Origin: Escherichia phage 215Ecol030PP | Length of the DNA stretch: 64,000 nucleotides | Direction: 5' to 3' (one strand) | Sequence record: PP328843.1 | Part shown: positions 1 to 64,000 of the stretch, piece by piece | Position numbering within the stretch: the first letter of the stretch is position 1 | How the letters are laid out: each line of letters begins with the position of its first letter | Made by a program: the position numbers and the translations under genes | Notes under the pieces: model-generated | Seen by the model: the letters and a program-made list of their open reading frames with translations, nothing else | Databases searched by the model: none | What the model was told of the DNA's origin: nothing

Positions 1-55
1 CTTTACCGATTTTCTCTTCAGTATGTGGTTTATAACCCTTAATATCTTCAATCAT
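1..55 (-). CDS. hypothetical protein, 3'-truncated by window edge (ATG at 55-53, N-terminus MIEDIKGYKPHTEEKIGK)
   Basis: ATG overlapping stop of upstream ORF (ATGATTGA); open frame runs off window start. Confidence 0.3.
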   Translation of the reverse strand, partial: MIEDIKGYKPHTEEKIGK

Positions 56-269
56 ATTTGACTTCCTCACCAGTGCATAAATCGTATTCAACTAAACGAA
101 TAGGTTCATGAATGCCATATCCCTGAACAGAAATTTCTGTCGTAGGATAAATTCCATCAATATCACCCATATTCCAGGCTTCATTAAATTGCTGTTCGCC
201 TGAATTACTAAACCACTCGGCGAAAGCATTTAGCACATCTTCAGAACCTTCAATAATTATCTTTGCCAT
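48..269 (-). CDS. hypothetical protein (73 aa)
   Basis: ORF track; ATG at 269 overlaps stop of upstream gene (ATGA-type coupling). Confidence 0.5.
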   Translation of the reverse strand: MAKIIIEGSEDVLNAFAEWFSNSGEQQFNEAWNMGDIDGIYPTTEISVQGYGIHEPIRLVEYDLCTGEEVKYD

Positions 270-631
270 TACAAACTCTCGGTAAAGGTACGAGCGATAA
301 CATCGCGCTGCTGTTCCGGAGTCAGAGAGTTAAAGCGAACTGCATAACCGGATACACGGATGGTCAGCTGCGGATATTTTTCCGGATGCTTAACTGCATC
401 TTCCAGAGTTTCACGACGCAGAACGTTAACGTTCAGGTGTTGACCACCTTCAATTTTAACTGTAGGTTGTGTTTCAATTTCAATTTCACGGGCATGCAAA
501 CCATAGAAAATTTCTGGGTCTACAAAAGAGTCCTCTTTAAAGGTTTTAGAAACGATAATTCGTGCTTGAATACCATCTTCAAAATAAATAGTACCTTTAT
601 GTGTGCCTTCAAGAATTTGATATGCTTTCAT
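269..631 (-). CDS. autonomous glycyl radical cofactor, YfiD/GrcA-like (120 aa)
   Basis: C-terminal ~55 aa carry glycyl-radical signature [29 protein letters not shown]; SD GAGG upstream of ATG at 631. Confidence 0.8.
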
Positions 632-638
632 ATAAACC

Positions 639-968
639 TCAATTAGAAAATAAATTTATCCAAGATTGTTCTTTAATTAAAAATGGCTCAGAATCATATG
701 CCATTAAACTCTGTGTGATTAGTCCTTTAAAAGGCCCATCAATAAATTCCATGGTAAAATATGGAATTTTATTCATTAGCCGTGCATTAGGAGCAGTACA
801 TAAAACTCTGCATCCTTTGAATACACCTTTTTGTAATTTGTATTGCTTGGGATAAAATTCGCTCAAAATGTTATTATTTGCTAAAATTTCAAAATGATTC
901 ACCAATTTATTTTTAATAGTTTTTGGCGAAAAATAAAGATATTCGAAAAGCTGAGTGTCTGTCATCAT
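639..968 (-). CDS. hypothetical protein (~109 aa from MMTDTQ start)
   Basis: ORF track 639..1019; internal Met gives ATGA overlap with upstream gene stop. Confidence 0.45.
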
Positions 969-1552
969 TGCATTCCGATTACGAAAAACTGTGGACGAGT
1001 AATACCACCAATACAACATTTAATATTACAGCAGCAGTGTACAGTGTCAATATGGACACTATAAATCTTATCCATATCAGGAGATTTGACAGGCTCATCA
1101 ATTATATACAAAATTCGCGAAAGCGATAAACCTCTGAACTTGCTTCCTTTATTACCAATAAAACTGCGTACAGAATCAGTAAATAAACGAAAACGTATAT
1201 CATCATTAGAATAACGTGAAAATTCCTTTTTAATGTTATTTGCAGAAATTTTAGCGTAAGCTGAAGTATTAGAAAGAACAATAACTGTTCCGCCATCATA
1301 CAACCAATTAGCAGCAAAGTTAGTCACAGCAATTGATTTACCAGATTGACGTCCACCGTCTAGTCGAAGTGTGCAATACTGTTTAAGTAAGTCTTCAAAT
1401 GGCGGGATATATTCGTTTTTACAAATTTCTTCTACTCTAGCATCAGAATGGTGTGTAAAAGCATTCATCAGGGATAGATAAGGACCAGTTAAAAATGTTC
1501 TCATTTTGTTCTCTCTAGGTTTGGGCCATTCCATGGCGCATGAATTGTCCAT
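965..1552 (-). CDS. P-loop NTPase-like protein (Walker A GGRQSGKS, Walker B-like YIIDEP); start ambiguous (1552/1534/1504)
   Basis: ORF track; Walker motifs read from translation. Confidence 0.55.
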   Translation of the reverse strand: MDNSCAMEWPKPRENKMRTFLTGPYLSLMNAFTHHSDARVEEICKNEYIPPFEDLLKQYCTLRLDGGRQSGKSIAVTNFAANWLYDGGTVIVLSNTSAYAKISANNIKKEFSRYSNDDIRFRLFTDSVRSFIGNKGSKFRGLSLSRILYIIDEPVKSPDMDKIYSVHIDTVHCCCNIKCCIGGITRPQFFVIGMQ

Positions 1553-1649
1553 TTCTGTATTTACCCATTACCGCACTTGGGCTCGACCTTATTACAGGTT
1601 GGCGGGAATCCCTCACAGAATCATGAGGTCCAGGTTATTCCCATGTTAT

Positions 1650-2066
1650 TTAAATGTAAATATTTTTGCCGTAATACTTATACCAGTGTGGCTTCATTAA
1701 AATTTTTTCATCGAGTCGTTGTTGACTCAACTTAATAGCTGATTTACATGGATTATAATCATTTTTCCATTCTACTGGAATATCGCTGATGTCAGGAACT
1801 TCAGTATCTTTTATACTGAACCCGCGTTTTAAGCATTCCGTTATAATGTCCGATTGACGCTTTCGCAAAAATTCTAACTTATCGTAAAAGAAAGTAACAT
1901 GACCAGAACCTAAAATAAATTTAGAAGATATTTTAAAATCTTTAACGCGCTTACCGTTTGCCACATGCTTACGAACTATACCAAAAACACGCGGCAATTC
2001 ACGGTATTCTGCGATTAAATGTTGATCAGCAAGTTCAGATACTAAAGTCAAATTAATACGAGTCAT
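1650..2066 (-). CDS. denV: endonuclease V (pyrimidine-dimer DNA glycosylase), 138 aa
   Basis: N-terminus [17 protein letters not shown]...[10 protein letters not shown] matches T4 endonuclease V; same length. Confidence 0.9.
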
Positions 2067-2125
2067 TTTATCCCTCCAAGTAACTGTGAATATACTATCA
2101 CAGTTTTAGGAGAAAGTAAACAACT

Positions 2126-2656
<531 letters not shown>

Positions 2657-3112
2657 TTAAAAGAGGTTGTTCATTATTCGGTAAAGTGAAGGACCCATCA
2701 CATATTGCCACTGAGTACGAGGAATAAGAGCAAAAGCGTCCATCTCTGGAATCATAACGCCATCTTTATTTTCAAAATAAGACTCGCAATGGCAATTTCT
2801 AAACATCTCATGCTCTACTGGAATCGTATAATAAAATAACTGTAAGTCTTTATTACTAGAATATTTAAATACACCTAGGTCTTCTAGAAGGTCTGGATTA
2901 TAATCGATAAAACCAGTCTCTTCTGAGCATTCTCTTTTTGCAGCTTCCAGTGCATTCAAATCAGAACTTTCTACACGGCCCTTTGGAATATCCCAGCGAT
3001 GTGCCATCATTCCAGGCTTACGAGAACCAGTAACCCGACCCATAAATAAATCTTTATCTTCTGTCATAAAGATAATACCAGCTGATAGTGTTTTCATTTT
3101 AATTTCCTGCAT
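2657..3112 (-). CDS. nudE: Nudix hydrolase (T4 e.1/NudE-like)
   Basis: Nudix box ...RECSEETGF...; position immediately upstream of e as in T4. Confidence 0.85.
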   Translation of the reverse strand: MQEIKMKTLSAGIIFMTEDKDLFMGRVTGSRKPGMMAHRWDIPKGRVESSDLNALEAAKRECSEETGFIDYNPDLLEDLGVFKYSSNKDLQLFYYTIPVEHEMFRNCHCESYFENKDGVMIPEMDAFALIPRTQWQYVMGPSLYRIMNNLF

Positions 3113-3582
3113 TCAGTGATAAAGTTATTTAAATTTTGAGTATATTTCTTTTCATCAAAAATCTTTTGTTGTCTGCGTAAACGCCATGGCATTTCAATGA
3201 ACATACGCCATATTCCTGATAATACTGCTGCTGTAAAAATATTAACAAGTATAGTTAAAAGAACCCAATCTCCTATTCTGTCCATTGGATTTTTTATAAA
3301 AAAGTAAAATACGAACGATGATATAGGAAGACTAATGATATACCACAGAAGAACCTTCTTATCTGTGAACCAATCAGCATTCGTTAACTTAGCGCGACCG
3401 TTTTGAATACATACGAACTTATCATCTGTTACAGTAAATGGCTTAACTGGTTGATATCCCATTCTAAACTCCCTAATCAACAAATTTTTCATATCTTCGG
3501 AACAGCCAGTCCAGTCAACTCTATCAACTGAAATGCCATCATCCCCATCATCTAAATCATACCAGCGAGTTTTTAAAATCAT
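3094..3582 (-). CDS. small membrane protein, paralog family member 1 (162 aa)
   Basis: hydrophobic segments; C-terminal NNFITECRKLK motif shared with neighbours. Confidence 0.55.
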   Translation of the reverse strand: MILKTRWYDLDDGDDGISVDRVDWTGCSEDMKNLLIREFRMGYQPVKPFTVTDDKFVCIQNGRAKLTNADWFTDKKVLLWYIISLPISSFVFYFFIKNPMDRIGDWVLLTILVNIFTAAVLSGIWRMFIEMPWRLRRQQKIFDEKKYTQNLNNFITECRKLK

Positions 3583-3941
3583 CTGATTTTCCTACAATCA
3601 CTCACAAACTCTTTCATTGATTCATTTTCAATATAAGACATATAGCTATTATATTCTTTTAATTGTATTTTGTAATCCTTTTTTCTTTGCCAATTTATTT
3701 TAAAATTATCATAATGAAAATATAGTATAGTGCCAAAGAATGAAAATAATGAAATTGCTATAGTAAAACGAAGTTCACTCCAAACCTCTGTTATAATTGC
3801 TGAACCATCGATGTTTAAAATAAAACAGTCAATCATTAATCCAATAAGACTACCCGCAAGAGCTGCAAATACTGACACGGCAAGAATTAACAGTGCCTCA
3901 AGAAACGAATATTTGACTTTATTTAGTTTTGGCTTTTGCAT
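3579..3941 (-). CDS. small membrane protein, paralog family member 2 (120 aa, 2 predicted TM)
   Basis: ORF track; TM stretches; C-terminal EFVSDCRKIR. Confidence 0.55.
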   Translation of the reverse strand: MQKPKLNKVKYSFLEALLILAVSVFAALAGSLIGLMIDCFILNIDGSAIITEVWSELRFTIAISLFSFFGTILYFHYDNFKINWQRKKDYKIQLKEYNSYMSYIENESMKEFVSDCRKIR

Positions 3942-4315
3942 CGTGATTCCTTAACAAATTTCATAATTTCATTAAATTCATACTCAGCAAGTTTAAGCTG
4001 GTGTTCCTTTTTAATCTTTTTACACTGAGCTTTCCAATCACGTACGCGTTTACGATAATGCCTTCCTTGATACCAGTATCCTACCCAATTTACGGGTACT
4101 AATAAAAGTGGAACTATTAATGGAAGAATTAGCATTAACACAAGTATTTCGCCAGAATCAATATCAGTCATAACATCTAAAACACCTCCAATAATCAATA
4201 GAATTACAAATGATATGAGTATAACAGGACCTATTAACACATCAGTAGAAATTATCTGACGCTTTGGTTCATACTTCACAGGTTTACTTGGAAGGTATAG
4301 TGATGGTTTTGACAT
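3923..4315 (-). CDS. small membrane protein, paralog family member 3 (start moved to MSKPS with SD TAAGGAA)
   Basis: ORF track 3923..4336; TM stretches; C-terminal KFVKESRCK. Confidence 0.5.
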   Translation of the reverse strand: MSKPSLYLPSKPVKYEPKRQIISTDVLIGPVILISFVILLIIGGVLDVMTDIDSGEILVLMLILPLIVPLLLVPVNWVGYWYQGRHYRKRVRDWKAQCKKIKKEHQLKLAEYEFNEIMKFVKESRCKSQN

Positions 4316-4898
4316 ATTCTCTACATTCCTTAACAAATTTTTCTAGTAATAAATCACTTTCAAAATTAGGATTTTCCACTAATTTATCAAAAAGATCATC
4401 AACAATATTCAAGATATTTCTTTTACTAAGAATACGTTTATTTTCATGCTTCGTTTCAGAATCAACTATAAGAGTAAAGAAATATTTCTTGCCCTGAAAT
4501 TTTACAGTAGTATCAATATAAAATAAATTTGACTTTTGTAAATTACGTTTAAACCATGCGTCACTTAAACTATAAACACCGAGATAATCAAAATCGTCGT
4601 TTAAATAACAAACCGTCCATTCAGGAGAAATGAAATCAGTAAATTCAACATCAAAATCACACGTCAATGAATGAATTGATTCAATACTGTTAATAAGTAT
4701 TCCAGGACGTATTAAAGACTTTTTACCTCTGGAAAATCTTCCAGAAAGACTTTCATCAGTTTCATATGAAGACCCCCAATAGTAATTACGTCCTTCTGCC
4801 ATGCGTTTAAGAGCATTTAGTAATTGGTCTGGAACATCAACCTGTCTTTGGAACTCTTCAAACATTGAATTGAAATCACTTTGCATTTTCATTTTCAT
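4284..4898 (-). CDS. hypothetical soluble protein (204 aa), shares C-terminal KFVKECRE motif
   Basis: ORF track. Confidence 0.5.
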   Translation of the reverse strand: MKMKMQSDFNSMFEEFQRQVDVPDQLLNALKRMAEGRNYYWGSSYETDESLSGRFSRGKKSLIRPGILINSIESIHSLTCDFDVEFTDFISPEWTVCYLNDDFDYLGVYSLSDAWFKRNLQKSNLFYIDTTVKFQGKKYFFTLIVDSETKHENKRILSKRNILNIVDDLFDKLVENPNFESDLLLEKFVKECREYVKTITIPSK

Positions 4899-4939
4899 TC
4901 CTATTTACTCCAAGTATAAGGGGCCGAAGCCCCTTATCA

Positions 4940-5533
4940 TTATTTCAGAGAATTAATGTATTCCTGAACATCGGCAGAGGTAGTTTCAACCCCAGAAATA
5001 TTACCGTTAAAGGTTTCAACTCGAGCAAGGGTATCTTCAATATCAACCTTAGTCAGCGCTGCAATTTCAACTACATCATCAGCAGTACTAATTCCAAGGG
5101 CATTCGCTGCACGAGTTTCACGGATATATTCCAATTTAACTGCAAGTTCTTGGCGAGCATCATCTAACTCAACTACTTTCTTAGCGATTTCAATTCGCAT
5201 TTCAGCATAACCATCAGCTTTAGTAGTCAACTGCTCAGCTGTTCGACGATATAGTAAACCGAGTTTAGCATGCATTGTTACATCTTGACCTTCGGAAAGA
5301 AGCTTGCGAATTTCACGCTCTTTTGATTCAGCCTGTTTATTCTTTTCAACGATAAGTTCACGAATACGCTTTTCTTCATTAATAGATTTAACGGAAGCAG
5401 TTTTTAGATCTTTAATTTTATCAAGTAGTTTTGCTGCCGCAGCAGTATACTGTTCTTCAACAGATAGATTTTTAGCCATAGCAGAACCAAGTTTAGTGCG
5501 AATAAACTCAACAATTTTCTTCAGTGTGTTCAT
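4940..5533 (-). CDS. coiled-coil protein (197 aa), weak PspA/IM30-like character
   Basis: heptad-rich K/E/L/A composition; SD AAGGAAA upstream. Confidence 0.5.
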
Positions 5534-5578
5534 AGTATTTCCTTAGGTTAATTAAGGGTTTTATAATCCATGGGAGTA

Positions 5579-5755
5579 TTATACTCCGGATAGTTTGTAA
5601 ACTATTTCAACATCGCCTTTTGCTGCTTTATAACCTTCAGCCCAAGATACAACCGAGTTTTTATCCGAAGATTCAAATTCTGGCATTGGGCTTTCGCCAA
5701 TGTTCACGCAGTATGTTTCTTCATTTTCGTCGAACCAAATAATTAAAGTAGTCAT
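5579..5755 (-). CDS. small hypothetical protein (~58 aa, below ORF-track cutoff)
   Basis: SD GGAGAAATAAATG then open frame MTTLIIWFDENEET... Confidence 0.35.
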   Translation of the reverse strand: MTTLIIWFDENEETYCVNIGESPMPEFESSDKNSVVSWAEGYKAAKGDVEIVYKLSGV

Positions 5756-5824
5756 TTATTTCTCCGTTTTCTGTATTTGTTTTGATAAGTCTATAATAAC
5801 ACCGTCCTTGGCGTTTGTACACAA

Positions 5825-6100
5825 TTATTTCATATTATTGAAATATTCTTCTGCGATTTCATCGTTATCATGGTAAACTTTAGAAGACAGTTTAACATAA
5901 CCTTCAGCAGTGAACATGTTAATCACAACCTTTACAGTATACCACTGACCATCTTCATTACCCATTACTGCGTAAGTTTCAAACATCGGATGATCAGGAC
6001 CGATAACTTTAATATCATTCACTGTACGACCAAAATCTTCTGAAACGCATTTCATAAAGAAGTTGAACAGTTCGCCGTAATTATCCATTTCGTTCTCCAA
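5825..6100 (-). CDS. hypothetical protein (91 aa)
   Basis: ORF track; preceded by early-promoter-like element. Confidence 0.5.
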   Translation of the reverse strand: MENEMDNYGELFNFFMKCVSEDFGRTVNDIKVIGPDHPMFETYAVMGNEDGQWYTVKVVINMFTAEGYVKLSSKVYHDNDEIAEEYFNNMK

Positions 6101-6131
6101 GTTGTTTTCTGTATCAGTAGTTGATAGTTGT

Positions 6132-6161
6132 ATAGTACCATAGAAGAACAGGGATGTAAAC
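6132..6161 (-). promoter_or_regulatory. early-promoter-like element GTTTAC-N18-TACTAT upstream of gene 5825-6100
   Basis: same hexamers and spacing as three copies in the IP locus. Confidence 0.45.
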
Positions 6162-6294
6162 CGTTTTGTGAAAAATTTTTTAAAAAGTTTTGGGGGAATT
6201 CTAGGGCAGGGAGGGGCAATTAAAGGATAGGATAATATATTATAAAGGATAGAAACTAAATGATGCCTAGAGAGGCCCGGAAAGGCCTAGATAC

Positions 6295-6322
6295 CAAAAA
6301 GCCCCAACCTTTTGGTCGGGGC
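6295..6322 (-). terminator. intrinsic terminator (GCCCC-stem hairpin plus U-run on minus strand) after gene 6331-6804
   Basis: hairpin GCCCCAACC...GGTCGGGGC followed by T5 on minus strand. Confidence 0.55.
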
Positions 6323-6330
6323 TAAGAATG

Positions 6331-6804
6331 TTATTTGATTTGTTTAGCAGACCAAATGCGGTCTTTAATAATTTTTTGGATGTCTTCAACATACTCAAGA
6401 GAGTGAACATGTGGATTATCTTTGAAACTATAAGCACGGGCTAACTTTTGGCCTTCGGTTTTGATTACTAAAAGCTCTTTAAGGATAGCTTCATATTTGG
6501 AGATAATTCCTTTAACAATATTTTTCTCTTGTGTGACTTTAGGATCTGCTTTAGGAGCAGGTTTACCTGAAGCCTTTGCAAAAGCAGCTCCAGTAGCAAC
6601 TAAACTTTTCCAAGCCATACTAACTGCATTCCCTGTAAATCCTTCGGCTTTCATATCACGAGCAAATTGGAATCGTGATTCATCGGAAGCATCTTTATAG
6701 GAATATTTACCCGCGGCAATGGCAGCTTTTGCAACAGCTTGAATTTCAGTGCTAGATGCTTCATTTAACACCGCTTCATTTAAAAATTGAGTATATGATT
6801 TCAT
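6331..6804 (-). CDS. internal-protein-like protein with capsid-targeting-sequence-like N-terminus MKSYTQFLNE (157 aa)
   Basis: ORF track 6331..6981 begins with TTG inside upstream tRNA-like element; ATG at 6804 has SD AGGAAA; late promoter TATAAATA upstream. Confidence 0.6.
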   Translation of the reverse strand: MKSYTQFLNEAVLNEASSTEIQAVAKAAIAAGKYSYKDASDESRFQFARDMKAEGFTGNAVSMAWKSLVATGAAFAKASGKPAPKADPKVTQEKNIVKGIISKYEAILKELLVIKTEGQKLARAYSFKDNPHVHSLEYVEDIQKIIKDRIWSAKQIK

Positions 6805-6842
6805 CTTATTTCCTGTTTTAATTCGGGGTTTTAATATACTAA

Positions 6843-6850
6843 TATTTATA
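6843..6850 (-). promoter_or_regulatory. late promoter TATAAATA upstream of IP-like gene 6331-6804
   Basis: exact motif on minus strand between terminator hairpin and SD. Confidence 0.5.
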
Positions 6851-6852
6851 CT

Positions 6853-6879
6853 AAAAAGCCCCAACCTTTCGGTCGGGGC
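6853..6879 (-). terminator. intrinsic terminator at 3' end of the tRNA/small-RNA transcription unit
   Basis: near-duplicate of the 6295-6322 hairpin, T-run on minus strand. Confidence 0.55.
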
Positions 6880-7196
6880 TAAGCCTTGCGGCAACCTTGT
6901 CGGGGTTCCACCTGCTAAGGCAAGTGTTTGTACGAAACGCCGGGATTCGAACCCGGTTATTAAGCAGTTGACGCTACTCAATATTTTTAAAAGGCCATAT
7001 CTCGACCATATCCGAACGTTCCGTCAAAAACGCTACTCGGCTTATGGCAAAGATATTTCCTCGAATCGATAATTCGGTGCGCCGTTTCTGCTGTGATATA
7101 AGGGGGCATTAACAAAACATAAAGATTTATTAATGCCAGTCCTTAAACAGGGAACATCAGTCCGACGACTTGCCGGTAGCGACCCGGCTTCTTGTC

Positions 7197-7272
7197 TGGT
7201 CGAGGCAGTAGGGATCGAACCTACGACCCAGGACTTAGAAGGTCCTTGCTCTTCCTTCTGAGCTATGCCCCG
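7197..7272 (-). tRNA. tRNA-Arg (anticodon TCT), CCA encoded
   Basis: hand-folded cloverleaf: 7-bp acceptor, D stem GCTC/GAGC, anticodon loop CTTCTAA, T-loop TTCGATC. Confidence 0.8.
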
Positions 7273-7276
7273 TAAT

Positions 7277-7352
7277 TGGGGTGACCGATGGGAGTCGAAC
7301 CCATGACTACGAGAATCACAATCTCGAGTTCTACCAACTGAACTACGGCCAC
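7277..7352 (-). tRNA. tRNA-His (anticodon GTG), CCA encoded
   Basis: hand-folded cloverleaf; anticodon loop TTGTGAT; T-arm ATGGG/CCCAT. Confidence 0.75.
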
Positions 7353-7443
7353 ATTAATACCTACTCCAACAATCAAGATGTCTTCACACGAAATTAAGAG
7401 AAGAGTGATCAGTTCAACCCCTATAATCGCGTCAAGTAGATAT

Positions 7444-7465
7444 TAATGTGACAGTTGTCACAAAT
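7444..7465. promoter_or_regulatory. perfect CRP-consensus-like palindrome TGTGA-N6-TCACA (TAATGTGACAGTTGTCACAAAT)
   Basis: both CRP half-sites and 6-bp spacing exact, A/T flanks; lies 3' of tRNA-Asn. Confidence 0.4.
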
Positions 7466-7466
7466 T

Positions 7467-7541
7467 TGGCGGACGTGATAGGATTCGAACCTATAACCAA
7501 TCGCTTAACAGGCGATCGCTCTGCCATTGAGCTACACATCC
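7467..7541 (-). tRNA. tRNA-Asn (anticodon GTT), CCA encoded
   Basis: hand-folded cloverleaf; anticodon stem ATCGC/GCGAT, loop CTGTTAA. Confidence 0.75.
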
Positions 7542-7545
7542 AAAT

Positions 7546-7632
7546 TGGTGGGGAGTGATGGAGTCGAACCACCCGAGTCGCAATGACAATGGATTTACAG
7601 TCCACACCGCTACCTCTACGGGATAACTCCCC
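7546..7632 (-). tRNA. tRNA-Tyr (anticodon GTA), type II with long variable arm, CCA encoded
   Basis: perfect 7-bp acceptor GGGGAGT/ACTCCCC; anticodon loop CTGTAAA. Confidence 0.75.
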
Positions 7633-7645
7633 TTAATTCTTAATT

Positions 7646-7720
7646 TGGTGGCCCTGGGTGGAATTGAACCACCATCTGGCGATTATGAGTCGCTTGCTTG
7701 AACCTTCCAGCTACAGGGCC
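7646..7720 (-). tRNA. tRNA with anticodon CAT (Met or lysidine-modified Ile, as T4 tRNA-Ile)
   Basis: perfect acceptor GGCCCTG/CAGGGCC, T-arm GGTGG/CCACC, anticodon loop CTCATAA. Confidence 0.75.
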
Positions 7721-7728
7721 AAATTTTC

Positions 7729-8214
7729 TTATTTTATGTAATATTTATTTAAAAACTTTCTAGCTTGAGTATGGCTAACATTTATAGCGTTTGCATAATT
7801 TTTAATAAAACCTCGTTCATCCATATTAAAATTTTCTAATATTTTTAATCGTCTAGTTATCTCATCTTGACTTAAGGTACTTGCATTATTTTTAGAAATT
7901 TTTTCTAAGGACTGTGCCGAGTGTTTTCGACCATTAAAATTAAAATTTTTAGATTTTGGAGGAAATCTAGCATTTAATCTCGCATCTTTTGTATTTTGAT
8001 TATTAGTTGCGCAATATATGTTATTTAATGAATATGGTCCTTTATCGCCGAAACGGCACATGCAGTATTCATGACCCTTTCTTCCACGCTTATCATAATT
8101 TCCCGTTGATTTCCACCAATGCAGCCATTCATCAAAAGTTAAATTCCATTCAATGTTTCTACGTATAGCAGAATTCCGCTGAGAAATATATTTTGCATAA
8201 TCTTCTTTCATCAC
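7729..8214 (-). CDS. putative HNH-family homing endonuclease embedded in the tRNA cluster (161 aa, GTG start)
   Basis: motif GHEYCMCRFGDKGPYSLNNIYCATNNQN resembles HNH core; basic C-terminal DNA-binding-like tail. Confidence 0.5.
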   Translation of the reverse strand: MMKEDYAKYISQRNSAIRRNIEWNLTFDEWLHWWKSTGNYDKRGRKGHEYCMCRFGDKGPYSLNNIYCATNNQNTKDARLNARFPPKSKNFNFNGRKHSAQSLEKISKNNASTLSQDEITRRLKILENFNMDERGFIKNYANAINVSHTQARKFLNKYYIK

Positions 8215-8258
8215 AAATTTCTCTACTTATTCAATACACTGAGCTAAATCAGCAAAAC

Positions 8259-8348
8259 TGGCGGAGGCGATAGGATTTGAACCTATGAGTCGCCGGAGCG
8301 ACTGCCGGTTTTCAAGACCGGTGCATTAAACCACTCTGCCACGCCTCC
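8259..8348 (-). tRNA. tRNA-Ser (anticodon TGA), type II, CCA encoded
   Basis: acceptor GGAGGCG/CGCCTCC; anticodon stem CCGGT/ACCGG, loop CTTGAAA; long variable arm. Confidence 0.8.
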
Positions 8349-8350
8349 AG

Positions 8351-8424
8351 TCTCCGCGGCAGGATTTGAACCTACGACATTCTGCTCCCAAAGCAGACGC
8401 TCTACCAAACTGAGCTACACGGAG
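8351..8424 (-). tRNA. tRNA-Pro (anticodon TGG), CCA not encoded; 2 nt from tRNA-Ser (dimeric precursor geometry)
   Basis: D stem GCTC/GAGC; anticodon stem TCTGC/GCAGA, loop TTTGGGA. Confidence 0.8.
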
Positions 8425-8434
8425 TAAATTAAAT

Positions 8435-8508
<74 letters not shown>

Positions 8509-8513
8509 AAATT

Positions 8514-8600
8514 TGGTGCGAGAAGTGGGACTCGAACCCACAAGGAAATCATTCCGCAGCATTTTAAGTGCTGTGCCTTTACCAATTTGGCCATTCTCGC
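8514..8600 (-). tRNA. tRNA-Leu (anticodon TAA), type II, CCA encoded
   Basis: acceptor GCGAGAA/TTCTCGC; anticodon stem CAGCA/TGCTG, loop CTTAAAA. Confidence 0.8.
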
Positions 8601-8601
8601 G

Positions 8602-8674
8602 CTGGGAATAAAGGACTCGAACCTTTGCATCCTGGAATCAAAATCCAGTGCCTTACCAACTTGGCTAATTCCCA
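8602..8674 (-). tRNA. tRNA-Gln (anticodon TTG), CCA not encoded; 1 nt from tRNA-Leu (dimeric precursor geometry)
   Basis: acceptor TGGGAAT/ATTCCCA; anticodon stem CTGGA/TCCAG, loop TTTTGAT. Confidence 0.8.
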
Positions 8675-8771
8675 ATTATTAACAAAGGCTCTTAAGCAAG
8701 AACCCTTGATGATAGAGGGTATTAATCAGTGCGATATGAGTTAATAATAACAAATAATTCTTAAAGCATAT

Positions 8772-9059
8772 TTACCATTTATAATAATACATATTTACGA
8801 TGCATTCAAGACCCAAAGGATTCTTGAAAATATCATATTCAAGAGGACCTTTTTCTGTTTCAATAAAGAAATCAAAATTTACTGTATTAAATTTACGTTC
8901 TTCCTTCACTAATTTAACTTGAGAAGATGAACGGTCAATGTAAACCTTTTCAACTTCAAAACATGTTAAAATGCCATAATCATCAATCAAAGCTTTAGCC
9001 GCGTCTTGATCATATTTATATCCATTTTCAACGGACGATACTTTCGCATAAAGAATCAT
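8772..9059 (-). CDS. hypothetical protein (95 aa)
   Basis: ORF track. Confidence 0.5.
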   Translation of the reverse strand: MILYAKVSSVENGYKYDQDAAKALIDDYGILTCFEVEKVYIDRSSSQVKLVKEERKFNTVNFDFFIETEKGPLEYDIFKNPLGLECIVNMYYYKW

Positions 9060-9061
9060 TA

Positions 9062-9460
9062 TCAGCCTTCATCAACAATAGTGTGAGTATTAGCATTTAC
9101 GATTTGCCACCAATCAAAGCGATTAGAATCCATCGGTTTGTTTTCATTTTCTTTGATAATGTCACGGAGTTCATCTTCAGAGAATGCTTTAGCAATTAAA
9201 TCGGTATACCCACCACGGGGATAATAATTATCACCTGCAAACAAAAGGAAATTTACCTTCCCGGAAGCAACATATGCTTCCTTAGGATACTTGTTTCCTG
9301 CGTGGTCAACCACTTCAATATAACGGTAAGGAATATCGGTTCTTTCAACCCATTGCCATGCCGCCGCAGGGGAATCGAAAGCATCTACACCTAAACGATT
9401 ATCTTCATCTTTAGACGGATTATTTTCGTAATCCGCATATACATAATATTCAACGTTCAT
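9062..9460 (-). CDS. hypothetical protein (132 aa)
   Basis: ORF track. Confidence 0.5.
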   Translation of the reverse strand: MNVEYYVYADYENNPSKDEDNRLGVDAFDSPAAAWQWVERTDIPYRYIEVVDHAGNKYPKEAYVASGKVNFLLFAGDNYYPRGGYTDLIAKAFSEDELRDIIKENENKPMDSNRFDWWQIVNANTHTIVDEG

Positions 9461-9648
9461 TATTCACCTTTAGAAATTTTATCCATAACAATAGCAATTA
9501 AACCAATTAAAAATGCTACTACAAGTGAAAAAACATTTTCTGCCGTAGTCAATAATCCGCATATAAATCCAACAAACATTGAAAAACTGAAAGCGGAAGC
9601 AGAAATTGCAATAGCAACATTTCGAATTAATTCACAACGTTTCATTTT
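9460..9648 (-). CDS. small membrane protein (62 aa from MKRCEL, 2 hydrophobic segments)
   Basis: ORF track 9460..9786 trimmed to Met with SD GAGGAG; upstream part is the promoter element. Confidence 0.5.
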   Translation of the reverse strand, partial: KMKRCELIRNVAIAISASAFSFSMFVGFICGLLTTAENVFSLVVAFLIGLIAIVMDKISKGE

Positions 9649-9673
9649 ATTCTCCTCAGTAGTAGATAGGGTA

Positions 9674-9703
9674 ATAGTATCACTACCCCATCTAAAAGTA
9701 AAC
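9674..9703 (-). promoter_or_regulatory. early-promoter-like element GTTTAC-N18-TACTAT, copy C
   Basis: repeated element with overlapping inverted repeat. Confidence 0.45.
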
Positions 9704-9937
9704 TTATTTTTTACGAAAAATTGATTTATTTTCTGCTGCCCATTTTTCAATAACTGCAGCAGGACCAGTAACAACAATTTTATCACCGTAATCTTCTGCG
9801 GCGAGTTGACCGAAATTATCTAATGCATCACGAAGAACTCCATGAGGCATTTCACCCATTTTATCTTTCTTGCCAGTGTAAATAAACTCAACTTTTACAT
9901 CAGCAGTTTCAGCAATAAATTCTTGGTAAGTTTTCAT
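9704..9937 (-). CDS. internal protein with canonical capsid targeting sequence MKTYQEFIAE (77 aa)
   Basis: N-terminus identical to T4 IP-type CTS; own promoter element upstream. Confidence 0.7.
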   Translation of the reverse strand: MKTYQEFIAETADVKVEFIYTGKKDKMGEMPHGVLRDALDNFGQLAAEDYGDKIVVTGPAAVIEKWAAENKSIFRKK

Positions 9938-9971
9938 TTTGATTTCCATTTGGTTTTGTTTTGATAGGGTA

Positions 9972-10001
9972 ATAGTATCACAACTAAAACCCTATGTAAA
10001 C
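9972..10001 (-). promoter_or_regulatory. early-promoter-like element GTTTAC-N18-TACTAT, copy B
   Basis: repeated element with overlapping inverted repeat. Confidence 0.45.
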
Positions 10002-10013
10002 AACTTTGTGAAA

Positions 10014-10271
10014 TTATTTTAAATCTTCTAATCGTTTCTTCATCTTAGAGCCATTTTTAGCAATTTCTCCTGCATCGGAGCATAATGCTAAAAGTGCTTT
10101 AACTTTAGTTTGGTCTCCTTTAAAAGATGAAGGATCGACCGCAGCAGCAAGTTCTTTAATACGAGAGAAAAGACGCTCAGCTTCAGCTAAAGCCATTCCA
10201 AGCTTTACTTCCATACCGTGGGAAGATTCAGTGATAGTAGTTTTTGTAGCAAACTCTTTGAAAGTTTTCAT
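10014..10271 (-). CDS. internal-protein-like protein, CTS-like N-terminus MKTFKEFATKTTITE (85 aa)
   Basis: ORF track; SD AGGAAA; own promoter element upstream. Confidence 0.6.
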   Translation of the reverse strand: MKTFKEFATKTTITESSHGMEVKLGMALAEAERLFSRIKELAAAVDPSSFKGDQTKVKALLALCSDAGEIAKNGSKMKKRLEDLK

Positions 10272-10302
10272 TTTTATTTTCCTAATTAATTTTGATGAGG
10301 TA

Positions 10303-10332
10303 ATAGTATCACTACCTCATCAGTATGTAAAC
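10303..10332 (-). promoter_or_regulatory. early-promoter-like element GTTTAC-N18-TACTAT, copy A
   Basis: repeated element with overlapping inverted repeat GATGAGGTA/TACCTCATC. Confidence 0.45.
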
Positions 10333-10344
10333 AACTTTGTGAAA

Positions 10345-11029
<685 letters not shown>

Positions 11030-11030
<1 letters not shown>

Positions 11031-11743
11031 TATAGTACCTTTAGTGTATTTTTAATTTTAGAAAAAAGTTCTTCAAGAGAACCATCGTTTGTAATTACTA
11101 AATCGCCATCACGAATTGGCAATCCAGCTTCTGTAATATGAGTATCATTGGATTTTTGACCAGAACGAACTACATGAATTACTGTAGCACCCATCGCCCT
11201 AGCCGCATCCATTTCATGATCTTGACGAGTATCAGGAACGATATAATAATCATAACCTGAGTTAAATTTATCAAGATAATCTAAAGCAAATAATTTTACC
11301 CAATACATGCGGTCGAAGTTATTAACAATCAAATCCGTACCTAGGGCTTGCATCAGACGACGGACTGACCATTGATCTTCAATATTATTTATAACGTCAG
11401 TAATCTTATTAAATGCTACGAAATTAACTGCGTCATCAAAAACAAACACACCCTTAATTGGGCTTTTACCGTTAAGATAGCAAAATGCTTGTTCCATAAT
11501 CGTGATTACTTCTGATTTAGTCAGATTTAAATTAGTCTCACGATCATAGTCAATTCCTTCAAACTCTTTACGAGTTAAGCAAGGATAGTCAGTGTTTGCT
11601 GCAAATACTCCCCATGCATAAGCCAATGCATCCTTAATAGGACCAGCAAGTTGGTATTTAACTGCAGAATAATTGCTCATGATAAAATCAGCAGTAGTAT
11701 CTTTTCCACTACGCTTTACGCCGCTTAAAAAGATTAGTTTCAT
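11030..11743 (-). CDS. 1: deoxynucleoside monophosphate kinase gp1 (241 aa from MKLIFLSG)
   Basis: near-identity to T4 gp1; Walker A GVKRSGKDT. Confidence 0.93.
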
Positions 11744-11792
11744 ATGTTTCTCCTCAAATTTAATTAAGATTATAACACACAAAACTGAAGCA

Positions 11793-12323
11793 TTAAACTT
11801 CTGCTATAATTTTACCATCTTTTTCTACTTGAAAATAGGTGTAAGGAATCGTAGCTGTACATACTAAAGCCGGGTCTGAATCTTCTGTGTAGCTAAATTC
11901 TACTTCAGATAGGTCAGAAACCCAAGGCTTATAAAAATTTATTGACATCACGATTTCAGTTTTGCTATTATCTAAGATGTAAAGCGTAATGTACTCAGGA
12001 CCTGTTTTTTGGGCAGTATTTTCACCTGTAAGATAGTTGCTAGTTCCTAGCATCCATTCATACATTCCTATCCATGACTTAAGTTCTTCATCAACTATAA
12101 ATCTCACAATGAGTGGATCATACTCAAATGTAACACCTGGACGTTGTGCTCGGCCCAGTCCAAACGGCCCAGTCACGGTATCAGTAACAGGTATTCTAAT
12201 TCCTGGAATAGGAACTGACTGAGCATTTAAAGTAAAAGCAGATGTAGTATTACTATGTGGTATTGATACTACAAAGTTAGTTGTATTTGCTTGGTTAAAA
12301 ATTTGTTGCAGAGCTTGCGACAT
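11793..12323 (-). CDS. 3: tail completion/sheath stabiliser gp3 (176 aa from MSQALQ, SD GAGGAA)
   Basis: matches T4 gp3; synteny. Confidence 0.9.
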   Translation of the reverse strand: MSQALQQIFNQANTTNFVVSIPHSNTTSAFTLNAQSVPIPGIRIPVTDTVTGPFGLGRAQRPGVTFEYDPLIVRFIVDEELKSWIGMYEWMLGTSNYLTGENTAQKTGPEYITLYILDNSKTEIVMSINFYKPWVSDLSEVEFSYTEDSDPALVCTATIPYTYFQVEKDGKIIAEV

Positions 12324-12429
12324 ATATTCCTCATAATGCTTTATAATTGTTGGTGGTATAATGGGTCTAAGTCCCTTCCATTCAATTCCATTTAGAACAA
12401 ACAACAGAAAAGAATGGAAGATAATAGAA

Positions 12430-13254
12430 TTAGATATTTGACCAGACTTTGTTTGCAGAGAAACGTTTTCCTTTGGAGTAGAAGCTTTGGAGTGGCATCA
12501 ACACAACGTTCGCCCAGTCTTTCGGGGCGATTTCAACAAGGCTACCCATAATATTACCAGGTATATATGCCTTAATCATTTGGTCTGCACCCCTAAATCC
12601 TTTCACTTGACTCCAATCAATTTTTAATTTCGTTTTATTAGTAATAGTAGGTGTATTTGCATATTGCTTTAAAAGCTCTTCTAGAAACTGTTGACGAGCT
12701 TTAGGTGGAATATAGTGCAAGTTTAATCCGTACATTAAATTATGCTTACCTAAACCAAGGTAAATTATCAAAGGAAATTTATCCCAGTAAGGAAGAGTTT
12801 CCTTGTGTTTAGCGTCATAAACAAAAGCATATATTCGTCCCGGCTGCGGGCGAACAACTTTATGTCCTTTTACTTGCTTAATAGTTTCAGCAAACCACTT
12901 TCTGGTTTTATTATTAATTGCTGCGCCTTCATTACGAATTTTATCACGCAATGTTTGCCTGAATGAATTTATCATAAGCAGTTGTCTTTCTTGCTTATTG
13001 AGTTTATTCATTGGTTTTGATTCAAGTTTTTGAATCTTTTCAGCTGTTTTAATTCCTGAAGCATATTTTGACATTGCTGAAGTAAACGTAGAGTATTTAA
13101 TTCCTCTTTCTTCAGCAAATTGCTTTCCTGTCATTCCTTTTGCTTTGGCCTTTTTATATTCAAGACCTATCTGAATCCATTTCTTTTCGTTTAATGATTG
13201 CTTAACCTTTGGAACTTGGGGAGTGCTTTCATTAATTATTTGAAAAATAGCCAT
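12430..13254 (-). CDS. 2: DNA end protector gp2 (274 aa)
   Basis: length and synteny with T4 gp2. Confidence 0.88.
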
Positions 13255-13706
13255 TATGCCCCCTTAAAGCCAAGAGCTCGTAATCCATCTTCTGTTAAAA
13301 TTCTAAATTTTATTCCACGCTTTTCAGCTAAAGCTTGCGCTGCTTTCCATTTGTCAGTATTAACGGAATATGTATAAATTTCATTCATAAATCTTTTCTT
13401 CGCTGCGGTTGTTAGATGTGCTGGTTTAACTGGTGGTTGTGTTTCTTTTTTAGGTTTTATTTCAATAAAAAATTCTTGTCCAGAAGAATCTTTCATCCAA
13501 ATATCCATGAAGTATCTACGTTTTTTCCCTTCTGCATTACAAAAATAAGGAATTACTGCTGTTTCACTACCCCATGCAATAATTTCTGGATTTTTATCTA
13601 ACCATTCAAAAAAGAATTTTTCCCAATTTGATCTATACGTAATTTTTTTAGGGTCACCTCTATACTTTGATATATTTTTAGGAACCCATTTTCCAGAATA
13701 TGCCAT
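13254..13706 (-). CDS. 4: head completion protein gp4 (150 aa)
   Basis: length and synteny; divergent late promoters shared with gene 53. Confidence 0.88.
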
Positions 13707-13717
13707 TGGATTCTCCT

Positions 13718-13725
13718 TATAAATA
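13718..13725 (+). promoter_or_regulatory. T4-type late promoter TATAAATA for gene 53
   Basis: exact TATAAATA ~29 nt upstream of ATG. Confidence 0.6.
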
Positions 13726-13732
13726 GATAATA

Positions 13733-13740
13733 TATTTATA
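13733..13740 (-). promoter_or_regulatory. T4-type late promoter TATAAATA for gene 4 (divergent from gene 53 promoter)
   Basis: exact motif on minus strand upstream of gene 4 start. Confidence 0.6.
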
Positions 13741-13753
13741 AACAGGAGGGCCC

Positions 13754-14344
13754 ATGCTCTTTACATTTTTTGACCCGATTGAATATGCGGCCAAAACGGT
13801 TAATAAAAACGCGCCGACTATTCCTATGACAGATATTTTTAGAAACTATAAAGACTATTTCAAACGTGCTCTTGCGGGATACCGCTTACGTACTTATTAT
13901 ATTAAAGGTTCACCCCGCCCGGAAGAATTAGCAAATACTATATATGGAAATCCACAGCTGTATTGGGTTTTATTGATGTGTAATGATAATTATGATCCAT
14001 ATTATGGATGGATTACTTCACAAGAAGCTGCTTATCAAGCATCTATACAAAAATACAAAAATGTAGGTGGAGACCAGATAGTATATCATGTGAATGAGAA
14101 CGGTGAAAAATTTTATAATTTAGTATCATACGATGATAATCCATATGTTTGGTATGACAAAGGCGATAAAGCTAGAAAATATCCTCAATATGAAGGAGCA
14201 CTTGCTGCGGTAGATACGTATGAAGATGCTGTTCTTGAAAATGAAAAACTTCGTCAAATAAAAATAATAGCAAAATCAGACATCAATTCATTTATGAACG
14301 ACCTTATACGTATAATGGAGAAATCTTATGGAAATGATAAGTAA
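13754..14344 (+). CDS. 53: baseplate wedge protein gp53 (196 aa)
   Basis: length/synteny; late promoter upstream. Confidence 0.9.
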   Translation: MLFTFFDPIEYAAKTVNKNAPTIPMTDIFRNYKDYFKRALAGYRLRTYYIKGSPRPEELANTIYGNPQLYWVLLMCNDNYDPYYGWITSQEAAYQASIQKYKNVGGDQIVYHVNENGEKFYNLVSYDDNPYVWYDKGDKARKYPQYEGALAAVDTYEDAVLENEKLRQIKIIAKSDINSFMNDLIRIMEKSYGNDK

Positions 14345-16058
14345 TAACCTTAATTGGTTTGTTGGTGTTGTTGAAGATAGAATGGACCCATTAAAATTAG
14401 GTCGTGTTCGTGTTCGTGTGGTTGGTCTGCATCCACCTCAAAGAGCACAAGGCGATGTAATGGGTATTCCAACTGAAAAATTACCATGGATGTCAGTTAT
14501 TCAACCTATAACTTCTGCAGCAATGTCTGGAATTGGAGGTTCTGTTACTGGACCGGTAGAAGGAACTAGAGTTTATGGTCATTTTTTAGACAAATGGAAA
14601 ACTAACGGAATTGTCCTTGGCACGTATGGTGGAATAGTTCGCGAAAAACCGAATAGACTTGAAGGATTTTCTGACCCGACTGGGCAATATCCTAGACGTT
14701 TAGGAAATGATACTAACGTACTAAACCAAGGCGGAGAAGTAGGATATGATTCGTCTTCTAACATTATCCAAGATAGTAACTTAGACACTGCAATAAATCC
14801 CGATGATAGACCACTATCAGAGATTCCAACCGATGATAATCCAAATATGTCAATGGCTGACATGCTTCGCCGTGATGAAGGATTAAGACTAAAAGTTTAT
14901 TGGGATACCGAAGGATATCCGACAATTGGTATTGGTCATCTTATCATGAAGCAGCCAGTTCGTGATATGACCCAAATTAATAAAGTTTTATCAAAACAAG
15001 TTGGTCGTGAAATTACCGGAAATCCAGGTTCTATTACAATGGAAGAAGCGGTAACTTTATTTGAACGCGATTTGGCTGATATGCAACGTGACATTAAATC
15101 ACATTCTAAAGTTGGCCCAGTTTGGAAAGCAGTTAATCGTTCTCGTCAAATGGCGTTAGAAAATATGGCATTTCAGATGGGTGTTGGTGGTGTAGCTAAA
15201 TTTAACACAATGTTAACTGCTATGTTAGCCGGAGATTGGGAAAAAGCATATAAAGCCGGTCGTGATTCATTGTGGTATCAACAAACAAAAGGCCGTGCAT
15301 CCCGTGTTACCATGATTATTCTTACGGGGAATTTGGAATCATATGGTGTTGAAGTGAAAACTCCAGCTAGGTCTTTATCGGCAATGGCTGCTACTGTAGC
15401 GAAGTCTTCTGACCCGGCTGACCCTCCTATTCCAAATGACTCGAGAATTTTATTCAAAGAACCAGTTTCTTCATATAAAGGCGAATATCCTTATGTGCAT
15501 ACAATGGAAACTGAAAGTGGACATATTCAGGAATTTGATGATACCCCTGGGCAAGAACGATACAGATTAGTTCATCCGACTGGAACTTATGAAGAAGTAT
15601 CACCATCAGGAAGAAGAACAAGAAAAACTGTTGATAATTTGTATGATATAACCAACGCTGATGGTAATTTTTTGGTAGCCGGCGATAAAAAGACTAACGT
15701 CGGTGGATCAGAAATTTATTACAACATGGATAATCGTCTTCACCAGATAGATGGAAGTAATACAATATTTGTACGTGGCGATGAAACTAAGACAGTTGAA
15801 GGTAATGGAACTATCTTAGTTAAAGGTAATGTTACTATTGTAGTTGAAGGTAATGCTGACATTACAGTTAAAGGAGATGCTACCACTTTAGTTGAAGGAA
15901 ATCAAACTAACACAGTAAATGGAAATCTTTCTTGGAAAGTTGCTGGGACAGTTGATTGGGACGTTGGTGGTGATTGGACAGAAAAAATGGCATCTATGAG
16001 TTCTATTTCATCTGGTCAATACACAATTGATGGTAGCCGTATAGACGTAGGTTTATAA
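14328..16058 (+). CDS. 5: baseplate hub and tail lysozyme gp5 (576 aa)
   Basis: OB-fold N-terminus, central lysozyme domain (DEGLRLKVYWDTEGYPTIGIGH), C-terminal VxGxxxxx beta-helix repeats. Confidence 0.95.
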   Translation: MEMISNNLNWFVGVVEDRMDPLKLGRVRVRVVGLHPPQRAQGDVMGIPTEKLPWMSVIQPITSAAMSGIGGSVTGPVEGTRVYGHFLDKWKTNGIVLGTYGGIVREKPNRLEGFSDPTGQYPRRLGNDTNVLNQGGEVGYDSSSNIIQDSNLDTAINPDDRPLSEIPTDDNPNMSMADMLRRDEGLRLKVYWDTEGYPTIGIGHLIMKQPVRDMTQINKVLSKQVGREITGNPGSITMEEAVTLFERDLADMQRDIKSHSKVGPVWKAVNRSRQMALENMAFQMGVGGVAKFNTMLTAMLAGDWEKAYKAGRDSLWYQQTKGRASRVTMIILTGNLESYGVEVKTPARSLSAMAATVAKSSDPADPPIPNDSRILFKEPVSSYKGEYPYVHTMETESGHIQEFDDTPGQERYRLVHPTGTYEEVSPSGRRTRKTVDNLYDITNADGNFLVAGDKKTNVGGSEIYYNMDNRLHQIDGSNTIFVRGDETKTVEGNGTILVKGNVTIVVEGNADITVKGDATTLVEGNQTNTVNGNLSWKVAGTVDWDVGGDWTEKMASMSSISSGQYTIDGSRIDVGL

Positions 16059-16084
16059 ATTTACATCATTAGAGAATTCAACAA

Positions 16085-16621
16085 TTGGCTAATATACTTC
16101 CAATGAGCGCTGATTTAGGAGAATCCATGGAAGGTTCTTCTATCGACGTCACCTTTACCGCTCAATTAGAAACAGGTGAAACGTTAGTATCTATAAATAT
16201 AACTAGTTACGAAGAAACTCCTGGGGTTTTAGTAGAAGAAAATCGCTTATACGGAACATATGAATCTGTGTTTGGATTTGGAAATGACGCGTTGAAATAT
16301 CGTTTAGGCGATGAATTTAAAACTGCTGCTTCATGGGAAGAACTTCCTACTGATTCTGATACTCAGTTGTATTTATGGAAAGCTCCTCAAAACCTCCAGA
16401 AGACATTCACTTACGAAGTAACATTAATATATGACTACCAAGAACAAAGTGAATCTGGAGGTTCTGGCAGTAATTCTAGGTCATCTTCTGATACTACTGA
16501 ACCGACAGATCCTCCTGCTCCAGTAAGAAAAACTCTCGTTAAAAATTATACTAAAACTATAGTTGGAAATTGGAGTCGTTGGGCTAATAAATTAAGAAGC
16601 TATGTGTATGAGAGGTCATAG
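16085..16621 (+). CDS. 5.1: gp5.1-like protein (178 aa)
   Basis: position after gene 5. Confidence 0.7.
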
Positions 16622-16915
16622 ATGTCAGGATTAAGTTATGATAAATGTGTTACTGCTGGTCATGAAGCATGGCCTCCAACAGTTGTGAATGCTACACAAA
16701 GTAAAGTATTCACTGGAGGAATTGCTGTTCTCGTAGCAGGTGATCCAATTACAGAACATACAGAAATTAAAAAGCCATATGAAACACATGGCGGAGTGAC
16801 ACAACCCAGAACTTCTAAGGTATATGTCACTGGAAAGAAAGCTGTTCAAATGGCTGATCCAATATCATGCGGTGATACTGTGGCTCAGGCATCATCTAAA
16901 GTATTCATTAAATAG
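16622..16915 (+). CDS. 5.4: PAAR-repeat spike tip protein gp5.4 (97 aa)
   Basis: length and position; PAAR-like G/A/P-rich repeats. Confidence 0.85.
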
Positions 16916-16923
16916 GATTTAAA

Positions 16924-18906
16924 ATGGCAAATACCCCTGTAAATTATCAATTAACAAGAACAGCAAATGCTATTCCCGAGATATTCGTCGGGGGTACGTT
17001 TGCTGAAATAAAACAAAACCTCATTGAATGGCTTAATGGCCAAAATGAATTTTTGGATTATGATTTTGAAGGCTCAAGATTAAACGTTCTGTGTGACCTT
17101 TTAGCTTATAATACATTGTACATTCAACAGTTTGGTAATGCTGCTGTGTATGAAAGCTTTATGCGTACTGCTAACTTACGAAGTTCAGTTGTTCAAGCTG
17201 CACAAGATAACGGATATTTACCTACTTCAAAATCCGCTGCGCAGACCGAAATTATGTTAACATGCACCGACGCATTGAATAGGAATTACATTACTATTCC
17301 TCGCGGAACTCGCTTTTTAGCATATGCAAAAGATACTTCTGTTAATCCATATAACTTCGTTTCTACCGAAGACGTTATTGCTATTCGTGATAAAAATAAC
17401 CAATATTTTCCGCGTTTAAAATTGGCCCAGGGACGTATAGTAAGAACTGAAATCATTTATGATAAATTAACACCTATTATCATTTATGATAAAAATATTG
17501 ATAGAAACCAGGTTAAATTATACGTTGATGGAGCAGAATGGATTAACTGGACAAGAAAGTCAATGGTTCATGCTGGTTCTACATCGACAATTTACTACAT
17601 GCGTGAAACTATTGATGGAAATACTGAATTCTATTTTGGTGAAGGTGAAATTTCTGTTAATGCTTCTGAAGGAGCTTTGACCGCTAATTATATCGGAGGT
17701 CTTAAACCTACTCAGAACTCTACGATTGTTATTGAGTACATCAGTACTAATGGTGCTGACGCGAACGGAGCAGTCGGATTTTCATACGCAGATACATTAA
17801 CAAATATAACTGTCATCAATATTAATGAAAATCCAAACGATGACCCAGATTTTGTTGGGGCAGATGGCGGCGGTGATCCAGAAGATATTGAGCGTATCCG
17901 CGAATTGGGTACTATTAAACGCGAAACCCAGCAACGCTGCGTAACTGCGACTGACTATGATACATTCGTTTCAGAGAGATTTGGTTCTATTATTCAAGCA
18001 GTTCAGACTTTCACTGATTCTACTAAACCTGGTTATGCATTTATTGCTGCTAAACCTAAATCAGGTCTGTATTTAACTACTGTACAGCGTGAAGATATTA
18101 AAAATTATCTCAAAGACTATAATTTAGCTCCTATTACGCCATCAATTATTTCTCCTAATTATCTTTTTATTAAGACTAATTTAAAAGTCACATATGCTTT
18201 AAATAAGCTGCAAGAATCCGAACAGTGGCTCGAAGGTCAAATAATTGATAAAATTGATCGTTATTATACCGAAGACGTAGAAATTTTTAATTCATCTTTC
18301 GCTAAATCTAAGATGTTGACATATGTAGATGATGCAGATCATTCTATCATTGGCTCATCAGCGACAATTCAAATTGTTCGTGAAGTACAAAACTTCTATA
18401 AAACGCCTGAAGCAGGTATTAAATACAATAATCAAATAAAAGATCGTTCTATGGAATCTAATACGTTTTCATTTAATTCTGGACGAAAGGTTGTAAATCC
18501 TGATACTGGTTTAGAAGAAGATGTATTATATGACGTTCGCATAGTATCAACAGACCGAGATTCTAAAGGAATTGGTAAAGTTATTATTGGTCCATTTGCT
18601 TCTGGCGATGTTACAGAAAATGAAAACATTCAGCCATATACAGGCAACGATTTTAACAAATTAGCAAATTCTGATGGACGCGACAAATACTATGTTATCG
18701 GTGAAATAAATTATCCAGCTGATGTGATTTATTGGAATATCGCTAAAATTAATTTAACATCTGAAAAATTTGAAGTTCAGACCATCGAATTATATTCTGA
18801 CCCAACCGATGATGTTATCTTTACTCGCGACGGTTCACTGATTGTATTTGAAAATGACTTACGTCCACAATACTTAACTATCGATTTGGAGCCTATATCA
18901 CAATGA
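16924..18906 (+). CDS. 6: baseplate wedge protein gp6 (660 aa)
   Basis: length identical to T4 gp6; synteny. Confidence 0.92.
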   Translation: MANTPVNYQLTRTANAIPEIFVGGTFAEIKQNLIEWLNGQNEFLDYDFEGSRLNVLCDLLAYNTLYIQQFGNAAVYESFMRTANLRSSVVQAAQDNGYLPTSKSAAQTEIMLTCTDALNRNYITIPRGTRFLAYAKDTSVNPYNFVSTEDVIAIRDKNNQYFPRLKLAQGRIVRTEIIYDKLTPIIIYDKNIDRNQVKLYVDGAEWINWTRKSMVHAGSTSTIYYMRETIDGNTEFYFGEGEISVNASEGALTANYIGGLKPTQNSTIVIEYISTNGADANGAVGFSYADTLTNITVININENPNDDPDFVGADGGGDPEDIERIRELGTIKRETQQRCVTATDYDTFVSERFGSIIQAVQTFTDSTKPGYAFIAAKPKSGLYLTTVQREDIKNYLKDYNLAPITPSIISPNYLFIKTNLKVTYALNKLQESEQWLEGQIIDKIDRYYTEDVEIFNSSFAKSKMLTYVDDADHSIIGSSATIQIVREVQNFYKTPEAGIKYNNQIKDRSMESNTFSFNSGRKVVNPDTGLEEDVLYDVRIVSTDRDSKGIGKVIIGPFASGDVTENENIQPYTGNDFNKLANSDGRDKYYVIGEINYPADVIYWNIAKINLTSEKFEVQTIELYSDPTDDVIFTRDGSLIVFENDLRPQYLTIDLEPISQ

Positions 18907-21900
18907 CAGTAAAAGCACCTTCAGTCACTAGTCTCAGAATTTCCAAGTTATCCGCAAATCAGGTGCAAGTACGCTGGGATGACGTTGGTGCTAATTTCTA
19001 CTATTTTGTAGAAATCGCTGAGACAAAAACGAACTCGGGGGAAAATCTCCCGAGTAATCAATACAGATGGATTAACTTAGGATATACTGCAAATAACAGC
19101 TTCTTTTTTGATGATGCTGACCCATTGACATCATACATTATCAGAGTAGCTACAGCTGCGCAAGATTTTGAGCAGTCTGATTGGATTTATACCGAAGAGT
19201 TTGAAACTTTTGCTACAAATGCTTATACATTTCAAAACATGATTGAAATGCAATTAGCCAATAAATTCATTCAGGAAAAATTTACTCTTAATAATTCTGA
19301 TTATGTTAATTTTAACAATGACACTATAATGGCTGCATTGATGAATGAATCATTTCAATTCAGCCCATCGTATGTTGATGTTTCATCAATAAGTAATTTT
19401 ATTATTGGTGAAAATGAGTATCATGAAATACAAGGTTCTATTCAGCAAGTATGTAAGGATATTAACCGAGTTTATTTGATGGAATCAGAAGGAATTCTAT
19501 ATCTTTTTGAGCGCTATCAACCTGTAGTTAAAGTATCCAATGATAAAGGACAAACCTGGAAAGCCGTAAAGCTCTTCAATGACCGTGTAGGATATCCTTT
19601 ATCTAAGACAGTATATTACCAATCTGCGAACACAACATACGTTCTAGGATACGACAAGATTTTCTATGGCCGTAAATCGACTGACGTTAGATGGTCAGCA
19701 GATGATGTCAGATTCAGTTCGCAGGATATAACATTTGCTAAACTTGGCGACCAGTTACATTTAGGATTTGATGTAGAAATCTTTGGTACTTATGCGACTT
19801 TACCAGCGAATGTATATCGTATAGCTGAAGCCATTACTTGTACGGATGATTATATCTATGTTGTTGCCAGAGATAAAGTTAGATATATAAAAACGAGCAA
19901 TGCACCTATAGATTCTGATCCATTATCTCCAACATATTCGGAAAGGCTATTTGAATCTGATACAATGACTATAACTGGAAATCCTAAAGCAGTATGCTAT
20001 AAAATGGATTCTATTGGTGATAAAGTTTTTGCTCTTATTATCGGTGAAGTTGAAACATTAAATGCTAATCCTAGAACGTCAAAAATAATTGATTCTACTG
20101 ATAAAGGAATATATGTTTTAAATCATGACACAAAAACGTGGAAAAGAGTTTTTGGCAACACTGAAGAAGAAAGAAGACGTATTCAACCTGGGTATGCGAA
20201 TATGTCAACTGATGGTAAATTAGTTTCTCTATCTTCGAGTAATTTTAAATTTTTAAATGATAACGTTGTTAATGACCCTGAAACTGTAGCAAAATATCAG
20301 TTAATCGGTGCCGTTAAATATGAATTTCCTCGTGAATGGTTAGCTGATAAGCATTATCATATGATGGCATTTATAGCAGATGAAAAGTCTGATTGGGAAA
20401 CTTTTACGCCTCAGCCAATGAAATACTACGCAGAACCGTTCTTTAATTGGTCTAAAAAATCTAACACACGCTGTTGGATAAACAACTCTAATAGAGCTGT
20501 AGTAGTTTATGCTGATTTAAAATACACTAAAGTTATAGAAAATATTCCGGAAACATCACCAGATAGATTAGTTCATGAATACTGGGATGATGGTGATTGT
20601 ACGATAGTAATGCCAAATGTTAAATTCACGGGATTTAAAAAATATGCGTCTGGGATGCTTTTTTATAAATCTTCTGGTGAAATAATTTCTTATTATGATT
20701 TTAACTATCGAGTGAGAGACACGGTTGAAATAATTTGGAAGCCAACTGGAATATTTTTAAAAGCATTTTTACAAAACCAAGAGCGTGAAACTCCTTGGTC
20801 ACCGGAAGAAGAGCATGGATTAGCTGATCCTGATTTAAGACCATTGATTGGCACAATGATGCCTGATTCTTATTTACTACAAGATTCGAATTTTGAGGCA
20901 TTTTGCGAAGCATATATTCAATATCTTTCTGATGGATATGGAACTCAGTATAACAATTTACGAAATTTAATTCGTAACAAATATCCACGAGAAGAGCATG
21001 CATGGGAATATTTGTGGTCAGAGATATATAAAAGAAACATTTATTTAAATGCTGACAAACGTGATGCTGTTGCAAGATTTTTTGAATCACGTAGCTATGA
21101 TTTTTATTCTACTAAAGGAATTGAAGCATCATACAAGTTTCTTTTTAAAGTTCTTTATAATGAAGAAGTTGAAATTGAAATTGAATCTGGGGCTGGTACT
21201 GAATATGACATAATCGTTCAATCTGATTCTTTGACTGAAGATTTAGTAGGACAAACGATTTATACAGCCACAGGAAGATGTAATGTTACTTATATAGAAA
21301 GAAGTTATTCTAATGGTAAATTGCAATGGACCGTAACTATTCATAATCTTTTGGGAAGATTAATTGCTGGTCAAGAAGTTAAAGCAGAAAGACTCCCTAG
21401 TTTTGAAGGCGAAATTATTCGTGGCGTTAAAGGAAAGGATTTGCTTCAAAACAATATAGACTATATTAATAGAAGTAGATCATACTATGTAATGAAAATT
21501 AAATCCAATTTACCTTCTTCCCGCTGGAAATCTGACGTTATTCGTTTTGTTCATCCAGTAGGATTTGGATTTATAGCAATTACCCTTTTAACAATGTTTA
21601 TTAATGTTGGTTTAACTCTTAAACATACAGAGACTATAATTAATAAATACAAAAACTATAAATGGGATTCTGGATTGCCTACTGAATATGCTGATAGAGT
21701 AGCTAAATTAACTCCAACTGGTGAAATTGAGCATGATTCAGTAACAGGCGAAGCAATTTATGAGCCTGGCCCAATGGCTGGTGTAGAATATCCTCTTCCT
21801 GATGACTATAATGCTGAAAATAATAATTCAATATTTCAAGGTCAATTGCCGTCTGAACGACGTAAATTAATGAGTCCCCTATTTGATGCTTCTGGAACAA

Positions 21901-22001
21901 CATTTGCGCAATTTAGGGATTTAGTTAATAAACGTCTAAAAGATAATATAGGAAATCCAAGAGACCCTGAAAATCCAACACAGGTTAAAATAGATGAATG
22001 A
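18903..22001 (+). CDS. 7: baseplate wedge protein gp7 (1032 aa)
   Basis: length identical to T4 gp7; synteny. Confidence 0.92.
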   Translation: MTVKAPSVTSLRISKLSANQVQVRWDDVGANFYYFVEIAETKTNSGENLPSNQYRWINLGYTANNSFFFDDADPLTSYIIRVATAAQDFEQSDWIYTEEFETFATNAYTFQNMIEMQLANKFIQEKFTLNNSDYVNFNNDTIMAALMNESFQFSPSYVDVSSISNFIIGENEYHEIQGSIQQVCKDINRVYLMESEGILYLFERYQPVVKVSNDKGQTWKAVKLFNDRVGYPLSKTVYYQSANTTYVLGYDKIFYGRKSTDVRWSADDVRFSSQDITFAKLGDQLHLGFDVEIFGTYATLPANVYRIAEAITCTDDYIYVVARDKVRYIKTSNAPIDSDPLSPTYSERLFESDTMTITGNPKAVCYKMDSIGDKVFALIIGEVETLNANPRTSKIIDSTDKGIYVLNHDTKTWKRVFGNTEEERRRIQPGYANMSTDGKLVSLSSSNFKFLNDNVVNDPETVAKYQLIGAVKYEFPREWLADKHYHMMAFIADEKSDWETFTPQPMKYYAEPFFNWSKKSNTRCWINNSNRAVVVYADLKYTKVIENIPETSPDRLVHEYWDDGDCTIVMPNVKFTGFKKYASGMLFYKSSGEIISYYDFNYRVRDTVEIIWKPTGIFLKAFLQNQERETPWSPEEEHGLADPDLRPLIGTMMPDSYLLQDSNFEAFCEAYIQYLSDGYGTQYNNLRNLIRNKYPREEHAWEYLWSEIYKRNIYLNADKRDAVARFFESRSYDFYSTKGIEASYKFLFKVLYNEEVEIEIESGAGTEYDIIVQSDSLTEDLVGQTIYTATGRCNVTYIERSYSNGKLQWTVTIHNLLGRLIAGQEVKAERLPSFEGEIIRGVKGKDLLQNNIDYINRSRSYYVMKIKSNLPSSRWKSDVIRFVHPVGFGFIAITLLTMFINVGLTLKHTETIINKYKNYKWDSGLPTEYADRVAKLTPTGEIEHDSVTGEAIYEPGPMAGVEYPLPDDYNAENNNSIFQGQLPSERRKLMSPLFDASGTTFAQFRDLVNKRLKDNIGNPRDPENPTQVKIDE

Positions 22002-22998
22002 TTCAAGTGTTATCTATCGTGCGATAGTTACTTCAAAATTTAGAACAGAAAAAATGTTGAATTTTTATAATTCAATTGGAAGTGGTCCGGATAAAAACAC
22101 TATCTTTATTACATTTGGAAGATCAGAACCGTGGTCATCAAACGAAAATGAGGTGGGATTTGCCCCACCTTATCCCACCGATTCTGTGTTAGGTGTAACT
22201 GACATGTGGACTCATATGATGGGAACCGTGAAGGTTCTTCCATCTATGCTTGACGCAGTTATTCCTCGTCGAGATTGGGGAGATACTAGATATCCGGATC
22301 CATACACATTTAGAATTAACGATATTGTAGTGTGTAACTCAGCTCCTTACAACGCTACTGAATCAGGCGCAGGCTGGTTAGTATATCGTTGTTTAGATGT
22401 TCCTGATACCGGAATGTGTTCAATCGCATCTTTAACTGATAAGGATGAATGCCTTAAATTAGGCGGAAAATGGACACCTTCTGTTAGGTCAATGACTCCT
22501 CCTGAAGGTCGAGGAGATGCTGAAGGAACAATTGAACCTGGGGACGGGTATGTATGGGAATATCTATTTGAGATTCCACCCGATGTATCTATAAATAGAT
22601 GCACGAATGAATATATCGTGGTTCCTTGGCCTGAGGAATTAAAAGAAGACCCAACTAGATGGGGGTATGAAGATAATCTCACTTGGCAACAAGATGATTT
22701 TGGATTAATTTACCGGGTTAAGGCAAATACTATCCGTTTTAAAGCATATTTAGATTCAGTTTACTTTCCTGATGCTGCATTGCCAGGAAATAAAGGATTT
22801 AGACAAATATCAATAATCACGAATCCTCTTGAAGCTAAAGCTCATCCAAATGACCCAAACGTTAAAGCTGAAAAGGATTATTATGATCCAGAAGATTTAA
22901 TGAGGCATTCGGGTGAAATGATTTATATGGAAAATAGGCCACCTATTATCATGGCAATGGATCAAACAGAAGAAATCAATATTCTGTTTACATTTTAA
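21994..22998 (+). CDS. 8: baseplate wedge protein gp8 (334 aa)
   Basis: length/synteny. Confidence 0.92.
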   Translation: MNDSSVIYRAIVTSKFRTEKMLNFYNSIGSGPDKNTIFITFGRSEPWSSNENEVGFAPPYPTDSVLGVTDMWTHMMGTVKVLPSMLDAVIPRRDWGDTRYPDPYTFRINDIVVCNSAPYNATESGAGWLVYRCLDVPDTGMCSIASLTDKDECLKLGGKWTPSVRSMTPPEGRGDAEGTIEPGDGYVWEYLFEIPPDVSINRCTNEYIVVPWPEELKEDPTRWGYEDNLTWQQDDFGLIYRVKANTIRFKAYLDSVYFPDAALPGNKGFRQISIITNPLEAKAHPNDPNVKAEKDYYDPEDLMRHSGEMIYMENRPPIIMAMDQTEEINILFTF

Positions 22999-23003
22999 AT
23001 TAA

Positions 23004-23028
23004 GGGAGCCCATGGGCTCCCTTTTTCT
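23004..23028 (+). terminator. intrinsic terminator after gene 8
   Basis: GGGAGCCCATGGGCTCCC then T-run. Confidence 0.6.
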
Positions 23029-23029
23029 T

Positions 23030-23037
23030 TATAAATA
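23030..23037 (+). promoter_or_regulatory. late promoter TATAAATA for gene 9
   Basis: exact motif directly after gene 8 terminator hairpin. Confidence 0.6.
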
Positions 23038-23061
23038 CTATAAACTCATAAGGAAACCGCT

Positions 23062-23928
23062 ATGTTCATTCAAGAACCAAAGAAATTGATTGATACCGGC
23101 GAAATTGGTAACGCTTCTACTGGTGATATCTTATTCGACGGTGGTAATAAAATTAATAGTGATTTTAACGCAATTTATAATGCGTTTGGCGATCAGCGTA
23201 AAATGGCAGTAGCAAATGGCACTGGAGCAGATGGTCAAATTATCCATGCTACTGGATATTATCAAAAGCACTCTATCGCGGAGTACGCAACTCCAGTGAA
23301 AGTTGGCACTAGACATGATATTGATACCTCTACTGTAGGTGTTAAAGTTATTATTGAAAGAGGAGAACTTGGCGATTGTGTTGAATTCATTAACTCTAAT
23401 GGATCAATATCAGTTACTAATCCTTTAACGATTCAGGCTATTGATTCAATTAAAGGCGTTTCAGGTAATTTAGTAGTAACTAGCCCATATAGTAAAGTAA
23501 CTTTACGCTGTATTTCATCTGATAATTCTACATCGGTTTGGAATTATTCTATTGAAAGTATGTTTGGACAAAAGGAATCACCAGCTGAAGGTACATGGAA
23601 TATTTCTACATCCGGATCAGTTGATATTCCACTATTTCATCGCACTGAATACAATATGGCTAAATTGCTAGTTACGTGCCAATCAGTAGATGGAAGAAAA
23701 ATTAAAACAGCAGAAATAAATATTCTTGTAGATACTGTTAATTCAACGGTCATTTCTTCTGAATATGCTGTCATGCGGGTTGGGAATGAAACCGAAGAAG
23801 ACGAAATCGCTAATATTGCATTTAGTATTAAAGAAAATTATGTAACGGCGACTATAAGTTCTTCAACTGTCGGTATGAGAGCAGCAGTTAAAGTTATCGC
23901 TACGCAGAAAATCGGGGTGGCTCAATAA
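23062..23928 (+). CDS. 9: baseplate wedge, long-tail-fibre connector gp9 (288 aa)
   Basis: length/synteny; late promoter upstream. Confidence 0.92.
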   Translation: MFIQEPKKLIDTGEIGNASTGDILFDGGNKINSDFNAIYNAFGDQRKMAVANGTGADGQIIHATGYYQKHSIAEYATPVKVGTRHDIDTSTVGVKVIIERGELGDCVEFINSNGSISVTNPLTIQAIDSIKGVSGNLVVTSPYSKVTLRCISSDNSTSVWNYSIESMFGQKESPAEGTWNISTSGSVDIPLFHRTEYNMAKLLVTCQSVDGRKIKTAEINILVDTVNSTVISSEYAVMRVGNETEEDEIANIAFSIKENYVTATISSSTVGMRAAVKVIATQKIGVAQ

Positions 23929-25733
23929 TGAAACAAAATATTAATATCGGTAATGTTGTTGATGATGGTACCGGTGACTACCTGCGTAAAGGTGGTATAA
24001 AAATAAATGAAAACTTTGATGAACTTTATTATGAACTTGGCGATGGAGATGTTCCATATTCAGCCGGTGCCTGGAAAACTTATAATGCTTCATCCGGTCA
24101 AACATTAAAAGCTAAGTGGGGAAAATCATACGCTATTAATACCTCTTCTGGAAGAGTAACTTTACAACTTCCTAAAGGAACTGTTAATGATTATAATAAA
24201 GTAATTAGAGCTAGGGATGTATTTGCAACATGGAACATTAATCCAGTTACTTTAGTAGCTGCTTCTGGGGATACAATTAAAGGGTCGTCATCGTCAGTTG
24301 AAATTAATATTCAATTTAGTGATTTAGAGCTCGTTTATTGTGCTCCAGGACGTTGGGAATATGTCAAAAACAAACAAATTGACAAAATTATTAGTTCAGA
24401 TATTAGTAATGTAGCACGTAAAGAATTTTTAGTCGAAGTTCAAGGACAAACAGACTTTTTAGATGTTTTCCGCGGAACTAGCTATAATGTTAATAACATC
24501 CGAGTAAAACACCGCGGTAATGAATTATATTATGGCGATGTATTTAGTGAAAACAGTGACTTTGGCTCTCCTGGGGAAAATGAAGGAGAATTGATTCCTC
24601 TTGATGGATTTAATATTAGGTTAAGACAGCCTTGTAATATTGGTGACACTGTTCAAATTGAAACATTTATGGATGGTATATCACAATGGAGAAGTTCATA
24701 TACAAGACGCCAAATAAAAGTATTAGATTCAAAATTAACGTCAAAAACTTCTTTAGAAGGAAGTATTTACGTTACTGATTTATCAACAATGAAATCAATT
24801 CCATTCTCTGCATTTGGATTAATTCCTGGAGAACCTATTAATCCTAATTCTCTTGAAGTTCGTTTTAATGGAATTTTACAACAACAAGCTGGAACAGCAG
24901 GATATCCTCTGTTTTTGTGTGAAGGTGCTAACTCAGATACGCAAGCAGGATGTATATCTCTTGGTGGTGAATGGAAAGAATCGAACACAGATTATTCTAT
25001 AGAATATGAAGATGGAAAACCTACCAGTCTTTTATTTGATAGAAAATTTGAATCAGGTGATATAATCGTTATAACATGGTTTAATAATGATTTAGGAACT
25101 CTTTTAGAAAAAGATGACATTATTGAATTAACTGATGACCGTTATGTTAGTAAAGGATCATCTACTGAAGTTACTGGGGATGTAGCCTTAACAGATTTTG
25201 ATAAAATCGGTTGGCCAAATGTTGAAAAAGTTGATTCTTATACTAGAACGTATAATTCAATATCATCTATTTTCGATAGCATTTATCCCGTAGGTTCAAT
25301 TTATGAAAATGCTATAAACCCAAATAATCCGGTGACTTATATGGGGTTTGGTTCGTGGAAATTATTTGGTAAAGGACAAGTTTTAGTAGGATGGAATGAT
25401 GATGTTACGGATCCAAACTTTGCTTTAAACAATAATGATTTAGATTCTAGCGGAAATCCTTCACACACTGCCGGTGGAACAGTTGGAACAACGTCAGTAA
25501 CGCTTGAAAATGCAAATCTTCCTGCGACTAAAACTGACGAAAGAGTTTTAATTGAAGATGAAAATGGATCAGTTATTATTGGAGGTTGTCAATATGACCC
25601 AGACGAAACTGGTCCTATATATACAAAATATCGTGAAGACTACGCAACAACAAACTCTTCACATACTCCTCCTACTAATATTAGTAATATTCAACCGTCT
25701 ATTACTGTATACCGTTGGATAAGGATTGCATAA
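23928..25733 (+). CDS. 10: baseplate wedge protein gp10 (601 aa)
   Basis: length/synteny. Confidence 0.92.
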
Positions 25734-26392
25734 TGAGTTTACTTAATAATAAAGCGGGAGTTATTTCCCGCTTAGCAGATTTTCTTGGTTTTAGAACTAA
25801 GAAAAATGATATTTCGGTTATGAATAATCAGCCAGTAGGCGCTGTAACAATTTCACAAATAGCAAAAGGTTTTTATGACCCGAATGTAGAATCTGCTATC
25901 AATGATGTTAGAAATATGGCAGAGCAACCGGTTGGAGCTGTATTAGTTAATATAAGCGGCGTATCTCCTACTGGCGTGCAACAAACCGACTATTGGTCAT
26001 TTGAAGGAACTGTTACTGATACTTCAGTCAAATCAGGTGACCCAGTTATTGTTAACATGTTTGGTATTCCAGTTAAAGCTACTAATGGAATGACTTCAAT
26101 TGAATTTACTAGTGCCGTTAGAATAGCTCTACAGGAAATGGTTGTAAAATTTATTGCAATTGATTCATTTGAAGACCATCCTACCATAGGAAATAAAATA
26201 CAAGTTAAGTATTTAGATAACCAAGAACATATCTTAGAACAATACTCTGATAAAGGAATTACTTTCAAACAGGAAATAATTTCTCCTTCTAAACCTGGGT
26301 ATGGAACTTGGCAATTATTAGGTGCGCAAACTGTTACGCTAGATAGTCACACACAACCTACAGTATTTTATTATTTTGAGAGAGTAGCATGA
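25733..26392 (+). CDS. 11: baseplate wedge/short-tail-fibre attachment gp11 (219 aa from MSLLNNKAG; TAATG overlap with gene 10)
   Basis: N-terminus matches T4 gp11. Confidence 0.92.
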
Positions 26393-27939
26393 GTAACAAT
26401 ACATATCAGCACGTATCAAATGAATCAAAATATGTTAAATTCGATCCTACTGGATCGAATTTTCCTGGCACTGTTACGACAGTACAGTCTGCATTATCAA
26501 AAATAAGTAATATCGGCGTAAATGGTATTCCTGATGCAACTATGGAAGTTAAAGGAATAGCAATGATTGCGTCAGAGCAAGAGGTTTTAGATGGAACTAA
26601 TAATTCTAAAATCGTTACACCAGCTACATTAGCAACAAGATTATTGTATCCAAATGCTACTGAAACTAAATATGGTTTAACGCGTTATTCAACAAATGAA
26701 GAAACATTAAAAGGCTCAGATAATAATTCATCAATAACACCACAAAAACTGAAATACCACACTGACGATGTGTTCAAAAATAGATATTCGTCTGAGTCAT
26801 CAAACGGGGTTATTAAAATATCATCTACACCTGCAGCTTTGGCTGGAGTTGATGATACTACTGCGATGACTCCGCTAAAAACCCAAAAACTTGCAATAAA
26901 ATTAATTTCGCAAATAGCTCCTTCAGAAGACACTGCAACAGAATCGGTGAGAGGAGTAGTTCAATTATCTACTGTTGCACAAATTCGTCAAGGAACTCTC
27001 CGCGAAGGATATGCAATTTCCCCGTATACCTTTATGAATTCTGTTGCAACACATGAATATAAGGGTGTTATACGCCTAGGAACGCAGACTGAAATTAATA
27101 ATAATTTGGGTGGTGTTGCAGTAACAGGTGAAACACTAAATGGTCGAGGAGCTACCGGTTCTATGCGTGGAGTAGTTAAATTAACGACGCAAGCCGGTAT
27201 TGCCCCTGAAGGTGATAGCTCTGGAGCATTAGCATGGAACGCAGATGTAATTAATACTCGTGGTGGACAAACTATTAATGGTTCTTTAAATTTAGACCAT
27301 CTTACAGCAAATGGAATTTGGTCACGCGGTGGAATGTGGAAAAATGGCGATCAACCTGTTGCCACTGAAAGATATGCGTCCGAACGAGTTCCGGTTGGAA
27401 CTATTATGATGTTTGCGGGTGATTCAGCACCTCCAGGTTGGATTATGTGTCATGGTGGAACCGTGTCAGGTGACCAATTTCCTGATTATAGAAACGTAGT
27501 TGGAACAAGATTTGGTGGCGATTGGAATAATCCTGGCGTTCCTGATATGCGGGGTCTTTTCGTCAGAGGAGCCGGCACAGGCGGTCATATTTTAAATCAA
27601 CGTGGACAAGATGGCTATGGAAAGGATAGACTGGGCGTAGGATGTGACGGAATGCATGTTGGTGGTGTTCAGGCACAACAAATGTCATACCATAAACATG
27701 CTGGTGGTTGGGGTGAATATAACAGAAGTGAAGGCCCATTTGGCGCGTCAGTTTATCAAGGATATCTTGGAACTAGAAAATATTCCGACTGGGATAATGC
27801 TTCATACTTCACTAATGATGGATTTGAATTAGGTGGACCGAGAGATGCTCATGGTACACTTAATCGTGAAGGATTAATTGGTTATGAAACTAGACCATGG
27901 AATATATCATTAAACTATATTATTAAAGTTCATTACTAA
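26389..27939 (+). CDS. 12: short tail fibre gp12 (516 aa)
   Basis: synteny; repetitive fibrous sequence. Confidence 0.9.
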
Positions 27940-27948
27940 GGATTACAA

Positions 27949-29406
27949 ATGATTGAATTAAAAGAGTTACCTTTTGTTGATAGCGTTCCTGACGAAGGTC
28001 AGGAACGTATTTCATGGATTAAAAATGGTGAAGAAATATTAGGAGCTAGTACTAAGTATGGAAATGATGGATCAATGAATAGACCAATTGTTTCCGTGTT
28101 TAAAAACGTCGAAGTTCTTGATGAAAATGTGGGAATTCTTAAAACTGCCATTGAAACATCACAGAAAGATATTAAAACAATTCAAGGAGTTTTAGATGTA
28201 TCAGGAGATATAGAAGCACTATCGCAGATCAGTGTTAATAAAAATGACATATCGAATTTAAAGACACTTACCAGTGAACACACTGATATATTAACTGGAA
28301 CTAATAATACAGTTGACAAAATTATTGCTGATATAGGTCCATTTAATGATGAAGAAAACTCTGTTTATAGAACAATTAGAAATGATTTATTGTGGATTAA
28401 ACAGGAATTAGGACAATATTCTGGCCAAGACATTAACGGTCTTCCTGTTGTTGGTAATGCTAGCACAGGAATGAAACACAGAATAATAACAAATAGTACA
28501 TTATTATCTTCACAAGGCATTCGTTTAAGCGAATTAGAAAATAAATTTACTGAATCTGACGTAGGATCATTAACTGTTGAAGTTGGTAAATTACGTGATG
28601 AACTTGGTAATAAACCAGTAGATTTTGGGCCAAATATTTATAATAGATTAAACACTATAGATGATAAACAAACTTTAATAAATTCTGATATAGCAGAAAT
28701 TAAATCTTCTATTGGATACCCAGAAAATGTTTCTATAATAACAGAAATTAATAATAACAAAAGTAGCATTGAAGCTATTAATAATGAATTAAATCAGAGT
28801 GAAGGTGTTAAACAGCGCTTAACGGCTATTGAAACTTCTATAGGTTCAGATGATATTCCTTCTAGTATTAAAGGAAAAATTAAAAATCACACAACTTCTA
28901 TTGAGTCTTTAAACGGAATTGTTGGTGAAAACACTTCGTCTGGATTAAGAGCGAATGTTTCGTGGTTAAATCAAATTGTTGGAACTGACTCTAGCGGAGG
29001 ACAGCCATCTCCTTCTGGATCTCTATTAAATAAAGTTTCAGTGATTGAAGGAGAAGTTTCAGTTTTAAACAATAATGTTCAAAATATACAAGTTGAAATA
29101 GGAAATAATAGAACAGGAATTAAAGGTCAAGTTATTGAACTTACTTCACTTATAAATGGAAATAATCCTGACGGATCAACTGTTGAAGAACGAGGATTAA
29201 CTAATTCTATAAAAACGAATGAAACCAACATTGCGGCAGTCACACATGAAGTAAATACAGCTAAAGACAATATATCCTCTTTACAGAGCAGCGTTCAAGC
29301 TCTACAAGAAGCAGGTTATATTCCTGAAGCTCCAAAAGATGGCCAAGCTTACGTTCGTAAAGACGGCGAATGGGTATTGCTTTCTACCTTTTTATCACCA
29401 GCATAA
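27949..29406 (+). CDS. wac: fibritin (whisker) with C-terminal foldon
   Basis: C-terminus [27 protein letters not shown] foldon; coiled-coil body. Confidence 0.95.
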
Positions 29407-29437
29407 CATGGGGCCGCAAGGCCCCAAAGGATTTTAA

Positions 29438-31948
<2,511 letters not shown>

Positions 31949-31989
31949 TAAATATTATAAACTAATTAAAGCCCAGATTAGGAGAAATC

Positions 31990-35130
<3,141 letters not shown>

Positions 35131-35158
35131 TATTAAAGCATATTAAAGAGGATTAAAA

Positions 35159-37138
35159 ATGACTTTATTATCTCCGGGCATTGAGCTCAAAGAAACTACG
35201 GTTCAAAGCACCGTGGTTAATAACTCTACTGGTACAGCAGCTTTGGCCGGTAAATTCCAGTGGGGTCCTGCTTTTCAGATTAAACAGGTTACAAATGAAG
35301 TAGATTTAGTTAATACTTTTGGTCAACCAACCGCTGAAACTGCTGACTATTTTATGTCTGCGATGAATTTCTTGCAGTACGGAAATGACTTACGAGTAGT
35401 TCGTGCTGTTGATAGAGATACCGCTAAAAACTCATCTCCGATTGCCGGTAATATTGAATACACAATTTCTACCCCAGGTAGTAACTACGCAGTTGGAGAT
35501 AAAATCACGGTCAAATATGTTTCAGATGCTATTGAAACTGAAGGTAAAATTACTGAAGTAGACGTAGATGGAAAAATTAAGAAAATTAATATTCCTACTG
35601 CAAAAATTATCGCTAAAGCTAAAGAAGTCGGTGAATATCCAGCACTAGGTTCTAACTGGACTGCGGAAATTTCTTCATCTTCCTCTGGTTTAGCTGCAGT
35701 AATAACTCTTGGAAAAATTATTACTGATTCTGGTATTTTATTAGCTGAAATTGAAAATGCTGAAGCTGCTATGACAGAGGTTGGCTTTCAAGCAAATCTC
35801 GAAAAATACGGAATTCCAGGAGTAGTAGCGCTTTATCCAGGCGAATTAGGCGATAAAATTGAAATTGAAATCGTATCTAAAGCTGACTATGCAAAAGGAG
35901 CTTCTGCATTACTCCCAATTTATCCAGGTGGTGGTACTCGTGCATCTACTGCTAAAGCAGTGTTTGGATATGGACCACAAACTGATTCACAGTACGCTAT
36001 TATAGTTCGTCGTAATGATGCTATTGTTCAAAGCGTTGTTCTTTCAACTAAGCGTGGTGAAAAAGATATTTACGATAGTAACATCTATATCGATGACTTT
36101 TTCGCAAAAGGTGGTTCAGAATATATTTTTGCAACTGCACAAAACTGGCCAGAAGGCTTCTCTGGAATTTTAACTCTGTCTGGTGGATTATCATCAAATG
36201 CTGAAGTAACAGCAGGAGATTTGATGGAAGCTTGGGACTTCTTTGCTGACCGTGAATCCGTTGATGTTCAATTGTTTATTGCGGGTTCTTGTGCCGGTGA
36301 ATCTTTAGAAACAGCATCTACTGTCCAAAAACACGTCGTTTCAATTGGGGATGCTCGCCAAGATTGCTTAGTATTGTGCTCTCCTCCGCGTGAAACTGTA
36401 GTTGGAATTCCTGTAACTCGTGCTGTTGATAACTTAGTCAATTGGAGAACCGCAACAGGTTCATACACTGATAATAACTTTAATATCAGTTCAACCTACG
36501 CAGCAATTGATGGTAACTACAAGTATCAGTATGACAAATATAATGATGTGAATCGTTGGGTTCCATTAGCAGCTGATATTGCTGGTTTATGCGCAAGAAC
36601 TGATAACGTATCTCAGACTTGGATGTCTCCAGCTGGTTATAATCGTGGCCAAATTTTGAACGTTATTAAACTGGCTATTGAAACTCGCCAAGCTCAGCGC
36701 GACCGTTTATACCAAGAAGCTATCAACCCGGTAACTGGTACAGGTGGTGATGGTTACGTATTGTATGGTGATAAAACAGCTACTTCTGTTCCTTCTCCGT
36801 TTGATCGTATTAACGTTCGTCGTCTGTTTAATATGTTGAAAACGAATATCGGACGTAGTTCAAAATATCGTTTGTTCGAATTAAACAACGCGTTTACTCG
36901 TTCATCATTCCGCACAGAAACTGCCCAGTACTTACAGGGAATTAAAGCTCTCGGTGGAATTTATGAATATCGTGTAGTTTGCGATACAACAAATAACACT
37001 CCGTCAGTAATTGATAGAAATGAGTTTGTTGCAACATTCTACATCCAACCTGCGCGCAGTATAAATTATATCCAACTTAACTTCGTTGCGACTGCTACTG
37101 GTGCAGATTTCGATGAGTTAACTGGTCTTGCAGGTTAA
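35159..37138 (+). CDS. 18: tail sheath protein gp18 (659 aa)
   Basis: length/synteny; late promoter upstream. Confidence 0.95.
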   Translation: MTLLSPGIELKETTVQSTVVNNSTGTAALAGKFQWGPAFQIKQVTNEVDLVNTFGQPTAETADYFMSAMNFLQYGNDLRVVRAVDRDTAKNSSPIAGNIEYTISTPGSNYAVGDKITVKYVSDAIETEGKITEVDVDGKIKKINIPTAKIIAKAKEVGEYPALGSNWTAEISSSSSGLAAVITLGKIITDSGILLAEIENAEAAMTEVGFQANLEKYGIPGVVALYPGELGDKIEIEIVSKADYAKGASALLPIYPGGGTRASTAKAVFGYGPQTDSQYAIIVRRNDAIVQSVVLSTKRGEKDIYDSNIYIDDFFAKGGSEYIFATAQNWPEGFSGILTLSGGLSSNAEVTAGDLMEAWDFFADRESVDVQLFIAGSCAGESLETASTVQKHVVSIGDARQDCLVLCSPPRETVVGIPVTRAVDNLVNWRTATGSYTDNNFNISSTYAAIDGNYKYQYDKYNDVNRWVPLAADIAGLCARTDNVSQTWMSPAGYNRGQILNVIKLAIETRQAQRDRLYQEAINPVTGTGGDGYVLYGDKTATSVPSPFDRINVRRLFNMLKTNIGRSSKYRLFELNNAFTRSSFRTETAQYLQGIKALGGIYEYRVVCDTTNNTPSVIDRNEFVATFYIQPARSINYIQLNFVATATGADFDELTGLAG

Positions 37139-37232
37139 TACGGTGCATTCTAAAGGCCTGTTTCGGCAGGCCATATAAATACACTATATCCTTAATTCTT
37201 TAATTCTATATGCCCTAGGTTAAACATAGGGA

Positions 37233-37240
37233 TATAAATA
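37233..37240 (+). promoter_or_regulatory. late promoter TATAAATA for gene 19 (second copy at 37174-37181)
   Basis: exact motifs upstream of ATG 37255. Confidence 0.6.
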
Positions 37241-37254
37241 CTACAGAGGCTAAT

Positions 37255-37746
37255 ATGTTTGTAGATGATGTAACACGAGCGTTTGAATCTGGTGATTTTG
37301 CTCGACCTAACTTATTCCAAGTAGAAATTTCTTATCTTGGACAAAATTTTACGTTTCAATGTAAAGCCACTGCTTTACCAGCTGGTATTGTAGAAAAAAT
37401 TCCAGTCGGATTTATGAACCGTAAAATTAACGTAGCAGGTGATCGTACATTCGATGACTGGACTGTTACAGTAATGAACGATGAAGCTCATGATGCTCGT
37501 CAGAAGTTCGTTGATTGGCAAAGCATTGCTGCGGGGCAAGGAAACGAAATTACTGGTGGAAAACCTGCAGAGTATAAAAAGAGCGCTATCGTTCGTCAAT
37601 ATGCTCGTGACGCTAAAACAGTAACAAAAGAAATTGAAATTAAAGGTCTGTGGCCTACTAACGTGGGTGAACTTCAATTAGATTGGGATTCAAACAATGA
37701 AATCCAAACATTTGAAGTAACTCTTGCTCTCGATTATTGGGAATAA
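37255..37746 (+). CDS. 19: tail tube protein gp19 (163 aa)
   Basis: length/synteny; two TATAAATA motifs upstream. Confidence 0.95.
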   Translation: MFVDDVTRAFESGDFARPNLFQVEISYLGQNFTFQCKATALPAGIVEKIPVGFMNRKINVAGDRTFDDWTVTVMNDEAHDARQKFVDWQSIAAGQGNEITGGKPAEYKKSAIVRQYARDAKTVTKEIEIKGLWPTNVGELQLDWDSNNEIQTFEVTLALDYWE

Positions 37747-37778
37747 AATGAATGGGGAGAAATCCCCATCCTGCTTAA

Positions 37779-39403
<1,625 letters not shown>

Positions 39404-39404
<1 letters not shown>

Positions 39405-39643
39405 TGGAAGGTTTAATTGAAGCTATTAAATCAAACGACCTCGTAGCCGCTCGTAAATTATTTGCTGAAGCCATGGCTGCAAGAACGACTGATTTAATTA
39501 AAGAAGAAAAAATCGCTATCGCTCGTAATTTCTTAATCGAAGGTGAAGAACCTGATGACGAGGATGATGACGAAGACGAAGATAGTGATGATAAAGACGA
39601 CAAAAAAGACAAAGACTCTGACGAAGACGAGGATGATGAATAA
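39404..39643 (+). CDS. 67: prohead core protein gp67 (acidic C-terminus)
   Basis: length/synteny; D/E-rich tail. Confidence 0.9.
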
Positions 39644-40068
39644 TGCTTCTGATCCCTGAAACTCATGAATTAGTTCTCGAGAATGTCGAAGCACTTATTC
39701 CTGAAGCACAGGGTCGCTTTGACGAATTGTCTTCTGCTTTAAATAAAGACGATATAAATACAATTGTCGAGAATATGCTTGATGATGAAACTGATTTAGC
39801 GGTTGCATTAGCTTCTATTAATGAAAATATGCCGTTAAATGAATTTATCGTTAAACATGTTTCTGCCCGTGGTGAAATTACTCGCACTAAAGATCGCAAA
39901 ACCCGCGAACGTAATGCATTTCAAACTACCGGGTTGTCTAAAGCAAAACGTAGACAAATTGCTCGTAAAGCTACCAAAACGAAGATTGCCAATCCAGCAG
40001 GTCAATCTCGTGCTCAGCGTAAGCGTAAAAAAGCTCTTAAACGCCGTAAAGCATTAGGATTAAGCTAA
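39643..40068 (+). CDS. 68: prohead core protein gp68
   Basis: length/synteny. Confidence 0.9.
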
Positions 40069-40706
40069 TGAATGAACCCCAATTACTAATTGAAACTTGG
40101 GGTCAACCTGGCGAAATTATTGATGGCGTACCAATGCTTGAATCTCATGATGGAAAAGACTTAGGTTTAAAACCGGGTTTATACATCGAAGGAATATTCA
40201 TGCAAGCGGAAGTCGTCAATAGAAATAAACGTCTTTATCCAAAACGTATATTAGAAAAAGCGGTAAAAGACTATATTAATGAGCAAGTTTTAACTAAACA
40301 AGCTCTCGGAGAATTAAATCATCCTCCACGCGCTAATGTTGACCCGATGCAAGCCGCTATCATTATAGAAGATATGTGGTGGAAAGGAAATGACGTATAC
40401 GGACGAGCTCGTGTTATTGAAGGTGACCATGGTCCTGGAGATAAATTAGCAGCTAATATTCGTGCCGGATGGATTCCAGGAGTTTCTTCTCGTGGATTAG
40501 GTTCATTGACTGACACAAATAAAGGTTATCGTATCGTAAACGAAGGATTCAAATTAACTGTAGGTGTTGATGCAGTATGGGGTCCAAGTGCTCCAGATGC
40601 ATGGGTAACTCCTAAGGAAATTACCGAATCACAGACGGCGGAAGCCGATACAAGTGCCGATGACGCCTATATGGCTCTCGCAGAGGCCATGAAAAAAGCG
40701 TTATAA
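40068..40706 (+). CDS. 21: prohead core protease gp21 (212 aa)
   Basis: length/synteny. Confidence 0.93.
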   Translation: MNEPQLLIETWGQPGEIIDGVPMLESHDGKDLGLKPGLYIEGIFMQAEVVNRNKRLYPKRILEKAVKDYINEQVLTKQALGELNHPPRANVDPMQAAIIIEDMWWKGNDVYGRARVIEGDHGPGDKLAANIRAGWIPGVSSRGLGSLTDTNKGYRIVNEGFKLTVGVDAVWGPSAPDAWVTPKEITESQTAEADTSADDAYMALAEAMKKAL

Positions 40707-40709
40707 ATA
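40702..40709 (+). promoter_or_regulatory. late promoter TATAAATA for gene 22
   Basis: exact motif overlapping gene 21 stop. Confidence 0.6.
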
Positions 40710-40736
40710 TTATTATCTAAACAACAGGACTACAAA

Positions 40737-41546
40737 ATGCTTAAAGAACAACTGATTGCCGAAGCGCAGAAAATTGATGCTTCCGTTGCTCTTGATAGTA
40801 TTTTCGAATCAGTTAATATTTCTCCGGAAGCAAAAGAAACTTTCGGCACTGTATTCGAAGCTACCGTCAAGCAGCACGCCGTTAAATTAGCTGAATCTCA
40901 TATCGCTAAAATTGCTGAAAAAGCAGAAGAAGAAGTAGAAAAAAATAAAGAAGAAGCAGAAGAAAAAGCTGAGAAGAAAATCGCTGAGCAAGCTTCTAAA
41001 TTCCTTGACCATCTTGCAAAAGAATGGCTCACTGAAAATAAATTAGCAGTAGATAAAGGTATCAAAGCCGAACTGTTTGAATCCATGCTTGGTGGATTGA
41101 AAGAGCTCTTTGTTGAACACAACGTTGTTGTTCCAGAAGAATCAGTTGATGTTGTAGCTGAAATGGAAGAAGAGCTGCAAGAACATAAAGAAGAATCAGC
41201 TCGTCTGTTCGAAGAACTCAATAAGCGTGACGCATATATCAATTATGTGCAGCGTGAAGTGGCATTGAGCGAAAGTACTAAAGATCTGACTGAGTCTCAA
41301 AAAGAAAAAGTCTCTGCTCTGGTCGAAGGTATGGATTATTCAGATGCATTCTCAAGTAAATTGAGTGCAATCGTAGAAATGGTGAAGAAATCTAATAAAG
41401 ATGAAAGCACTATTACTGAGAGTATAAATACTCCTGATACTGAAGCAGCCGGACTGAATTTCGTCACTGAAGCTGTAGAAGATAAAGCTGCACCTGGTGC
41501 AGAAGATATTGTAAGTGTATATGCGAAAGTCGCATCTCGTTTCTAA
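40737..41546 (+). CDS. 22: prohead core scaffold gp22 (269 aa)
   Basis: acidic coiled-coil; length/synteny. Confidence 0.93.
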   Translation: MLKEQLIAEAQKIDASVALDSIFESVNISPEAKETFGTVFEATVKQHAVKLAESHIAKIAEKAEEEVEKNKEEAEEKAEKKIAEQASKFLDHLAKEWLTENKLAVDKGIKAELFESMLGGLKELFVEHNVVVPEESVDVVAEMEEELQEHKEESARLFEELNKRDAYINYVQREVALSESTKDLTESQKEKVSALVEGMDYSDAFSSKLSAIVEMVKKSNKDESTITESINTPDTEAAGLNFVTEAVEDKAAPGAEDIVSVYAKVASRF

Positions 41547-41564
41547 TTTTAAAGGTTAACACAA

Positions 41565-43130
41565 ATGACTATCAAAACTAAAGCTGAACTTTTGAACAAA
41601 TGGAAGCCATTACTGGAAGGTGAAGGTTTACCGGAAATTGCTAATAGCAAACAAGCGATTATCGCTAAAATCTTTGAAAACCAGGAAAAAGATTTCCAGA
41701 CAGCTCCGGAATATAAAGACGAAAAAATTGCTCAGGCATTCGGTTCTTTCTTAACAGAAGCTGAAATCGGTGGTGACCACGGTTACAATGCTACCAACAT
41801 CGCTGCAGGTCAGACTTCTGGCGCAGTAACTCAGATTGGCCCAGCTGTTATGGGTATGGTACGTCGTGCTATTCCTAACCTGATTGCTTTCGATATTTGC
41901 GGTGTTCAGCCGATGAACAACCCGACTGGCCAGGTATTCGCAATGCGCGCAGTATATGGTAAAGACCCAATTGCTTCCGGTGCTAAAGAAGCATTCCACC
42001 CAATGTATGGTCCAGATGCAATGTTCTCTGGTCAGGGTGCTGCTAAGAAATTCCCAGCTCTGGCTGCTAGCACACAAACCACAGCAGGTGATATCTATAC
42101 TCACTTCTTCCAGGACACTGGTACTGTGTATCTGCAAGCTTCTGCTCAAGTAACAATTAGTGCAAGCGCAACTGATGCAGATAAATTAGATGCTGAAATT
42201 AAGAAACAAATGGAAGCTGGTGCACTGGTAGAAATCGCTGAAGGTATGGCTACTTCTATCGCTGAACTTCAGGAAGGTTTTAACGGTTCTACCGATAACC
42301 CATGGAATGAAATGGGCTTCCGTATCGATAAACAAGTTATCGAAGCTAAATCTCGTCAGCTGAAAGCTGCTTACTCTATTGAATTAGCACAAGACCTTCG
42401 CGCTGTTCACGGTATGGATGCTGATGCTGAACTGTCTGGTATTCTGGCTACCGAAATCATGCTGGAAATCAACCGCGAAGTTGTTGATTGGATTAACTAC
42501 TCCGCACAGGTTGGTAAATCTGGTATGACCCTGACTCCGGGTTCTAAAGCTGGTGTATTTGACTTCCAGGACCCAATCGATATTCGTGGTGCTCGCTGGG
42601 CAGGTGAATCCTTTAAAGCTCTGTTGTTCCAGATTGACAAAGAAGCAGTTGAAATTGCTCGTCAGACCGGTCGTGGTGAAGGTAACTTCATTATCGCTTC
42701 CCGTAACGTAGTTAACGTTCTGGCTTCAGTTGATACTGGCATTTCTTATGCTGCACAGGGTCTGGCTACCGGCTTTAACACTGATACTACCAAGTCAGTA
42801 TTTGCTGGTGTTCTGGGTGGTAAATACCGTGTATATATCGACCAGTATGCTAAACAGGATTATTTCACTGTAGGTTATAAAGGTCCGAACGAAATGGATG
42901 CTGGTATTTACTATGCTCCATATGTAGCTCTGACTCCGCTGCGTGGTTCCGATCCGAAGAACTTCCAACCGGTAATGGGATTCAAAACTCGTTACGGTAT
43001 CGGTATCAACCCATTTGCAGAATCCGCTGCTCAGGCTCCGGCTTCTCGCATCCAGAGCGGTATGCCTTCTATTCTGAATAGCCTTGGTAAAAACGCTTAC
43101 TTTAGACGTGTATATGTTAAAGGTATCTAA
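41565..43130 (+). CDS. 23: major capsid protein gp23 (521 aa)
   Basis: length as T4 gp23; terminator hairpin downstream. Confidence 0.97.
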   Translation: MTIKTKAELLNKWKPLLEGEGLPEIANSKQAIIAKIFENQEKDFQTAPEYKDEKIAQAFGSFLTEAEIGGDHGYNATNIAAGQTSGAVTQIGPAVMGMVRRAIPNLIAFDICGVQPMNNPTGQVFAMRAVYGKDPIASGAKEAFHPMYGPDAMFSGQGAAKKFPALAASTQTTAGDIYTHFFQDTGTVYLQASAQVTISASATDADKLDAEIKKQMEAGALVEIAEGMATSIAELQEGFNGSTDNPWNEMGFRIDKQVIEAKSRQLKAAYSIELAQDLRAVHGMDADAELSGILATEIMLEINREVVDWINYSAQVGKSGMTLTPGSKAGVFDFQDPIDIRGARWAGESFKALLFQIDKEAVEIARQTGRGEGNFIIASRNVVNVLASVDTGISYAAQGLATGFNTDTTKSVFAGVLGGKYRVYIDQYAKQDYFTVGYKGPNEMDAGIYYAPYVALTPLRGSDPKNFQPVMGFKTRYGIGINPFAESAAQAPASRIQSGMPSILNSLGKNAYFRRVYVKGI

Positions 43131-43145
43131 TCTTTGACGATTTAA

Positions 43146-43175
43146 GGGACCTTCGGGTCCCTTTAGTTGTTTTTA
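43146..43175 (+). terminator. intrinsic terminator after gene 23
   Basis: GGGACCTTCGGGTCCC (UUCG loop) then T-rich run. Confidence 0.6.
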
Positions 43176-43178
43176 TGG

Positions 43179-43186
43179 TATAAATA
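43179..43186 (+). promoter_or_regulatory. late promoter TATAAATA for gene 24
   Basis: exact motif after gene 23 terminator. Confidence 0.6.
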
Positions 43187-43213
43187 AATCATATAAACTG
43201 AAAGGAAAGCGCA

Positions 43214-44497
43214 ATGGCTAAAATCAACGAACTTCTGCGCGAATCAACCACAACGAATAGCAACTCAATCGGTCGCCCAAATCTCGTTGCTTTGACTCGC
43301 GCTACCACTAAATTAATATATTCTGACATTGTAGCAACGCAAAGAACTAATCAACCTGTTGCTGCTTTTTATGGTATCAAATACCTTAACCCAGACAATG
43401 AATTTACATTTAAAACTGGTGCTACTTACGCTGGCGAAGCCGGATATGTAGACCGAGAACAAATCACAGAATTAACAGAAGAGTCTAAATTAACTCTCAA
43501 TAAAGGCGATTTATTCAAATATAATAATATCGTTTATAAAGTATTAGAAGATACACCATTTGCTGATATTGAAGAAAGCGATTTAGAATTAGCTCTTCAG
43601 ATTGCAATCGTTCTTTTAAAGGTTCGTCTATTTTCTGATGCTGCAGTAACAAGCAAATTTGAAAACTCTGATAGCGAAATTGCGGATGCTAGATTCCAGA
43701 TTAATAAATGGCAAACCGCAGTTAAATCTCGTAAACTTAAAACTGGCATCACAGTTGAATTAGCACAAGATTTAGAAGCAAACGGATTCGATGCTCCTAA
43801 TTTCTTGGAAGATTTGCTTGCAACTGAAATGGCGGATGAAATCAATAAAGATATTCTGCAGTCTTTGATTACAGTATCAAAACGCTATAAAGTTACAGGA
43901 ATTACTGATACTGGATTCATTGATTTGAGTTATGCATCTGCACCTGAAGCTGGTCGTTCATTATACCGAATGGTATGTGAAATGGTTTCACATATCCAGA
44001 AAGAATCAACTTATACAGCAACGTTCTGTGTTGCTTCAGCTCGTGCCGCTGCGATTCTTGCTGCATCAGGTTGGTTAAAACATAAACCAGAAGATGACAA
44101 ATATCTTTCACAAAATGCCTACGGGTTCTTAGCTAATGGTTTACCGCTTTATTGCGATACCAACAGTCCATTAGATTATGTAATCGTTGGCGTAGTAGAA
44201 AATATTGGTGAAAAAGAAATTGTTGGATCAATTTTCTATGCTCCGTATACAGAAGGTCTTGACTTAGATGACCCTGAACATGTAGGTGCATTTAAAGTTG
44301 TAGTTGATCCAGAAAGTTTGCAGCCATCTATCGGTTTATTAGTTAGATATGCTTTATCTGCAAATCCTTACACTGTAGCAAAAGATGAAAAAGAAGCAAG
44401 AATAATTGATGGTGGAGACATGGATAAAATGGCGGGTCGTTCAGATTTGTCTGTTTTATTAGGTGTTAAGCTACCAAAAATTATTGTTGATGAATAA
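43214..44497 (+). CDS. 24: capsid vertex protein gp24 (427 aa)
   Basis: length/synteny; late promoter upstream. Confidence 0.95.
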   Translation: MAKINELLRESTTTNSNSIGRPNLVALTRATTKLIYSDIVATQRTNQPVAAFYGIKYLNPDNEFTFKTGATYAGEAGYVDREQITELTEESKLTLNKGDLFKYNNIVYKVLEDTPFADIEESDLELALQIAIVLLKVRLFSDAAVTSKFENSDSEIADARFQINKWQTAVKSRKLKTGITVELAQDLEANGFDAPNFLEDLLATEMADEINKDILQSLITVSKRYKVTGITDTGFIDLSYASAPEAGRSLYRMVCEMVSHIQKESTYTATFCVASARAAAILAASGWLKHKPEDDKYLSQNAYGFLANGLPLYCDTNSPLDYVIVGVVENIGEKEIVGSIFYAPYTEGLDLDDPEHVGAFKVVVDPESLQPSIGLLVRYALSANPYTVAKDEKEARIIDGGDMDKMAGRSDLSVLLGVKLPKIIVDE

Positions 44498-44502
44498 AAC
44501 AA

Positions 44503-44525
44503 AGGGACCTTTCGGTCCCTTTTTA
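44503..44525. terminator. bidirectional terminator between convergent genes 24 and rnlB
   Basis: AGGGACCTTTCGGTCCCT flanked by A-run and T-run. Confidence 0.6.
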
Positions 44526-44526
44526 T

Positions 44527-45531
44527 TTAGCTCACCAATTCAATCCAAGCCGGACGAAGTACATCTTGCACCATTTTAACTAATTCCTTTTTAATCAAAG
44601 AAGGATTATCTGCTTGAGTTAAAGTAATACCTTCACGAGAAGTTTCTTCCAAAATATCTTGAACAGTTAGTCCCATCACCTTTCCAAAATCTTTAGGACC
44701 AATTTCACCAATTTTAGAAATAACGTTATTTACTCGGTTCAGTGTAACGTAACAAGCTAAAATTCCAACCAATTTGTTATCAGCTTCTGACAGTTCAACT
44801 TTAGCTTTAATAGGCTTATCAGACTTTTTCTTTTCACTAAATTTAGAGTTCTTGCATTTGATAGCTACGCGATTGCCATTAGGCATCCAAGAAGGATAAC
44901 AAGGTTTCAATACATATCCTTCAGCGGTAAATACTTCGCCTTTTACTTCAGCATTCCAAACGCATTTATTTGCATCAACTAATCCAGCATGGTCTACCGT
45001 AAAATTATAATCCTGGACGACAGAATCTAAATCATTTGGCAATTTAATAAGTTCTTCAAATTTACCGCGACCTAAAAGTGGAGCCATTTTAAATTTAAAT
45101 GTATTGCAGAATGATTCCATCATATAATCATCGACATAAGTCACATCACCACTTTCTGTAGTAACAATAATGTCAAATACATAAAAATCTTTATCGCCAT
45201 AATCGACATTCTTCTGAATGCCAGGTCCAGCGAATTCGCCAAAAACTTGATAAGATACAACCGCTGAAGTTTCCATAATATCTTGTACTGCTTTAATGGA
45301 ATCAGCGTAATTCTTCAAAATAATTTCATACCCAAAGAAATCTTCAGCAGGAAGAATAGGACCAGTACGTTTAGCACAAGTTGCTTTATCGCGTTCAATA
45401 ATCAGTGAGAAATTTGTGCCATGAATCTTTTCACGAGCTACCCATTCGCCGCCAGTCAATCCTAAACTATAAAGTTTTTCAATGAATTTAGAATTGTAAT
45501 GATTTTCAAGACTGCTATACTTTTTAAACAT
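44527..45531 (-). CDS. rnlB: RNA ligase 2 (334 aa)
   Basis: nucleotidyltransferase motif I KIHGTN; length/synteny. Confidence 0.9.
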
Positions 45532-45540
45532 AATTAATCC

Positions 45541-45819
45541 TCAAAATGTAATTTCTAACCAATCACCATCACGCTGGTCACTATTGACTTTAAAGCTAAA
45601 TCCTTCTTTTCTCAGCCAATCACCAATTTCTTCAGTAATCAATTTATCGCGAGCAGTGCAATAATAACTAAAATATGTTTTACCTTGTTCAGCTGCTTTA
45701 TTAGCAAGTTCCGAAAAATCTTTAATAAAACACTCTAGCTTAAACTGTTTGCTTTTAAGTGCTTTTTCGCGTAATTGATTAGCAAAAGATTCATTTTCAT
45801 AAAGATCATACTGTTCCAT
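45541..45819 (-). CDS. hypothetical protein (T4 24.2 position, 92 aa)
   Basis: ORF track; synteny. Confidence 0.55.
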   Translation of the reverse strand: MEQYDLYENESFANQLREKALKSKQFKLECFIKDFSELANKAAEQGKTYFSYYCTARDKLITEEIGDWLRKEGFSFKVNSDQRDGDWLEITF

Positions 45820-46021
45820 TTTTCACCTTCTTATTAATATGTCTTTTTCTATAGACAACTTTTTCTCGAGTCTCAAATTTATTCTTAGCAGTCATAGCTC
45901 GAGCCCATAATACAGCCACTTCTTTCGCCTGTAAGTTCAATTCACGAGCAATTTCAATGAATGACTTTCCAGACTCATGAAGAGTAAACACCACAACCTC
46001 AGTTCTCATAATCAATCTCAT
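45806..46021 (-). CDS. hypothetical small protein, possible HTH (T4 24.3 position, 71 aa)
   Basis: ORF track; segment ESGKSFIEIARELNLQAKEV is HTH-like. Confidence 0.5.
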   Translation of the reverse strand: MRLIMRTEVVVFTLHESGKSFIEIARELNLQAKEVAVLWARAMTAKNKFETREKVVYRKRHINKKVKNGTV

Positions 46022-46080
46022 GTTATCGAGTTGGTGCCATTATATACATCGTTTTCTGATTGTGGTTTGTGTGCTTTCAA

Positions 46081-46105
46081 AATGAAGAAAGGGGCCGAAG
46101 CCCCT
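46081..46105 (-). terminator. terminator hairpin after hoc
   Basis: AGGGGCCGAAGCCCCT with T-rich tract on minus strand. Confidence 0.5.
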
Positions 46106-46109
46106 GAGA

Positions 46110-47528
46110 TTATGGATAGGTATAGATGATACCAGTTTCTAAAGCAGTTTTATGAATGATGTATCCATTACGCGATTCTTGGACATCAACTTCTGGATAA
46201 TCTTTCATCATCTTCTGAAGAGTGTAACGATGCAGGTAGTATTTACTATCTGGATCTTCAGTTTTCCAATCTTTACCTTCTTCAGTCATTTTTTGGATTT
46301 CATCCATAACCCACCAACCGCACCAGATGTAAGCTGAGCTACGATGTGGAAGAGGATGAACATAAGGTAATTCACCTTCTGGTTCCGGAGCAGCTTTATC
46401 AGTTACCTGAACTTGACCTTCTGCTGTAATAGTTTTGCTATCATAATCAGCAGCAGTAACAGTTGCAGTAACTTCAATAGTTTGACTTCCAACAGATGAT
46501 GTATCAACGGTGTATACATTAGTTGACCCTTCTACAGGAGAAGAATCTTTCTTCCATGAATACGTAATTTGCGCTTCTTCCGGAGCATCCGTAACGTTAG
46601 CAGTAAATGTAGCCGAAGCATCTTGCTGAACATTAATAGAAGGAGGAGTCAATGTAACCTGTGGATTCATTGTCTTCTTATTAACTGTCAATGATACTTC
46701 ATTAGAAGTAACTTCCTTTTCATTATAATTTTCTGCAGTTACTTGGGCTACGCATTTAATTCTTTTTACTCCACTTGTAGTTGGAGTATAGTTAAATGTA
46801 GAGTTAGTTTCTCCACCAACTTGTGAATCATCTACATACCACTGATACGTAGCAGACGCTCCGTCAGGTTGAGAAGCTAATGCAGCAGTAAATTGAACCG
46901 GGGTTCCAATTACTCCAGCAGCAGGACTAGCAGGAGTTACTGCCAAGGTAGTTGTCTGTGTCTTTTTATTAACTGTCAATGATACTTCATTGGAAGTAAC
47001 GCTCAGTGCATCATAATCTGTCGCAGTTACTTGAGCTACACACTTAATTTTTTTAACTCCGCTTGTAGTAGGAGTATAATTGAATGTAGCAGAAGTTGCT
47101 TCGCTCACAGGAGAACCGTCAACGTACCATTGATACGTAGCAGATGCGCCCGATGGCTGCGAAGCTAAAGCAGCAGTAAATTCAACAGCTGTTCCGATTA
47201 CTCCTTCTGGAGGACTATTAGGAGTTACAGCTAAGGTAGTTGTCTGTGTCTTATTTTGAACTGTGATAGTTGTACTAATTTCAGCTGTTTCAGCTTCAGC
47301 TTCTGGAACTGTATTTGTTGCAACCACTTTAATAGTCTTTTGACCAGCAGGTCCTTTTAATACATAATTAAAGGTTGCTTCAGCTCCATCCTGTGGAACA
47401 TTATCTACACTCCAAGCATAGGTAATAGTTCCACCTTCAGTTTGACCACTGGGTGCAGCAGTAAACTGCTTGGTTTCATCAATAACCCCCGTTGGTGTTT
47501 TAGGAGTTATATCAACTGTAAAAGTCAT
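46110..47528 (-). CDS. hoc: highly immunogenic outer capsid protein Hoc, 472 aa with four Ig-like domains plus capsid-binding C-terminus
   Basis: Ig-like repeats and conserved C-terminal domain; synteny between 24.3 and inh. Confidence 0.88.
   Translation of the reverse strand: MTFTVDITPKTPTGVIDETKQFTAAPSGQTEGGTITYAWSVDNVPQDGAEATFNYVLKGPAGQKTIKVVATNTVPEAEAETAEISTTITVQNKTQTTTLAVTPNSPPEGVIGTAVEFTAALASQPSGASATYQWYVDGSPVSEATSATFNYTPTTSGVKKIKCVAQVTATDYDALSVTSNEVSLTVNKKTQTTTLAVTPASPAAGVIGTPVQFTAALASQPDGASATYQWYVDDSQVGGETNSTFNYTPTTSGVKRIKCVAQVTAENYNEKEVTSNEVSLTVNKKTMNPQVTLTPPSINVQQDASATFTANVTDAPEEAQITYSWKKDSSPVEGSTNVYTVDTSSVGSQTIEVTATVTAADYDSKTITAEGQVQVTDKAAPEPEGELPYVHPLPHRSSAYIWCGWWVMDEIQKMTEEGKDWKTEDPDSKYYLHRYTLQKMMKDYPEVDVQESRNGYIIHKTALETGIIYTYP
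46677..47252 (-). repeat. tandem duplication of two ~288-bp units encoding adjacent Ig-like domains of Hoc (~85% aa identity)
   Basis: protein repeat KTQTTTLAVTP...SNEVSLTVNK occurs twice in tandem; DNA similarity visible at 46680 vs 46965. Confidence 0.8.
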
Positions 47529-47537
47529 AAGTTATCC

Positions 47538-48218
47538 TTATTTTAATGTTACGAAAGAAGAATTACGTGTTTCACGAATTAGAACTGATCCGTCACGATT
47601 AATGTAGTAAATTAAGCTAAATAAAGTTTGGTGTGCTGACGCGTGTTCAAAACTAGTTGGGTGAGATTTCCAATCCGGAGTTTCAGCAATCCACTGGTAA
47701 ATCCACCAAGGAACGGTGCAGAATCCTGGATTTTTTCCAATCAGCTGAAGATTCGGACTAAAGTTTTCCGGAAGAGTAAATACAGACAGCTTTTCAGATT
47801 CAATAATCTCAGCTACAGCCTGCTCGAATTTTTCTTCAACAAAAGGAGTATCTTCAATCAAAACATCGGTATTTTCAGGAATTTTATCCGTTTCTACTAC
47901 TTCAATTTTAATGTCAGATTTAACCGGAGAATCAATCAGAAGTGCTGCTTCTGGATTGACTTCTTCATCGTCATATTTTAATCCGTCTGCGGCATCAGCA
48001 GCATCAATTAAGTCTTTAATAGATAACCCATCAGTCTCTGGCATAGGTTCACTAGCGAGCTTCTGGAGAGCTTCTTCAATATCATTAACGATATTATCAA
48101 AAGATTTATTCTTTTTGACCTTTATACCAAACTGTTCAGCATATTCAGCTAATTTAGCTTTAGCTTCTTTGTTATCATCAAGAGCCTTCAGCTCTGCAAT
48201 ATAATCTTTATCTATCAT
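47538..48218 (-). CDS. inh: inhibitor of prohead protease (226 aa)
   Basis: length/synteny. Confidence 0.85.
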   Translation of the reverse strand: MIDKDYIAELKALDDNKEAKAKLAEYAEQFGIKVKKNKSFDNIVNDIEEALQKLASEPMPETDGLSIKDLIDAADAADGLKYDDEEVNPEAALLIDSPVKSDIKIEVVETDKIPENTDVLIEDTPFVEEKFEQAVAEIIESEKLSVFTLPENFSPNLQLIGKNPGFCTVPWWIYQWIAETPDWKSHPTSFEHASAHQTLFSLIYYINRDGSVLIRETRNSSFVTLK

Positions 48219-48268
48219 AATATTTCCTCAGTATAAATATAGATATATTTATTACATGGTATTTAGAC

Positions 48269-49780
48269 ATGACTGACATTAAAGTACATTTTTATGATTT
48301 TAGTCACGTGAGAATTGATTGTGAAGAAAGTACATTTCATGAACTCCGTGATTTCTTTAGCTTTGAAGCTGATGGGTATCGTTTTAATCCGAAGTACAGA
48401 TATGGCCACTGGGATGGACGAATCCGTCTGTTAGATTATAATCGTCTTCTTCCATTCGGCTTAGTCGGGCAAATTAAAAAGTTCTGTGATAACTTTGGCT
48501 ATAAAGCCTGGATTGACCCACAAATTAACGAAAAAGAAGAATTATCAAGAAAAGATTTTGATGAATGGCTTTCTAAATTAGAAATCTATTCAGGAAATAA
48601 AAGAATTGAACCACACTGGTATCAAAAAGATGCAGTGTTCGAAGGATTAGTTAATCGTCGTAGAATTCTTAATCTTCCAACATCCGCTGGTAAATCTTTA
48701 ATTCAAGCTTTGCTTGCGCGATATTATTTGGAAAATTATGAAGGTAAAATTCTTATCATTGTTCCAACAACTGCTCTGACAACTCAGATGGCTGATGACT
48801 TCGTCGACTATCGTTTATTCAGTCATGCAATGATAAAGAAAATTGGTGGCGGAGCATCAAAAGATGATAAATATAAAAATGATGCACCGGTCGTTGTTGG
48901 TACATGGCAAACTGTAGTAAAACAACCGAAAGAATGGTTCTCACAGTTTGGAATGATGATGAATGATGAATGTCATCTTGCTACAGGAAAAAGTATTTCA
49001 TCTATCATATCAGGTTTAAATAACTGCATGTTCAAATTTGGTCTATCAGGTTCATTACGTGATGGCAAAGCCAATATCATGCAGTATGTTGGAATGTTTG
49101 GTGAAATATTTAAGCCAGTAACGACTTCTAAGTTAATGGAAGATGGACAAGTAACTGAGCTAAAAATTAATAGTATTTTTCTTCGCTATCCCGATGAGTT
49201 CACTACTAAATTAAAGGGAAAAACTTACCAAGAAGAAATAAAAATTATTACTGGGCTCAGTAAAAGAAATAAATGGATCGCTAAATTAGCTATTAAGCTT
49301 GCACAAAAAGATGAAAACGCTTTTGTCATGTTTAAACATGTATCGCATGGTAAAGCTATTTTCGATTTAATTAAAAATGAATACGATAAAGTTTATTACG
49401 TATCAGGGGAAGTTGATACCGAAACCCGCAACGTAATGAAAACCTTAGCTGAAAATGGTAAAGGAATAATTATAGTAGCTAGTTATGGTGTATTTTCTAC
49501 TGGTATTTCAGTTAAAAATCTGCATCATGTTGTTTTAGCGCACGGCGTTAAATCAAAAATCATTGTATTACAAACAATCGGTCGTGTATTACGTAAGCAT
49601 GGTTCTAAAACAATCGCAACAGTCTGGGACCTCATAGATGACGCGGGCGTCAAGCCAAAATCTGCTAATACGAAAAAGAAATATGTTCATTTGAACTATC
49701 TTTTAAAACACGGCATTGATCGTATTCAGCGCTACGCAGATGAAAAATTTAATTACGTAATGAAAACAGTTAATTTATAA
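48269..49780 (+). CDS. uvsW: UvsW DNA/RNA helicase (503 aa)
   Basis: SF2 helicase motifs (PTSAGKS, DECH); length/synteny. Confidence 0.93.
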   Translation: MTDIKVHFYDFSHVRIDCEESTFHELRDFFSFEADGYRFNPKYRYGHWDGRIRLLDYNRLLPFGLVGQIKKFCDNFGYKAWIDPQINEKEELSRKDFDEWLSKLEIYSGNKRIEPHWYQKDAVFEGLVNRRRILNLPTSAGKSLIQALLARYYLENYEGKILIIVPTTALTTQMADDFVDYRLFSHAMIKKIGGGASKDDKYKNDAPVVVGTWQTVVKQPKEWFSQFGMMMNDECHLATGKSISSIISGLNNCMFKFGLSGSLRDGKANIMQYVGMFGEIFKPVTTSKLMEDGQVTELKINSIFLRYPDEFTTKLKGKTYQEEIKIITGLSKRNKWIAKLAIKLAQKDENAFVMFKHVSHGKAIFDLIKNEYDKVYYVSGEVDTETRNVMKTLAENGKGIIIVASYGVFSTGISVKNLHHVVLAHGVKSKIIVLQTIGRVLRKHGSKTIATVWDLIDDAGVKPKSANTKKKYVHLNYLLKHGIDRIQRYADEKFNYVMKTVNL

Positions 49781-49793
49781 GGGCTTCGGCCCT

Positions 49794-50036
49794 TTGGAGA
49801 AAAAGATGTTACTAGGATTTAAACAATTTCTTTATGAAGCTTCTATTGATGAATTTATGGGTAAAATTGCCTCTTGCCAAACATTAGAAGGTCTAGAAGA
49901 ACTTGAAGCTTATTACAAGAAAAGAGTCAAAGAAACTGAATTAAAAGATACTGATGACATCTCAGTCAGAGATGCTTTGGCAGGAAAAAGAGCTGAATTA
50001 GAAGATTCAGATGATGAAGTAGAAGAAAGTTTTTAA
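49794..50036 (+). CDS. uvsW.1: UvsW.1 small acidic protein
   Basis: position and length. Confidence 0.8.
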   Translation: MEKKMLLGFKQFLYEASIDEFMGKIASCQTLEGLEELEAYYKKRVKETELKDTDDISVRDALAGKRAELEDSDDEVEESF

Positions 50037-50090
50037 ATAAAAAAGGCCCAACCAAAAAGGAAGGGCCAAAACTATAGACTAAAGGTCACA

Positions 50091-50258
50091 CTATAGCAAA
50101 AGTTGTGTTTCATTTAATTGTTCTTCCGAACTTTCTGAAACTGGTAGTTCTTTAATGTAATTATAGCAAGGCCCAGGATGTACAGGACCTTTGTCTGTTT
50201 CAACAACCAATGCAGAATCGATTGGAGTTTTACAGACAACACAAATCTTATCTGACAT
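50091..50258 (-). CDS. small Cys-containing protein (~55 aa, below ORF-track cutoff; T4 uvsY.-1 position)
   Basis: SD GAGGAGACAATC then ATG; frame MSDKICVVCKTPIDSALVV... Confidence 0.4.
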   Translation of the reverse strand: MSDKICVVCKTPIDSALVVETDKGPVHPGPCYNYIKELPVSESSEEQLNETQLLL

Positions 50259-50286
50259 GATTGTCTCCTCTGAATTATATATCTAT

Positions 50287-50511
50287 TTATACAACTCTCA
50301 TATGCATATCAATGCCCATATCTTTAGAATAAAAATATTCATCAAGATATCCAGCAAATTTTCCTTTAATATAAAGGACATCTTCACCACACGGGTGGTC
50401 GGCCAGGATACGAATATCCTGACGCTTGAGATTATGCTTTTTCATTAAGAATTGAATTTCCGTTTCAAATTCTTCTTCATAATTAAAAGCATCATCAATG
50501 CTATATCTCAT
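50287..50511 (-). CDS. hypothetical protein (T4 uvsY.-2 position, 74 aa)
   Basis: ORF track; synteny. Confidence 0.6.
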   Translation of the reverse strand: MRYSIDDAFNYEEEFETEIQFLMKKHNLKRQDIRILADHPCGEDVLYIKGKFAGYLDEYFYSKDMGIDMHMRVV

Positions 50512-50924
50512 TATTTTCCAGCCTCAAATGCTCGCATGTCTTGAATATGCTTAATAGCAAATCCACGTGATTTAATAGCATCAAGAGCTCCGCTACAGAA
50601 ATCTAATAAAATCCCCCAATACTGTAACGAGGTATCAACCTTTAAAACATCCTTATCAGCTGATAGAACTGTCTTCATTTCTGATTTCTCGTAACGATCC
50701 ATACTAAATTCATCACCATCTCCTCGTCCCGAGTAGTAGTCTAATCTAGCTTTAAGAGCAACTTTTTTCTGTGCGTCAATTCTAAGCATTTCCTTTTTAA
50801 TACTTGAATGCTTATTAAGCCATTTACTATATAACATCACATTATTAGCTGCTTCATACTGTAATTTAGTCGAATCTATAAACACATCTTTCTTCAATTC
50901 TTCTTGAAGATCTTCTAATCTCAT
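50511..50924 (-). CDS. uvsY: recombination mediator UvsY (137 aa)
   Basis: length/synteny. Confidence 0.93.
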   Translation of the reverse strand: MRLEDLQEELKKDVFIDSTKLQYEAANNVMLYSKWLNKHSSIKKEMLRIDAQKKVALKARLDYYSGRGDGDEFSMDRYEKSEMKTVLSADKDVLKVDTSLQYWGILLDFCSGALDAIKSRGFAIKHIQDMRAFEAGK

Positions 50925-50990
50925 ATTGTTCTCTATTCAATTGTTATTGGATGGACTTAGATTCATTATACCACGTTTATACGTGAAGCA

Positions 50991-51389
50991 TTATACTCTG
51001 TTACTGGAAGCCAGTTGTAGTTTTATCTGCTCAATATCATCAGGGTTATCGATGACCGAAAAGCGTATTTCTACTATCAGAGTATAATCATCATAAACTG
51101 GTATTACATTAACTGCTAATTTATCAATACGTGGCTCGTAGTTTCTTACTGCGCTTTCAATATTGCGCTCAACTGTGTCAGCAGTAAGAGGAGTCATATT
51201 TTCAAAAAGCTGGTCTGATAAATCACATCCAAATTCAGGGTCAAACGGTCTTGAACCTTTTCTTGTTGTAATAATTCCCAAAAGACTGTTTTTAATTGAC
51301 CTTAATCCAAGTGATCTGGAAACATCTTTGTTCCAATCCATTTTCATTTCCGGGTCAATATCAGAATAAAGCTTATTAATATTTGCCAT
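50991..51389 (-). CDS. 25: baseplate wedge protein gp25 (132 aa)
   Basis: length/synteny. Confidence 0.93.
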   Translation of the reverse strand: MANINKLYSDIDPEMKMDWNKDVSRSLGLRSIKNSLLGIITTRKGSRPFDPEFGCDLSDQLFENMTPLTADTVERNIESAVRNYEPRIDKLAVNVIPVYDDYTLIVEIRFSVIDNPDDIEQIKLQLASSNRV

Positions 51390-52015
51390 TATAGTAACTC
51401 AAAGAACTCTTTGAGGCCTCTTATTACGTGAGCATGGGTTTTTCCACACTCTGGACACTTAATTGGAACAGCCAAATAAACGGTAGGTTTTAAAAGCATA
51501 TCTTTTATAGCTACAATATCTGACTCTGTGATGATAGAATATAAATCTTCTAGTTCCTTTTCATTTAAGTCTTCAACTGGAATGCTTTCCCCGTTAGCAT
51601 GAATCGTTTCTATACATGATACTATCATGTGGGCTATATTTTTATCATCAAAAATTTTAGGGTATCGGAATTTAATTTTAATGTCACCCAGTGTATACCA
51701 GAGGTCTTCTGGTGCATCTATTTGTGTATGTAATAGATTTATATGGGTTGGTATTTCAGTTCCACAGGTGCACTTCCAGGAGTTTTCATGATTAACTTCT
51801 CCAAGAGAATGCGCCCATAAATGAATCAGCAGTAGTTCTGATTCTTGACGGTTTAAATCTTTTGCATTTGTGCATTCTTTGATTAGCTTTTTAACGATCT
51901 CTTCTACTGAACCGTTCTTTTTAGCAGTAATAAGCTCTAGATATTCTTTAAGAGTAAATGCGCGACAGTTGATTATTTTAGAACCAACTCTCACATCAAA
52001 TTTGTATTCATACAT
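51389..52015 (-). CDS. 26: baseplate hub protein gp26 (208 aa from MYEYKF)
   Basis: ORF track 51389..52075 trimmed to T4-like start. Confidence 0.85.
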
Positions 52016-52064
52016 ATTTAGCTCCTTTATTATCATATTTATAAATAGAATAAAAGGAGCATCT

Positions 52065-52814
52065 ATGGCAAACATTATTCGTTGTAAATTACCAGATGGT
52101 GTTCATCGTTTTAAACCATTTACGGTAGAAGATTATCGAGATTTTTTGTTAGTTCGAAACGATATAGAACATCGGTCACCACAAGAACAAAAAGAAATAA
52201 TTGCTGATTTAATTGCCGATTATTTTGGAGACTATCCGAAGACTTGGCAACCATTTATATTTTTGCAGGTATTTGTAGGGTCAATAGGTAAAACAAAAGT
52301 ACCAGTCACATTCGTATGTCCAAAATGTAAAAAAGAAAAGACAGTTCCATTTGAAATATATCAAAAAGAATTAAAGGAACCTGTTTTTGATGTAGCTAAT
52401 GTTAAAATTAAATTAAAGTTTCCTTCTGAGTTTTATGAAAATAAAGCAAAGATGATTACTGAAAATATTCATTCTGTTCAAGTAGATGAAATTTGGTATG
52501 ATTGGAAGGAAATTAGCGAATCAAGTCAAATAGAACTTGTTGATGCAATCGAGATAGAAACATTAGAAAAAATTCTCGATGCAATGAATCCTATTAATTT
52601 AACTCTACATATGTCCTGCTGTGATAAGTATGTAAAAAAATACACTGATATAGTAGATGTGTTTAAGCTATTAGTTAACCCAGATGAAATATTTACTTTT
52701 TATCAAATTAATCACACACTCGTAAAAAGTAATTATAGCTTAAATTCAATAATGAAAATGATTCCTGCCGAGCGCGGATTCGTATTAAAACTGATTGAGA
52801 AGGATAAACAATAA
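52065..52814 (+). CDS. 51: baseplate hub assembly protein gp51 (249 aa from MANIIR, SD AAGGAG)
   Basis: ORF track 51870..52814 trimmed; divergent from gene 26. Confidence 0.88.
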
Positions 52815-53989
52815 TGAGTATGTTGCAACGCCCTGGATATCCAAATCTCAGCGTTAAATTATTTGATAGCTACGACGCTTGGAGTAATAATAGATTTGTT
52901 GAATTAGCTGCTACTATTACCACATTAACTATGCGGGATTCTCTTTATGGCCGAAATGAAGGAATGCTGCAGTTTTATGATTCTAAAAATATTCATACAA
53001 AAATGGATGGAAATGAAATAATTCAGATTTCTGTAGCTAATGCAAACGATATTAATAATGTTAAAACACGAATTTATGGATGTAAGCATTTTTCCGTGTC
53101 AGTAGATTCAAAGGGTGATAACATCATTGCTATTGAATTGGGAACTATTCATTCTATAGAAAATCTTAAATTTGGCAGACCGTTTTTCCCTGATGCAGGT
53201 GAATCTATAAAGGAAATGCTTGGTGTCATTTATCAAGACCGCACGCTATTAACTCCAGCGATAAATGCTATAAATGCTTATGTTCCTGATATTCCATGGA
53301 CTAGCACATTTGAAAACTATTTGTCGTATGTTAGAGAAGTTGCTCTAGCTGTAGGAAGTGACAAATTTGTATTTGTATGGCAAGACATCATGGGAGTTAA
53401 CATGATGGATTATGATATGATGATAAATCAAGAACCATATCCAATGATTGTCGGTGAGCCATCTTTAATAGGTCAATTCATCCAAGAACTAAAATACCCA
53501 TTAGCGTATGATTTCGTTTGGTTGACTAAATCGAATCCTCACAAACGTGACCCAATGAAAAACGCTACTATCTATGCTCATTCATTTTTAGATTCTTCAT
53601 TGCCAATGATTACTACAGGAAAAGGCGAAAACTCTATTGTAGTGTCAAGGTCAGGTGCTTATTCTGAAATGACTTATAGGAATGGATATGAAGAAGCTAT
53701 TCGTCTTCAAACTATGGCGCAATATGATGGCTATGCTAAATGTTCTACTGTCGGTAATTTTAACTTGACCCCTGGCGTTAAAATTATTTTTAATGATAGT
53801 AAAAACCAATTTAAAACAGAATTTTACGTTGATGAAGTTATTCATGAATTATCAAATAATAATTCAGTAACTCATCTATATATGTTCACTAATGCAACGA
53901 AACTGGAAACAATAGACCCAGTTAAGGTTAAAAATGAATTTAAATCTGATACTACCACTGAAGAAAGCAGTTCTTCCAATAAGCAATAA
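52814..53989 (+). CDS. 27: baseplate hub protein gp27 (391 aa)
   Basis: length/synteny. Confidence 0.93.
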
Positions 53990-54467
53990 AGAAGTTTCTA
54001 TTCCTAAAATGGGTCTTAAACATTATAACATTTTAAAGGATGTTAAAGGTCCTGATGAAAATTTAAAACTTCTTATTGATTCTATTTGTCCGAATTTATC
54101 ACCGGCAGAAGTTGATTTCGTTTCTATTCATTTATTGGAATTTAATGGAAAGATTAAATCTCGTAAAGAAATAGATGGCTATACTTATGACATTAATGAT
54201 GTTTATGTATGCCAAAGATTGGAATTTCAATACCAAGGAAATACATTTTATTTTAGACCGCCTGGAAAATTTGAACAATTTTTAACGGTGAGCGATATGT
54301 TATCTAAATGCTTGCTTAAGGTCAATGATGAAGTTAAAGAAATTAATTTTCTTGAGATGCCAGCATTCGTTTTAAAATGGGCAAATGATATTTTTACAAC
54401 TTTAGCAATTCCTGGCCCTAATGGTCCAATAACCGGAATTGGCAATATTATTGGATTATTTGAATGA
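53934..54467 (+). CDS. 28: baseplate hub distal protein gp28 (177 aa)
   Basis: length/synteny. Confidence 0.85.
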
Positions 54468-56236
54468 AAAAGCCACAAGAAATGCAAACGATGCGTAGAA
54501 AAGTTATTTCAGATAATAAACCAACACAGGAAGCGGCTAAATCCGCTTCTAACACTTTATCTGGACTTAACGATATATCTACGAAATTGGATGATGCTCA
54601 AGCTGCTTCTGAATTAATTGCTCAAACGGTCGAAGAAAAATCAAATGAAATAATTGGAGCAATTGATAATGTAGAAAGCGCAGTGAGTGATACTACTGCC
54701 GGTTCTGAATTAATTGCTGAAACTGTCGAAATTGGCAACAATATTAATAAAGAAATCGGTGAATCACTCGGAAGTAAATTAGATAAATTAACGAGTTTAC
54801 TCGAGCAAAAAATCCAGACAGCCGGAATTCAACAAACAGGAACTAGTTTAGCTACGGTTGAAAGCGCTATTCCTGTTAAAGTTGTTGAGGACGATACAGC
54901 TGAATCTGTTGGTCCTTTATTACCGGCTCCTGAAGCAGTTAATAATGATCCTGATGCTGATTTTTTCCCTACCCCTCAGCCAGTTGAACCTAAACAAGAA
55001 TCGCCAGAAGAAAAACAGAAAAAAGACGCATTTAACTTAAAATTATCTCAAGCTTTAGATAAATTAACGAAGACTGTTGATTTTGGATTTAAGAAATCCA
55101 TTTCAATTACTGATAAAATATCGAGCATGTTATTTAAGTATACTGTCAGTGCTGCTATTGAAGCCGCTAAAATGACTGCAATGATATTGGCTGTTGTTGT
55201 CGGAATAGATCTGTTGATGGTTCATTTCAAATATTGGTCAGATAAATTTTCGCAGGCTTGGGATTTGTTTAGTACAGACTTTACTAAATTCTCTAGCGAA
55301 ACCGGAACATGGGGTCCTTTATTACAAAGCATCTTTGGTTCTATTGATAAAATTAAGAAGCTGTGGGAAGCTGGAGATTGGGGCGGATTGACAGCAGCTA
55401 TTGTAGAAGGACTTGGAAAGGTTCTTTTTAATTTAGGAGAGCTTATTCAGCTTGGAATGGCTAAATTATCTGCTGCAATTCTTCGAGTCATTCCTGGCAT
55501 GAAGGATACCGCTGATGAAGTAGAAGGAAGAGCACTAGAAAATTTCCAAAATACTACAAATGCTTCTCTTAACAAAGAAGACCAAGAAAAAGTTGCAAAC
55601 TATCAATATAAAAGAATGAATGGAGAACTTGGTCCGATAGCAAAAGGACTAGACAAAATTGCGAACTGGAAAACTCGTGCATCTAACTGGATTCGTGGTG
55701 TTGATAATAAAGAAGCACTAACGACTGATGAAGAGAGAGCAGATGAAGAAGAAAAATTAAAGCAACTTTCTCCGGAGGAAGCTAAAATTGCTTTAATGAA
55801 AGCTAATGAAGCTCGTGCTGCTATGAATCGTTTTGATGAATATGCTAATTCAGCTGATATGAGTAAAGATTCAACAGTTAAATCAGTTGAAGCTGCCTAT
55901 GAAGACCTTAAAAAACGGATGGATGACCCGGATTTAAATAATTCACCGGCAGTTAAAAAAGAACTTGCTGCTAGATTTTCTAAAATTGATGCTACTTATC
56001 AAGAGCTCAAGAAAAATCAGCCTAATGCCAAACCTGAAACTTCTGCTAAATCACCAGAAGCGAAACAAGTCCAGGTGATTGAAAAGAACAAAGCACAGCA
56101 AGCTCCTGTTCAACAAGCATCTCCTTCAATCAATAATACTAATAATGTTATTAAGAAAAATACTGTCGTTCATAATATGACACCCGTAACGAGCACGACT
56201 GCTCCTGGTGTATTTGATGCGACTGGAGTTAATTAA
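54464..56236 (+). CDS. 29: tail tape-measure/baseplate hub protein gp29 (590 aa)
   Basis: length/synteny. Confidence 0.92.
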   Translation: MKKPQEMQTMRRKVISDNKPTQEAAKSASNTLSGLNDISTKLDDAQAASELIAQTVEEKSNEIIGAIDNVESAVSDTTAGSELIAETVEIGNNINKEIGESLGSKLDKLTSLLEQKIQTAGIQQTGTSLATVESAIPVKVVEDDTAESVGPLLPAPEAVNNDPDADFFPTPQPVEPKQESPEEKQKKDAFNLKLSQALDKLTKTVDFGFKKSISITDKISSMLFKYTVSAAIEAAKMTAMILAVVVGIDLLMVHFKYWSDKFSQAWDLFSTDFTKFSSETGTWGPLLQSIFGSIDKIKKLWEAGDWGGLTAAIVEGLGKVLFNLGELIQLGMAKLSAAILRVIPGMKDTADEVEGRALENFQNTTNASLNKEDQEKVANYQYKRMNGELGPIAKGLDKIANWKTRASNWIRGVDNKEALTTDEERADEEEKLKQLSPEEAKIALMKANEARAAMNRFDEYANSADMSKDSTVKSVEAAYEDLKKRMDDPDLNNSPAVKKELAARFSKIDATYQELKKNQPNAKPETSAKSPEAKQVQVIEKNKAQQAPVQQASPSINNTNNVIKKNTVVHNMTPVTSTTAPGVFDATGVN

Positions 56237-56244
56237 GGAATAAT

Positions 56245-57339
56245 ATGGCAATTGTTAAAGAAATAACTGCTGATTTAATTAAAAAGTCCGGTGAGAAAAT
56301 TTCAGCCGGACAGAGTACTAAATCAGAAGTAGGAACTAAAACATACACAGCCCAGTTTCCAACTGGGCGTGCTAGTGGTAATGACACTACAGGGGACTTC
56401 CAGGTAACAGATCTATATAAGAATGGATTATTATTTACTGCATACAATATGTCATCTAGGGATTCTGGAAGTCTTAGATCGATGAGATCTAACTACTCTT
56501 CTTCATCTTCGAGTATTTTACGTACAGCTAGAAACACTATTAGTAGTACAGTATCAAAACTATCAAATGGATTAATATCAAATAATAATTCAGGAACAAT
56601 AAGTAAATCTCCTATCGCAAACATTCTTTTACCGAGATCTAAATCTGATGTTGATACATCATCACATAGATTTAATGATGTTCAAGAAAGCCTTATCAGT
56701 AGAGGCGGAGGTACTGCTACTGGAGTGCTAAGTAATATTGCTTCAACCGCAGTATTTGGGGCACTGGAAAGTATAACACAAGGTATAATGGCTGATAATA
56801 ATGAACAGATTTATACGACAGCCAGAAGTATGTATGGTGGTGCTGAAAATAGAACTAAAGTGTTTACATGGGATTTGACTCCACGTTCAACAGAAGATTT
56901 AATGGCTATTATTAATATCTATCAATATTTTAACTATTTTTCTTATGGTGAAACGGGTAAATCTCAATATGCTGCTGAAATAAAGGGGTATTTAGATGAT
57001 TGGTATCGTTCTACGTTAATTGAACCTTTATCTCCGGAAGACGCAGCTAAAAATAAAACACTATTTGAGAAAATGACATCGAGTTTAACTAACGTTCTTG
57101 TAGTTTCAAACCCGACAATTTGGATGGTGAAAAACTTTGGTGCAACATCTAAGTTTGATGGAAAAACGGAAATATTCGGTCCATGTCAAATCCAGAGTAT
57201 CAGATTTGATAAAACACCTAATGGTAACTTTAACGGATTAGCTATTGCTCCAAATCTCCCTAGTACATTTACTCTCGAGATTACTATGAGAGAAATTATC
57301 ACGTTAAACCGTGCTTCTTTATATGCGGGGACTTTTTAA
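56245..57339 (+). CDS. 48: baseplate tail-tube cap gp48 (364 aa)
   Basis: length/synteny. Confidence 0.92.
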   Translation: MAIVKEITADLIKKSGEKISAGQSTKSEVGTKTYTAQFPTGRASGNDTTGDFQVTDLYKNGLLFTAYNMSSRDSGSLRSMRSNYSSSSSSILRTARNTISSTVSKLSNGLISNNNSGTISKSPIANILLPRSKSDVDTSSHRFNDVQESLISRGGGTATGVLSNIASTAVFGALESITQGIMADNNEQIYTTARSMYGGAENRTKVFTWDLTPRSTEDLMAIINIYQYFNYFSYGETGKSQYAAEIKGYLDDWYRSTLIEPLSPEDAAKNKTLFEKMTSSLTNVLVVSNPTIWMVKNFGATSKFDGKTEIFGPCQIQSIRFDKTPNGNFNGLAIAPNLPSTFTLEITMREIITLNRASLYAGTF

Positions 57340-58304
57340 TGTATTCTTTAGAGGAATTTAATAATCAAGCAATAAACGCAGATTTCCAACGTAATAATAT
57401 GTTTAGCTGCGTTTTTGCAACAACTCCATCAACTAAAAGCTCTTCGTTGATAAGTTCAATTAGCAACTTTTCTTATAATAACTTGGGCCTAAATTCAGAT
57501 TGGTTAGGATTAACTCAAGGCGATATTAATCAGGGAATTACCACGCTAATTACTGCTGGCACACAAAAACTGATAAGAAAATCAGGGGTTAGTAAATATC
57601 TTATTGGTGCCATGAGTCAACGTACAGTTCAAAGTTTATTAGGCTCATTTACAGTTGGTACATATTTAATTGACTTCTTTAACATGGCATATAACTCATC
57701 TGGATTGATGATATACTCCGTAAAAATGCCAGAGAATAGATTATCCTATGAAACTGACTGGAACTATAATTCTCCTAATATTCGTATAACCGGAAGAGAA
57801 TTAGACCCTTTGGTTATTTCATTTAGAATGGATTCAGAGTCGTGTAATTATCGTGCAATGCAAGACTGGGTTAACGCTGTTCAAGACCCAGTAACTGGAT
57901 TGCGTGCTTTGCCGCAAGATGTCGAGGCAGATATTCAGGTTAATCTTCATTCTCGCAATGGATTACCACATACTGCGGTGATGTTCACTGGATGCATTCC
58001 AGTGTCCGTAAGCGCTCCTGAGTTATCATATGATGGAGATAACCAAATAACTACATTTGATGTTACTTTTGCGTATAGAGTGATGCAGGCTGGAGCAGTT
58101 GATAGACAAGCTGCCCTTGAATGGCTTGAATCTGCTACTATAAATGGTATTCAAAGCGTTCTCGGAAATAGTGGAGGTGTTACTGGACTATCTAATTCGC
58201 TTTCACGACTTAGTAGATTAGGGGGAACTGCAGGAAGCATTTCAAATATTAATACTATGACAGGAATTGTCAATTCGCAAAGTAAAATATTAGGAGCAAT
58301 ATAA
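57339..58304 (+). CDS. 54: baseplate tail-tube initiator gp54 (321 aa)
   Basis: length/synteny. Confidence 0.92.
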   Translation: MYSLEEFNNQAINADFQRNNMFSCVFATTPSTKSSSLISSISNFSYNNLGLNSDWLGLTQGDINQGITTLITAGTQKLIRKSGVSKYLIGAMSQRTVQSLLGSFTVGTYLIDFFNMAYNSSGLMIYSVKMPENRLSYETDWNYNSPNIRITGRELDPLVISFRMDSESCNYRAMQDWVNAVQDPVTGLRALPQDVEADIQVNLHSRNGLPHTAVMFTGCIPVSVSAPELSYDGDNQITTFDVTFAYRVMQAGAVDRQAALEWLESATINGIQSVLGNSGGVTGLSNSLSRLSRLGGTAGSISNINTMTGIVNSQSKILGAI

Positions 58305-58308
58305 CAAT

Positions 58309-58332
58309 GGGGACCGAAAGGTCCCCATATTT
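58309..58332. terminator. bidirectional terminator between gene 54 and convergent minus-strand gene
   Basis: GGGGACCGAAAGGTCCCC then T-run. Confidence 0.6.
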
Positions 58333-58623
58333 TTATTTACGGAATGAAATGAAAGCAGCAACTGAAGCAACTAAACTGTCTTCAATATAAACTTCAATTT
58401 TTACCGGAGCTTCTGACTCAAATTTACCTGTTACTACACCCTGAAAAATACTTTCAGTCTGTTCTGGCTTTGAAAAATTTTCAGAAGGAAAAATTCCAAA
58501 CTTTTTATCTGTTCCGAAAATTTTGATAAATTCATCATAAACCGCTTCGTTAAAAGCATTATCAGCAGGAATAACGCCTTCAACTACAAGTTCTTGACCT
58601 AAAAAGCGTAAAGAAGATTTCAT
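58333..58623 (-). CDS. hypothetical protein (96 aa; T4 alt.-x position)
   Basis: ORF track. Confidence 0.5.
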   Translation of the reverse strand: MKSSLRFLGQELVVEGVIPADNAFNEAVYDEFIKIFGTDKKFGIFPSENFSKPEQTESIFQGVVTGKFESEAPVKIEVYIEDSLVASVAAFISFRK

Positions 58624-58655
58624 TTTGTGTTCCTCATGTTATGTCAGTAAGACTA

Positions 58656-59042
58656 CTATAACACAACACGAGGGACTTGTAAACTACATTTTGAACTTTT
58701 TAGTACGCGTAATAGGCATGCGTCGATTTTATACTGTTTCATTGTTTGAAGAGCAGTATCAAAAACAGCATTAATGACGCCAATTGGATTTCCACCCAAG
58801 TTTCTAAGCTTAACCAGTGATAATTTCTCGTTGACACCTATCATTACGATATGCATCATTTTATCGCCTGGCTTAACGTTTTTATTTGTATCACCGCCAG
58901 AGGTGTATGTACAAAATCTAAATCCAGGAAGCACGCTTTCTTCGTCGGCTTGAATAGCAAAAATTTGAGGTATTTTATGCTTAGGATTTAAGTTAACAAC
59001 CGGCGCCGAAGCGCCGTCAAATAATTATGTAATAAGTTCCAT
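58656..59042 (-). pseudogene. diverged paralog of the alt N-terminal region, interrupted by in-frame TAA at codon 6 (MELIT*), open again from GTG at 58934 (92 aa)
   Basis: ~60% aa identity to Alt residues ~8-110 (PGFR.CTYTSGGDTN, DKMMHIV, QTM.QYKIDAC.LR.LKS); ATGGAACTTATTACATAA begins 3 nt after alt stop. Confidence 0.6.
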
Positions 59043-59045
59043 GAT

Positions 59046-61103
59046 TTATCCTTGAACGAACTTGTAAGGCATGTTTGCAATATCTATGCAAGACGCAATA
59101 ATTCCAAGAGATGATTCTACTTTCTGTTTAACATTTGATGAAACAAATGATGCAAAGTCAACTCTGTCTTCTATTTCAATATCACCTGTCATTGCAACTA
59201 CTTCACCGGTTTCCATTAAACGGTCTCCGTCATAAATTACCGATTCGGTGAGTTCTTCTGTGGTCATAACTTCAGCTTGAATAAGCTTGTTGTTAGTTCT
59301 AACTGTTCCATCGTTGTAAGATGCATCGGTTATTTTATTAACTTTGACCATTAATCCACGTGGCAAAATGACTTCCATTTCATTTGAAGGCGCTAAACTT
59401 CCACCAGGTAAAACAACATTGACCTTATCAGCCCCAGTAATAACCCATCCAATTCCAACTAAATTATCGCTAGAATTTACTAGTCCTTCATCAGTTTTAT
59501 CAATAGAAACACTTAGACGTTTTTCGTCTGGTAAAACACCTATAGATGAATCAGTCATCCAAGTACCAAAAATATTTGGATATAATGATGTTGACACAAA
59601 GTTTCTAAAATAAAAAACTCGATTTTTTACCATTGCTTCATATATTGAAGGTAACATTCGTTGTGAACGATACAAAGTAATACCTTTTGGTAATCGTTCA
59701 CCATTTTTAAAGGCTGAATCTAAATTATCAATGGCTTGTTCTATTTCAGGTGCTGTTAAAATACTTGTACGCTCATCTGGATTATATAATCCCAAAAGAG
59801 CATTATTTATGTCTACATATCCTGAACCTACATATTCACGAATTCCGCGTTTTTGCGCTGGCGTGTATTTAGATGAATCTTTATTTTCGACTATAGGATG
59901 TAATGACCATCCAGCGGTAAGAGCATATCCACGTAATTCTCTTCGAATAATCTTTGTTTTTATTGCATTCCAAGAATTTTGTACTAACTCATTTGCAGCA
60001 TCTTGGTTTAAATGCGAATGTCTGTTAATATTTCTTTCAAACCAGGCACCTTTATATTTTTCTAAAGTATCATCGACGATAGAAGCAATAGTTTCTAAAG
60101 TTTTTATTGAAGTAATAGATTCTTTTCGTAATTTTTCTAAAGCTTTATTTTTTATTTCTGCATTAATAATGGATTCTTTATCTTCAGGAATTATAGAAGC
60201 TTCTCTGAATGCCATCCCAGCTGTAACACTGCTAAGAGCATTCTCTAGTGCAAATCCTGAAGTAGAAATTACCGTTAATTCATTAGAATCAGAAATTAAA
60301 GGCGCGTCCGCTGGTTTATTTAATTCTGCCGCTGAAGCCTCAAATTTTTGAAACATCGGTGTTTCAAATCTAGAAGATTCCAATGATTGACTTTGTGCAA
60401 TTGCTCTACGGGAAATTTTAACTTTAACGATTACAGCTTGGTCAGAACGTTTATCATTTTCTTGTGCAATAGATGCTGCAATTGCCTCATTTTTAGTTAC
60501 TTGAGCTCCAGTATCTTTATTGATATAAACATCACCGACCTTCGATTCAACCTTAGTAAAGAGCTCGGTACTAATTTCCGGAACTCCTGGAATGTCTTCT
60601 AGTGATACATTTTTGCGATGTATAAGAATATATGCATACTTTTTATCATAATCCCAGAGTTCCTTAAGAAGGACGTATCTGCCACCTGAACGACTACGGA
60701 TAAGTCTATCAGCAATAACTTGAATTTGTCGAGCTTGACCAGCAGTTTTAGACTTAAGAATACGAAGCATACAGGCATCAATTTTATACTGACGCATCGT
60801 CTGCATTGCAACAGTAAAAACTGAATTGATATAATTAATTGGGCTTGGACCAAGACCTTTCAATTTAGCAATTGAACCTTTAGCGGTTAATGTAAAAGGA
60901 ACAATATGCATCATTTTATCGCCCATCTTTAAATCACGATTAGTGTCACCTCCAGATGTATAGGTACATAAACGAAAGCCTGGTTGTTCAATTGCATCAT
61001 CAACATGAACTGAAAAAATTTGCGGTATTTTCTTCTTTGGATTTAAGTTTGTAATCGGAAGAGTAGTATCTTCGTCAAATAATTCTGTAATTAGTTCCAT
61101 CAT
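59046..61103 (-). CDS. alt: ADP-ribosyltransferase Alt (685 aa), packaged virion protein
   Basis: length/synteny; late promoter TATAAATA upstream. Confidence 0.92.
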   Translation of the reverse strand: MMELITELFDEDTTLPITNLNPKKKIPQIFSVHVDDAIEQPGFRLCTYTSGGDTNRDLKMGDKMMHIVPFTLTAKGSIAKLKGLGPSPINYINSVFTVAMQTMRQYKIDACMLRILKSKTAGQARQIQVIADRLIRSRSGGRYVLLKELWDYDKKYAYILIHRKNVSLEDIPGVPEISTELFTKVESKVGDVYINKDTGAQVTKNEAIAASIAQENDKRSDQAVIVKVKISRRAIAQSQSLESSRFETPMFQKFEASAAELNKPADAPLISDSNELTVISTSGFALENALSSVTAGMAFREASIIPEDKESIINAEIKNKALEKLRKESITSIKTLETIASIVDDTLEKYKGAWFERNINRHSHLNQDAANELVQNSWNAIKTKIIRRELRGYALTAGWSLHPIVENKDSSKYTPAQKRGIREYVGSGYVDINNALLGLYNPDERTSILTAPEIEQAIDNLDSAFKNGERLPKGITLYRSQRMLPSIYEAMVKNRVFYFRNFVSTSLYPNIFGTWMTDSSIGVLPDEKRLSVSIDKTDEGLVNSSDNLVGIGWVITGADKVNVVLPGGSLAPSNEMEVILPRGLMVKVNKITDASYNDGTVRTNNKLIQAEVMTTEELTESVIYDGDRLMETGEVVAMTGDIEIEDRVDFASFVSSNVKQKVESSLGIIASCIDIANMPYKFVQG

Positions 61104-61123
61104 ATCCTCTCTATTGTTTATTC

Positions 61124-61131
61124 TATTTATA
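61124..61131 (-). promoter_or_regulatory. late promoter TATAAATA for alt
   Basis: exact motif on minus strand just upstream of alt start. Confidence 0.55.
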
Positions 61132-61136
61132 AAATT

Positions 61137-61154
61137 AAAGGCCCGAAGGCCTTT
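61137..61154 (-). terminator. terminator hairpin overlapping stop of gene 61153-61341, preceding alt late promoter
   Basis: AAAGGCCCGAAGGCCTTT then T-rich tract on minus strand. Confidence 0.5.
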
Positions 61155-61341
61155 AATAATCTAGTGGTAAGAGAGTACGGTATATTTCAAACTTTGGACC
61201 TTTTTCATAGGCATCAAATGTTTCTGTGAATTTATTATAAGCATATGCATCTACAAATTCGAGAATGACTTGTGATACAGAAGTAGAAACATCTCCACCT
61301 TCTTTTTGAGCAATGACAATTGTTTCTAAGTAAGCTTTCAT
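61153..61341 (-). CDS. hypothetical small protein (62 aa)
   Basis: ORF track; ATGA overlap with gene 30 stop. Confidence 0.5.
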   Translation of the reverse strand: MKAYLETIVIAQKEGGDVSTSVSQVILEFVDAYAYNKFTETFDAYEKGPKFEIYRTLLPLDY

Positions 61342-62801
61342 AGACCAGTTACCTCATGAAAATCACCAAATACATCTTCGAACGTATTAGCTTTAGTTTT
61401 ATCTTCGCGTAAACGAATCGCAATCGGAAGAAATAATTTAACGTAATCAGTGCGGCCATCAGATTTTAACCAACCGTTGCATTCGCACTCTAGAATTTTT
61501 CCAATATAATAATTTTGGTTTTCCATAATGCGAGTACGGTCAAGTTCATGCGATTTTACACCGGCTTTATCTTTTAAGCCTGAACCAGCATTTACTTTAA
61601 TTTTTCCACACTCTGATTCAAGAATAAATCCACCTGCTTTAGTAGGGTCTTTACGGTGAGGATAAATTCCTACAATTTTTAAATCAACATCAATTACTTC
61701 TTTAAATTTATAGAGATTTTTTGAACGAGCATTTTCCCATAATCCATCGATATTTTTGAGAATAATACCTTCAAGACCTTGGTCAATATACTTTTTATAA
61801 ATTACCTTAGCTTCATCTAGGTTATTTACTACTTGGTTTTCAATTAAAATTACTTTATCATAGCCTGATGTCATTTGTTCTAGTTTAGAAAAACGTACAT
61901 CATATTTCAAACGAAATGCAGGAAGACCGTATATTTCTACCAACGGAACATAGTCCCAGACCTGAAACTTCATGCATTGAGCTTCTTTTTCAGAAATGGT
62001 TCCCTTTAAAGATTTATTAGCGATTCCATTAGAAGTAGTACGTGATTCAGCTACTTCGGCGAATTCTTTGGCTTTACTAATTTCAGGATAAGCATCAAAA
62101 AGAAAATCTAGGCCTTCTGGCTCCTTTTTAACTTGCTCATGGTATACCAATTCGCCATCAATTAACACGCCTTCTGGATGAATCTGGCGGGCTTCAGCGG
62201 TCATTTTGATTAATTCTTCCTTAAGAAGATCTAATCCTAGATATTCATTACCGGCTCGTGATAAAAGACGAACATCATCTAATTCATCACCTCTGACTTC
62301 GGCAAAGCACCGAGCTCCATCAGCTTTTAACTGGGCAAAGGCTGGAAATTTGATATTCTTATTAATGCCTTTTTCATCATAAGAACTTGCAAGCATTTGA
62401 GGTTGTTCAGGAATTAAACCTGGCCAAACTTTGTTTGCAATAGATACCGAAGCACCGCATTCAAGGTCTCGCATCATCACTCGACGCAAAACTTCAACAT
62501 CATCTTTTTTACCATCGGTGATGTATCCAGTTAATTCCTCAATTGCCGCATTTCCAGTCAATTTCCGAGTAGCTAACGTGAATTCAATGAAGTCAAGCAT
62601 ATCGGTAAGAGTCAACATTCCAAAACTCTGGGTAGCAATACCAGGTTTAGGCCATTTCTTGATATAATACTGCAACCCACGAGAATAAGTCAGACGATAT
62701 ACTCGTTTAAGCAATTCATTATCTTTATTCTTTTCAAGAATTGCTTGCTTCTGCTTAGTTGAACCAATAGATGCTATTTCGTTCAGAATTTTAAGAATCA
62801 T
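61338..62801 (-). CDS. 30: ATP-dependent DNA ligase gp30 (487 aa)
   Basis: ligase motif I KADGAR; length as T4 gp30. Confidence 0.95.
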   Translation of the reverse strand: MILKILNEIASIGSTKQKQAILEKNKDNELLKRVYRLTYSRGLQYYIKKWPKPGIATQSFGMLTLTDMLDFIEFTLATRKLTGNAAIEELTGYITDGKKDDVEVLRRVMMRDLECGASVSIANKVWPGLIPEQPQMLASSYDEKGINKNIKFPAFAQLKADGARCFAEVRGDELDDVRLLSRAGNEYLGLDLLKEELIKMTAEARQIHPEGVLIDGELVYHEQVKKEPEGLDFLFDAYPEISKAKEFAEVAESRTTSNGIANKSLKGTISEKEAQCMKFQVWDYVPLVEIYGLPAFRLKYDVRFSKLEQMTSGYDKVILIENQVVNNLDEAKVIYKKYIDQGLEGIILKNIDGLWENARSKNLYKFKEVIDVDLKIVGIYPHRKDPTKAGGFILESECGKIKVNAGSGLKDKAGVKSHELDRTRIMENQNYYIGKILECECNGWLKSDGRTDYVKLFLPIAIRLREDKTKANTFEDVFGDFHEVTGL

Positions 62802-63067
62802 TGTTCATCCTTCAGAGTTTGGTTTACAGCTCTATTATAAATCAATTCATCATTAAGCTCAGTCAAAGACTTATGATATGTGGTTCTAACTTTATTTCCT
62901 TGCATCCAGTGCTTGACGTAAATGAAACCTTGCTCTACACATTTTTTAAAAATTCGTTCGTCTTTTTGAGCTCGGAATTCTGGATTGCATCTAAAAAATT
63001 GATTTACGTGACCGTAATCACGTGTAGTATTACCTTCATTTTCATAAATGGTATGAACAACAAACAT
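62798..63067 (-). CDS. hypothetical protein (T4 30.1 position, 89 aa)
   Basis: ORF track; synteny. Confidence 0.6.
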   Translation of the reverse strand: MFVVHTIYENEGNTTRDYGHVNQFFRCNPEFRAQKDERIFKKCVEQGFIYVKHWMQGNKVRTTYHKSLTELNDELIYNRAVNQTLKDEQ

Positions 63068-63906
63068 TAGAATGCTCCTTGGAAAATATTATCACCACTA
63101 GTAGGTCTATTATACAAATACTCTATGCCACCAGGTTTAATATAGTTCCATGTCTGAAACGGATGTGTCTGATATGGATGATATAGATGATTATAAGGAT
63201 TAAATCCAGGAGTTCTCCAGGTAGTGTTCCAAGGAAAAGAATCGTTTTTGATCATCTTCTCAATTACATCTTTTATAACTTTTTCACTATCAAAACTTTC
63301 TTTATTTTCCTTCGATGGAAAAAGCTTATTCTCTACATCATTCCATGTATAAACTCGCTGAGCAGTTTTTGGAATATTGTCACGTTCTCCTCGAGCCATC
63401 CAATAAACCGGAACATTTAATATTTCACTCGCGTGGTCGCAGTGGTGAGCGAGATCGTCAATATAACAAATTACGTTATATTTCTCTTTTGCCTTTTTAA
63501 ACAACTCTTCTTTTGAAGAATCATGACCACACATCATTACTTCTGAGAAGGCACCAGGAAAAAGAGCATTCAAATTAAATTGACGATTTAATAGAGCGTC
63601 AATAGAATCACCCAGCGCTGTAACAGCTACAAAATTATAATCTTCTTTTAATTTGTTAATTACACACAGAGCATCTTTATATGGAGACAAGTAACGAATA
63701 AAATCTGAACGATTGTATTTTTCAATTAACTTGACGCCAAGTTCTTCGTCACAATTAAAAAGTTTACCAGGAGAAATAAATTTTTCATCTTGGATCATTT
63801 TTAAAATATGTTCCAATGGAAGATTATATTTCTGGGCAAAATAAGGAAGACCCGATTGCCAGCTTAAACATACTCCATCAATATCAGTTAAAATAGTAGG
63901 CTTCAT
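63067..63906 (-). CDS. HAD-superfamily hydrolase-like protein (T4 30.2 position, 279 aa)
   Basis: N-terminal ILTDIDGV resembles HAD motif I. Confidence 0.65.
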   Translation of the reverse strand: MKPTILTDIDGVCLSWQSGLPYFAQKYNLPLEHILKMIQDEKFISPGKLFNCDEELGVKLIEKYNRSDFIRYLSPYKDALCVINKLKEDYNFVAVTALGDSIDALLNRQFNLNALFPGAFSEVMMCGHDSSKEELFKKAKEKYNVICYIDDLAHHCDHASEILNVPVYWMARGERDNIPKTAQRVYTWNDVENKLFPSKENKESFDSEKVIKDVIEKMIKNDSFPWNTTWRTPGFNPYNHLYHPYQTHPFQTWNYIKPGGIEYLYNRPTSGDNIFQGAF

Positions 63907-64000
63907 AGAGAGTCTCTTAATAGGTTTAACACATCAATAAATTCAGCTTCGGTTAGTATTGTATCATCTTTTGTTAGACCACTAGCCATGCTGTGCTTCA
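63903..64000 (-). CDS. hypothetical protein, 5'-truncated by window edge (T4 30.3 position)
   Basis: open frame enters from window end; stop overlaps start of downstream gene. Confidence 0.35.
   Translation of the reverse strand, partial: KHSMASGLTKDDTILTEAEFIDVLNLLRDSL

Follow-up and report, generated by a model that had tools for sequence, protein, structure and literature searches.

The vs.6 gene at positions 269-631 of the 64,000-nucleotide stretch of Escherichia phage 215Ecol030PP analyzed here (record PP328843.1; hereafter the window) encodes a phage GrcA and is very probably composed of two parts with different histories, codons 1-60 being of vertical phage descent and codons 61-109 having recently been overwritten by gene conversion from the grcA gene of the host. 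Both the gene and the biochemical role of its product are already known, since they have been annotated and characterized, and no new function emerges from the window. What we describe is thus a known gene together with an evolutionary observation of moderate interest, a finding already known in kind. The gene, its segments and its neighbours are the following.

269-631, minus strand: vs.6 coding sequence, taken from the open reading frame listing, 120 codons with an ATG start and the stop codon at 269-271
637-640, minus strand: GAGG ribosome-binding site (Shine-Dalgarno) of vs.6, 5 nt 5' of the ATG
452-631, minus strand: N-terminal phage-lineage module of vs.6, codons 1-60, 70/180 nt identical to E. 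coli
303-453, minus strand: host-derived tract of vs.6, a 151-nt run in which every base equals E. coli grcA
344-358, minus strand: RVSGY glycyl-radical motif, codons 92-96, located by translation and by alignments to 6OWR and 1CM5/1H16
272-302, minus strand: 3' tail of vs.6, from the third base of codon 110 to codon 120, GrcA residues with five synonymous differences
48-269, minus strand: vs.5 (73 residues), 3' neighbour of vs.6, phrog_1986 (E = 9.6e-44)
between denV and vs.6, minus strand: two small open reading frames, phrog_1488 and phrog_2049
1650-2066, minus strand (same strand as vs.6): denV
2126-2620, minus strand (same strand as vs.6): T4 lysozyme gene e

A T4-type vs.6 gene encoding a GrcA homologue

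The open reading frame is real and is the T4-type vs.6 gene, encoding a phage homologue of GrcA/YfiD/Y06I. It is located in the denV-regB block of T-even phages, within an operon of small phage genes, and its stop codon overlaps the ATG of vs.5 in the junction sequence TAATG. Translation of the two genes is probably coupled through this overlap, which may also constrain the 3' end of vs.6. A megablast search with vs.6 retrieved 729 phage records matching at high identity and annotated as vs.6 or GrcA, the best match being Salmonella phage F13076 (99.2%), with T2, RB51 and RB68 at 98.6% and T4 at 98.1%. The exact protein of 120 residues is present in public databases under the name autonomous glycyl radical cofactor GrcA (RefSeq/UniRef naming), and 119 of its 120 residues are identical to those of the T4 protein, the sole change being T54 here and P54 in T4.

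The initial annotation had proposed a GrcA/YfiD-like glycyl-radical protein, and profile and structure-based searches agree with this assignment. The Pfam Gly_radical domain (PF01228) was found on residues 60-101 (E = 2.2e-18, 67.2 bits for a cutoff of 22.2), and the best NCBIfam family is the GrcA equivalog TIGR04365 (E = 1.4e-45). The score of 154.6 bits lies below the curated equivalog cutoff of 170 bits (E. coli GrcA reaches 233.9) because the N-terminal 20 residues have diverged and are left unaligned. When the PDB sequences were searched with phmmer, residues 22-120 matched the NMR structure of YfiD, 6OWR (E = 4.6e-42), and residues 58-120 matched the C-terminus of PFL (residues 697-759, E = 4.8e-26). 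Gly95 of vs.6 (positions 347-349) aligns with Gly102 of GrcA and with Gly734 of PflB. Comparison of the N-terminal halves alone with hhalign, using 11 phage and 12 bacterial proteins, gave a probability of 95.8% (E = 7.8e-9) over 62 columns at 27% identity. The PHROG family of the protein is phrog_1209, annotated as of unknown function.

The product is therefore described by the features that define GrcA/YfiD: a small stand-alone protein (120 residues), a C-terminal glycyl radical domain and the RVSG[YF] loop. It has the architecture of E. coli GrcA (6OWR), with an N-terminal recognition half followed by a C-terminal PFL-mimicking domain that carries the RVSGY loop, but it is 7 residues shorter, its N-terminal half is only about 27% identical, and its gene belongs to an operon of a virulent phage and not to the ung-grcA locus. 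The C-terminal glycyl radical domain of PflB (1H16/2PFL, residues 697-759) provides the same fold element and the same motif, whereas vs.6 is a stand-alone protein of 13-14 kDa.

Kinship with the T4 spare-part protein Y06I, which we take, also on the basis of RefSeq naming, to be the vs.6 product, had been pointed out as well, and the window gene is indeed its orthologue with the near-identical protein given above. By analogy with the T4 protein, from which it differs by one residue, the window allele presumably has the same spare-part function. Both E. coli YfiD and T4 Y06I have been shown to accept activation by the PFL activase and to bring oxygen-cleaved PFL back to activity (Wagner 2001, per PMC8683613), and these two remain the sole validated spare-part proteins (PMC8683613).

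The radical domain of vs.6 is identical to E. coli grcA at the DNA level

The final 60 residues of vs.6 (EGGQHL...TFTESL) are 100% identical to residues 68-127 of E. coli GrcA, slightly more than the 55 or so that had been estimated at first. The initial annotation had described the gene as a mosaic with a divergent N-terminal half and had suggested a nucleotide alignment to look for a breakpoint. In this alignment the divergence is clearly not uniform across the gene and a sharp edge is visible at codon 60/61. Upstream of the edge, codons 1-60 share 70/180 bases with E. coli grcA (ungapped, 3'-anchored alignment) and encode a segment of about 27% protein identity that is still homologous. Downstream, the exact run of 151 nt extends from the last two bases of codon 60 to the second base of codon 110, so that codons 61-109, which encode the structured radical domain, equal E. 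coli grcA at each base, with 0/37 synonymous sites differing. In the tail, 5/8 synonymous sites differ from E. coli (pS 0.63), against 0/37 in the tract (Fisher p = 4.6e-5), and the gene ends with the phage-type ACC GAG AGT that it has in common with Mosigvirus. A codon-by-codon comparison detected no E. coli grcA similarity 3' of the vs.6 stop. The gene thus shows what is expected of a mosaic gene, with a discrete host-like tract, phage flanks and segments that are phylogenetically incongruent.

T4 vs.6 has the same denV-regB position, 98.1% DNA identity with the window gene and an E. coli-identical tract that starts from the same codon. Besides P54, it differs in the length of the E. coli-identical run, which covers 178 nt and reaches codon 118 in T4, against 151 nt and codon 109/110 in the window phage, where ACC GAG is kept. 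The 3' junction therefore differs between these close relatives. The tract was matched in 5,426/5,426 complete E. coli genomes. Because its DNA identity is 100% with grcA and only about 83% with pflB, the donor is grcA and not pflB.

Recent exchange, and not protein constraint alone, accounts for the identity

The initial annotation had offered strong constraint or recent exchange with the host gene as explanations of the mosaic. Exchange is supported by the synonymous sites of the tract (0/37); strong constraint does exist, but on its own it leads to only about 85% DNA identity, the level seen in Citrobacter phage Margaery (see below). Under a reading by constraint only, the gene would have been acquired long ago and kept under extreme purifying selection since, without recent exchange. 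It can be argued from the conservation of the 60-residue domain, which is very high across phage and bacterial homologues, and from the codon bias of grcA, the host genera differing by just 8-13% in the tract. In Margaery these 60 residues are unchanged, yet over the 147-nt segment its DNA shows 22 synonymous differences relative to E. coli. The hosts themselves diverge at synonymous sites in this segment, with a pS of 0.32 between E. coli and Citrobacter amalonaticus and of 0.63 between E. coli and Salmonella. Within the same conserved domain of the window gene, moreover, the last 11 codons carry the five synonymous differences, and the Klebsiella phages match K. pneumoniae instead (see below). 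The synonymous-site pattern refutes the reading by constraint only, to which we give next to no chance, and indicates that the DNA identity of the tract is due to recent exchange with the host, protein constraint alone being insufficient.

The same conclusion can be drawn from the comparison of phage tracts with the grcA genes of 82 host species. The tracts of the window phage, T4 and Mosigvirus match E. coli at 143-147/147 positions, the window phage at 147/147, and all of them reach at most 135/147 with any non-Escherichia genus (80 species for the window phage). The corresponding segments of RB43, CC31, phiEap-3, Krischvirus, MP1, T5-like and Aeromonas phages match their best host at 104-127/147, as do some 70 IMG/VR contigs, with the exception of contig L122 (133). 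When the tract was used to build a neighbour-joining tree, the phages of Tequatrovirus and Mosigvirus fell together with two Escherichia hosts in 287/300 bootstraps.

Host DNA is present in phage lysates, and a host-like tract might in principle be the product of a chimeric assembly or of contamination by host reads. However, the same in-frame junction recurs in more than 700 phages whose genomes were sequenced independently (T4, T2 and the RB phages are among them), the tract lies within an intact open reading frame with phage sequence on both sides, and the Klebsiella version of the tract is carried by Klebsiella phages. We consider the probability of such an artefact to be practically nil.

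Klebsiella phages carry the K. pneumoniae version of the tract

The tract of Jiaodavirus (Klebsiella phage) matches K. pneumoniae grcA at 144/147 positions (98%) and E. coli at 126-129/147. Its exact runs with K. pneumoniae grcA measure 101-107 nt and start from the same codon-61 edge, and the encoded protein has the Klebsiella-type residues LLDAVEH in place of the E. coli-type LEDAVKH. K. pneumoniae grcA has matches of 95-99% in 106 phage records, and the neighbour-joining tree of the tract unites Jiaodavirus and K. pneumoniae in one clade (295/300 bootstraps). Klebsiella phage KPV15, whose vs.6 is frameshifted, was left out and KP17 and Nispero were taken instead. Of note, a mislabelled K. 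pneumoniae chromosome sits in the PLSDB collection.

From one phage genus to another, the N-terminal part of vs.6 varies as taxonomy would predict, its identity to the window phage being 88.9% in Mosigvirus, 75% in Jiaodavirus and 61% in RB43. As the N-terminal parts of Tequatrovirus and Jiaodavirus are ordinary orthologues (75%), the gene was inherited and then separately overwritten in these phages. On at least two independent occasions, host grcA has thus overwritten part of the phage gene. Synonymous divergence between the window phage and Mosigvirus LNA2 drops from a pS of 0.33 in the N-terminal part to 0.03 in the tract (p = 6e-4) and stands at 0.38 in the tail, which means that the tract is younger than the split of the genera or has moved between them. 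The tract of another Mosigvirus, APCEc01, has four changes, and a comparison with the E. coli alleles found none of the 5,426 genomes at 99% or above. These changes therefore either belong to the phage lineage or come from an unsampled host, and the APCEc01 copy shows no sign of recent re-conversion.

Taken across the phages compared, these results make it likely that the radical domain is kept in step with the grcA gene of the host species by repeated homologous recombination, involving K. pneumoniae in Jiaodavirus and E. coli in Tequatrovirus and in Mosigvirus, the two E. coli cases probably being separate events. Host tracking is not universal and concerns three genera only. When grcA of Salmonella enterica and of Enterobacter sichuanensis was compared with phage genomes, no tract reaching 95% was found.

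The host gene is the donor

Since sequence identity by itself gives no direction, E. coli and K. pneumoniae could also have received the 3' halves of their grcA genes from phages. The base composition at third codon positions argues against this. GC3 of the window-phage tract is 43%, the value of E. coli grcA (43%), and that of the Jiaodavirus tract is 65%, close to the 67% of K. pneumoniae, so that each tract resembles the remainder of the host gene and lies far above the phage N-terminal half (17% in the window phage, 17-23% among the phages). Synonymous divergence between E. coli and K. pneumoniae is uniform along grcA, with a pS of 0.51 in the N-terminal half and of 0.43 in the tract, and every one of the E. 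coli genomes has the tract, located at the conserved ung-grcA-eamB locus. In addition, the tree of the host tracts broadly groups related enterobacterial genera. We therefore regard a transfer from phage to host as highly improbable. The host-like GC3 of the tract, the uniform divergence between the hosts and the conserved ung-grcA-eamB locus together show that the transfer was from host to phage, with the host gene as donor.

Proposed mechanism and implications

The first 60 residues of YfiD are disordered and help both in binding cleaved PFL and in installing the radical, and residues 61-127 form the structured, PFL-mimicking domain (PMC8683613). The converted tract of vs.6 starts at GrcA residue 68, seven residues into the structured domain. 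In the mechanism that we propose, codons 1-60 would represent vertical phage descent of a highly diverged homologue of the disordered, PFL-recognizing half of GrcA, and codons 61-109 would derive from the chromosomal grcA gene of E. coli, whose sequence would have recently replaced that of the phage through homologous recombination (gene conversion). The 5' junction would lie where the similarity between phage and host ends, as is expected because crossovers need homology, and the 3' junction immediately 5' of the phage-type tail, which overlaps the vs.5 start region. The position of this second junction, short of the last codons, may reflect selection for a phage-type ending by the overlap with the translation initiation region of vs.5. 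Unconverted phage lineages share exact runs of just 12-20 nt with their hosts, and the first event would therefore be a rare homeologous recombination; once it had occurred, a perfect tract of 150-180 bp would ease further conversion. We infer this recombination mechanism from sequence comparison. Selection for a good fit to PflB and PflA of the host could explain the host identity of the tract, as could neutral homogenization once a perfect tract exists.

As to function, when oxygen cleaves host PflB at the radical glycine, the GrcA-type protein would dock its C-terminal domain into the damaged enzyme, where PflA, the activase of the host, would place a glycyl radical on it, and PflB activity would be restored. 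By supplying this spare part, the phage would presumably allow the fermentative energy metabolism to continue after the shut-off of host gene expression.

The closest known analogy is psbA of marine cyanophages, a mosaic auxiliary metabolic gene in which host-type patches reveal recombination with the host copy; like vs.6, it is a host metabolic gene carried by phages. vs.6 differs in that it belongs to virulent T-even phages and in that its host-type sequence forms one tract, domain-sized and with an unvarying 5' edge, that is species-specific in two host genera. T-even phages have hydroxymethylcytosine DNA and degrade the DNA of their host. vs.6 is a clean natural case in which a strictly lytic phage of the T-even type still exchanges DNA with the chromosome of its host, probably by homologous recombination, in a domain-precise and host-species-specific manner. 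It bears on how auxiliary metabolic genes stay compatible with their host partners, here PflB and PflA, and on which half of GrcA must match the host and which may diverge, in a way that fits the division into structured and disordered halves seen by NMR. It also bears on the use of such tracts as markers of the recent host range of a phage. If the radical domain is indeed maintained by repeated recombination, the lytic phage gene and its host homologue would evolve in concert and the recent host of a phage could be read from its tract. Tequatroviruses isolated on Salmonella, Yersinia, Serratia or Citrobacter, for instance, have retained the E. coli tract. We found no published description of the DNA-level identity or of host-specific tracts of vs.6 in the literature searched, outside of which lies the older subscription literature on T4.

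The N-terminus of vs.6 and the capsid-targeting sequence

The initial annotation had noticed a resemblance between the N-terminus of vs.6 and the capsid-targeting sequence (CTS) of T4 internal proteins and had speculated that the protein might be packaged. Two further features of the window are relevant here.

9704-9937: true internal-protein (CTS) gene, starting with MKTYQEFIAE, phrog_8111 (internal virion protein)
1050-1022, minus strand: sigma-70-like promoter between gene e and vs.6

vs.6 does start with MKAYQILEG, as had been claimed, and the likeness is real: M1, K2, Y4 and Q5 are identical to MKTYQEFIAE, with Leu in place of Phe at position 7. It is however short, with 4/10 positions identical in register, and is explained by homology to GrcA, since hhalign places MKAYQILEG opposite GrcA's own ITGIQITKA, with Gln5 invariant in both families. 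T4 IPI, IPII and IPIII have M1, K2, Y4 and Q5 in common with vs.6, but the vs.6 protein is neither basic nor IP-like, belongs to another PHROG, is encoded at another locus and is without the in-register I-x-E.

If MKAYQILEG acted as a T4 CTS, the vs.6 protein would enter proheads, be cleaved by gp21 after Glu8 and be injected with the DNA. Besides the four identical residues, the rarity of the pattern speaks for this idea, as the six frames of the window contain just two instances of M[KN]x[YF]Q, one in vs.6 and one in the internal-protein gene. The same start is found in T5-like siphoviruses (MKAYQNLKSG), phages that are not expected to use a T4-type CTS/gp21 system. According to mutagenesis of the CTS, targeting depends mainly on positions 4 and 7 and processing on positions 8 and 10 (I and E) (PMC9026906). 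vs.6 has Y4 and a hydrophobic residue, L7, at the two positions most important for targeting, but E and T at positions 8 and 10 and thus not the in-register I-x-E determinants of processing; I6-L7-E8 fits the I/L-x-E cleavage pattern only out of register. Glu8 itself is lost in several relatives of vs.6, being replaced by N in CC31, by S in MP1 and by K in Krischvirus and T5.

The genetic context also differs from that of an internal-protein gene. Comparison of the 5' ends and upstream DNA of vs.6 and of the gene at 9704-9937 detected no similarity beyond shared codons, and the synonymous codon choices of the vs.6 N-terminus are unrelated to those of this real CTS gene. The two proteins fall into different families, phrog_1209 for vs.6 and phrog_8111 for the true internal protein. 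No late-promoter motif TATAAATA was found at 632-2620 on the minus strand, from gene e to vs.6. We found no report of the vs.6 protein in virions, and the literature found on T4 head contents does not name it. Packaging through a capsid-targeting sequence, tempting as it is from these few residues, would thus be very unlikely, and we regard the idea as unsupported: the counterpart of MKAYQILEG in GrcA, the poor conservation of Glu8 and the residues at positions 8 and 10 all point away from it.

Other similarities of the window to host and plasmid DNA

When positions 1-25000 of the window were compared with the E. coli chromosome, no host-like DNA was found except the vs.6 tract, together with its paralogue match. 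The tract matches this E. coli paralogue more weakly, and the matches amount to a median of 2 places per genome. Weak tRNA similarities to plasmid-borne tRNAs were also observed within positions 1-25000.

Host type of the vs.6 tract among related phages

Among the phage records matched for the host-derived tract of vs.6, every Tequatrovirus recorded from Salmonella, Yersinia, Serratia, Citrobacter, Hafnia and even Pseudomonas carries the E. coli-type tract, and the K. pneumoniae type is present in a phage named Salmonella phage PSE-D1. The natural host may be better indicated by the tract than by the isolation host. A K. pneumoniae grcA gene was available for comparison because the PLSDB plasmid collection includes whole chromosomes labelled as plasmids, among them CP125156.1 (5.37 Mb) and NZ_OL790696.1 (4.80 Mb).

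Two IMG/VR contigs are possible further cases of host tracking. The first (L114, IMGVR_UViG_3300008607_000007) has a 56-nucleotide exact run in common with the grcA gene of a Haemophilus MAG, and the second (L122, IMGVR_UViG_2706794630_000006) is identical to Yersinia artesiana grcA at 133 of the 147 bases of the tract segment, against a background of 104-127. The true hosts of both contigs lie outside the compared host panel.

In two sequence records the gene is frameshifted. The frameshift in Klebsiella phage KPV15 splits the annotation of vs.6 (L176, 322-683) into two CDS, and in the K. aerogenes NCTC10006 assembly grcA (L175, 300-690) is disrupted by one extra A within the run GAAAAAATA. 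Both frameshifts are probably sequencing errors.

Open reading frames around vs.6

Two open reading frames close to vs.6 were considered:

965-1552, minus strand: ORF of unknown function (phrog_1488), two genes upstream of vs.6
263-646, plus strand: ORF of 127 amino acids with a TTG start, antisense to vs.6, from the mechanical ORF listing

The first contains a Walker-A-like motif (GGRQSGKS) and weakly matches the terminase large subunit phrog_2 in its ATPase region (E = 1.5e-5); its product may be a small P-loop NTPase. The second is most likely a mere open antisense frame and no gene.

Internal-protein genes

Within the window, the sole true CTS gene found was the following:

9704-9937, minus strand: ORF of 77 amino acids whose N-terminus, MKTYQEFIAE, is a canonical capsid targeting sequence

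This ORF matches phrog_8111, "internal virion protein", with an E value of 1.2e-52. Another internal-protein locus differs from that of T4: in the T4 sequence used for comparison (L002, 514-1990) ipIII and ipII separate e from denV, whereas in the window phage denV directly adjoins the lysozyme gene e (1650-2620, minus strand) with no intervening IP genes. That IP locus is therefore absent here.

Late-promoter motifs and tRNA genes

Gene e is preceded by two copies of the T4 late-promoter core TATAAATA (2634-2654). This motif occurs 24 times in the whole window, compared with 10 expected from shuffles, and most of these occurrences closely precede long structural genes on the plus strand. The window also contains a tRNA cluster:

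7197-8674, minus strand: 10 tRNA genes (Arg, His, Asn, Tyr, Met-CAT, Ser, Pro, Gly, Leu and Gln)

This set differs from the eight tRNAs of T4. The Tyr/Asn region is 83-90% similar to tRNA genes of E. coli plasmid records of about 100 kb (H281 and H282).

Follow-up and report, generated by a model that had tools for sequence, protein, structure and literature searches.

Two overlapping open reading frames (ORFs) lie on the minus strand of the window, the whole 64,000-nt stretch of Escherichia phage 215Ecol030PP DNA (PP328843.1) analysed here. One of them, an NTPase ORF, extends over 965..1552 (195 aa counted from the first ATG); the other encodes 109 aa from the second ATG of ORF 639..1019. They are the orthologues of the T4 early-region genes vs.8, which encodes a P-loop protein, and vs.7. 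Nucleotide identity is 99.3% to Tequatrovirus genomes that carry Vs.7 and Vs.8 in their annotation, the T4 record agrees with this naming of both ORFs, and the vs.8 protein of the window differs from that of T4 by a few residues. Both ORFs are under purifying selection (dN/dS 0.02–0.3, within alleles) and are thus genes rather than chance ORFs. Coordinates are collected in Table 1.

An initial annotation, made from the letters alone, had found no counterpart of the NTPase among T4 NTPases and proposed a comparison with the ORFs of the T4 vs.x/regB region. That comparison provides the identification given above; the part of the claim that stands is that vs.8 is not a thymidine or dNMP kinase. 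The description ‘uncharacterised P-loop NTPase’ remains apt, since vs.8 matches no curated family at threshold and no established function was found for it in the literature searched. The label ‘endoribonuclease RegB’, which some GenBank records attach to vs.7 and vs.8, was rejected: BLASTP of vs.8 against T4 RegB gives E 10, neither ORF matches Pfam REGB_T4 at E up to 1, and the genuine RegB gene is located elsewhere in the cluster.

Every one of these genes is encoded on the minus strand; read in the sense of transcription, the pair is therefore downstream of denV and not upstream of it, as first described. The vs.8 family keeps its place on the early strand, flanked by denV or ip genes on one side and by vs.7/vs.6 on the other. 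A tightly packed vs.8–vs.3 gene string headed by vs.8 is seen in T4, in T4-type phages and in a diverged relative. The string runs on to vs.3 and regB in T4, one T4-type phage and locus L042; here it passes out of the window after a vs.5-like ORF. The ATGA shared by the two ORFs is read directly in the sequence, as reported initially. Taken alone it is little evidence of a functional pair, because stop/start codon overlaps are the rule throughout this gene cluster.

Table 1. Features of the vs.8/vs.7 locus (window positions)
Feature	Position	Strand	Remarks
Conserved non-coding leader, denV stop to vs.8 start	1505..1649	-	roughly 145 nt
5′ hairpin of leader, CCUCAUGAUUCUGUGAGG	1611..1628	-	longer in other genera; outer CUCA/UGAG stem kept (judged by eye)
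51-nt three-helix RNA motif	1557..1607	-	H1 closing stem; H2 ACCU-GUAAUA-AGGU; H3 GC..GC; junction GGUAA
16-codon 5′ extension of mechanical ORF	1505..1552	-	probably untranslated, part of leader; frame differs between T4 and window
3′ hairpin GCCA-UGGAA-UGGC	1525..1537	-	GGA in loop; about 20 nt before ribosome-binding site
vs.8 CDS, probable true extent	965..1504	-	179 aa, MRTFLT...VIGMQ; single RecA-like, terminase-type ATPase domain
Walker A/P-loop GGRQSGKS, terminase-type R-Q-x-G-K-S/T	1334..1357	-	D-G-G-R-Q-S-G-K invariant in close homologues; aligns with gp17 SRQLGKT
R-G dipeptide, few residues before Walker B	1130..1135	-	R124 and G125 (179-aa numbering) invariant; paired by hhalign with RG of gp17 AVRGNSF
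Walker B and catalytic Glu, LYIIDEP	1091..1111	-	I and E invariant, D and P nearly; aligns with gp17 MIYIDEC
Last beta strand and C-terminus, FFVIGMQ	968..988	-	G and Q invariant; strand E172-177 in model
ATGA stop/start overlap of vs.8 and vs.7	965..968	-	direct reading of sequence
vs.7 CDS	639..968	-	109 aa, orphan protein; orthologue of T4 vs.7; PHROG 2049
vs.7 repeat 1	792..842	-	conserved G-P-F-K-G core
vs.7 repeat 2	702..752	-	conserved G-P-F-K-G core

The ORF 965–1552 given initially as the NTPase product exists, but translation most likely starts at ATG 1504 (179 aa) and not at 1552. Nearly all vs.8 homologues are 170–185 aa long and start at the position equivalent to ATG 1504. An 8-nt indel between T4 and the window shifts the upstream extension into another frame, and the ATG at 1552 sits within a conserved AUGGAC of a non-coding leader, the stretch 1505–1649 being conserved as non-coding DNA in different genera. 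The leader thereby corrects the annotated vs.8 starts, which give 219 aa in the T4 reference record and 195 aa in the Tequatrovirus record examined.

vs.8 is a stand-alone RecA-like ATPase domain

The Walker A (GGRQSGKS) and Walker B-like (YIIDEP) motifs pointed out initially are both present, and invariant or nearly so across homologues. The protein matches PHROG 1488 over its full length (E 2.8e-79, residues 19–195 against profile positions 2–177 of 177) and, weakly, the terminase profile PHROG 2 (1.5e-5). Pfam, NCBIfam and PADLOC scans of vs.8 and vs.7 gave no curated family above threshold. Pfam Terminase_6N (PF03237) reaches 12.5 bits on the vs.8 of the window, below the cut-off of 22, and appears sub-threshold in 14 of 35 family members (best E 1.4e-4). 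Searches of PDB sequences with the single protein and with profiles/HMMs of vs.8 returned nothing useful.

Comparison with gp17, the large terminase of T4, called for profile–profile alignment, because direct BLASTP of vs.8 against gp17 gave no significant match in the right register. Aligned by hhalign, the vs.8 family and T4-type large terminases (TerL) match with a probability of 95.9% (E 5.3e-9), with P-loop, RG and Walker B in register; in an extended alignment, vs.8 3–163 pairs with gp17 118–280. The last strand of vs.8, which bears the terminal VIGMQ and directly after which the protein ends, would correspond to the gp17 strand KIIITTT, where the terminase coupling motif (TTT in gp17) lies. 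This equivalence is deduced and not aligned, since the extended alignment ends just before, at vs.8 163 = gp17 280.

An AF2 model of vs.8 (pLDDT 81, pTM 0.82) retrieved from the PDB, by Foldseek, SF1/SF2 helicase domains and the P74-26 and phi29 packaging ATPases. Taken together, these data show that vs.8 is a single, stand-alone RecA-like (ASCE) ATPase domain; among its identifiable relatives, ATPase sub-domain I of gp17, the T4-type large terminase, is the closest. Fold searches rank SF2 helicase RecA1 domains equally high, so it is motifs and profiles that carry the terminase relationship. The terminase likeness of vs.8 is already known from a 2026 paper (PMC13601566), which describes the protein as retaining Walker A and B and as homologous in sequence to terminase.

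The fold classification suggested initially (kinase, AAA/RecA-like or zeta-toxin-like) thus has a clear outcome: fold and profile indicate a helicase/terminase-type RecA domain, nearest to the terminase ATPase core, and vs.8 as an AAA+ protein, kinase or zeta toxin was rejected. That vs.8 might be a nucleotide or nucleoside kinase, or another enzyme of the nucleotide pool, is brought to mind by its P-loop and by tk and other nucleotide genes in the wider region. We regard it as scarcely credible in view of the hhhhDE Walker B and the RecA-type strand order, of helicases and terminases as top structural matches with no kinase among the matches listed, and of Pfam TK being touched by only 1 of 35 family members (E 0.02). 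The role in nucleotide metabolism envisaged initially is not borne out by these helicase/terminase-type matches, and vs.8 proves to be no known T-even housekeeping kinase.

Two other identities were discarded. A functional large terminase would have a nuclease domain and a lid and would lie beside the small terminase and portal genes; an SF2 helicase would have two tandem RecA-like domains. True TerLs carry Terminase_6C (PF17289), the nuclease domain, which has no match in vs.8, ending as it does at residue 179. No helicase Pfam family scored above threshold, DEAD appearing in 1 of 35 family members (E 0.077). The protein is too short for a terminase lid sub-domain, a nuclease domain or a second helicase RecA domain. 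We infer that vs.8 binds and probably hydrolyses ATP, and would by itself be unable to translocate or cut DNA.

Relative to gp17 (PDB 2o0h; Pfam Terminase_6N; 610 aa), vs.8 with its 179 aa lacks residues 1–117 and everything past about residue 290, a portion that includes the lid sub-domain and the nuclease domain. It also differs in its location in the early-gene region, on the opposite strand (965–1504, minus, against 33295–35127, plus, for gp17), in its much faster evolution and in scoring below the Pfam threshold. The N-terminal domain of phi29 gp16 (PDB 5hd9) is, like vs.8, a minimal terminase-clan ATPase domain without nuclease (Foldseek TM 0.45–0.48). The phi29 protein has a C-terminal domain, acts on the prohead with pRNA and is essential, whereas vs.8 has no such C-terminal domain and is dispensable in some phages. 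SF2 helicase RecA1 matches (Mfd, RIG-I, DEAD-box) come from two-domain proteins, in contrast to the single 179-aa domain of vs.8 with its terminase-type P-loop. vs.8 and vs.7 belong to the many T4 ORFs to which no function is assigned, and recognising in vs.8 a minimal terminase-type ATPase, and not a kinase or toxin, narrows down which experiments on it are worthwhile.

A conserved leader upstream of vs.8

The leader core is better conserved than the gene it precedes: it is 71–83% identical in nucleotides where the vs.8 CDS is 50–58% (nucleotides) and 34–46% (amino acids) identical. It was found upstream of vs.8, on the same strand, in 34 of 35 loci, plus L042, and still scores 73 bits in a relative devoid of vs.7 whose vs.8 is about 30% identical (29–34% depending on method). 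The link of the leader with vs.8 is therefore tighter than that between vs.8 and vs.7.

Folded singly, the leader sequence does not outdo its shuffles (z +0.49). From 12 full leaders RNAalifold derived only a weak consensus (-7.5 kcal/mol), for which reason the structure of the 51-nt core motif was built by hand and afterwards tested by pair counts against shuffles. Among 30 distinct instances, 88% of cells were paired, compared to 80.5% in shuffles, and the observed covariation was reached by 0 of 500 shuffles. A covariance model of the motif (R1) recovers a sole copy in the window (63 bits, E 6e-18). Compensatory variants were also observed in the 3′ hairpin, namely GGCA/UGCC (L016), GACA/UGUC (L034) and CAGCA/UGCUG (L014); with its GGA loop this hairpin may resemble a CsrA site.

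Comparison of the leader with Rfam (15) yielded no relevant match, whether in the window (E up to 10) or in 14 related loci (E up to 1); complete E. coli genomes gave no counterpart of the 51-nt motif, and the literature searched contained no description of leader or motif and nothing relevant on CsrA with T4. No sigma-70 promoter or terminator matched in the leader, and looking by hand for a MotA box or a late promoter turned up nothing convincing. The 51-nt motif also occurs near tRNA clusters of unrelated phages; for its copies in rV5-like phages, N4-like phages and further contigs, no vs.8 homologue was found in the 1.5 kb downstream. Compact, supported by covariation, common to unrelated virulent enterobacterial phages and found neither in Rfam 15 nor in the literature searched, the motif may, if functional, be a more valuable lead than vs.8 and vs.7 themselves.

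The conserved, structured leader probably controls expression or stability of vs.8 and vs.7. A closer relationship can be imagined, in which vs.8 would be an RNA-dependent ATPase acting on or with the leader RNA of its own mRNA, for autoregulation or in a ribonucleoprotein loosely like the phi29 packaging ATPase and its pRNA. The leader is indeed tied to vs.8 more tightly than vs.7 is and outlasts the protein in conservation, and the vs.8 fold equals domain 1 of DEAD-box proteins. We nevertheless hold this to be quite improbable: the 51-nt motif occurs in phages and contigs where no vs.8 was found within that distance downstream, and a single RecA domain lacks the second domain by which helicases clamp RNA.

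Distribution and possible roles of vs.8 and vs.7

vs.8 was found in 1009 phage records and T4-type TerL in 1475, while tblastn matches to vs.7 occur in 929. In 31 of the 34 IMG/VR loci that are informative, a vs.7 homologue comes directly after vs.8, most often overlapping it by 4 nt or 1 nt, and to this extent the ‘coupled partner’ of the initial annotation is confirmed. The coupling is looser than the term implies, for vs.8 stands without vs.7 in several lineages (L020/L037, L036, L041, L042). It is, moreover, exchanged independently, as a precise cassette between near-identical phages (flanks 93–100% identical), vs.7 remaining 97% identical at the replacement. That the alleles of vs.8 and vs.7 are nearly independent speaks against a specific complex.

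The vs.7 protein matches PHROG 2049 over its full length (E 3e-54, residues 1–109 against 1–105 of 105) and nothing in the Pfam and PDB copies searched. A precomputed PF26834.1 match exists on vs.7 homologues; vs.7 gave none in the Pfam copy scanned, from which this model is probably absent. An AF2 model built from a five-sequence input was too poor (pLDDT 54) for a fold search. Aligned to each other by hhalign, the two repeat halves match with a probability of 85% (E 5.7e-6). vs.7 is a fast-evolving small protein (78–148 aa) built on a duplicated GPFKG motif and translated from a start codon that overlaps vs.8; often adjacent to vs.8 yet dispensable, it is not an obligatory subunit. The notion that vs.7 supplies the lid or nuclease part lacking from a split terminase was discarded (hhalign probability 0.07%). 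GPFKG recalls NusG-type KOW motifs; Pfam shows no KOW, and this reading is not claimed.

The accessory nature of vs.8 is shown by its absence from many T4-type phages, as well as by its rate of change: it evolves far faster than gp17, being 34–46% identical in amino acids in genera where gp17 is about 85% identical. These observations bear on the possibility that vs.8, as a truncated gp17 paralogue, is an auxiliary ATPase of DNA packaging or DNA metabolism. It could then bind small terminase, portal or gp17 to tune or poison motor assembly, or act as a helicase-like loader, with vs.7 as adaptor. Terminase-type motifs with their catalytic residues kept, and a fold shared with the gp17, P74-26 and phi29 packaging ATPases, agree with such a role. 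We think it unlikely, given that vs.8 lies in an early, hyperplastic region away from genes 16, 17 and 20, with gp17 on the other strand; that it is undetected in roughly a third of the records with T4-type TerL and frameshifted in phage Lutter; that it is swapped as a cassette while gp17 stays about 85% identical; and that it is without the N-terminal 117 residues of gp17.

On balance we favour the account in which the two ORFs are the T4 vs.8/vs.7 orthologues, vs.8 being an accessory terminase-type ATPase domain, vs.7 its dispensable neighbour and the structured leader standing ahead of both. As to function, a part in the contest between phage and host immunity, one of the roles proposed initially, is plausible. 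Vs.4 antagonises CBASS (PMC10449767) and vs.3 is TadIV-1 (PMC13243611); these anti-defence genes belong to the same gene string as vs.8. In PMC13601566, vs.8 is called terminase-like, is toxic if expressed together with EcAvs2, a terminase sensor, and is reported as the trigger of this sensor.

The latter result also touches on the toxin-like role proposed initially, in which vs.8 and vs.7 would be an NTPase and its neutralising partner in zeta/epsilon style. A small NTPase with an overlapping small ORF has this appearance, and a neighbouring T4 fragment, ‘Part II’, could not be cloned (PMC13243611). Yet the same source built plasmids expressing Vs.3–Vs.8 one at a time, as well as the entire Part I block, the toxicity reported is that of co-expression with EcAvs2, and several lineages have vs.8 without vs.7. 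With no PADLOC, zeta or toxin signal beyond HerA at E 0.039 (10 bits), we consider such a role very improbable.

Returning to immunity, a tentative reading, which we would doubt sooner than accept, is that vs.8, as a terminase-ATPase look-alike, acts at the phage–host immunity interface. It might occupy or mislead host factors aimed at terminase, or else carry out some early, ATP-dependent task that has come to be detected by Avs2. Against this reading, the reported EcAvs2 experiment has vs.8 activating a defence, the opposite of counter-defence, and vs.3 alone impaired type IV Thoeris when the genes of the vs.3–vs.8 block were tested one by one (PMC13243611); against a passive decoy, the catalytic residues of vs.8 are invariant, which a decoy would not need. 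Ksap1 and Ksap2, likened here to vs.8 by description only, are small lineage-restricted phage proteins and non-terminase activators of Avs2, described as resembling the terminase ATPase sheet and triggering Avs2 (PMC13601566); the text consulted reports Walker A/B and terminase sequence homology for vs.8 and does not state them for Ksap1/2. vs.8 hence bears on the question of why phages retain small terminase look-alikes that set off Avs2-type sensors.

A bolder proposal, which we judge unlikely, would make leader and vs.8 together an undescribed early immunity-interface module, combining a new RNA class with a diversified terminase-ATPase mimic. The 51-nt motif would have passed horizontally between T4-like, rV5-like and N4-like phages, mostly near tRNA clusters; its loop recalls the tRNA-Tyr anticodon loop, and the motif could serve as a decoy or processing signal. 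Cassette exchange would keep vs.8 diverse because host sensors such as Avs2 target it. Exact replacement of the vs.8 cassette is the kind of pattern expected under immune pressure, and it supplies natural allele pairs.

Beyond the close homologues, distant sequence relatives of vs.8 show G-H where G-K would stand, lack D-E and are therefore probably not ATPases. Matches to the vs.8 model in BFVD (from Proteus phiP4-3, Vibrio JSF10, Aeromonas Aes012, 201phi2-1 and others) are uncharacterised proteins of 140–185 aa with the same predicted fold, at 12–25% identity.

Genomic setting and start codon of vs.8

The window is a T4-type genome whose bases 600-1700 match 794 phage records, with 99.3% identity to several Tequatrovirus genomes. 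All genes around the P-loop ORF and its 109-aa neighbour are on the minus strand, and the pair, initially placed upstream of denV, sits downstream of it on the coding strand. The two ORFs are not orphans of this phage without a counterpart among T4 NTPases: they are named Vs.8 and Vs.7 in annotated relatives and in T4, whose two proteins differ little from the window's. The observation of the two ORFs was real but mis-delimited, and its interpretation was right in part. The Walker A motif (GGRQSGKS), the Walker B motif (LYIIDEP) and the ATGA overlap were all found as first described. In several pairwise comparisons dN/dS was 0.02-0.3 for vs.8 and vs.7, and both are thus genes.

Features of the vs.8 locus and related features of the window
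Feature	Position	Strand	Remarks
gp17 (large terminase)	33295-35127		SRQLGKT at the place of vs.8 GRQSGKS
tRNA cluster	7197-8674	-	ten tRNAs: Gln, Leu, Gly, Pro, Ser, Met, Tyr, Asn, His, Arg
nudE	2657-3112	-	first in transcription order
e (lysozyme)	2126-2620	-	after nudE
denV	1650-2066	-	after e, before vs.8
Leader	1505-1649	-	variable-length 5′ hairpin, 51-nt motif, conserved AUGGAC, GGA-loop hairpin
51-nt motif	1557-1607	-	most conserved part of the leader; three helices proposed
GGA-loop hairpin	1525-1537	-	part of the leader
vs.8 (P-loop ORF)	965-1552	-	after denV; probable true start ATG 1504
Walker A	1334-1357	-	in vs.8
Walker B	1091-1111	-	in vs.8
ATGA overlap	965-968	-	vs.8 stop, vs.7 start
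vs.7 (109-aa ORF)	639-968	-	after vs.8
vs.6	269-631	-	GrcA-type autonomous glycyl-radical protein; Pfam Gly_radical, E 2e-18
73-aa ORF	48-269	-	by position, at the place of vs.5 (222 nt) in annotated relatives

In two large searches (a 5.8-billion-protein collection and a 1.84-billion-representative library), vs.8 homologues were almost all 160-185 aa long and started at a Met matching position 1504. The T4 reference record (NC_000866 64253-64912; 4254-4913 in our T4 locus, L002) gives vs.8 a longer N-terminus read in another frame (219 aa), possible only through an 8-nt indel relative to the window, and the Tequatrovirus record examined annotates 195 aa. Such over-extended starts run through the conserved non-coding leader (window 1505-1552) in non-conserved frames. 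Judged from homologue lengths and frames, both annotated starts most likely lie too far upstream and need correcting.

The locus is a hot spot of ip gene gain and loss between denV and vs.8 or e. In the window ipII and ipIII are absent between denV and e (2067-2125), where T4 has both (L002 5357-6503); other genera have internal-protein-like genes (MKTY.EFI...) in the denV-vs.8 interval, in some cases placed 3′ of the leader element. At the other end, the 73-aa ORF is kept more widely than vs.7 and comes directly after vs.8 in loci without vs.7; in phage PG7 (L017), an ATG-first ORF call fuses a vs.7 fragment with it.

Terminase likeness of vs.8

As initially proposed, vs.8 is a P-loop NTPase; scans of Pfam, NCBIfam and PADLOC gave no match at threshold. 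Below threshold, Pfam gave AAA_14 (E 0.031) and Terminase_6N, the ATPase domain model of gp17 (E 0.12, 12.5 bits against a cut-off of 22); the NCBIfam scan gave no match and PADLOC gave HerA alone (10 bits). Among PHROGs, vs.8 belongs to family 1488 (function unknown, E 2.8e-79); the large-terminase family also matched, though weakly (E 1.5e-5). An AlphaFold2 model built from 19 sequences was confident (pLDDT 81, pTM 0.82) and showed a single alpha/beta domain, for which Foldseek matches included the phi29 packaging ATPase domain and, with weak E-values of 0.008-0.02, KaiC. The initial annotation had considered a kinase or zeta-toxin class: neither was among the structural matches listed, and the profile match was terminase-type. 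vs.8 is not a T-even housekeeping kinase, though a T4 orthologue exists, and the toxin and kinase readings, even taken jointly, are highly improbable.

Helicase and terminase are not separable here by fold alone, but they are by motifs. Comparing the profile of 35 vs.8 relatives with that of 16 T4-type terminases gave a probability of 95.9% (E 5.3e-9) and brought the P-loop, RG and Walker B of vs.8 into line with their gp17 counterparts (RG in 'AVRGNSF', Walker B 'IYIDE'); the extended alignment runs over vs.8 3-163 and gp17 118-280. Sub-threshold Terminase_6N matches were found in 14 of the 35 family members. vs.8 ends in VIGMQ, within the final strand of its sheet; outside the aligned part, we infer that this strand corresponds to the gp17 'KIIITTT' strand, which we take to carry the terminase coupling motif. 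When 19-23 vs.8 homologues with identities as low as 40% are aligned, the invariant positions include T-L-x-x-D-G-G-R-Q-S-G-K, two arginines, R-G, I-x-x-E and, at the C-terminus, G-x-Q. Because the full catalytic set is invariant, vs.8 probably binds and hydrolyses ATP.

With 179 aa, vs.8 is too short for the lid sub-domain, the nuclease domain or a second RecA domain. We rejected its assignment as a terminase, a helicase or a kinase, and it is very probably a minimal terminase-type ATPase core. An auxiliary role in packaging or on DNA, which the likeness to gp17 and to the phi29 domain would suit, seems unlikely.

The family has 55 members at E up to 1e-3 in the 1.84-billion-representative library, nearly all of about 160-185 aa and none above 260 aa. 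The most distant vs.8 relatives (P0066, P0071, P0077, P0078, P0080, P0083 and P0084; alignment A4) have G-H for the P-loop G-K and are without the Walker B D-E; from these residues, they are probably non-catalytic, inactivated relatives. The labels 'endoribonuclease' and 'RegB domain-containing' put on vs.7 and vs.8 in GenBank records such as MK962750 (CM8), MN850590, LN881734 and OK274152 were rejected (BLASTP against RegB E 10, no Pfam match) and look like a propagated mis-annotation.

Neighbour, exchange and possible role of vs.8

vs.7 gave no match in the local Pfam copy or in PDB; its homologues carry PF26834, a model without a match in that same copy. Its predicted structure is poor (pLDDT 54). 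In an alignment of 18 homologues, the N-terminal 35 residues are variable and optional, and the conserved core holds two copies of an 'x-G-P-F-K-G-x-x-hydrophobic' motif; the two halves align with each other (probability 85%, E 5.7e-6). When vs.7 was tried as a relative of some part of gp17, none was related.

The coupled partnership first suggested for the two proteins stood as regards proximity: a vs.7 homologue lies directly after vs.8 in 31 of the 34 informative IMG/VR loci, usually with a 4-nt or 1-nt overlap. Stop/start codon overlaps are, however, the norm across the whole tk-vs-e cluster, so that ATGA alone is weak evidence for a dedicated pair. Moreover, Gelderlandvirus-like loci, locus L036 and two diverged T4-like contigs carry vs.8 but no vs.7, and the same vs.7 allele (97% identical) adjoins vs.8 alleles only 42% identical in JS98 (L010) and a 170.5-kb relative (L025). 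We therefore regard vs.7 as a frequent neighbour of vs.8, not an obligatory subunit.

vs.8 itself is an accessory gene. It was found by tblastn in 1009 phage records, against 1475 for T4-type TerL (E up to 1e-80); T4-like phages of Acinetobacter, Aeromonas and Vibrio are prominent for TerL and absent among the leading organism names for vs.8. In phage Lutter it is frameshifted. It is also fast-evolving, with 34-46% aa identity across genera whose gp17 ATPase domain is ~85% identical. Between JS98 and the 170.5-kb relative (positions ~3960-4550), vs.8 was exchanged as an exact cassette: nucleotide identity is 93-100% in the flanks and drops to 30-68% exactly over the ORF, whose products are 42% identical. 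This swap is an allele replacement in which leader and vs.7 served as homology arms.

A paper published in Nature Communications in August 2026 used AlphaFold 3 to screen T4 proteins against EcAvs2, a bacterial immune sensor of terminase. The screen singled out vs.8, described there as ATPase-like, uncharacterised and homologous to the ATPase of the T4 terminase; co-expression of vs.8 with EcAvs2 is reported to be toxic, and the authors suggest that activators of this kind might be anti-defence proteins (PMC13601566). A second 2026 paper established T4 vs.3 as TadIV-1, a sponge against type IV Thoeris: the vs.3-vs.8 block was cloned, each gene was carried on a plasmid under 'the promoter of vs.8', and vs.3 was the one impairing type IV Thoeris when genes were tested one by one (PMC13243611). 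CBASS is antagonised by Vs.4 (PMC10449767). With vs.3 and Vs.4, the early, tightly packed gene string headed by vs.8 is thus rich in counter-defence genes. The identity of the pair as T4 vs.8/vs.7 and the terminase-like nature of vs.8 were already known; what this analysis adds is the exchange of vs.8 as a cassette, its corrected start and a conserved RNA motif (absent from Rfam 15 and the literature searched).

Probably able to bind and hydrolyse ATP but presumably not to package DNA, vs.8 would take part in the phage-host immunity contest as a look-alike of the terminase ATPase. Cassette swapping is consistent with a diversifying pressure such as immune sensing, and we put forward this role at the immunity interface tentatively, as one possibility.

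The leader and its 51-nt RNA motif

For this genome, the 145-nt spacer separating denV from the start of vs.8 is rich in G+C, and its conservation exceeds that of the vs.8 protein. Its 90-nt core keeps 71-83% identity in loci whose vs.8 coding sequences share 50-58% (nt) and 34-46% (aa). An nhmmer profile detected the leader one time per locus, in the orientation of vs.8, in 34 of 35 loci searched; L036 has none. It scores 73 bits in the diverged relative L042, though vs.8 is there ~30% identical (29-34%) and vs.7 is missing. In the four loci with an inserted internal-protein-like gene, the full element precedes the insertion, and in three of them a partial 3′ copy adjoins vs.8. The leader is tandemly duplicated in L013 and L023, and L034 has a second, diverged copy seen by eye only; in these copies the sequence diverged and the helices were kept, H3 taking forms such as GAGAC-CGC-GUCUC, GCC-CGC-GGC and GUC-CGC-GAC.

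The motif (ACCUGUAAnAAGGUC.AGCC...GCGGUAA) is flanked by a covarying stem. Over 30 distinct instances, 88% of cells are standard pairs against 80.5 +/- 1.3% in shuffles and the covariation score is 0.257 against 0.112 (0 of 500 shuffles reaching the observed value in either case), bearing in mind that related sequences can beat all shuffles without structure and that the structure was derived from these same sequences. In slid controls, pairing was 23-56%. Four variants occur at the innermost pair of H1 (AU 10, UA 9, CG 7, UG 3). 3′ of the motif, T-even leaders share another conserved GGA (in AUGGAC) and also contain a hairpin whose loop holds GGA and whose stem shows compensatory changes (GCCA/UGGC, GGCA/UGCC, GACA/UGUC, CAGCA/UGCUG). 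The two or three GGA sites, spaced ~18-20 nt, are presumably like CsrA-binding sites.

A covariance model found a single copy in the 64-kb window (63 bits). By IMG/VR pattern scan and blastn against GenBank phages, the motif was also found in rV5-like Vequintavirus (90-95% identical over ~45 nt; in rV5, L129 2501-2545), in the N4-like Klebsiella phage Pylas (L130 2501-2596, 93.8% over 96 nt) and in contigs L050, L071, L101, L110, L116 and L125; it is thus common to T4-like, rV5-like and N4-like phages. It had no match in Rfam 15 or in complete E. coli genomes, and its sequence was not found in the literature searched. It also occurs in contigs with no vs.8 homologue found within 1.5 kb 3′ of it; an RNA-linked role of vs.8 with its leader, for which their near-constant association would speak, is accordingly improbable. 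In the two annotated records examined the motif is in unannotated intergenic DNA, and in these and in five further contigs tRNA genes lie nearby in the same orientation. It deserves a follow-up of its own.

The H2 loop region (CCUGUAA) resembles, we assume, the anticodon loop of tRNA-Tyr; the phage's own tRNA-Tyr has CUGUAAA. In the window's tRNA cluster, a 540-nt gap separates tRNA-Met from tRNA-Ser, and the set is presumably unlike the eight of T4.

What the first reader, a model, noticed from the sequence alone, without database searches (positions are those of the whole stretch)
3094..4898. Tandem array of translationally coupled paralogous small membrane proteins plus a 204-aa partner
Three consecutive genes (3094-3582, 3579-3941, 3923-4315) encode 120-162 aa proteins with one or two hydrophobic segments followed by a basic region and a shared C-terminal motif (N-F-I/V-x-E/D-C-R-K); the upstream 204-aa soluble protein ends with the same KFVKECRE motif. 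Part of the motif is forced by the next gene's SD (TGTAGGAAA encodes C-R-K), but similarity extends beyond it, indicating gene duplication. Arrays of small membrane proteins in T-even accessory regions are typical of superinfection-exclusion, holin/antiholin-like or anti-defence functions; this array is uncharacterised.
Basis: partly seen in the sequence, partly recalled or inferred. Interest (0 to 1): 0.5.

Follow-up and report, generated by a model that had tools for sequence, protein, structure and literature searches.

The report
Shared C-terminal tag on T4 e.2–e.5
These are the known but uncharacterised T4-type early genes e.5, e.4, e.3 and e.2, and what links them is a roughly 10-residue C-terminal peptide (Φ-E-x-F-[I/V]-x-x-C-R) rather than detectable whole-gene duplication; that peptide marks the proteins encoded just downstream of the conserved gene e.6 in every T4-like phage I sampled, so it looks like a common docking or recognition tag that can now be tested.

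Summary
The window is a Tequatrovirus. On the minus strand, 4284-4898, 3923-4315, 3579-3941 and 3094-3582 are orthologues of T4 e.5, e.4, e.3 and e.2, chained by overlapping stop/start codons into nudE. e.2, e.3 and e.4 each have two hydrophobic segments and a basic C-terminal tail. The motif F-[IV]-x-[ED]-C-R occurs three times in all six frames of the 64-kb window, always at the C-termini of e.2, e.3 and e.5 (0.13 expected).

The "tandem paralogues" reading is only partly supported. Once the motif is trimmed off, profile-profile similarity disappears. The motif is also much wider than this array. In 40 viral contigs anchored on e.6, F[IV]xxC[RK] occurs 114 times on the e.6 strand. All are 0-24 residues from a protein's end, all lie downstream of e.6, and none lies upstream. 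The carriers are soluble e.5-like proteins, two-segment membrane proteins and small soluble proteins.

The Shine-Dalgarno (SD) sequence does not force the motif: Arg uses CGN codons in 58 of 113 contexts, and some carriers have no adjacent downstream gene. The motif DNA also served as a deletion and fusion point (phage T2 lost e.2 exactly there).

Function is unknown, and T4 knock-downs show no fitness effect. My best guess is a shared cytoplasmic docking helix.

The parts
4284..4898 (-). e.5 orthologue (204 aa, soluble). Founding member of an 'e.5-like' family that follows e.6 directly in T4-like phages.
   Evidence: 97% identical to T4 e.5. Matches PHROG 2607 at 3e-109 and carries precomputed Pfam PF26876. 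No hydrophobic segment. pN/pS 0.10. AF2 model pLDDT 60.5, pTM 0.62; the only significant fold hits are uncharacterised proteins of other T4-like genera.
4320..4337 (-). e.5 motif F188-V-K-E-C-R193, in the last predicted helix (179-198). The e.4 ATG starts 4 nt downstream.
   Evidence: F188 and C192 are the only invariant columns across e.5-like proteins of 8 lineages. R193 is also invariant in the alignment with the Aeromonas-phage relatives.
3923..4315 (-). e.4 orthologue (130 aa). N-in/C-in hairpin of two hydrophobic segments (aa 27-49, 56-78) with a 52-residue basic cytoplasmic tail.
   Evidence: PHROG 2604 at 3e-70. pN/pS 0.6-1.2 in the hydrophobic segments and loop, 0.04-0.36 in the tail.
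4016..4036 (-). Internal motif-like copy in e.4: W-K-A-Q-C-K-K (aa 94-100).
   Evidence: BLASTP aligns it with the terminal motifs of e.3 and e.2. W-K-x-Q-C is kept in Mosigvirus (WKVQC) and in the Klebsiella-phage e.4-like protein (WKEQC).
3941..3958 (-). Terminal e.4 motif F-V-K-E-S-R, with Cys shifted to +2. Its AAGGAA is the SD of e.3, and the e.3 ATG lies inside the R-C codons.
3579..3941 (-). e.3 orthologue (120 aa). N-in/C-in hairpin of two hydrophobic segments (aa 14-37, 57-76) with a 44-residue tail.
   Evidence: PHROG 2330 at 5e-56. Only 37% identical to the Mosigvirus orthologue, yet the motif is kept.
3591..3608 (-). e.3 motif F-V-S-D-C-R. The following AGG AAA doubles as the SD of e.2.
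   Evidence: Synonymous variants AGT/AGC and TGT/TGC occur among orthologues.
3094..3582 (-). e.2 orthologue (162 aa). A 77-residue acidic N-terminal domain, two hydrophobic segments (78-96, 106-129) and a 33-residue tail. Dispensable: broken in T4, absent from T2.
   Evidence: PHROG 2203 'membrane protein' at 2e-78. Precomputed Pfam PF26896, and truncated 102-aa and 122-aa variants exist.
3106..3123 (-). e.2 motif F-I-T-E-C-R. The following AGG AAA is the SD of nudE.
   Evidence: pS 0.10 and pN 0 over the last 12 codons.
2657..3097 (-). nudE (Nudix hydrolase), the last gene of the translationally coupled chain.
   Evidence: Pfam NUDIX at 3.7e-13. ATGA overlap with e.2.
4916..4937 (.). G+C-rich hairpin between e.6 and e.5. 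No promoter-like site was found between it and the late promoters of gene e (TATAAATA at 2654 and 2641).
   Evidence: Annotated as a stem-loop in T4 record L13089 and as a terminator in Mosigvirus WFbE185.
4940..5533 (-). e.6 (197 aa, no hydrophobic segment). The conserved gene that anchors the motif-bearing cluster. It is context and a candidate partner, not a shown component.
   Evidence: 51-100% identical across 1106 phage records. In 39 of 40 e.6 loci the next gene downstream is an e.5-like protein carrying the motif.

Best explanation
The region holds the T4-type early accessory genes e.5, e.4, e.3 and e.2. They are read as one translationally coupled chain that ends in nudE.

Shown:
- e.4, e.3 and e.2 are inner-membrane hairpins of two hydrophobic segments. 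Charge distribution places their conserved, basic, probably helical C-terminal tails in the cytoplasm. e.5 is soluble.
- All four end in the same short amphipathic peptide, consensus Φ(-3)-E(-2)-x-F-[I/V]-x-x-C-R-[K/R/G].
- The peptide is conserved at the amino-acid level.
- In every sampled T4-like lineage it occurs on the proteins encoded downstream of e.6, and on no others.

Inferred: the peptide is a common protein-protein docking or recognition helix. It places F, the aliphatic residue and the invariant Cys on one face. Through it, a changing set of client proteins would engage one conserved partner or each other at the cytoplasmic face of the membrane. The clients are an e.5-like soluble protein, one to four fast-evolving membrane hairpins and small soluble proteins. 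The neighbouring e.6 protein is the obvious candidate partner; a conserved host protein is the alternative. The membrane-embedded and loop parts vary and would give each client its specificity.

Secondary consequence, shown: the motif codons usually overlap the next gene's ribosome-binding site, so the repeated DNA doubles as microhomology. Cassettes are lost or fused there in frame without breaking the coupling.

The biological role of the ensemble (membrane-level competition with other phages or host defences is plausible) is not shown.
For: Identity:
- tblastn and PHROG matches to T4 e.2-e.5, with conserved synteny.

Specificity of the motif:
- 3 hits in the window against 0.13 expected.
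- No other hit in a T4-type genome scanned almost end to end.
- 21 hits against 0.3 expected in 9 loci from 9 lineages. All are on the coding strand and all lie 1-25 residues from a C-terminus.
- In 40 IMG/VR loci centred on e.6 (630 kb) there are 118 hits. 114 lie on the e.6 strand, downstream of e.6, 0-24 residues from a protein's end. None lies in the 8 kb upstream. The other 4 are on the opposite strand, 46-54 residues from the ends of short ORFs (58-89 aa), and look like chance. 20 shuffled loci gave 1 hit.

Protein-level rather than RNA-level constraint:
- Among 113 distinct contexts Arg is CGN 58 times and AGR 43 times, Cys is TGT 59 and TGC 54, and Phe is TTT 75 and TTC 38.
- The distance from the motif to the next start codon ranges from -1 to 258 nt, and 5 of 27 carriers have no start within 38 nt.
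- Within Tequatrovirus the motif windows have pN 0 with pS 0.10-0.17.
- The SD falls on different motif positions in different genes: K-E for the e.3 start, R-K for the e.2 and nudE starts.

Heterogeneous carriers:
- Soluble proteins of 154-290 aa, two-segment membrane proteins and soluble proteins of 80-102 aa.
- No profile similarity remains once the motif is removed.
- Distant e.5-like proteins all end in LF[IV][DE]YCRR.

Other:
- Amphipathic pattern: aliphatic residue at -3 in 19 of 27, F at 0 in 26 of 27, I/V at +1 in 27 of 27, C at +4 in 23 of 27, R at +5 in 25 of 27.
- Conserved tails against variable membrane parts: pN/pS 0-0.36 against 0.6-1.2.
- Recombination at the motif: T2 and IMG/VR locus L007 lack e.2, and their e.3 ends in a hybrid (e.3 FVSD/FVID codons, then e.2's TGC AGG AAA TTA AAA TGA and nudE).
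Against: - No interaction has been observed or predicted. Only single chains could be modelled, and the e.5 model is of low confidence (pLDDT 57-60).
- An invariant Cys next to an invariant Arg points to thiol chemistry (metal, redox or covalent modification) as much as to simple docking.
- e.6 has no conserved Cys, and nothing beyond adjacency ties it to the motif.
- Some lineages lose members with no known cost. e.2 is broken in T4 and deleted in T2, and the e.5-like gene looks split in Karamvirus PG7.
- Knock-down of e.2-e.6 in T4 had no fitness effect on a laboratory host.
- In 16 of 27 carriers a start codon lies within 10 nt of the motif, so some contribution from translational coupling remains.
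Confidence: 0.4

Rival explanations
1. Plain tandem paralogy. e.2, e.3, e.4 and the 3' end of e.5 descend from local duplications. Everything but the C-terminal residues has diverged, and the motif has no function of its own beyond being the best-preserved relic.
For: - e.2, e.3 and e.4 share one architecture: two hydrophobic segments, a W-plus-basic juxtamembrane stretch, then a tail.
- The e.5/e.4 and e.4/e.3 junctions share an exact 16-mer, reached by 0 of 500 shuffles. The e.3/e.2 and e.2/nudE junctions are also similar, reached by 2 of 500.
- e.3 against e.4 gives hhalign 67% over 37 columns.
- Arrays of 2-4 such proteins recur in Mosigvirus, in Karamvirus and in a Klebsiella phage.
Against: - Trimming the motif removes all significant profile similarity.
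- The motif sits on clearly unrelated soluble proteins in lineages as distant as the Aeromonas phages and RB43.
- A passive relic would not stay invariant while orthologues fall to 11-18% identity.
Confidence: 0.2
2. RNA-level constraint. The motif is the translation-initiation or re-initiation region of the next gene (a U-rich tract plus an AGGAAA or AAGGAA SD) read in the upstream frame. The amino-acid pattern is a by-product of translational coupling.
For: - TGY AGG AAA (C-R-K) is the SD of e.2 and of nudE. AAG GAA (K-E) is the SD of e.3.
- 16 of 27 carriers have the next ATG within 10 nt of the motif.
- The last codons of e.4 and e.5 show pS 0 because they are read in two frames.
Against: - Arg is encoded by CGN, which does not resemble an SD, in 58 of 113 contexts.
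- The motif is kept where the next start is 38-258 nt away and has its own SD.
- Substitutions are conservative at the protein level (I/V, R/K), while synonymous sites vary.
- The motif is always in frame with the upstream protein.
Confidence: 0.05
3. Recombination linker. The repeat is kept mainly because it lets cassettes be swapped, gained or lost in frame. That would make it a coding counterpart of the PeSL promoter/stem-loop cassettes that shuffle genes in the hyperplastic regions of T4-type phages.
For: - e.2 was deleted precisely between the e.3 and e.2 motif copies in T2 and in L007.
- The number and order of motif genes differ between genera, and unrelated genes are inserted between e.3 and e.2 in Mosigvirus.
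- Modular shuffling at short conserved motifs is documented in these phages (PMC2839356, PMC4122927).
Against: - Only 9-16 nt are identical between copies within one genome.
- Between genera the DNA varies while the amino acids stay, so DNA identity is not what is conserved.
- The other natural fusion (e.4::e.2 in phage UFV11) used a different microhomology, inside the first hydrophobic segment.
Confidence: 0.1
4. Independent small effectors carrying a shared regulatory tag. Each membrane protein acts alone, for example in superinfection exclusion, lysis timing or blocking a membrane-acting host defence. The basic Cys-Arg C-terminus is a common turnover, modification or sorting signal rather than an assembly interface.
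For: - They are early-type genes with no late promoter of their own.
- pN/pS is elevated (0.6-1.2) in the membrane and loop parts, as expected in an arms race.
- They are dispensable on a laboratory host, and single members are lost freely.
- The extreme C-termini after the motif are basic.
Against: - No similarity to Imm, Sp, holins, antiholins or any PADLOC family.
- Strict co-location with e.6 and an e.5-like soluble protein, together with translational coupling, suggests joint action.
- In e.5-like proteins the motif lies 5-25 residues from the end, inside a predicted helix, which is unusual for a terminal degron.
Confidence: 0.2

Closest known systems
Bacteriophage T4 ORFs e.2, e.3, e.4 and e.5 (msp7-msp4 of GenBank L13089; PHROGs 2203, 2330, 2604, 2607; Pfam PF26896 and PF26876)
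   Same: Orthologues: 80-97% protein identity, with the same order, overlaps and neighbours (e.6 upstream; nudE and e downstream).
   Different: This phage has an intact 162-aa e.2, whereas T4's copy is broken into 102-, 30- and 36-aa pieces. No function is attached to the known genes. I found no description of the shared motif, but the literature searches were poor because the gene names are not searchable.
Capsid targeting sequence (CTS) of the T-even internal proteins IPI, IPII and IPIII (from my own knowledge: N-terminal MKTYQEFIAE, cleaved by the gp21 prohead protease after I/L-x-E)
   Same: A short conserved terminal peptide shared by otherwise unrelated, polymorphic accessory proteins encoded in the same hyperplastic part of T-even genomes. 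There is even a local F-I-x-E resemblance (FIAE in the CTS; FIAECR in the Dhakavirus e.5-like protein).
   Different: The motif here is C-terminal, not N-terminal. Its invariant residues are F, I/V, C and R, whereas the Glu needed for gp21 cleavage is present in only 13 of 27 carriers. Carriers include integral membrane proteins. There is no evidence of packaging or cleavage.
PeSL (promoter-early stem-loop) mobile regulatory cassettes of T4-type phages (PMC2839356, PMC4122927)
   Same: Short repeated sequences at gene boundaries in hyperplastic regions, at which genes are gained, lost or swapped. The loss of e.2 in T2 occurred between two motif copies.
   Different: PeSLs are intergenic promoter/terminator elements conserved as DNA. 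This repeat is coding, in frame and conserved as protein, and it has neither a promoter nor a stem-loop.
T4 superinfection-exclusion and lysis-control membrane proteins (Imm, Sp, RI, holin T)
   Same: Small early membrane proteins of T-even accessory regions that are dispensable on laboratory hosts.
   Different: No sequence or profile similarity. None of those genes carries the motif. They act as single genes and are not coupled to a conserved soluble partner.

Membership tests
T4 e.2 / e.3 / e.4 / e.5 orthologous groups | Full-length sequence match to the T4 proteins and their PHROG families | tested here: met
   tblastn identities to T4 of 80% (e.2), 82% (e.3), 92% (e.4) and 97% (e.5) over the full length. 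PHROG E-values from 2e-78 to 3e-109.
T4 e.2 / e.3 / e.4 / e.5 orthologous groups | Conserved position between e.6 and nudE/e | tested here: met
   Same gene order as T4, T6 and 497 other phage records that cover at least 80% of the region.
   With alignments cut at the motif's Phe, hhalign probability is 4.2% or less for every pair. Only e.3/e.4 is marginal (score 19.9, reached by 1 of 40 permutations).
   Two hydrophobic segments, a short loop with few or no basic residues and a basic C-terminal tail in all three. This is by hydropathy only; no dedicated topology predictor was available.
   The e.5/e.4 and e.4/e.3 junctions share an exact 16-mer (0 of 500 shuffles). The e.3/e.2 and e.2/nudE junctions are similar (2 of 500). 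Comparisons between the two junction types are not significant.
Superinfection exclusion proteins (Imm, Sp) | Homology to Imm or Sp families | tested here: not met
   No Pfam, PHROG or NCBIfam match to such families at E up to 1.
Superinfection exclusion proteins (Imm, Sp) | Exclusion of superinfecting T-even phage when the protein is expressed | not testable with these tools
   Needs plasmid expression and plating.
Holin / antiholin | Match to a holin or antiholin family, and late expression next to the lysis genes | tested here: not met
   No family match. The only late-promoter motifs (TATAAATA at 2641 and 2654) lie downstream of the array, just before gene e.
CTS-type capsid targeting tag | N-terminal position and a gp21 cleavage site (I/L-x-E) | tested here: not met
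   The motif lies 0-25 residues from the C-terminus in all 135 coding-strand occurrences (21, 114). Glu at the would-be P1 position is present in 13 of 27 carriers.
PeSL mobile regulatory cassette | Intergenic early promoter plus stem-loop, conserved as DNA | tested here: not met
   The junctions are coding overlaps. No promoter or terminator pattern lies at a junction. Codons vary while the amino acids stay.
PspA/IM30-like protein with small membrane partners (considered for e.6 plus e.2-e.4) | Profile similarity of e.6 to PspA | tested here: not met
   No Pfam PspA_IM30 hit. No PspA or Vipp1 chain appears in a PDB profile search.
RelA/SpoT-type small alarmone synthetase or nucleotidyltransferase fold (considered for e.5) | Significant fold match and catalytic motifs | tested here: not met

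The most novel reading that the evidence does not exclude
The Φ-E-x-F-[I/V]-x-x-C-R peptide is a dedicated C-terminal recognition signal. The conserved e.6 protein, or one conserved host factor, acts as the hub that binds it. T4-like phages would then carry a modular system in which a constant hub recruits an exchangeable, fast-evolving set of tagged clients (an e.5-like soluble protein plus membrane hairpins) to the inner membrane. The invariant Cys-Arg pair would do specific chemistry there, such as metal bridging, a redox switch or a covalent modification. This would be a C-terminal, membrane-directed counterpart of the N-terminal capsid targeting sequence.
Probability: 0.25. Interest if true: 0.75.

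Novelty: new variant of a known kind. Interest (0 to 1): 0.55.

Why it matters
e.2-e.6 are among the many T4 genes that still have no function, even though T4 is the best-studied large lytic phage.

- **A shared handle.** One short, invariant, protein-level motif ties together a conserved soluble family, a variable number of membrane hairpins and small soluble proteins, always next to e.6. That turns several separate orphan families into one testable unit.
- **A small target for experiments.** Three residues (F, C, R) can be mutated, and a 10-residue peptide can be used as bait.
- **A concrete example of coding-sequence microhomology in genome change.** Microhomology placed on a ribosome-binding site lets accessory cassettes be lost or fused in frame without disturbing expression of the genes behind them.

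If the tag-and-hub reading is right, it would be a new organising principle for hyperplastic regions of Straboviridae, and a way to find their accessory membrane proteins by motif alone.

Tried and rejected
- **Family libraries.** Pfam, NCBIfam and PADLOC scans of e.2-e.6 gave only sub-threshold noise, such as DUF4282, Bfi1 immunity and CrgA matches driven by the hydrophobic segments. A profile search of e.5 and e.6 against PDB sequences found nothing.
- **Deepening the e.5 family.** The last word-indexed search, run with a multi-genus alignment, returned only Tequatrovirus, Mosigvirus and Aeromonas-phage relatives. The exhaustive HMMER search found 11 proteins. A local HMM of e.5 barely detects the positional equivalents in other genera. 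So homology of all 'e.5-like' proteins rests on position, pattern, Foldseek hits against predicted viral structures and the motif.
- **e.6 as a PspA-like protein.** Rejected.
- **Motif as a gp21 cleavage site or CTS.** Rejected on position and on the non-conserved Glu.
- **Motif as an SD artefact.** Rejected on codon usage and spacing.
- **Known RNA elements.** Rfam finds only the tRNAs at 7200-8674 and nothing in the array.
- **Literature.** Searches by gene name or accession were uninformative because 'e.3' and the like match noise. The HIDEN-SEQ preprint does not mention these genes in its main text.


Full report
**What is there**

The window comes from a Tequatrovirus. The stretch 2600-5600 is 97% identical to many T4-like coliphages. 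It is collinear with T4 denV-e-nudE-e.2-e.3-e.4-e.5-e.6.

On the minus strand lie:
- e.5, 4284-4898, 204 aa
- e.4, 3923-4315, 130 aa
- e.3, 3579-3941, 120 aa
- e.2, 3094-3582, 162 aa
- nudE, 2657-3097

Each start overlaps the preceding gene by 32 nt, 19 nt, ATGA and ATGA respectively. A G+C-rich hairpin (4916-4937) separates e.6 from e.5. I found no promoter-like site between it and the late promoters of gene e at 2654 and 2641. The five genes therefore form one translationally coupled unit read from upstream promoters. An old GenBank record calls these genes msp4-msp8.

e.2, e.3 and e.4 each have two hydrophobic segments, and e.5 has none. The short loops between the segments have few or no basic residues, while the tails carry 9-15 K+R. 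By the positive-inside rule this puts both termini in the cytoplasm.

F[IV]x[ED]CR occurs three times in all six frames of the 64-kb window, each time at the C-terminus of e.2, e.3 or e.5. Shuffled windows give 0.13. A relaxed pattern adds only e.4. A T4-type genome scanned almost end to end has the motif nowhere else.

**Are the genes paralogues?**

The evidence is weak.
- BLASTP gives E 0.01-0.1, restricted to the tails.
- tblastn with e.3 or e.4 finds one place per genome.
- PHROGs keeps four separate families.
- I built ortholog alignments from 14 loci (Tequatrovirus plus Mosigvirus). With these, hhalign gives 56-79% probability for e.2C/e.3, e.2C/mX, e.3/e.4 and e.3/mX. After cutting the alignments at the motif's Phe, every pair drops to 4% or less, within the range of column permutations.
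- Extra hints exist only for e.4 and e.3. Their upstream junctions share the exact 16-mer AAATTTGTTAAGGAAT, which 0 of 500 shuffles reach. Their N-termini look alike by eye (MSKPSL...VKY and MQKPKL...VKY).
- e.4 also carries an internal motif-like copy, WKAQCKK, which is conserved in other genera.

**The motif is far wider than this array**

Mosigvirus orthologues are only 37-52% identical, yet they keep the motif:
- e.5 QFIMECRE
- e.4 EFVKEIRC
- e.3 NFIKECRK*
- e.2 RFITECRNLR*

This holds even though different genes follow e.3 and e.2 there. Mosigvirus also has a fifth two-segment membrane protein, which I call mX, ending in NFIKECRGK*.

I then walked out from the well-conserved e.6 gene, which is 51-100% identical in 1106 phage records, into other lineages: Dhakavirus, Kanagawavirus, a Klebsiella phage, Karamvirus, two Aeromonas-phage lineages and RB43. 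In each, the protein right after e.6 is soluble and carries F[IV]xxC[RK] near its end. Further carriers follow it. Examples are three consecutive two-segment membrane proteins in phage PG7, several membrane proteins in the Klebsiella phage, and small soluble proteins.

The counts are:
- In these 9 sequences: 21 hits against 0.3 in shuffles, all on the coding strand, 1-25 residues from a C-terminus.
- In 40 IMG/VR loci fetched with an e.6 profile (630 kb, 8 kb on each side): 118 hits. Of these, 114 are on the e.6 strand, downstream of e.6 and 0-24 residues from a protein's end. None is upstream. The other 4 are on the opposite strand, 46-54 residues from the ends of short ORFs (58-89 aa), and look like chance.
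- 39 of the 40 loci have at least one carrier. The exception is truncated inside e.6.
- The consensus is Φ(-3)-E(-2)-x-F-[IV]-x-x-C-R-[KRG].
- In alignments of e.5-like proteins, F188 and C192 are the only invariant columns. More distant relatives all end in LF[IV][DE]YCRR.

**The ribosome-binding site does not force the motif**

In this window AGG AAA (R-K) is indeed the SD of e.2 and of nudE. For e.3, however, the SD is AAG GAA (K-E), so in each gene the SD explains at most two of the six motif positions.

Across 113 distinct contexts the codons vary:
- Arg is CGN 58 times and AGR 43 times.
- Cys is TGT 59 times and TGC 54 times.
- Phe is TTT 75 times and TTC 38 times.

The distance from the motif to the next start ranges from -1 to 258 nt, and five carriers have no start within 38 nt. 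Within Tequatrovirus the motif windows show synonymous change but no non-synonymous change. The constraint is therefore on the protein. A start codon does lie within 10 nt in 16 of 27 carriers, so the codons often serve both purposes.

**Evolutionary behaviour**

e.5 is under strong purifying selection (pN/pS 0.10). In e.2-e.4 the hydrophobic segments and loops change fast (0.6-1.2), while the cytoplasmic tails are conserved (0-0.36).

The array is plastic:
- T2 and one IMG/VR phage lack e.2. Their e.3 ends in a hybrid of the e.3 and e.2 motif codons, joined directly to nudE. This is a precise in-frame deletion between two motif copies.
- T4's e.2 is split into three pieces, and other isolates have 102-aa or 122-aa versions.
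- Phage UFV11 carries an in-frame e.4(1-31)::e.2 fusion made at a 10-nt microhomology in the first hydrophobic segments.

**Function**

No family library gives a lead. The e.5 models are of low confidence. They match only uncharacterised proteins of other T4-like genera (Foldseek against BFVD, E from 4e-17 to 7e-4) and no solved structure. e.6 is not detectably PspA-like. In T4, knock-down of e.2-e.6 had no fitness effect on a laboratory host, and the genes are listed as unknown function (PMC11879866 supplement).

**Most likely mechanism**

I commit to this at about 40%. The motif is a short amphipathic docking or recognition helix, exposed in the cytoplasm. A conserved soluble protein (e.5) and a variable set of membrane hairpins would use it to bind a common partner or each other. 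e.6 is the prime candidate partner because it is always adjacent.

- Shown: identity of the genes, topology by charge, motif specificity, protein-level conservation, linkage to e.6, and recombination at the motif.
- Inferred: docking, the partner, and any biological role.

The invariant Cys-Arg pair hints at chemistry that I cannot resolve.

**Novelty**

The genes are known orphans. I found no description of the cluster-wide C-terminal signature or its linkage to e.6, but my literature searches were limited.

The nearest known concepts are:
- the N-terminal capsid targeting sequence shared by polymorphic internal proteins;
- the PeSL cassettes that mediate modular shuffling (PMC2839356, PMC4122927).

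The motif differs from both. It is C-terminal, coding, defined by Cys and Arg, and present on membrane proteins.

Noticed in passing
L013 5356-6150 (Mosigvirus WFbE185); L016 6522-7766 (Dhakavirus dhabil); L017 5710-6776; L019 5302-5828: A second tandem family lies next to the motif genes. It has three to five consecutive small soluble proteins (65-101 aa), most ending in G-x-W-[VIL]-S-S-S-x-x-C at the very C-terminus (GAWVSSSALC, GGWVSSSSEC, TSWVSSSYEC and others). The remaining members have looser endings (such as WYPSSC or WFTSSMSC) but still end in Cys. This is another shared C-terminal Cys motif in the same hyperplastic region.
   Followed up: no
L014 2001-2321 (phage UFV11); protein P0065: A natural in-frame chimera. 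e.4 residues 1-31 are fused to e.2 from its first hydrophobic segment onward, which deletes the rest of e.4, all of e.3 and the e.2 N-terminal domain. The junction is at the microhomology TCCTGTGACA.
   Followed up: yes
L001 (T4) 4476-4961; L008 (T2) 2501-3300; proteins P0059-P0064: e.2 is decaying or lost in several lineages. It is split into 102-, 30- and 36-aa ORFs in T4, reduced to 102-aa and 122-aa versions in other isolates, and cleanly absent from T2.
   Followed up: partly
window 4940-5533: e.6 is far more conserved than its downstream neighbours: 88% identity between Tequatrovirus and Mosigvirus, against 37-52% for e.2-e.5. It is found in 1106 phage records, down to the Aeromonas phages and RB43. 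Some annotation pipelines call it 'host specificity protein', with no basis visible in the records I read.
   Followed up: partly
window 6857-6880 and 6300-6323 (minus strand): Two nearly identical 24-nt terminator-like hairpins (AGCCCCGACC-GAAA/AAAA-GGTTGGGGCT followed by TTTT) lie 557 nt apart. They bracket most of an open reading frame at 6331-6981, between e.8 and the tRNA cluster. This resembles the repeated boundary elements of mobile cassettes in T4-type phages.
   Followed up: no
window 1650-2620: denV (1650-2066) is followed directly by gene e (2126-2620). The internal-protein genes ipII and ipIII, which lie between them in T4, are absent from this phage.
   Followed up: no
window 7729-8214: A 161-aa ORF (GTG start) lies inside the tRNA cluster (tRNAs at 7200-7720 and 8262-8674), where T4 has the GIY-YIG endonuclease SegB. 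Its sequence looks different from SegB. I did not check this.
   Followed up: no
L019 4656-5179 (Karamvirus PG7): The position after e.6 holds two short ORFs (79 and 95 aa) without the motif, possibly a split or degraded e.5-like gene. Three motif-bearing membrane hairpin proteins persist 2.6 kb further downstream.
   Followed up: no

Follow-up and report, generated by a model that had tools for sequence, protein, structure and literature searches.

Three of the four copies of a T4-type early promoter in the window (the whole 64,000-nt stretch of DNA analysed here) are overlapped by hairpin-forming inverted repeats. We propose, with a probability of roughly 0.7, that these copies are composite cassettes, in which an early promoter is combined with a hairpin that forms in read-through RNA and serves as a 3'-end element of the upstream cistron, presumably by termination or stabilisation.

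Early promoters of the internal-protein locus

The phage of the window is a Tequatrovirus. Four minus-strand copies of GTTTAC-N18-TACTAT had been listed in a sequence-only reading of this DNA, and an exact search of the window returned these four and no others (P1 to P4, Table 1). In 100 dinucleotide shuffles of the window, the mean was 0.01 matches and four were never reached (0/100). The assignment to T4-type early promoters also held, as the sites combine the T4 early -35 GTTTAC with a TG-extended -10, an A/T-rich tract upstream and a Shine-Dalgarno sequence and ATG downstream. P1 matches the element that precedes T4 ipI base for base, the P1, P2 and P3 sites carry a 'predicted early promoter' annotation in phage fPS-90, and P4 is the orthologue of the promoter preceding e.8 in T4. 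A TTTGTGAAA/A-rich tract had been described as lying downstream of the copies; the tract is real at P1, P2 and P4, but in promoter orientation it is located upstream of the -35. According to the alignment of the copies, TTTCACAAAG and the A/T run are absent at P3, and at P1 the tract overlaps the final codons of 57B. A fifth, relaxed copy (GTGTAC-N18-TATTAT) occupies 5793-5822 of the minus strand; its spacer contains only a weak hairpin.

The three copies with hairpins, P1, P2 and P3, belong to the 57B / internal-protein / trna.4 locus and are strong early promoters between swappable internal-protein genes of a T4-like phage. Most related records annotate the 57B homologue as 'RNA ligase' and one as 'anti-CBASS protein Acb1'; the first internal-protein gene is annotated as Ip5 in RB14 and ipV in PST, and the second as ipVI in PST.

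Table 1. Features of the promoter copies and their surroundings in the window.
Feature	Position	Strand	Basis or description
57B homologue, upstream of P1	10345..10803	-	phrog_755, E 1e-67
P1 A/T-rich TTTCACAAAG tract, UP-element-like, upstream of -35	10333..10354	-	repeat family D4, alignment
P1 early promoter, between 57B and first internal-protein gene	10303..10332	-	exact pattern match, TG-extended sigma-70-like site
P1 -35 GTTTAC	10327-10332	-	
P1 extended -10 GTGATACTAT	10303-10312	-	
P1 hairpin	10293..10322	-	RNA fold; 13 pairs, UGAUGAGGUAGUG / UAUUACCUCAUCA, loop AUAC
Internal head protein gene (Ip5/ipV-like)	10014..10271	-	phrog_3499, E 1e-49; product start MKTFKEF
P2 TTTCACAAAG tract copy	10002-10023		
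P2 early promoter, between the two internal-protein genes	9972..10001	-	exact match, TG-extended -10
P2 hairpin	9964..9995	-	RNA fold; AUAGGGU/ACCCUAU plus inner UAGU/ACUA helix
Internal virion protein gene (ipVI-like)	9704..9937	-	phrog_8111, E 1e-52; product start MKTYQEFIAE
P3 early promoter, between second internal-protein gene and trna.4	9674..9703	-	exact pattern match
P3 hairpin	9663..9694	-	RNA fold; 14 pairs incl. one G·U in variable part, UAGAUGGGGUAGUG / UAUUACCCUAUCUA
trna.4-like small membrane protein gene, downstream of P3	9460..9645	-	phrog_1692, E 6e-35; T4 and RB14 annotations
Repeated copy of the 6300-6323 terminator	6857-6880		
Intrinsic terminator, between upstream ORF and P4	6300..6323	-	terminator scan; 10-pair G+C-rich stem, then UUUU
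P4 TTTCACAAAG tract copy	6162-6183		
P4 early promoter of e.8-like gene	6132..6161	-	exact match; hexamers and spacing as P1-P3

Hairpins spanning the -10 and selection on their pairing

The inverted repeat that had been noticed around the -10 of the three IP-locus copies is borne out by folding of 71-nt windows of sense-strand RNA, in which P1 reached -20.2 kcal/mol (z -4.6; antisense -13.7), P2 -18.1 kcal/mol (z -4.1) and P3 -19.8 kcal/mol (z -3.1; antisense -11.0, z -1.1). No hairpin was obtained for P4 in the same 71-nt RNA fold (-3.3 kcal/mol, z +0.8). The -10 hexamer of P1 is located in the loop and inner stem of its hairpin, and P1 and P3 have a common fold register, from which that of P2 differs. 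Between P1 and P3, two pairs are changed on both sides (A-U to G-C and U-A to A-U) and one additional pair from G-C to G·U. The arms had been said to differ between copies in a paired way and are as written, except that the third arm pair, AGATAGGGTA/TACCCCATCT on the plus strand, is not perfectly complementary: it contains one A·C mismatch, which reads as a G·U pair on the minus strand, the sense strand of transcription.

Comparison across T4-type early promoters supports the earlier proposal that secondary structure is under selection, not the hexamers alone. Native arm pairs had a mean of -8.40 kcal/mol versus -5.48 kcal/mol for chimeras (55 clusters), and none of 2000 permutations was as low. 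Among 99 independent promoter clusters, helices spanning the -10 with a score of >=7 were present in 24%, versus 5.6% (sd 2.5) in shuffles, and those scoring >=9 in 10% versus 0.4%, an excess of about 4-fold for -10-spanning hairpins and about 25-fold for strong ones. A covariation analysis across independent promoters, a check of the kind that had been suggested, showed that the arms covary (score 0.251 versus 0.182 in shuffles, 0/500 of which reached it, and <=0.156 in slid registers); for a second register, covariation was not significant on the unselected set. The helix register varies among promoters, with the -10 either in the loop or in the 3' arm. At the orthologous trna.4 promoter the hairpin is kept across three genera with different stems (GGGCT/AGCCC, GGGTT/AACCC, GGGATA/TATCCC and GGTAGGACTA/TAGTCCTACC). 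Many promoters of the same consensus, like P4, are without any hairpin.

A probable read-through RNA hairpin next to the upstream stop codon

An RNA hairpin, a DNA cruciform and an operator had been named as possible targets of selection, and the evidence favours a sense-strand RNA hairpin over a cruciform. At the non-Watson-Crick positions of the helices, G·U was found 21 times on the sense strand versus A·C 7 times (background fraction 0.43, p = 0.0008), the antisense RNA folds given above are weaker, and the DNA folds are weak (P1 -8.1, P2 -5.5, overall -4.7 to -8.3 kcal/mol, with loops of ~10 nt). The T4 early -10 spans positions -12 to -7 (Nolan 2006, PMC1524935), and the transcription start would be located about 7 nt past TACTAT, within the 3' arm. 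With a start inside the 3' arm, the proximal transcript could not make the hairpin, which would form only in RNA reading through from an upstream promoter. The G·U bias, the weak DNA folds and the expected position of the start thus suggest a function of the RNA on read-through transcripts. The evidence also argues against an operator, that is, an inverted repeat bound by a sequence-specific regulator of early transcription. While dyad symmetry over a -10 is typical for repressor operators, the arms vary between copies and phages with complementarity kept and the register shifts, so that no single regulator could recognise all of them, and we give this reading hardly any credence.

The occurrence of the hairpin depends on the distance to the upstream gene. 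When a same-strand ORF stopped <=13 nt from the -35, a hairpin was present in 20/43 clusters, compared with 1/28 when the stop was 14-150 nt away (Fisher p = 5.6e-5); the remaining 23/43 clusters abutting an upstream ORF have no hairpin. Among the metagenomic 'promoter-like' hits there may be sites that are not true promoters, which could inflate the contrast with ORF-less sites. The promoters of the window obey the stop-distance rule: the gaps between stop codon and -35 are 12 nt at P1 (57B), 12 nt at P2 (Ip5/ipV-like gene) and 0 nt at P3, where the -35 begins directly after the TAA at 9704-9706, all with a hairpin, and P4 has a gap of 169 nt, the canonical terminator at 6300-6323 and no hairpin. 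This terminator is the conventional equivalent of the hairpins embedded in P1-P3. Of the spacers of greater length, about 10/25 showed, by eye, a canonical G+C-rich hairpin with a U-run behind it; at the cluster level, an inverse relation between the hairpin and canonical terminators within 200 nt was not significant (p = 0.39). Because the hairpin is nearly confined to stops within 13 nt, it probably substitutes for a terminator or 3'-end element, and such a stand-in where room is missing is the most likely role. No U-run follows the P1-P3 hairpins (AAAAUUAAUU, CAAAACAAAA and ACUACUGAGG) and the terminator scan of the window did not call them, which makes efficient intrinsic termination doubtful; 5' or 3' end mapping for this locus was not found in the literature searched.

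We hypothesize that each cassette contains a strong sigma-70-dependent promoter (UP-like tract, GTTTAC, TG-extended TACTAT) that would drive one small gene of this hyperplastic locus. Since no more than 0-12 nt separate the end of the upstream gene from the -35, the intergenic space leaves no room, and the hairpin could have been written into the sole free promoter positions, the spacer providing its 5' arm and the segment that reaches from the -10 to the start site its 3' arm. In read-through RNA, it would constitute the 3'-end element of the upstream cistron and could act as an attenuator, as a pause or termination signal, or as a block to 3' exonucleases. A read-through hairpin could also be a translational switch, which hides the downstream ribosome-binding site so that only proximal transcripts are translated. 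Such switches are documented at late promoters of T4 (PMC3014915), and in some other T4-type early promoters of the survey the spacer pairs with the downstream Shine-Dalgarno sequence, for example in L019, L120 and L122 (ATCCTCATCA...TGATGAGGAT) and in L154 (GTTCTCCAGT...ACTGGAGAAC). However, the 3' arm of P1-P3 ends ~10-20 nt upstream of the Shine-Dalgarno sequence, and this sequence and the AUG are unpaired in the centroid folds of P1-P3 and the minimum-free-energy folds of P1 and P2, which makes a switch very improbable here; in the minimum-free-energy fold of P3, GAGGAG is paired with U residues located upstream, through an outer helix of low frequency (0.09 of the ensemble).

Recombination between copies and relation to known elements

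The T4 ipI-trna.4 element matches P2 in its 5' half and P3 in its 3' half, and the crossovers of natural chimeras fall in the common loop. Arm changes in relatives that break the pairing, which the sequence-only reading had regarded as evidence against a selected structure, are seen at the chimeric junctions of T2, L047 and L079; the T2 stem is partly broken (-8.1 kcal/mol), and in RB14 a substitution restores pairing. The existence of natural recombinants with partly broken stems indicates that the hairpin is not indispensable. The L079 contig also carries a slipped duplication within the element.

The location of the crossovers might point to selection on a DNA cruciform or single-strand hairpin, which presents the -10 to RNA polymerase or forms a site for recombination or structure-specific nucleases. 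In line with this, the -10 hexamer lies partly in the loop at P1 and P3, and Arbiol 2010 (PMC2839356) placed one mini-circle crossover in the loop and speculated on a stem-loop DNA-binding protein. However, a crossover in the loop is expected anyway, as GTGATACTAT(TACC) is the longest identical stretch. A cruciform requires pairing on both strands, at odds with the G·U bias, and the DNA folds are weak; furthermore, the register is not fixed with respect to the -10, P4 and many promoters of the same consensus do without a hairpin, and a promoter-intrinsic DNA role does not predict dependence on an abutting upstream ORF. We therefore regard a DNA structure as unlikely.

The inverted repeats could instead be functionless by-products of recombination between the repeated promoters and of quasi-palindrome (template-switch) mutation, which turns imperfect palindromes into perfect ones and thereby mimics compensation. 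The elements are recombination-prone, chimeras with mismatched arms survive in nature, and the slipped duplication in L079 fits this explanation as well; templated quasi-palindrome mutation is reportedly established for T4 rII through the work of Ripley. Yet template switching should give perfect Watson-Crick complements and no strand-biased G·U excess, and it leaves unexplained why hairpins are restricted to promoters with a -35 abutting an ORF upstream, the unrelated stems at the trna.4 promoter in three genera and the excess of strong helices over shuffles, so that an absence of function appears quite unlikely.

The promoter/stem-loop architecture is already known. According to Arbiol 2010 and Comeau 2014, 'PeSL-like' elements at T-even IP loci have been described since 1994 (Repoila 1994), and both papers note such sequences there (PMC2839356, PMC4122927). 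PeSLs are early promoters with stem-loops, which can overlap the -10, and one PeSL stem-loop lowered lacZ expression roughly to the extent that rrnB T1 does (Arbiol 2010, PMC2839356). The window elements resemble PeSLs in having a stem-loop in or on an early promoter ('overlapping the -10 box' being a named subclass), in stretching from the upstream stop codon as far as the next gene's Shine-Dalgarno sequence and ATG, in recurring within a hyperplastic region between genes that are small and variable, and in their G·T pairs and chimeric junctions, which imply recombination between copies. With the T-even PeSL-like elements they share the IP locus and the phage group (T4/PST pair: TTTACW-N17-TAYWAT). 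The PeSLs of RB49 and phi1, in contrast, have a near-consensus TTGACA and G-run/C-run stems, whereas the window elements have GTTTAC and weaker, A/T-richer stems, and Arbiol 2010 (PMC2839356) considered the T-even IP elements analogues and not homologues of them. According to the legend in Comeau 2014 (PMC4122927), the stem-loops of PST lie 'just upstream of the promoter'; those of the window span the -10. Terminator activity was measured for one RB49 stem-loop only.

Like intrinsic terminators, the window hairpins are stable sense-orientation RNA structures right after a stop codon, and they take the place of the canonical terminators found in longer spacers, but they lack a U-run and their stems are A/U-richer than those of the 6300-6323 and 6857-6880 terminators. 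The hairpins of T4 e, soc, 49 and I-TevI likewise have a promoter inside the hairpin-encoding DNA, so that folding is confined to transcripts from upstream promoters, the 5' arm being absent from the proximal one; there, however, the promoters are late and the Shine-Dalgarno sequence or AUG is paired, whereas the window elements have an early promoter and leave the ribosome-binding site out of the hairpin. Morons of lambdoid phages (promoter-gene-terminator insertions) are also single accessory genes with their own promoter and 3' hairpin, but the regulatory parts of a moron are separate, do not recur and are not regarded as mediators of mobility, whereas the window promoter and hairpin are fused and repeated.

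Taken together, the finding is real yet ordinary, as the composite element has been known at the same locus since 1994. Whichever mode of action applies, the hairpin would insulate each cassette, and the ~70-nt unit common to the copies would give homology for the swapping of internal-protein genes between phages.

Early promoters and hairpins at the 57B-trna.4 locus

The motif GTTTAC-N18-TACTAT has exactly four matches in the 64-kb window, all of them on the minus strand, compared with a mean of 0.01 in shuffled sequences, and the four copies reported by an earlier sequence-only reading (P1 to P4, see Table) are thereby confirmed. Each copy, read along the minus strand, consists of an A/T-rich tract, GTTTAC, a 14-nt spacer, (G/A)TG(A/G)TACTAT, a ribosome-binding site and an ATG. 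The -35 hexamer GTTTAC (-36 to -31) is exact in all four copies and is the -35 consensus of T4 early promoters, which have their -10 at -12 to -7 (Nolan 2006, PMC1524935). The TAnnnT -10 carries a TG extension (GTGATACTAT in P1-P3, ATGGTACTAT in P4), and a promoter scan returned TTTACA-17-TACTAT with the TG present, a spacing of ~17 nt when the -35 is read in the sigma-70 register. The 25 nt 5' of the -35 are 84-88% A+T and resemble a UP-like A-rich tract, with a TTTCACAAAG tract common to P1, P2 and P4. The orientation fits, as a ribosome-binding site and an ORF lie downstream of the predicted promoters, P4 being located before the e.8 homologue. T4 has identical or near-identical elements upstream of ipI, trna.4 and e.8, the P1 sequence being identical to the one upstream of ipI, and in phage fPS-90 early promoters are annotated as predicted at all three sites orthologous to P1-P3. 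The hexamers, the TG-extended -10, the UP-like tract and the T4 orthology support the proposal that P1-P4 are T4-type early promoters, from which unmodified host RNA polymerase is predicted to start as soon as infection begins.

For the fold analysis, sense-strand RNA was folded in 71-nt windows. P1-P3 (z -3.1 to -4.6) have a stable stem-loop that lies in the early promoter or overlaps it; P4, by its fold energy and z-score, has no hairpin. The arm sequences given in the sequence-only reading for the three inverted repeats are right; its third pair, however, contains one plus-strand mismatch that reads as G·U on the sense strand. The P1 and P3 hairpins have a common register and differ by two both-sided pair changes and one change from G-C to G·U, and the P2 hairpin has a register unlike that of P1 and P3. 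A search of 5700-10900 with the Rfam 15 covariance models (E up to 1) returned only tRNAs and sub-threshold chance matches, and none matched the hairpins.

Features of the window and sites in surveyed sequences, with the distance from stop codon to -35 (nt) and fold energies (kcal/mol)
Feature	Position	Strand	Stop to -35	Sense fold	z	Antisense fold
P1, early promoter	10303-10332	minus	12	-20.2	-4.6	-13.7
P2, early promoter	9972-10001	minus	12	-18.1	-4.1	-16.7
P3, early promoter	9674-9703	minus	0	-19.8	-3.1	-11.0
P4, early promoter	6132-6161	minus	169	-3.3	+0.8	
Fifth early-promoter-like site	5793-5822	minus	2			
ORF downstream of fifth site	5579-5755					
57B	10345-10803					
Repeat within last codons of 57B	10345-10360					
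Internal-protein gene (ipV in PST, Ip5 in RB14)	10014-10271					
Repeat within last codons of Ip5-like gene	10014-10029					
Internal-protein gene (ipVI in PST)	9704-9937					
trna.4	9460-9645					
ORF, 161 aa, in tRNA gene cluster	7729-8214	minus				
ORF, 157 aa, phrog_2280	6331-6804					
Terminator copy	6291-6326	minus				
Terminator copy	6848-6883	minus				
Canonical terminators called by scan	6300-6323; 6857-6880					
Late-promoter motif	6843-6850					
Spacer/Shine-Dalgarno helix, L019	1151-1174					
Spacer/Shine-Dalgarno helix, L120	4488-4511					
Spacer/Shine-Dalgarno helix, L122	1013-1036					
Spacer/Shine-Dalgarno helix, L154	9410-9427					
Chimeric promoter, L079 (IMG/VR T4-like contig)	2022-2075	minus				

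The surroundings of these promoters hold a few further features. The fifth early-promoter-like site, GTGTAC-N18-TATTAT, comes after the e.8-like gene, 2 nt past its stop codon, and has only a weak hairpin inside its spacer (-6.9 kcal/mol); its T4 orthologue has a clear hairpin across the -10 (ATAGGCT.ATGAT/ATTATGAGCCTAT). Across three genera, trna.4 keeps an almost unchanged start, ribosome-binding site included (GGAGAATAAAATGAAACGTTGTGAATTAAT), while its promoter spacer and hairpin vary; the Shine-Dalgarno sequence includes GGAG, the RegB cleavage motif. Within the tRNA gene cluster, the 161-aa ORF stands in the position of the T4 homing endonuclease gene segB, and related records in a 5-kb match spanning it list an 'HNH endonuclease'.

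Evidence for selection on the hairpin as sense-strand RNA

T4-type early promoters were gathered irrespective of hairpins from IMG/VR and metagenome scans with GTTTAC-N14-GTGATACTAT, from scans anchored on the trna.4 start or the internal-protein leader, and from annotated phage loci. The leader pattern AAATGAAAACNTWYMAAGARTT was rejected as too degenerate, since it matched mostly unrelated contigs, and its loci were used solely in the regex-filtered promoter survey. Approximately half of the listed metagenome matches to GTTTAC-N14-GTGATACTAT were chance matches in unrelated DNA, which served as a context control: among the matches listed, 49% of the unique sequences in promoter-like context folded at -12 kcal/mol or below, compared with 7% of the chance matches elsewhere. 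Across 55 sequence clusters, native pairs of spacer and downstream sequence had a mean of -8.40 kcal/mol and chimeric pairs one of -5.48 kcal/mol, and none of 2000 permutations reached the native value. As native folds beat chimeras, the complementarity belongs to the individual promoters rather than to their consensus. A broader definition of the promoter yielded 207 unique regions in 99 clusters; there, a helix spanning the -10 with a score of at least 7 was present in 24% of the clusters versus 5.6% in shuffles, and one with a score of at least 9 in 10% versus 0.4%. The P1/P3 register had a covariation score of 0.251 when 81 unselected promoters were aligned without gaps; shuffles gave 0.182 (0/500 reached the observed value) and slid registers 0.124-0.156. 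Many hairpin-bearing promoters use a second register that puts the -10 in the 3' arm; covariation in this register was not significant on the whole unselected set. The orthologous trna.4 promoter has kept a hairpin in Tequatrovirus, Dhakavirus and Jiaodavirus despite different stems, for instance GGGCT/AGCCC versus GGGTT/AACCC, a C-G to U-A exchange. The native versus chimeric folds, the helix excess and the covariation support the earlier suggestion that selection acts on a secondary structure beyond the promoter hexamers.

Whether this structure is one of RNA or of DNA was addressed with a helix search that scored G·T equal to A·C and excluded pairs lying wholly in the conserved 10-mer. Distinct non-Watson-Crick positions were G·U in 21 and A·C in 7 cases (background fraction 0.43, p = 0.0008), and variants in close relatives concur: P3-type hairpins show A-to-G changes facing U, and P1-type ones C-to-U changes facing G. 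The survey gives quantitative support for selection at the level of the sense-strand RNA. Folds with DNA parameters reached only -4.7 to -8.3 kcal/mol. The idea of a promoter dependent on a DNA hairpin, resembling the early promoters of phage N4, was rejected. An operator reading of the inverted repeats was also rejected. With the -10 of T4 early promoters at -12 to -7, the promoter's own transcript should begin approximately 7 nt past TACTAT, inside the 3' arm, and we infer that the hairpin is formed only in read-through RNA coming from upstream. The literature on T4 5'- and 3'-end maps yielded no usable end mapping.

Distance to the upstream stop codon

None of the P1-P3 hairpins was called by a terminator scan, which did call canonical terminators nearby. 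An intrinsic terminator has a G+C-rich hairpin followed by a U-run, whereas no U-run follows the P1-P3 stems, whose tails are A/C-rich. A hairpin was found in 20 of 43 clusters having the stop codon of a same-strand ORF (at least 60 codons) no more than 13 nt from the -35, compared with 1 of 28 clusters with the stop codon 14-150 nt away (Fisher p = 5.6e-5); in several cases the stop codon even overlaps the -35 (…TAGTTTAC). By-eye reading of the longer spacers identified an ordinary G+C-rich hairpin with a U-run in approximately 10 of 25. The window obeys this rule, as P1, P2 and P3 have a PeSL-like spacing (PeSL, promoter-early stem-loop) and a hairpin, and P4, with its much longer gap, has a canonical terminator and no hairpin. 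The inverse association between a hairpin and a canonical terminator within 200 nt had p = 0.002 for unique sequences and p = 0.39 for cluster representatives, and the distance to the stop codon was used in place of this test. The positional rule, that is an embedded hairpin if the stop codon lies within 13 nt of the -35 and a canonical terminator otherwise, is possibly stated here for the first time; the main texts of the PeSL papers do not contain it.

We conclude that the embedded hairpin most likely serves the upstream cistron as its 3'-end element and occupies the sole unconstrained positions of the next promoter, where it might attenuate transcription, cause Rho-linked pausing of the polymerase or block 3' exonucleases. 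For termination or attenuation at P1-P3, the link to abutting stop codons gives indirect support. A different view is that the hairpins, with no U-run, are not terminators but a distinct class of cassette-boundary RNA elements, which define and stabilise the 3' ends of single early mRNAs after read-through and processing, or structure-specific recombination joints actively promoting the exchange of anti-defence (internal-protein) genes; we consider this unlikely, with perhaps one chance in five. Sequestration of the ribosome-binding site at P1-P3 was rejected, as the Shine-Dalgarno sequence and the AUG lie outside the hairpin. Both are unpaired in the centroid folds; among the minimum-free-energy folds this holds for P1 and P2, and in that of P3 a low-frequency outer helix reaches GAGGAG.

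The two terminators near P4 are 94% identical copies of one canonical sequence, AGCCCCGACC-NAAA-GGTTGGGGCT-TTTT. They flank the 157-aa ORF of unknown function, and a late-promoter motif, TATAAATA, is located directly past the upstream copy. This ORF looks like a terminator-bounded late-gene cassette at the position of T4 rnaC/rnaD.

PeSL elements, recombination and gene exchange

The composite of promoter and hairpin is of a kind already known. As described in the main text of Arbiol 2010 (PMC2839356), PeSLs are early promoters with stem-loops located between the boxes or overlapping the -35 or -10, one such stem-loop lowered lacZ expression to a degree similar to that of rrnB T1, and neighbouring copies gave rise to mini-circles; terminator or attenuator activity is measured there solely for RB49 PeSL211/210. 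The same text cites Repoila 1994 for 'PeSL-like sequences' at both T-even internal-protein loci and describes the T-even elements as based on T4 early promoters, their stem-loops being weaker, richer in A/T and variable in size (Arbiol 2010, PMC2839356). According to the main text of Comeau 2014 (PMC4122927), PeSLs also occur in the T4/PST pair, where the consensus is TTTACW-N17-TAYWAT. Since PeSL-like elements are published for the T-even internal-protein loci, P1-P3 exemplify a published element, seen here at its type locus. A paper on anti-restriction (PMC12373910) and one on toxIN evolution (PMC9391042) contain no mention of such elements. Promoters inside hairpins that fold only in upstream transcripts are found at T4 e, soc, 49 and I-TevI (PMC3014915); those hairpins hide the ribosome-binding site, whereas the P1-P3 hairpins do not. 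In four surveyed sequences carrying T4-type early promoters (L019, L120, L122 and L154), long-range helices join the promoter spacer and the downstream Shine-Dalgarno sequence (ATCCTCATCA...TGATGAGGAT, GTTCTCCAGT...ACTGGAGAAC). These would hide the ribosome-binding site only in read-through RNA, as an early-promoter version of the T4 e/soc/49 device.

Many Tequatrovirus genomes share 96-98% identity with the region, and roughly 1000 Tevenvirinae genomes match the locus; for an 821-nt core, identity is 99.9% with phage Elenatom and 97% with Yersinia phage PST. Which genes lie between 57B and trna.4 varies among the window, T4, RB14, T2, RB68, G50, QL01 and a Klebsiella phage, and the locus is a hyperplastic region such as characterises PeSL-like cassettes. 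A 71-nt unit recurs at the three sites P1-P3, with 86% identity between P1 and P2 across the unit, and the repeat extends into the last codons of 57B and of the Ip5-like gene, which suggests from the sequences that past crossovers may have reached into the ORFs. The N-terminal leader is also repeated between the two internal-protein genes. 57B ends in ...ADDLK* and the Ip5-like gene in ...LEDLK*, with GAT TTA AAA TAA in both. Between ipI and trna.4, T4 has an element composed of the 5' half of P2 and the 3' half of P3, joined across the common GTGATACTATTACCCTATC, and P2/P1 or P3/P1 chimeras with poorly pairing arms occur in T2 and in two surveyed sequences, L047 and L079. RB14 and L047 have ATGGGGT in place of ATAGGGT, and pairing with the foreign 3' arm is restored. 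The chimeric elements and the restored pairing show recombination inside the elements followed by repair of the pairing; in PeSL cassettes, recombination between copies is marked by chimeric elements at indel borders. The P3/P1 chimera of L079 contains a tandem duplication of GATACTATTACCTCATCAA, which looks like slippage.

The T-even internal-protein loci encode anti-restriction proteins that are injected, few parts of these genomes change faster, and the repeated promoter/hairpin unit is a proposed device for swapping genes as self-contained expression cassettes. Confirmation of this unit at the window locus is nothing categorically new. The survey sharpens the picture in showing selection on the sense-strand RNA, the lack of a U-run, the specific link to promoters abutting a stop codon and the use of canonical terminators where room exists; the positional rule is its addition beyond the texts of the PeSL papers. 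Taken together, this provides a concrete and testable account of how very compact phage early regions insulate adjacent genes.

What the first reader, a model, noticed from the sequence alone, without database searches (positions are those of the whole stretch)
6331..6886. Additional internal-protein-like gene with late promoter next to the tRNA cluster
The 157-aa product starts MKSYTQFLNEA, a close variant of the capsid targeting sequence, and is preceded by terminator hairpin, TATAAATA and SD in the order expected for a late, virion-packaged protein. In T4 the other internal protein genes (ipII, ipIII) sit between denV and e, where this phage has none. The rest of the protein (Ala/Lys-rich) resembles nothing I can name.
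Basis: partly seen in the sequence, partly recalled or inferred. Interest (0 to 1): 0.45.

Follow-up and report, generated by a model that had tools for sequence, protein, structure and literature searches.

The report
Unannotated T4-type internal head protein gene
A small late gene beside the tRNA cluster of this T4-like phage carries the short N-terminal tag that T4 uses to load proteins into its head, so it is very probably one more "internal protein" injected with the DNA, from a widespread family that databases still label hypothetical.

Summary
On the minus strand there is a 157-aa ORF (ATG 6804, stop 6331-6333). It is preceded, in order, by the rnaC terminator hairpin, a perfect TATAAATA late promoter and a Shine-Dalgarno sequence.

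The leader MKSYTQFLNE↓A keeps all four positions that mutagenesis of the T4 IPIII capsid targeting sequence found to matter: Y4 and F7 for targeting, L8 and E10 for gp21 cleavage. It also resembles this phage's own gp23 cleavage site, FLTE↓A. gp21, gp22 and gp23 are all encoded in the window.

The gene is a clean 557-bp cassette that T4 lacks, bounded by a duplicated terminator. It is under strong purifying selection (dN/dS 0.02-0.18) and occurs in 511 phage records, and every annotation I saw calls it hypothetical (PHROG 2280, unknown function). A 155/157-identical ortholog (fD1 g140) was detected in purified virions by LC-MS/MS, but that proteome is not specific.

The mature protein is basic, with a three-helix N-domain, a Lys/Pro-rich linker and a helical hairpin. 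It has no significant sequence or fold relative.

Verdict: a new, unannotated member of the known class of T-even internal proteins, at a third locus with its own late promoter. Packaging, cleavage and post-injection function (probably anti-defence) are inferred, not shown.

The parts
6331..6804 (-). CDS, 157 aa plus stop: candidate internal head protein (RB32ORF132c/133c family, PHROG 2280)
   Evidence: ORF and translation. dN/dS 0.02-0.18 against orthologs. 511 phage records hold it. phrog_2280 E 2e-60.
6775..6804 (-). Codons 1-10, MKSYTQFLNE: capsid-targeting-sequence-like leader ending in the gp21-type site L-N-E|A
   Evidence: Alignment with T4 IPI/II/III leaders. Key positions 4, 7, 8 and 10 as defined in PMC9026906. 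The motif is absent from 200 shuffles.
6754..6783 (-). Two 15-nt tandem units (ttaaatgaagcggtg / ttaaatgaagcatct) that duplicate the LNE|A cleavage site (residues 8-10 and 13-15)
   Evidence: Read from the sequence. Relatives JK45, RB27, P0004 and P0005 lack the extra residues.
6589..6759 (-). Residues 16-72: three-helix N-domain with the invariant AGKYSY...ESRF.F..D..AEGF motif; the conserved core of the family
6544..6588 (-). Residues 73-87: Ala/Lys/Pro-rich basic linker, predicted disordered
   Evidence: pLDDT drops to 58 in block 81-90 of the full-length model. Composition: residues 73-92 have pI 10.0.
6334..6543 (-). Residues 88-157: C-terminal antiparallel helical hairpin, the most conserved part within Tequatrovirus
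   Evidence: Helices 88-124 and 131-154. dN/dS 0.03-0.08. Only generic coiled-coil hits.
6809..6814 (-). Shine-Dalgarno AGGAAA, 4 nt before the ATG
   Evidence: Sequence. AGGAA is conserved in RB27, JK45 and KpV477.
6843..6850 (-). T4 late-promoter consensus TATAAATA, 38 nt upstream of the ATG
   Evidence: Conserved in RB27, KpV477, Aplg8, fD1 and IMG/VR contigs; degenerate (AATAAATA) in JK45.
6852..6880 (-). Intrinsic terminator of the tRNA/rnaD/rnaC unit (10-bp stem, GAAA loop, T5); upstream copy of the repeat
   Evidence: Homologous to the single T4 terminator after rnaC.
6295..6323 (-). Second copy of the same terminator (AAAA loop, T5), starting 7 nt after the stop codon
   Evidence: dG -19.7 kcal/mol, z -4.4.
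6295..6851 (-). 557-bp cassette (late promoter, gene, terminator) that is absent from T4; its boundaries fall inside the 36-nt direct repeat 6291-6326 / 6848-6883
   Evidence: Pairwise alignment with T4 shows one clean gap between flanks that otherwise align closely. Repeat family D1.
40068..40706 (+). gp21 prohead protease, the trans-acting enzyme expected to remove the leader
   Evidence: Pfam Peptidase_S77, E 1.5e-111. gp22 scaffold lies at 40737-41546. gp23 at 41565-43130 carries the site FLTE|AEIGGDHGYNATNIA.

Best explanation
The gene encodes a T-even 'internal protein' (IP). It is made only late, from its own TATAAATA promoter; the rnaC terminator shields it from the early/middle tRNA transcript. 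Its first 10 residues act as a capsid targeting sequence that binds the gp22 scaffolding core, so the protein is built into the prohead. The prohead protease gp21 then cuts after E10 and/or E15 (L-N-E|A, present twice). This releases a basic 15.5-16 kDa protein (pI about 9.5) that stays with the packaged DNA and is injected with it into the next host.

Once injected it most likely acts at once on an immediate host threat. By analogy with Ip1, Ip2 and Ip3, which each inhibit a different GmrSD-type type IV restriction enzyme, it could be an anti-restriction or anti-defence factor, perhaps acting as a dimer on DNA.

Shown here: the gene, its selection, the cassette structure, and the leader, site and promoter motifs with their conservation. 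Inferred: late transcription, packaging, cleavage and injection (about 0.7-0.75). The anti-defence role is an analogy only (about 0.4).
For: - Leader: MKSYTQFLNE keeps Y4, F7, L8 and E10, the positions found critical for targeting (4, 7) and processing (8, 10) of the IPIII CTS (PMC9026906; alignment).
- Leader conservation: the same pattern holds in all diverged relatives (MKTYNEFLNE, MKSYAEFLTE, MLKFNEFLAE, MLEYSEFLKE, MKFKEFLAE).
- Motif specificity: 3 hits in the window, all at ORF starts, against 0 in 200 shuffles. The other two hits belong to PHROGs annotated 'internal virion/head protein'.
- Cleavage context: FLNE|A is close to gp23's FLTE|A in the same phage, and gp21 and gp22 are present.
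- Expression signals: terminator, TATAAATA and SD are conserved upstream in RB27, fD1, Aplg8, KpV477 and IMG/VR contigs.
- Real gene: dN/dS is 0.02-0.18.
- Accessory, cassette-like gene: absent from T4 as a clean 557-bp indel, and present in 511 phage records, against 901 that match the surrounding 1.6 kb.
- Protein properties: basic and small, pI 9.5.
- Virion evidence: ortholog fD1 g140 (155/157 identical) is listed as identified by LC-MS/MS in purified virions.
- Same site, different cargo: in an IMG/VR contig the slot after rnaC, with terminator and TATAAATA, holds a very divergent relative with the leader MYTVNEFLAE|TEIITE|A.
- Precedent for function: Ip1-3 each block a distinct GmrSD (PMC12373910).
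Against: - No direct evidence of packaging, cleavage or injection for this family.
- The fD1 proteome called 113 of 277 gene products particle-associated, including DenV, lysozyme e, NudE, e.5 and e.6, so detection there is weak evidence.
- Leader positions 3, 5, 6 and 9 differ from the IPIII CTS and their tolerance is untested.
- The gene lies in neither of the two canonical IP loci.
- Its flanks are a terminator plus late promoter, not the early-promoter/stem-loop blocks that flank ipI, ipII, ipIII and IpIV.
- Strong purifying selection, especially on the C-domain, is less typical of arms-race proteins.
- There is no similarity to any known anti-defence protein, and nothing ties it to GmrSD.
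Confidence: 0.72

Rival explanations
1. The protein is packaged as proposed, but its main role is inside the head: a basic DNA-associated or core-associated protein that helps head morphogenesis or DNA condensation, as was proposed for IPIII. It would have no specific anti-defence target after injection.
For: - Strong purifying selection and wide distribution.
- IPIII mutants show head-assembly aberrations (PMC9026906).
Against: - The gene is dispensable: T4 and many other relatives lack it.
- All three T4 IPs now have anti-restriction targets.
Confidence: 0.15
2. It is a late, non-virion protein. The CTS-like N-terminus would be a relic, carried along because IP-type leaders and their flanks are recombination substrates, and the protein would act in the cytoplasm late in infection.
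For: - The locus and flanks differ from canonical IP cassettes.
- Chimeric relatives exist in which the N- or C-part is joined to other sequences (P0010, P0015), which shows recombination inside the gene.
- The MS evidence is non-specific.
Against: - The leader is under purifying selection (dN/dS about 0.23-0.25).
- Its four functionally critical positions are kept in relatives whose synonymous sites are saturated, and in other genera.
- A 10-residue CTS suffices to load foreign proteins into T4 heads, so a late protein carrying it would be packaged unless something blocks it.
Confidence: 0.1
3. It is not a functional gene: a chance ORF or a decaying remnant next to the tRNA cluster.
For: - Several database alleles are truncated by +1/-1 changes in the A-run after the linker (P0006, P0008, P0011).
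- All annotations seen are 'hypothetical'.
Against: - dN/dS is 0.02-0.18 with dS up to about 2.
- 467 of 511 records keep at least 80% of the length.
- The N-domain fold is predicted with high confidence, pLDDT 94.6.
- Peptides were detected by MS in fD1.
Confidence: 0.01

Closest known systems
T4 internal proteins IPI, IPII, IPIII (and the IpIV-type proteins of RB32-like phages)
   Same: - N-terminal 10-residue leader of the MKTYQEFIAE type, ending in an L/I-x-E gp21 site followed by Ala.
- Small, basic and non-essential, with variable presence among T-even phages.
- Body unrelated to the other IPs, which is the rule within this class.
   Different: - Located between rnaC and e.8, not in the denV-e or 57B-trna.4 loci.
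- Has a dedicated TATAAATA late promoter right after a terminator, instead of the early-promoter/stem-loop block.
- Leader differs at positions 3, 5, 6 and 9 and carries a duplicated cleavage site.
- Not annotated as an IP in any source I saw: PHROG 2280 is 'unknown function', whereas the other IP families are annotated.
- No experimental packaging or target data.
IP-gene cassettes of Repoila et al. 1994 and the PeSL promoter/stem-loop cassettes (Arbiol et al. 2010, PMC2839356)
   Same: A single small accessory ORF bounded by short conserved regulatory repeats. Its presence or absence between close relatives looks like recombination between those repeats: a clean 557-bp indel between two copies of a 36-nt repeat.
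   Different: The repeat here is a rho-independent terminator with a late promoter abutting it, not an early promoter with a stem-loop. I could not read Repoila 1994 or Comeau 2007, so I cannot say whether this ORF is among their IP variants.
gp23 / gp24 propeptide cleavage sites of T4-type heads
   Same: The sequence around the predicted cut, FLNE|A, is nearly the same as gp23's FLTE|A in this phage and fits the L/I-x-E rule.
   Different: gp23 and gp24 are shell proteins with longer or unrelated propeptides. Here the site ends a short core-targeting leader.
Winged-helix / RecX-repeat three-helix modules

Membership tests
T-even internal proteins (CTS-bearing, gp21-processed, injected) | N-terminal capsid targeting sequence with aromatic at position 4 and Phe at position 7 | tested here: met
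   MKSYTQFLNE has Y4 and F7. These are kept in all relatives. Criteria taken from PMC9026906.
T-even internal proteins (CTS-bearing, gp21-processed, injected) | gp21 processing motif L/I-x-E at the end of the leader (positions 8 and 10) | tested here: met
   L8-N-E10|A, and again L13-N-E15|A. It resembles gp23's FLTE|A in this phage. Actual cleavage was not testable.
T-even internal proteins (CTS-bearing, gp21-processed, injected) | The phage encodes the T4-type prohead core and protease (gp22, gp21) | tested here: met
   Peptidase_S77 at 40068-40706 and T4_CASP at 40737-41546.
T-even internal proteins (CTS-bearing, gp21-processed, injected) | Synthesis at the time of prohead assembly (late expression) | tested here: met
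   Sequence level only. A perfect TATAAATA lies 38 nt upstream, just after a terminator, and is conserved in relatives. No transcript data.
T-even internal proteins (CTS-bearing, gp21-processed, injected) | Physical presence in the mature head | tested here: inconclusive
   fD1 g140 (155/157 identical) is listed as LC-MS/MS particle-associated. The same table lists DenV, e, NudE, e.5 and e.6.
T-even internal proteins (CTS-bearing, gp21-processed, injected) | Injection into the host with the DNA | not testable with these tools
   Needs labelled-phage or MS experiments.
T-even internal proteins (CTS-bearing, gp21-processed, injected) | Small, basic, non-essential protein with variable presence among relatives | tested here: met
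   Mature form 15.5-16 kDa, pI 9.5. Absent from T4. Found in 511 records, against 901 that share the region.
T-even internal proteins (CTS-bearing, gp21-processed, injected) | Location in one of the two classical polymorphic IP loci (denV-e; 57B-trna.4) | tested here: not met
   It lies between rnaC and e.8. This is a historical description of where IPs were found rather than a mechanistic requirement.
Repoila-type / PeSL-like IP cassettes | Flanking conserved early-promoter plus stem-loop blocks | tested here: not met
   The flanks are a duplicated intrinsic terminator plus a late promoter. The window's two ipI-locus genes do have the early-promoter blocks.
GmrSD (type IV restriction) inhibitors such as Ip1/Ip2/Ip3 | Relieves restriction of glucosyl-hmC phage DNA by a specific GmrSD variant | not testable with these tools
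   There is only the precedent in PMC12373910. No sequence or fold similarity to IPI, IPII or IPIII.
Winged-helix / HTH DNA-binding domains | Significant structural match including the recognition helix and wing | tested here: inconclusive

The most novel reading that the evidence does not exclude
The slot after the rnaC terminator may be a third, previously unrecognised internal-protein locus of Tevenvirinae. It would hold a diversifying family of injected proteins built as leader, three-helix domain, Lys/Pro linker and dimerising hairpin. These would be expressed strictly late from a terminator-abutting promoter and exchanged by recombination between terminator copies. The protein would be an injected DNA-binding factor or defence inhibitor with a target different from the GmrSD enzymes hit by Ip1-3. 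The recurrent A-run frameshift alleles could give a natural N-domain-only form, as in the Klebsiella phages.
Probability: 0.2. Interest if true: 0.55.

Novelty: new member of a known kind. Interest (0 to 1): 0.4.

Why it matters
T4's three internal proteins were recently shown each to switch off a different GmrSD-type restriction enzyme. Each further leader-bearing protein is therefore a ready-made candidate for an injected anti-defence factor and a possible host-range determinant.

This family is found in more than 500 sequenced T4-like phages, many of them therapy or biocontrol candidates, and every annotation I saw calls it hypothetical. Flagging it as a likely packaged and injected protein gives a cheap, direct experiment: virion MS for the processed N-terminus, and a deletion mutant plated on wild E. 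coli panels.

It also shows that IP genes are not confined to the two classical loci, nor to early-promoter cassettes.

Tried and rejected
- Family and sequence searches found nothing beyond the phage family itself: Pfam, NCBIfam and PADLOC, a PDB profile search, and Foldseek against PDB and BFVD with the full-length model (only generic helical hairpins or the protein's own orthologs).
- The exhaustive HMMER search gave weak hits to giant repeat proteins (P0016-P0019). I rejected them as spurious: they rest on a short repeated 'AAGSYSYKA'-like motif summed over 4-5 repeats inside Ig/cadherin-type repeats.
- BLASTP against IPIII and IpIV found no similarity in the body.
- The longer 216-aa reading from TTG 6981 was rejected because it would run through rnaC, the terminator and the promoter.
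- Repoila 1994 and Comeau 2007 could not be read, so I could not check whether this ORF is already among the '>30 IP variants' mentioned in PMC2839356.
- The fPS-2/65/90 paper has no virion proteome. Literature searches for RB32ORF132c and for other Tequatrovirus proteomes found nothing usable.
- Pfam gave nothing for the ORF inside the tRNA cluster.

Full report
**1. What is there**

The window is a Tequatrovirus genome segment. The 1.6 kb around the finding is 97% identical to Escherichia phage AV122 and Shigella phage JK38, and matches 901 phage records. The finding lies on the minus strand.

- The ORF runs from ATG 6804-6802 to the stop at 6333-6331 and encodes 157 aa, starting MKSYTQFLNEAVLNEASS.
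- Reading 5'->3' on the minus strand, the 3' end of the rnaC homologue is followed by a 10-bp GC-rich hairpin (6880-6857) and T5 (dG -20.3 kcal/mol).
- Then come TATAAATA (6850-6843), AGGAAA (6814-6809) and the ATG.
- The tRNA cluster (10 tRNAs, 7197-8674) and the rnaD/rnaC homologues lie immediately upstream.
- denV (1650-2066) and e (2126-2620) are adjacent with a 59-bp gap, so there is no ipII/ipIII gene at the T4 position.

**2. More than chance**

- The motif MK[ST][YF]x[EQ]F occurs three times in the six-frame translation of the 64 kb, always at the start of an ORF (6804, 9937, 10271), and never in 200 shuffles.
- The other two ORFs belong to PHROGs annotated as internal virion/head protein (phrog_8111, phrog_3499). 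The gene in question belongs to phrog_2280, 'unknown function'.
- It is a real gene. Pairwise dN/dS against orthologs in fD1, Aplg8, RB27 and JK45 is 0.02-0.18 with dS up to about 2. The C-terminal domain is the most constrained (0.03-0.08) and the leader the least, though still under purifying selection (0.23-0.25).

**3. Cassette structure**

- The terminator occurs twice: 6852-6880 upstream and 6295-6323 just after the stop codon. Together they form a 36-nt direct repeat with a spacing of 557 nt.
- T4 has a single terminator copy between rnaC and e.8 and no gene. The alignment shows one clean 557-bp gap between flanks that otherwise align closely.
- The unit 'late promoter, ORF, terminator' is thus an indel, consistent with recombination between terminator copies.
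- tblastn finds the protein in 511 phage records (467 nearly full length). These are mainly Escherichia, Shigella, Yersinia, Salmonella and Citrobacter Tequatroviruses, plus shorter versions in Klebsiella Jiaodaviruses.
- In every locus inspected it sits directly downstream of the tRNA/rnaC region.

**4. The leader as a capsid targeting sequence**

According to the review PMC9026906, the first 10 residues of IPIII (MKTYQEFIAE) suffice for incorporation into the head. Targeting depends mainly on residues 4 and 7 and processing on residues 8 and 10. gp21 cuts after L/I-x-E.

- The leader here has Y4, F7, L8 and E10, followed by Ala.
- These positions are kept in all relatives, including distant ones from other genera: MKTYNEFLNE, MKSYAEFLTE, MKTYAQFLMTE, MLKFNEFLAE, MLEYSEFLKE, MKFKEFLAE.
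- The window encodes gp21 (Peptidase_S77, 40068-40706), gp22 and gp23. The well-known gp23 maturation site reads FLTE|AEIGGDHGYNATNIA in this phage, almost the same context as FLNE|A.
- A 15-nt tandem duplication (6783-6769 / 6768-6754) creates a second LNE|A at residues 13-15. Relatives without it have a single site.

**5. Regulation differs from the classical ip genes**

- The upstream regions of T4 ipI, ipII and ipIII, of Aplg8 IpIV, and of the two ipI-locus genes of this window carry early-promoter-like GTTTAC...TA(N)TAT blocks with a palindrome, and no TATAAATA within 90 nt.
- The present family instead has terminator plus TATAAATA in the window, Aplg8, fD1, RB27, KpV477 and several IMG/VR contigs. 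In JK45 the promoter is one mismatch off.
- Expression is therefore predicted to be strictly late and insulated from the tRNA transcript. This is inferred from sequence only.

**6. Experimental hint**

- Yersinia phage fD1 g140 is 155/157 identical to the window protein.
[quoted passage not shown] It is also marked as having no T4 counterpart.
- The study lists 113 of 277 gene products as particle-associated, and its table marks DenV, lysozyme e, NudE, e.5 and e.6 as such. The detection therefore shows expression and co-purification, not specific encapsidation.

**7. The protein body**

- The mature form would be 142-147 aa, 15.5-16 kDa, pI 9.5.
- AlphaFold predicts a disordered leader, a three-helix N-domain (residues 18-71), a Lys/Pro/Ala-rich linker and a long antiparallel helical hairpin (88-154). 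Modelled alone, the N-domain reaches pLDDT 94.6.
- No sequence family or solved structure matches. Foldseek finds only the protein's own orthologs or generic hairpins.
- The N-domain is the conserved core of the wider family. The Klebsiella phage version is N-domain plus linker only (78 aa), and P0015 joins it to an unrelated C-terminus.

**8. The same slot holds divergent relatives**

- A scan of IMG/VR for the terminator/late-promoter junction recovered, besides orthologs, a contig (L012). There the same position after rnaC carries a protein with the leader MYTVNEFLAE|TEIITE|A, a different N-domain, a longer Lys/Pro linker and a C-terminal part in another frame after an A9 run.
- Profile comparison with the family gives 76% probability, E 2e-5, collinear over 117 columns. 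It is probably a distant homologue.
- This supports the view that the site is a genuine, diversifying IP-type locus.

**9. Interpretation and comparison with the known**

The best explanation is that this is one more member of the known class of T-even internal proteins: leader-targeted to the scaffolding core, trimmed by gp21, retained with the DNA and injected.

What it does afterwards is unknown. The strongest precedent is that Ip1, Ip2 and Ip3 each inhibit a distinct GmrSD-type type IV restriction enzyme (PMC12373910), so an anti-defence role is the default guess. A DNA-associated structural role is the main alternative.

It differs from the classical IPs in four ways:
- its locus is neither of the two IP loci;
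- it has a dedicated late promoter and terminator-repeat flanks;
- it has a duplicated cleavage site;
- it carries no functional annotation in any source I saw.

The class is long known, with more than 30 variants according to PMC2839356. I could not check whether this ORF was already listed there. I therefore rate it as a new, at least unannotated, member of a known kind, of moderate interest.

Noticed in passing
window 6754-6783 (minus strand): A 15-nt tandem duplication inside the leader (ttaaatgaagcggtg / ttaaatgaagcatct) gives two consecutive L-N-E|A gp21-type sites. Relatives such as JK45 and RB27 have only one.
   Followed up: partly
window about 6520-6528 (A-run in caagagaaaaatatt); proteins P0006, P0008, P0011, P0024, P0038, P0040: Several database alleles of this gene are truncated just after the Lys/Pro linker by +1 or -1 changes in this short A-run, leaving an N-domain-only protein of 93-111 aa. 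The Klebsiella phage KpV477 version is naturally N-domain-only (78 aa), and the divergent relative in L012 is split at an A9 run at the equivalent place. This could be homopolymer sequencing error, decay, or a real two-isoform arrangement.
   Followed up: partly
window 9707-9937 and 10017-10271 (minus strand), with upstream blocks about 9945-10015 and 10275-10345: The ipI locus holds two CTS-bearing ORFs: MKTYQEFIAE, 77 aa, phrog_8111; and MKTFKEFATKTTITE, 85 aa, phrog_3499. Each is preceded by the same early-promoter/stem-loop block of about 50 nt (atttcacaaagttgtttacat...gtgatactattacc), a PeSL-like cassette arrangement.
   Followed up: partly
L012 12437-13058 (IMGVR_UViG_3300030021_000002): The same genomic slot (after the rnaC terminator and TATAAATA) carries a very divergent leader-bearing protein (MYTVNEFLAETEIITEAG...) with an extended Lys/Pro-rich linker. 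hhalign against the family gives 76% probability, E 2e-5.
   Followed up: partly
L008 (IMGVR_UViG_3300009151_000033, 151-kb contig), minus strand near 4860: In a more distant phage, a terminator abutting TATAAATA precedes a 226-aa His-rich ORF starting MLTFKEHFELDLLLEE. This is another possible leader-bearing late protein.
   Followed up: no
window 7729-8214 (minus strand): A 161-aa ORF sits inside the tRNA cluster between tRNA-Met and tRNA-Ser, roughly where T4 has the homing endonuclease segB. It has no Pfam match, so its identity is unresolved.
   Followed up: partly
proteins P0010 and P0015 (from metagenomic/Logan contigs): These are chimeric relatives. P0010 joins a trna.3-like N-terminus (similar to window ORF 9062-9460) to the last 31 residues of this protein. 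P0015 joins the leader and N-domain to an unrelated C-terminus. Both are evidence of recombination within the gene.
   Followed up: no
window 2634-2654 (minus strand): Two TATAAATA late-promoter matches lie 13 nt apart just upstream of the lysozyme gene e. In T4 such promoters could also read through into ipIII and ipII, which lack their own TATAAATA within 90 nt.
   Followed up: no
PMC8309999 Table S3 (phage fD1, locus L006): The fD1 'particle-associated' proteome includes clearly non-structural proteins (DenV, lysozyme e, NudE, e.5, e.6, rIIA-like). Its calls for hypothetical proteins, g140 included, should not be read as proof of encapsidation.
   Followed up: yes
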